A stretch of 62,104 bases of DNA, filler included, from Pirum gemmata (taxonomy: Eukaryota), in NCBI GenBank assembly GCA_002812295.1. It is 12 parts of 12 records of this genome, joined end to end, with 100 filler letters (N's around TTAATTAATTAA, not from the genome) between each part and the next. Parts side by side here need not be neighbours in the genome. Positions count along the whole stretch, not along the records: positions 41,754 to 48,066 come from PDIN01001044.1; 11 more parts are not named here. One strand, written 5' to 3'. A program made the position numbers and the translations under genes. The stretch's first letter is position 1. Every line of letters starts with the position of its first letter. The notes under the pieces are model-generated. The model ran no database searches. It worked only from the letters and a program-made list of their open reading frames with translations, and was not told the DNA's origin. Shown one piece after another: positions 1 through 62,104 of the stretch.

Positions 1-41753: not shown

Positions 41754-43424
41754 CGAACTCCCCGAACTCCCCGAACTCCCCGAACCACTCCCCGAACTCC
41801 CCGAACCCGAACCACTCCCCGAACCCGAACCCGAACCCGAACCCGAAGAAGAAACTGTTATTTTTGGAAGTCTATTAAGAGCAAAAATACCTGGATGAGG
41901 TAATTTGGAGCTAAAATCGATAAAATCATTAGTAGCATGATTTTCAAAAACCACGGACCCAGTCAGAGTCGCATTATTGAAATAATTATGTGGCATACCG
42001 GCATTACTGTCATAGAAAAATTCAATTTTAATATTTTTTCCAATTTTATTTTTACTTGGAATGTGAAGTTTTTGAATATCACAAATAGCTAGAGAGCTTC
42101 CCGGTGATGACGAAACGTCGAAAGAATTTATAGGAAAAGTAATTATACCCTTTTCTGCAGCAGATGGAAACCAAATAAAATTATTTAATGTAACCGAAGT
42201 TACTGTCAAATTTGCATCATAAATTTTTTTATTTTTATTTATTTTATAAAAATACTTAATAGGTACAGTATTTACTGTTGGATCACTAAAAAAATTAGGA
42301 AATAATTGTTCTACTTTAATGATATTTGGAGATGTAGTAGTTGAAGAACCCAAATGGGCATTGATATCCAGAATTTCCTGTTTATTTGAAGAATTTATAA
42401 ATATAATTTCAAACTTATCTAAATTAATTTTGTTATATACATGAACTTTATCATTCCTGTTTAATCTTTTCAATATTTTTGGTTCTAAACTTACATCGCA
42501 AAAAAACATAAATTGGTCATCATTACCAAAGATTGTACGAATAGGATTATTATCCAAAAACATCAGTAACCAAACAGATTTCGAACTATTCGAATCTTCA
42601 ATAGCCGCGTATGGAAAATTTAATAAACGATGTTCAAATTTTCTTTTTAAAGTTATAGATTTTATAACATCCCCTTTACTTAAGTTAATTTTGGGATACC
42701 CTGAAATCAATGGTATTTCATAAGTACCAGTTATTTTAAAAGGAAATGAATCTGTTTGTTTGATTGTATCAATTGTGTGTGGATTTATGTTTATTTGTCC
42801 AAACAAAGTTCCTGTTTTTCTAACATATGAGTGTGCTAGATTAGTGTTAAATATTATATCAATATCGAATAAAAAATTTTGTTCTTGTGTTGCAATATCA
42901 AACGTAATATTACTATCAATTAATATTTCTGGAATGAAAGTTTCTATTTTAATTTCTTCGAAAGATTCCTTTTCTGATAAATTAAACCAATAAGTGGCGT
43001 TTTTCATACCGTCTGACACCAATTTTAAATAGTCATTATCACCAGAATGATCAGCCGTAATTGTTGCTGCAGATTTCTCACTTATTAGATAATGAGTTTG
43101 TACGGATGGATAAACTTTAACTGTCAGAAACTGCATAAACGGTTTACCAGTTGGTGAAGGGGTTTTTGTTAAATTTCCCGTAGTAAACGTTAACGTCTCG
43201 TTATATGTACCAGAATTATCACCAAAGTTAATCTCAACAGTTTCGCCTGGTTTAATAGAATCTATTGTTACAGAATTCGTAGAATTAATCTTAACTTCAT
43301 TATTCATTACTGTATGAAAATTTTCGGCCTTTTTTTTGCTTGTAGTTATATCGTAGACTATACTACTCGAAACATTTTTATTTTTTTTTTCATTTTTACC
43401 ATTTTTTATCATTTTTTTTATCAC
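41754..43424 (-). CDS. Large intronless protein of unknown function, >555 aa, running into GS-rich repeats at the scaffold end
   Basis: Long ORF in gene-dense virus-like context; probable C-terminus at 47905-48066. Confidence 0.8.
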
Positions 43425-43483
43425 GTTCTGGAGCTCTCTATTCTGTTTTTACGACCTTAGTTTTATGTTTTTAAATTGTAGCT

Positions 43484-43768
43484 TCGAACACCCTCATACT
43501 TAAAAAACACCCTCGAACACCCTCGAACACCCTCATACTTAAAACACACCATCGAACACCATCGAACACCCCCGAACACCCTCGAACAACACGCTCATAC
43601 TTAAAAACACCCTCGAACACCCTCGAACACCCTCATACTTAAAACACACCATCGAACACCATCGAACACCCTCGAACACTTAAAAATACCATCGAACACC
43701 CCCGAACACCCTCGAACAACACGCTCATACTTAAAAACACCCTCGAACACCCTCGAACACACTCGAAC
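43484..43768. repeat. Composite tandem repeat (CCCTCGAACA)n interspersed with CTCATACTTAAAA; second array at 45315-45483
   Basis: Directly visible; both arrays are intergenic. Confidence 0.92.
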
Positions 43769-43829
43769 TTTTGTACGAGATAGTCTGCGGAAGCTTTTAA
43801 GTGCTCTTTAGTCAATGTGGAAAGTCTAA

Positions 43830-44015
43830 CTAATCCTTAAAAAAACTAAGATTGTTAACACACGTTTTACTCAAACAATCATCACATACTACAAAAATAC
43901 AACCGTGATACCAAGCGCCACAGTCTCTACACTTAGAATGCTTTTCATCTTTATAATTAAAATCTGGTTTTGGTACAGATTTTTTATTAATATTAGTTTT
44001 TTTAAATTGATTCAT
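43830..44015 (-). CDS. Small putative zinc-ribbon protein
   Basis: CRDC...C...CDDC Cys pairs; same orientation as neighbours. Confidence 0.5.
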   Translation of the reverse strand: MNQFKKTNINKKSVPKPDFNYKDEKHSKCRDCGAWYHGCIFVVCDDCLSKTCVNNLSFFKD

Positions 44016-44197
44016 TATAACAATTTTTTTTCTACAATTTTTTTTTCTTTTTCTACAATTTTTTATAATTTTTTTTTTATTTTTATAATTTTATTTTTTT
44101 GTTTTGTTTTATTTCGTTTTCGTTTCAAAATTAGGTTTTCGAACACAAATATTTGATCGAACAGGGTAACACACGTCTTTTCAAAATGTACGAACGA

Positions 44198-44563
44198 TTA
44201 ATTATTTTCGTACTCGTACTTAAATTTATATTCGTGCTTGTATTTGTACTCGTACTTGTATTTGTACTCGTACTCGTACTCATACTCTTGTTTTTTAATT
44301 TCTTGTTTTTTTTCATCTTCTTGTTCATGTTCATCTTGTTTTTTTTCATCTTCTTGTTCATGTTCATCTTGTTTTTTTTCATCTTGTTCATGTTTATCTT
44401 GTTTTTTTTCATCTTCTTGTTCATGTTCATCTTGTTTTTTTTCATCTTCATATTCGTCTTGTTTTTCGTTTTCTTTTAGTCCACGCCCGAAAGCTTTTGG
44501 TTCTTTTTTAAAAGTAAAATTAGCTTCCATTTGATATGGATCTATTACGTTTGTTAAAGGCAT
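44198..44563 (-). CDS. Low-complexity acidic repeat protein (EQEDEKKQDEH)n
   Basis: Unique N-terminus MPLTNVIDPYQMEANF followed by repeats; all other frames are also open, so the call is weak. Confidence 0.35.
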   Translation of the reverse strand: MPLTNVIDPYQMEANFTFKKEPKAFGRGLKENEKQDEYEDEKKQDEHEQEDEKKQDKHEQDEKKQDEHEQEDEKKQDEHEQEDEKKQEIKKQEYEYEYEYKYKYEYKYKHEYKFKYEYENN

Positions 44564-44653
44564 TTTTTTTTTCAGATTTCTTTTTACTCTTTTTATTTTT
44601 TTTTTATTTTTTTTTATTTTTTTCAATATTATTATTTCTATTATACTATTTTT

Positions 44654-45151
44654 TTAAAAATGTTTATGTCTACGATATAGATACCCACCTTTTACACGAG
44701 CTCCCAACTTTTCTCTAAGTTTTCCCCGAGAGCTGGCATTTTTAATGATAATATTCACAATATGTTTTAACGAGATACTTTGTAAAAATTTCAACAAATA
44801 AACTTCATTAACCTTTACTATATTTGGTGCCCAAATTCCTCTTTTGTTTCCATCTTGTTTGATTATTGTTTTATTACCATTAACACAAATAAATCTATAT
44901 CTATAATTATTATTGCTTGTTTTTTCTAATGTTATACTTAAACAATCATTGTTATCACAATGAACACAACGTAATTCTTTGGTATTATCATCAATATAAT
45001 TTTTGTATAATTTTAAAGTTTCATATTCATGTAAAAGTAATTCTGGATTACTATTATAAATTTTATTGTGGAAACACCAAGAAAAATATTGAGGATCATT
45101 GATATTCTCGATATTTTTATCTTTATATTTACCAAAAGTTATTTTAGTCAT
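44654..45151 (-). CDS. Virus/phage-type protein with N-terminal FGKYK motif (DUF3820-like) and a CxxC
   Basis: MTKITFGKYKDKNIENINDPQYFSWC resembles the FGKYKG..I..I...Y..W motif. Confidence 0.65.
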   Translation of the reverse strand: MTKITFGKYKDKNIENINDPQYFSWCFHNKIYNSNPELLLHEYETLKLYKNYIDDNTKELRCVHCDNNDCLSITLEKTSNNNYRYRFICVNGNKTIIKQDGNKRGIWAPNIVKVNEVYLLKFLQSISLKHIVNIIIKNASSRGKLREKLGARVKGGYLYRRHKHF

Positions 45152-45563
45152 TTTTAAAAAATCTCACCGATAATATTAAATTTTCAATTTTTTTAACTCT
45201 TTTATAATCCAAATCAGAATTAACCCAACGATTAGGCCAGTTTCCTCGATGTATCATGGTTTTGGTTCAAAAGAAATAGAAGAAGCAAAACAAATGGAAG
45301 TAGATGGTCCGCTAACACGCTCATACTTAAAAACACCATCGAACATACTTAAAAACACCATCGAACACCCTCGAACACCCTCGAACACCCTCGAACACCC
45401 TCGAACACGCTCATACTTAAAAAACACCCTCGAACACCCTCGAACACCCTCGAACACCATCGAACACCCTCATACTTAAAAAACAGTATCATAGACTATC
45501 TCGTATATAGTTTAGATATTTTAAATTACAGAGTATAAAAACCTAAAAGTTTACACAAAAATG

Positions 45564-45681
45564 AACTTTAAAAACTTTAAAAACTTTAAAAACTTTAAAA
45601 ACTTTAAAAACTTTAAAAACTTTAAAAACTTTAAAAACTTCAAAAACTTTAAAAACTTTAAAAACTTTAAAAACTTTAAAA
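45564..45681. repeat. 9-bp tandem repeat (AAAAACTTT)n directly upstream of the EsV-1-7 ORF
   Basis: About 13 copies, directly visible. Confidence 0.95.
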
Positions 45682-45688
45682 CACAAAA

Positions 45689-46304
45689 ATGGTCAAAAAA
45701 TGCGCTGCTACAGGTTGTACAAAACAACCAAGTTTTAATTTTAAAGGTGAAAATCCTTTATATTGTAATAATCATAAAGAAAAAGACATGGTAGATGTAA
45801 TTCACAAAACATGTGATGTTGAAGATTGCTTAACAAGACCAAATTTCAATTATGAAGGTGAGAAAAACCCTTTATATTGTAAGAAACATAAAACAAATGA
45901 CATGATTGATATAACAAATAAAAAAACATGCGCTGACATTGATTGTTTAATAAGCCCAGCTTTCAATATAAAAGGTAAAAAAAACCCTTTATATTGTAAG
46001 AAGCATAAAACAAGCGACATGGTTAATGTGGTAAGTAAAACATGCACTGACGACAATTGTACAAAACAACCAAGTTTCAATTATGAAGGTGAGACAACAC
46101 CTTTATATTGTAAGAAACATAAAGAAGACAATATGATTGATGTAAAAAAAAAAACATGTGATGCCAAAGGTTGTACAAAAAAACCATGTTTCAATTTTGA
46201 AGGAGAGACACCTTTATATTGCAAAGGTCATATACAAAAAGGTATGATTGATGTAACAAGTAAAAAAACATGCGATTTCGAAGGTTGTACAACACGACCA
46301 AGTT
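45689..46304 (+). CDS. EsV-1-7-type cysteine-rich repeat protein (about 5.5 repeats), typical of giant viruses
   Basis: Repeat unit C..xC.K.P.FN..GE..LYC..HK..DM.DV..K.; interrupted at a single N at 46305. Confidence 0.88.
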
Positions 46305-46305
46305 N

Positions 46306-47312
46306 AAATTTAAGAAATTTACTCGTTACTAAACAAAATCGTTGTGGTAAACAAAATGAGTTGGTATACGATTGGGAATGTGAAACACCTAAAGATTTGC
46401 GAGCATCAGCAGTAAAAAGTCTTATTACTGGTTTTAAAGCAGCTAAAACAAATTTTGAAAAAGGAAATAATGATGGTTATTCAATGAAATTTCGTAGTAA
46501 GAAAAAAAATCCATATTACTCCATGAAAGGTTAATTGTTTAAAGATATATAATAGAAAAGTGAAAATTTATAATAGAAAAACAAAAGGCTTTTTAAAACT
46601 ACAAAAAAGAGATGACTTAAAGTATTTAAAAAATATCGAAAATGAGTTCGAAATATCTTTTCGAAATAACAAATGGTTTTTACATGTTCTTCGAATTAAA
46701 CAAATTGAAGACTCGGAGTTATTACAAGACACCGGCAATGTAGCGTTAGATCCAGGATCAAGAACTTTTTTAGCTGGTTATAGTGATAATATAGTGTTTA
46801 ATATTCAACAAAATAGAGGTCGTTTAAAAAAGTTAAAAGTTAAAATGTCATTTTTACAAAGTCTCAAAGATAAACTAAGTATTACAAAACGGTCTTACAA
46901 AAGAAAATTTAAAAATCTAATGTATAAGTATAATAATTTAATAGATGAATTACATTATAAAGCCATTATATGGTTAGATAATTTTAATTCTATATATTTA
47001 CCGTCGTTCGAGGTAAAACAAATGACCAAAAAATGTAAATTAAACAAGTCAACAAAAATTGATTTATTAGGTTTAAAACACTTTAAATTCAAGACTCGGA
47101 TAAAATCAAGGCTGAAAACCAAAGTTTTTGATTGTACCGAAGAATATACAAGCCAAACTTGTACTAATTGTGGTATTGTCGATAAATCGAACTGTATTAA
47201 AACTAAACAAAACCGTCGTTGGTATAAGTGTAAAAATTGTAATTACATAATTGACCGTGATATAAATGGTGCAAGAAATATATGGTTGAAATGTCATTAT
47301 GAACATAAATAA
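46306..47312 (+). mobile_element. Fanzor2 / IS607-TnpB-like RNA-guided nuclease, N-terminally incomplete, with a frame break near 46534-46560
   Basis: WECETPKDLRASAV...MKFRSKK; RuvC-I ALDPGSRTFL; IYLPSF; RuvC-II TEEYTSQTCTNCG; CKNC..IDRDINGARNI (RuvC-III). Confidence 0.92.
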
Positions 47313-47451
47313 TAGGTTATTGTAAAATAACAAGGGTCTTGCTAGGACTCTTTAGAGACATGTGGACTATGCGAAAACATGTTTGATGTTTTATAATTAA
47401 TCGATATGATAATTATAATCATTGGTAGCGGTTAAATTACTCAATACCGAA
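47313..47451 (+). ncRNA. Predicted Fanzor omegaRNA scaffold (to about 47431) plus flanking guide
   Basis: Immediately 3' of the ORF; hairpins GTTATT-GTAA-AATAAC, GGGTCTT-GCT-AGGACTC, ACATGT..ACATGT, ATGAT..ATCAT; ends TAGCGG; boundary is inferred. Confidence 0.55.
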
Positions 47452-47536
47452 CATGAATGGTCAAATTATTTTGAAATCAGATGATGTGAAACATAATATA
47501 ATGATTTGTGCTTTGGTGGCTTTCATTGAAAATATA

Positions 47537-47799
47537 AATGAGGCTAATGAGGCTAATGAGGCTAATGAGGCTAATGAGGCTAATGAGGCTAATGAGGCTG
47601 TTAACTGTTAACAAGTTTTATAATTATAAACTATGTTTCCGATTTTTTTTCCAATGTAACGAAAATAAATATTTTAACCATTTAACTTTATCGAAGTGGT
47701 ATCCGGAGTTCGAAGTGGTATCCGGGAGTTCGAAGTGGTATCCGGGAGTTCGAAGTGGCATCGGGGAGTTCGAAGTGGTATCAGGAGTTCGAAGTGGTA
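47537..47799. repeat. (AATGAGGCT)n array at 47537-47599 and ~20-bp (GGAGTTCGAAGTGGTATCC)n array at 47690-47799
   Basis: Directly visible. Confidence 0.92.
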
Positions 47800-47801
47800 A
47801 C

Positions 47802-47934
47802 AAACGGTCTTACAAAAGAAAATTTAAAAATCTAATGTATAAGTATAATAATTTAATAGATGAATTACATTATAAAACAATTATATGGTTAGATAATTTT
47901 AATTCTATATATTTACCATCATTCGAGGTAAAAC
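47802..47934 (+). repeat. 133-bp near-identical duplicate of Fanzor coding segment 46887-47019
   Basis: Encodes KRSYKRKFKNLMYKYNNLIDELHYK.IIWLDNFNSIYLPSFEVK in both places. Confidence 0.93.
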
Positions 47935-48066
47935 TCTATTCCAATAAATAATTAATAAAAATATAAAAAATAACCATAGAAACAAAACTAACCAAATTGA
48001 CAACATCGAATCATTCCCGCTCCCTCTCCCCGAACTCCCCGAACTCCCCGAACTCCCCGAACTCCC
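47905..48066 (-). CDS. Probable C-terminal, TM-containing end of the 41754-43424 ORF
   Basis: Translates (GSS)n-GRGSGNDSMLSIWLVLFLWLFFIFLLIIYWNRVLPRMMVNI*, using the same TCGGGGAGT repeat and strand as the ORF end at 41754. Confidence 0.65.
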   Translation of the reverse strand, partial: GSSGSSGSSGSSGRGSGNDSMLSIWLVLFLWLFFIFLLIIYWNRVLPRMMVNI

Positions 48067-49998
48067 NNNNNNNNNNNNNNNNNNNNNNNNNNNNNNNNNN
48101 NNNNNNNNNNTTAATTAATTAANNNNNNNNNNNNNNNNNNNNNNNNNNNNNNNNNNNNNNNNNNNNTCATATTCATATTCATTTATATATATATATATAC
48201 TTATATGTATATAATATATATATATATGGAATTTAATGAATTCTGCTGATGATATATTATGGAATTTAATGAGAATTCTGTATAATATTATTATTAGGAC
48301 ATATATATATTATAATGCTAAATATGGTTTTTATTTTTTTTTATTTTTTTTAAAAGAAGAATATTGTTATTATTTTTTTAAAATTAATTCTAGCTAGCCA
48401 AATTATTTTTAAAAACTAGCCATTGGTTCATAATATAGTTTTCTTAGTTAGATAATATCTCAAAACTTGGTACTTTTTGGTAGTACTTTTTTAAAATAAT
48501 TTAAAAAAAATTGGATTATTGGTGGTAGTTAAAAAAAAACCTACTACAATCATAAAAGGTCTATAGTCATAAAGGTCTCTAGCTAGCTAGTAGGGCTCTA
48601 CCAATTGGAAATCGGATTCTAATCGGACTGATTCTGACTAATGACCAATTGATCATTGAATATTTTTATAAAAAAGAAGTTCACCTTTTTGTTGCCAATG
48701 GTTAGTACTTAGTAGTTTTTCAAAAAAATATCGCACAGCTTTTGACAAAGTTTTGGACGAAATTTGTAGAATGGCAGTCTCATAGTCCTCCTATCATGCA
48801 CAGGTCCTCATACACTATCGTATCATTCTACCAGTAGTCTCAGTTCTGTCTATACAGCAGCTGATATAAAAAGTTGTTCTTATAGAGTTCTTATGTTTTT
48901 TTATATATTTAATCATAGTCCGTATATTTTTTCTCTATTCATAAAACTTAATCTTTATTAATTCTAATTGAATATATATAATTATAGATCATCCCGATAC
49001 TTGACTTGTAAATCTTCTTTTTTATTAATAAAAATGACTGCTGGCTTTCTCTTTTTCTCAACGCAATATTCAAGCACAATTAGTTAATCTTGGAACCAAC
49101 CCCTACTTAACACAAAATCCCCCAAGACCTAAATGTGGTCACACTCAATTATAAGTCCAACATACTACGTATATATGCTAACAATATAATATTAATATAA
49201 CTCCAGAAAATATCTGTACAATCTTACTGAAGAACACTGAAGAACAGTAATTAAAAGTTGCGTAATGTCCAAATACCTTACTCTGAATCATATTACTGCC
49301 AACTTTTATTAGTACTGCGTACTACGTATAAATAAGTACTTACTACAACAAAATGGTTCACTTATTTTTAACACAGCCACGGTGTTTGGCTAGCCGTTTC
49401 GTAACGGGTTATGGCAGATATTATATATATTATATAAGTGCAATTTTTTTTTCCTTTTTGTTTTTGGAAACATTCTGTGATTTCTGTCTCTACTTATCGT
49501 AAAAGATGCCTAAAGGAAATGTAGATTTTACAACACCAAAAAAAATTCATACAGGTATAATATATTTCTAAAAAAGAAAAGTATAATAACTTTCACATAT
49601 AGTAATACTGTACTATATTTGCGATAACCAACAAGAATAAACCGGTAATAATTAATATAATATTTAGTAATAATTAGGTATTATATTTGGTAAAATACTA
49701 TATATGGCTACATTGGTGCAAATTTTATAAGTGTACTAGATCTATAGGGCGACTTTTAAGTGACAAACAATACGACTTAAGTTGTGAGTATACAACTTAA
49801 TTTATGAATACACAGCTTTTAAGTTGCGGTTGAAAATTTTAAGTTGTATGATTATAAATTAAGTGGAGCATTCGGACACAATGATAATGAAAGTATAATG
49901 TTAAATGGCTATACTATGGCTATGATAATGATAGGAATTTTTCGACTAACATAATAAAAAAAAATGCAGTAAAACTACTTATTATAAAATAAGTAACA

Positions 49999-50071
<73 letters not shown>

Positions 50072-50185
50072 AAGGCAATTCTCAGTCAGTAGTACAATAT
50101 TAGAGTTCTATGATGGTAGTTTTCAAAACTTAATTGTATCGCAACAATATGTCTTCTAGTAGTTACTTCCCCCACAACAAACGCT

Positions 50186-50830
50186 ATGTTTATTAACAAA
50201 CGTAGTACCATTTCTACTCTAGACGTACAAGAAACTTGTGGCCAATACTATGATCGCAAAGATGAAGGTACAGGCATTTGTGAAAAGAATGGTTATGATG
50301 AACATAAACCTGATGATTATGTTTGCGTCGGAGAAGGTGATGAACCATGTACTGCAGCCCAATGTTGTTACAACGATGGCGATTATGAAACATGTGGAGA
50401 ATATTATGATCGTAAAGATGAAGGTACTGGTATTTGCGAAAAAAATGGTTATGAACATCATAAGCCCGAAGATACTCTTTGTCCTGGTGGAGTTGAAGCG
50501 GATCAGCCTTGTACAGCTGCAATATGTTGTTATAACGGAGGCGAACCCCCTGAAGATGAAAATACTTGTGAAAAATATTTTGAAGATAATGATGATGATG
50601 TTTGTGATGATGATGGGTTTGAGGATAAAAGAAATGGGGATGTGCAATGTGGTGCTGATGGTTGTACTTCAGTGATTTGTTGTAAGAAAATGCGTAAGTG
50701 CAAAGCTTACTTTCTTACTTATACGAAAGAAATTTGTAACGAACATAATCAAAATGGAGCAAAAGATAGTGATGTAGAATGTAAGGCGGATGATACTTGT
50801 ATTATGGAGGATTGCTGTAAACAATCATAA
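50186..50830 (+). CDS. Acidic Cys-rich repeat protein (four C..C..C..C..CC units), probably extracellular; 5' exon may be missing
   Basis: Repeats TCGQYYDRKDEGTGICEKNG...C...CTAAQCC; possible splice acceptor ctctag at 50217-50222. Confidence 0.8.
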   Translation: MFINKRSTISTLDVQETCGQYYDRKDEGTGICEKNGYDEHKPDDYVCVGEGDEPCTAAQCCYNDGDYETCGEYYDRKDEGTGICEKNGYEHHKPEDTLCPGGVEADQPCTAAICCYNGGEPPEDENTCEKYFEDNDDDVCDDDGFEDKRNGDVQCGADGCTSVICCKKMRKCKAYFLTYTKEICNEHNQNGAKDSDVECKADDTCIMEDCCKQS

Positions 50831-52863
50831 TTAATTTTACTTGTTTTAATTAATAAAACTTTTGTATAGTAATAATAATTAATTTTTTTAAAATAATCAG
50901 TTGAAATAATATTAAAAATGAGGTCCACTATAATAGTATAATATTATTATACATTATAATTTATATATATATAAGAAGATAATAAATAAACAATGTCACA
51001 TTTTAATAATAATTATAATTATGATACCTACCCTAGCTAACTATGCCCCCTAACCTCTAATCCTAACCCTAGCCCCTTAAGTATAACCCTATCCTCTGTA
51101 ACCGACCCAAACCTCTTTACACCATATTATATATTTTACCTAGCAAGTCAGTCAAAAAAGGACAAACCATTATAATATAGTGGAAAATTTATTGCTTGAA
51201 TACTGACTTTGAAAATAATAGCATATATATAACATATATGTGTTAATTAAAGTTTTCTATTTTGTACTTATTGAATATTAATTAATTGAACAAGTTAAAA
51301 TTAGTGAAAACTTACAATCGTGAACAAAGTAAAGGCATTGTGCTCGAATAGACTAGCTAGGCATAAGGTTTTGGTAAAAACTAAAAAGAAAAGAGATGAC
51401 CAATTCAAGTGGTTGTGCTTCCCCTCGAGCGTTGAGTGATATCACTTCCAGCCAGGACACTCCAGGAGATGGTCTATAGACTGCTACAGTAGCTATCGTA
51501 GCTAGCTACTACTAGTTAGTCTAGCAAGTTGACTAGCTAACCTTCCTCTTTTTCGATTGAGGGTTTTGACAGGGGGTTTGGCAGTACTGTCCCAGGCGCC
51601 GAGTCCAGTCCAGACCGGTCCATTGTTTCAAGAACAACAGTTACAATCGTAATTATTTTTAAGTAGTAGCTATCTGATATTATAATAATATTACAGTCTA
51701 TCAATATGAAAATCTCATAATATTAATTAAATTAACCAATAAATAAAGAAAATAAAAAGTATATAAGGCCTAAAAAATAGCAGTGTAATACTATTGTAAT
51801 TGTAAACTCTTTTTTTTTTCATTTTTCATTGCTCATTTATAAAATAGTAGTAATAGTAGTAGTAGTAAGTAGCAGTAGTAGTAGGTAGTAGTAGTAGTAG
51901 TAGTAGTAGTGTAATAGTAGTAGTAGTAGTAGTATAGTAGTAGCAGTAGTAGTAGTAGTAGTGGTAGTGGTAGTAGTGGCCGTAGTAGTGGCCGTAGTAG
52001 TAGTGGTAGTAGAAGTAGTAGCTATAGTAGTGGTAGTAGTAGTAGTAGCTATAGTAGTAGTAGTAGTAGTAGTAGCTATAGTAGTAGTAGTAGTAGTAGT
52101 AACAGTAGTAGTATTAGTAGTAGTAGTAATTTATTATTATTATTATTTATATTGTGCTTGTTCTGTTATTAGTTGTTTATTTTCACACCCCACTCTCAAT
52201 AATAAATACTAACGCTTTTATTATTTCTTTTTTTTTCTATTATGAAATACAGCAAAAAAAAAAATAATGGAAAAAAAAAAAGCTAGATAATTACGAGTAA
52301 AAAAACAAAAAAGGGAACTTTTGGTACCAGACCTGAAAGGTGGACGGGAAGTGTGAAAATTTTGAGTCGATCAAGGAAGTCTTTTCAAAACTATCATATT
52401 TGGAAACTAAAATTCCTGAAATGGTCATTTTTTAAACAAAATTTCTGCAATTCTGATAAAACTCGGAAATATCAGGCAAAATATTTTACGTTGTTAAAAC
52501 AACTAATACCTCGAAATTTTGTGTTTGTCAATTTGCTCAAATTCAGCATTTATAATTTCTTACATAGTAAGTAAACTAAGCATGGTGTGTTAAAGTCCAC
52601 TGTGGCCTTATATAATTATATTATATTATACCCTTTCTTATATATAAATTACTCCTTATCCTCTTTATTACATATATTATACATTTATATAATATATTCT
52701 ACCCAATGTATACATTATCATTATAAAAATATATTACATAATATTATAATACTATTATTATTANNNNNNNNNNNNNNNNNNNNNNNNNNNNNNNNNNNNN
52801 NNNNNNNTTAATTAATTAANNNNNNNNNNNNNNNNNNNNNNNNNNNNNNNNNNNNNNNNNNNN

Positions 52864-52971
52864 CCCTTCAGCACTTTCCCGACCGACCGACCGATCCGGG
52901 TTCACACCTTTGTCCCGCCTGACCCGGTGTCGGGGGTTTGAAATCCGACCGGGTCGGATTTGACATCCCTG
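52864..52971. mobile_element. Possible hAT-type transposon end with CCGAC subterminal repeats
   Basis: GC-rich island with many CCGAC/GTCGG motifs ending GACATCCCTG (CAGGG on the other strand). Confidence 0.4.
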
Positions 52972-53331
52972 CTATATATAGATGATATGAACTAAATAAA
53001 TATTTTTTTTTTCTTTTTTTTTCTATGATGATAGTCTATCGATGCCTATATTAGCTAAACTTTTACTAGCAATAGTTCATTGCGTCTAAGAATTTCCAAC
53101 TTTTTTGGATAATAGTAATAATAATATTCTCTATTTCTCGAATATATAAATTTAGATTGTTCGAAATGTTCAGGATGCCAGAAAAATTTGGTAAAAGTTG
53201 GTGAATGTTAGGCGTGCTGCACCATTATAGTAGTCTAAACTTCAGACTCAGAACTGTAGAATGAATACATTTTTTTGATTGGTCAAATAACAAACATTTA
53301 GCTTTTTAAAAAAGATCGGATAAGCCTAGCT

Positions 53332-62104: not shown

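What the first reader, a model, noticed from the sequence alone, without database searches (positions are those of the whole stretch)
41754..48066. 6.3-kb virus-like Fanzor scaffold whose ends join in frame: small circle or tandem unit
Seen: the minus-strand 572-aa ORF leaves the left end in (TCGGGGAGT)n coding for GSS. The right end starts, on the same strand, with the same repeat and continues GRGSGNDSMLSIWLVLFLWLFFIFLLIIYW...*, supplying the missing TM and stop. The scaffold is intronless and gene-dense, lacks the host MITEs and TAGCTAG runs seen elsewhere, and carries EsV-1-7 repeats, an FGKYK protein and a Fanzor2. Inference: it is circularly permuted, so it is either an episomal circle with no recognisable replicase (satellite or transpoviron-like, dependent on a giant virus) or a collapsed tandem array in an endogenised virus.
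Basis: partly seen in the sequence, partly recalled or inferred. Interest (0 to 1): 0.85.

Follow-up and report, generated by a model that had tools for sequence, protein, structure and literature searches.

The report
Virus-like Fanzor segment, probably not circular
A likely giant-virus-derived stretch in a single-celled relative of animals carries an RNA-guided nuclease gene (Fanzor2) and its two ends fit together, but its read depth is no higher than the host's, so the apparent circle is most likely an assembly effect of repeated Fanzor copies.

Summary
The end match is real: both ends carry the same 9-mer Gly-Ser-Ser repeat, and the right end continues in frame into a transmembrane stretch. 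But the overlap is repeat only (9, 18 or 27 nt), and the scaffold is two contigs joined by one N at 46305 that hides missing Fanzor sequence. Two ORFs match EukProt Pirum gemmata gene models (ichthyosporean). In run X1 the element's unique contigs have depth 278-329, against 380-424 for a host control scaffold (ratio about 0.75-0.8): not amplified. The Fanzor part is about twice as deep, and contigs branch into other sequence at both of its ends. Best reading (0.58): a linear segment near single-copy level, with the right contig lying before the left one and a collapsed multi-copy Fanzor supplying the closing join. A tandem array is unlikely (0.08); a low-copy circle is not excluded (0.12). 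The nuclease is a Fanzor2 (DPG, shifted Glu, zinc finger, GTAGCGG right end shared with giant-virus relatives), without IS607 resolvase in the scaffold. No transpoviron helicase, terminal repeats or viral hallmark gene. The scan's earlier notes hold nothing on this element. New member of a known kind.

The parts
41754..46304 (.). Contig A of the scaffold (4551 nt); unique parts at depth 278-329 in run X1
46305..46305 (.). Single N: unsized scaffolding join; at least about 45-50 codons of the Fanzor core are missing before 46306, and a contig of X1 continues 104 letters upstream with sequence that is not the EsV-1-7 repeat
46306..48066 (.). Contig B of the scaffold (1761 nt): Fanzor2, right end, repeats, Fanzor fragment, TM-coding piece
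41754..41846 (-). Gly/Ser linker repeat at the left end; perfect 9-nt period over the first 32 nt
41754..43424 (-). Orphan ORF, 557 codons open at the scaffold end, beta-rich in low-confidence models; identical to part of EukProt model Pgem_evm1s290; no other relative found
42993..43411 (-). 5' part of the orphan ORF that seems to exist at a second locus (depth 489; a second branch of depth about 310 inferred from bin arithmetic)
43488..43772 (.). 10-mer CACCCTCGAA-type repeat array, second array at 45314-45479; high summed depth in X1, present as contigs in X2, so repeated elsewhere
44198..44626 (-). 142-aa acidic low-complexity ORF, no family
44654..45151 (-). 165-aa FGKYK protein (ExoX-like_C motif, 23.2 bits, under the 26.5 cut-off); matches EukProt Pgem_evm3s290; atlas look-alikes mostly bacterial hypothetical proteins (weak)
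45689..46304 (+). EsV-1-7 cysteine-rich repeat ORF, open at the N; 41-49% identical to proteins of 5 viral contigs
46307..46534 (+). Fanzor2 N-terminal-lobe piece, in a different frame from the RuvC piece in this assembly; a contig of X1 differs here by an 8-letter indel at 46531
46527..47312 (+). Fanzor2 RuvC piece: DPG (D at 46749), alternative Glu (47139), CxxC-CxxC zinc finger, third Asp (47259)
47313..47431 (+). Predicted guide-RNA scaffold and transposon right end GTAGCGG (47425-47431); another copy in X1 leaves into different flank behind 47435
47685..47801 (.). 20-mer repeat array; also found beside other sequence in X1
47802..47934 (+). 133-nt copy of Fanzor 46887-47019 (129 of 133 identical); its antisense gives the last 9 residues and stop of the TM frame
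47905..48066 (-). GSS repeat (41-nt perfect period), linker and hydrophobic helix (47947-48003), 53 codons and stop: likely C-terminus of the orphan ORF

Best explanation
This is most likely a linear, near single-copy piece of giant-virus-derived DNA in the Pirum gemmata genome that only looks circular because a repeated Fanzor2 element was likely collapsed in assembly. Shown: the two ends share only the 9-mer repeat; the scaffold has a second, unsized break at 46305; unique parts are at 0.75-0.79 of host depth; the Fanzor part is about twice as deep and branches at both ends. Inferred: the true order is contig B then contig A, which completes a membrane-anchored orphan protein (beta-rich body, Gly/Ser linker, C-terminal helix), while the N join links the EsV-1-7 gene to a second Fanzor copy downstream (or is a mis-join to one elsewhere). 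Inferred from family knowledge: the Fanzor2 belongs to an IS607-type element that spread to several copies; its RNA would be made from the 120 nt before the GG right end, use the flank as guide and cut empty sites, with the serine recombinase lost, hidden in the gap or supplied in trans.
For: Depth of long, mismatch-free X1 contigs: element 328.8 (1165 nt laid), 303.1, 300.7, 278.3 against host 423.8, 420.1, 379.7 for the three longest of 7 pieces used, range 209-576; weighted ratio 0.75-0.79 at similar GC. Fanzor contigs 521 and 760, and 670 for the near-identical part at 47128-47270, 2.15 times the unique depth. Loose ends before 46306 (104 letters) and behind 47435 (255 letters), plus a divergent copy with 35 differences in 287 nt. 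Relatives have 45-50 more core residues before the first matched block and a resolvase start 679-766 nt upstream in six close loci; 44 of 78 viral Fanzor loci have the resolvase, the window none. In 4 of 5 viral EsV-1-7 relatives the repeats run on into a further C-terminal domain, never into a Fanzor. The Fanzor groups with 9 viral-contig and 6 unnamed proteins (SH-aLRT 94, quick tree). TM-coding piece has depth of at most about 407, so it is not amplified either.
Against: No contig bridges either join; repeats are skipped by the tool and the contigs are short. The extra Fanzor copies may lie anywhere in the genome, not flanking this segment. The tool warns that contig depth is no copy number; the host control is one scaffold (8 of 2573 pieces shown) and X1 may be the data behind the assembly. 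No junction to host-type DNA was seen, so integration is inferred from depth alone. No viral hallmark gene is present, two of the ORFs have no viral relative, and ViralRecall gave no reliable hit on this genome (PMC11244446, passage). A 26-letter-sided joint 45339 to 47706 (depth 512) is unexplained.
Confidence: 0.58

Rival explanations
1. The two ends belong to different Gly/Ser-repeat genes; they were both cut at the same repeat and are not neighbours.
For: The overlap holds no unique base. Parts of the element exist in variant copies elsewhere, including the 5' third of the orphan ORF. No homolog exists to show that this protein ends in this helix.
Against: No variant of 85% identity or more was laid on 41858-43022; the repeat occurs at no other scaffold end of the 12; orientation, frame and protein logic (linker then helix) all fit.
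Confidence: 0.15
2. Both joins are real on one molecule: a small replicase-free circle, possibly excised by recombination between two Fanzor copies and kept near one copy per host genome or copied by a helper virus.
For: Both ends fit and a scaffolder joined A to B. IS607 elements move through a circular double-stranded intermediate (PMC10711439, figure legend passage). Depth is slightly below, not equal to, the host control.
Against: Depth close to the host's would be a coincidence for an episome. No helicase, polymerase, resolvase or terminal repeats. The Fanzor in this copy is frame-broken and a second fragment lies 900 nt away, as in decaying DNA. Both Fanzor ends branch to other sequence.
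Confidence: 0.12
3. A collapsed head-to-tail tandem array inside an endogenous virus.
For: Explains both joins; tandem clusters of intron-poor genes are described in Amoebidium (PMC11244446 section 7). Variant contigs overlap several parts.
Against: Two or more copies should give at least twice the host depth; 0.75-0.79 is seen, and the longest unique contig has no variant letters. It survives only if the array is on one homologue or in part of the cells.
Confidence: 0.08
4. A fragment of a larger, non-integrated giant-virus genome sequenced with the culture.
For: Gene-dense, CpG not depleted (1.09 after masking, highest of 12 scaffolds), own family of intergenic repeats not shared with the 11 other scaffolds, no host junction seen.
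Against: Depth near the host's; broken Fanzor and duplicated fragments; no hallmark gene; no reliable ViralRecall hit reported for this genome.
Confidence: 0.07

Closest known systems
IS607-like Fanzor2 elements of giant viruses (e.g. the A. polyphaga mimivirus element, three copies per genome; PMC10530073 passages) and the GVMAG loci L006-L011, L014
   Same: DPG, shifted Glu, zinc finger; 35-43% identity; structured 3' region ending in GTAGCGG; several copies per genome
   Different: No resolvase in the scaffold; 5' part missing at the N; this copy frame-broken; found in an ichthyosporean assembly
Giant endogenous viral elements of the ichthyosporean Amoebidium appalachense (PMC11244446, section 7 and passages)
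   Same: Gene-dense, intron-poor, virus-like DNA in an ichthyosporean genome, incomplete and invaded by mobile elements
   Different: No capsid, A32, D5, VLTF3 or JmjC gene in this 6 kb; methylation and chromosomal position untested; that study found no reliable hit in P. gemmata
Transpovirons (PMC7031253, passages)
   Same: Size of 6-7 kb, a Cys-rich protein, a protein with a membrane helix, intergenic tandem repeats
   Different: Transpovirons are linear with 380-520 nt terminal inverted repeats and a core helicase; neither is here
EsV-1-7 repeat proteins of giant viruses (PF19114; loci L001-L005)
   Same: Five to six 38-residue Cys-rich repeats, 41-49% identity
   Different: The C-terminal domain seen in 4 of 5 relatives is not in the scaffold; the ORF is cut at the N

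Membership tests
Fanzor2 | RuvC-I motif DPG | tested here: met
   D64 P65 G66 invariant in 20 of 20 aligned rows; definition from PMC10711439 passage
Fanzor2 | Alternative catalytic Glu six residues before the zinc finger, then CxxC..CxxC and third Asp | tested here: met
   E194, C201/C204, C224/C227, D234; spacer between the CxxC pairs is 19, one above the 12-18 of the paper's search pattern
Fanzor2 | Complete N-terminal wedge/recognition lobe in one reading frame | tested here: inconclusive
   Missing before 46306 and frame-broken at about 46530 in this assembly; X1 shows further upstream sequence and an indel there
Fanzor2 | Structured guide RNA at the right end, expressed, with RNA-guided cleavage | not testable with these tools
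   Fold z-score -1.88, 8 of 200 shuffles as good; no Rfam match; no RNA holder listed
IS607 element | Right end at a GG dinucleotide | tested here: met
   GTAGCGG ends at 47431; same 7-mer in 8 of 49 locatable viral loci; L007/L008 and L008/L073 diverge right after it; X1 copy diverges 4 nt later
IS607 element | Serine-recombinase TnpA upstream of the nuclease | tested here: inconclusive
   No hit in the window at E 1, present in 44 of 78 viral loci; the place where it would lie is the unsized gap
Transpoviron | Terminal inverted repeats of several hundred nt | tested here: not met
   27 of first 100 nt match; no long inverted pair at the ends
Transpoviron | Core helicase gene | tested here: not met
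   No helicase family in 6 and 7 ORFs scanned; the gap at 46305 is unseen
Transpoviron | Amplified episome dependent on a giant virus | tested here: not met
   Depth 0.75-0.79 of host control in X1
Collapsed tandem array | Depth at least twice that of single-copy DNA over the whole unit | tested here: not met
   Unique parts 278-329 against host 380-424
Circular DNA element | Unique sequence bridged across every junction of the unit | not testable with these tools
   Only assembled contigs were available; none bridges either join
Giant endogenous viral element | Hallmark genes (major capsid protein, A32 ATPase, D5, VLTF3, PolB) | tested here: not met
   None in this scaffold; the rest of the genome was not available
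Giant endogenous viral element | Genes whose nearest relatives are in giant viruses | tested here: met
   2 of 4 searched ORFs: EsV-1-7 and Fanzor2; none for the orphan and FGKYK ORFs
Giant endogenous viral element | Junction with host chromosomal DNA | tested here: inconclusive
   No junction seen; only depth similarity

The most novel reading that the evidence does not exclude
Two Fanzor2 copies flank an orphan membrane-protein cassette like a composite transposon, and recombination between them releases a replicase-free circle of about 7 kb that persists near one copy per genome in an ichthyosporean: a Fanzor-borne gene-capture circle of eukaryotes.
Probability: 0.12. Interest if true: 0.75.

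Novelty: new member of a known kind. Interest (0 to 1): 0.3.

Why it matters
If the best reading holds, it adds a multi-copy Fanzor2 with a defined right end, and a patch of giant-virus-type genes, to an ichthyosporean genome in which a published marker scan found no reliable viral hit; no paper in the held library has both 'Ichthyosporea' and 'Fanzor' or 'Fanzor' and 'EsV-1-7'. That is useful but ordinary: Fanzor2 and endogenous giant-virus DNA are known kinds. It also shows how a mobile element can make a short-read scaffold look circular. A real circle would matter much more, as a new kind of Fanzor-driven mobile unit.

Tried and rejected
Whole genome not held, so other copies could not be read directly. 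Orphan ORF: only its own EukProt model found among 7998 candidates and among 1.84 billion representatives; none in viral contigs (0 of 14 stretches) or metagenome contigs (0 of 348); no atlas hit; models too poor to use (pLDDT 36.7; 47.9; no fold match at E 0.001); N-glycosylation sequons not enriched (11 against 8.0, p 0.15; an earlier run of this test was in the wrong frame). FGKYK ORF: no viral locus (0 of 15). Single-sequence Fanzor scan of viral contigs found nothing; the alignment did. 20-mer repeat absent from viral contigs. No Rfam match. No RNA holder listed. Runs X2 and X3 cover only repeats or low-complexity parts and were not used as evidence. The joints 45193-47953 and 45339-47706 have sides under 30 letters and were not relied on. 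The guide-side flank has no second match in the window. The careful tree did not finish; the quick tree was used. An EsV-1-7-Fanzor fusion was considered because the frame runs across the N, and set aside because sequence is missing there and no relative shows it.
Full report
Setting. The window is a string of 12 unplaced scaffolds of about 4.5-7.7 kb joined by linkers of 44 N, TTAATTAATTAA and 44 N. No whole genome is held. The finding covers one scaffold, 41754-48066. Its long ORF is identical over 511 residues to EukProt model Pgem_evm1s290 of Pirum gemmata and its FGKYK ORF matches Pgem_evm3s290, so the assembly is of that species; that it is an ichthyosporean is stated in PMC11244446 (passage).

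The observation. The minus-strand ORF leaves the left end in Gly-Ser-Ser repeats; it has 557 codons inside the scaffold, the count of 572 including 15 codons of N. The right end reads four GSS units, a short linker, a hydrophobic helix (hydropathy 3.02 over 19 residues) and a stop. End-to-end overlap is 9, 18 or 27 nt, whole repeat units only, while none of the 11 other scaffolds overlaps by more than 4 nt. The match is therefore not chance, but it holds no unique base and the frame fit follows from the 9-nt period. The last nine residues and the stop come from the antisense of a 133-nt copy of the Fanzor gene (129 of 133 identical). ORF coverage is 0.77, higher than 10 of the 11 other scaffolds. 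The lack of TAGCTAG and of shared repeats is weaker than stated: one copy is present, two other scaffolds have none, and one typical host scaffold also has no cross-scaffold hit. The public gene models are spliced and no RNA holder was listed, so 'intronless' is open.

A second break. A single N at 46305 splits the scaffold into contig A (4551 nt) and contig B (1761 nt). A ends inside the sixth EsV-1-7 repeat and B starts inside the Fanzor gene. Relatives have a conserved block 45-50 residues before the first block matched in B. In six close viral loci that I picked, the IS607 resolvase starts 679-766 nt before that point; 44 of 78 viral Fanzor loci carry it and the window has no hit. In 4 of 5 viral EsV-1-7 relatives (two of them near-identical) the repeats continue into a further domain of about 150 residues with a nuclease-type motif (my reading, label recalled), in none into a Fanzor. 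A contig of run X1 continues 104 letters upstream of 46306 with other sequence than the EsV-1-7 repeat. The N thus hides a gap of unknown size or joins non-neighbours.

Depth. One run, X1, holds 0.89 of the sampled words of contig A; it may be the data behind the assembly and is kept only as contigs. Using single long contigs without mismatches, the element's unique parts have depth 328.8, 303.1, 300.7 and 278.3 (8 X1 pieces shown among 24 of 629). A host control scaffold chosen for its ordinary host-type sequence (17138-21710) gives 423.8, 420.1 and 379.7 for its three longest pieces, with a range of 209-576 over the 7 used (8 of 2573 pieces shown, one with mismatches and gaps dropped). The length-weighted ratio is 0.75-0.79. 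The tool warns that such depth is no copy number, and one control scaffold is thin, but a collapsed array of two or more units or an amplified episome should be at twice the host or more. The transmembrane-coding piece is bounded at about 407 by bin arithmetic.

The Fanzor is the repeated part. Its contigs have depth 521 and 760, and the near-identical share at 47128-47270 is 670, 2.15 times the unique parts. Contigs leave it into other sequence before 46306 and behind 47435 (12 of 107 loose ends shown), and a divergent copy differs at 35 of 287 letters. At 46531 the run's contig differs from the window by an 8-letter indel and two nearby substitutions; the window's copy is frame-broken there (offset 1), so the copy in the run would read through. 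Other parts also have variant copies, among them the 5' 140 codons of the orphan ORF (branch of depth about 310, inferred). This is the pattern expected of a unique segment among several copies of a mobile element. No contig bridges either join, so topology is not shown.

What the nuclease is. DPG, a Glu six residues before the zinc finger, two CxxC pairs and a third Asp are all present, the Fanzor signature given in PMC10711439 (passages); the CxxC spacer is 19, one more than that paper's search pattern. Best relatives are 35-43% identical. In a quick tree of 88 rows it sits in a set of 16 (SH-aLRT 94, not starred) with 9 viral contigs, 8 of them named GVMAG, and 6 unnamed proteins; the rows were drawn mostly from a viral collection, so this does not prove a viral donor. 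The sequence GTAGCGG ends at 47431, 119 nt after the stop; the same 7-mer follows 8 of 49 locatable viral relatives, and pairs L007/L008 and L008/L073 diverge directly after it, which marks the IS607-type GG right end. The region folds into hairpins with modest support (z -1.88, 8 of 200 shuffles as good) and matches no Rfam family. Activity is inferred from the family only.

Mechanism, best reading (0.58). The true order is likely B then A, giving one gene for a beta-rich protein with a Gly/Ser linker and a C-terminal membrane anchor whose tail was overwritten by a Fanzor fragment. The A-to-B join likely arose because the EsV-1-7 gene is followed by another near-identical Fanzor copy, which the assembler merged with the one in B, or by a mis-join. 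The segment is then linear, near single-copy, probably integrated and decaying. Rivals: the ends belong to different genes (0.15); a true low-copy circle (0.12); a collapsed array (0.08); a piece of a free giant virus (0.07).

Comparison. Transpovirons have terminal inverted repeats of 380-520 nt and a core helicase (PMC7031253, passages); neither is here. Amoebidium carries many endogenous giant-virus regions with hallmark genes, and the same study found no reliable ViralRecall hit in P. gemmata (PMC11244446, section 7 and passages; its table S5 was not read and may bear on this). Multi-copy Fanzor2 in IS607 elements of giant viruses and eukaryotes is described (PMC10530073, passages). Searches for 'Ichthyosporea' with 'Fanzor' and 'Fanzor' with 'EsV-1-7' found no paper; some searches were seen as listings only. 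The scan's earlier findings hold nothing on this element; of two notes on other pieces of this genome, one agrees on a single-celled relative of animals as host.

Verdict. Observation partly confirmed, interpretation partly supported. A new member of a known kind; interest 0.3. The circle remains a 12% possibility that long reads would settle.

Noticed in passing
window 57963-59864 (+): 633-codon single ORF with a poly(A) polymerase catalytic domain (PF19244, E 4e-25), a hydrophobic N-terminus and a hydrophobic C-terminal stretch; similar-looking genes lie in giant-virus loci L001, L004, L005. Possibly a virus-derived gene given membrane targeting.
   Followed up: partly
window 12438-17037: Two oppositely oriented, near-identical leucine-rich-repeat single-pass membrane protein ORFs in one scaffold.
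   Followed up: partly
window 7840 and 31024: Two of 12 scaffolds begin with AACCCT telomere-type repeats; a further run lies inside the first scaffold near 2455.
   Followed up: no
window 43488-43772, 45314-45479, 47685-47801, 41754-41846, 48023-48066: The 10-mer, 20-mer and 9-mer repeats all share a CGAAC core (20-mer on the opposite strand); 37 TCGAAC sites here against 0-5 in ten other scaffolds and 16 in one. Summed depth suggests many more such arrays in the genome.
   Followed up: partly
window 45339 to 47706: A contig of X1 (depth 512) joins these two places, skipping the EsV-1-7 gene and the Fanzor; side only 26 letters, so it may come from another repeat locus or from an empty-site allele.
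   Followed up: no
L071:3149-3577 and L072:4707-5135: 2 of 78 viral Fanzor loci (identical pair) have an EsV-1-7 repeat gene about 1.2 kb from the Fanzor.
   Followed up: no
window 11043-11627 (-) and 37768-38202 (+): Remnants that read like Ty1/copia integrase and reverse-transcriptase/RNase H sequence (label from recall; no Pfam hit for the second at E 0.01).
   Followed up: partly
window 5200-6190: Tandem array of about 70-100 nt units upstream of a 161-codon ORF at 6445-6930 with no Pfam family.
   Followed up: no
window 35636: A second scaffold with a single-N join (4612 + 1315 nt), suggesting a later scaffolding step added such joins.
   Followed up: no
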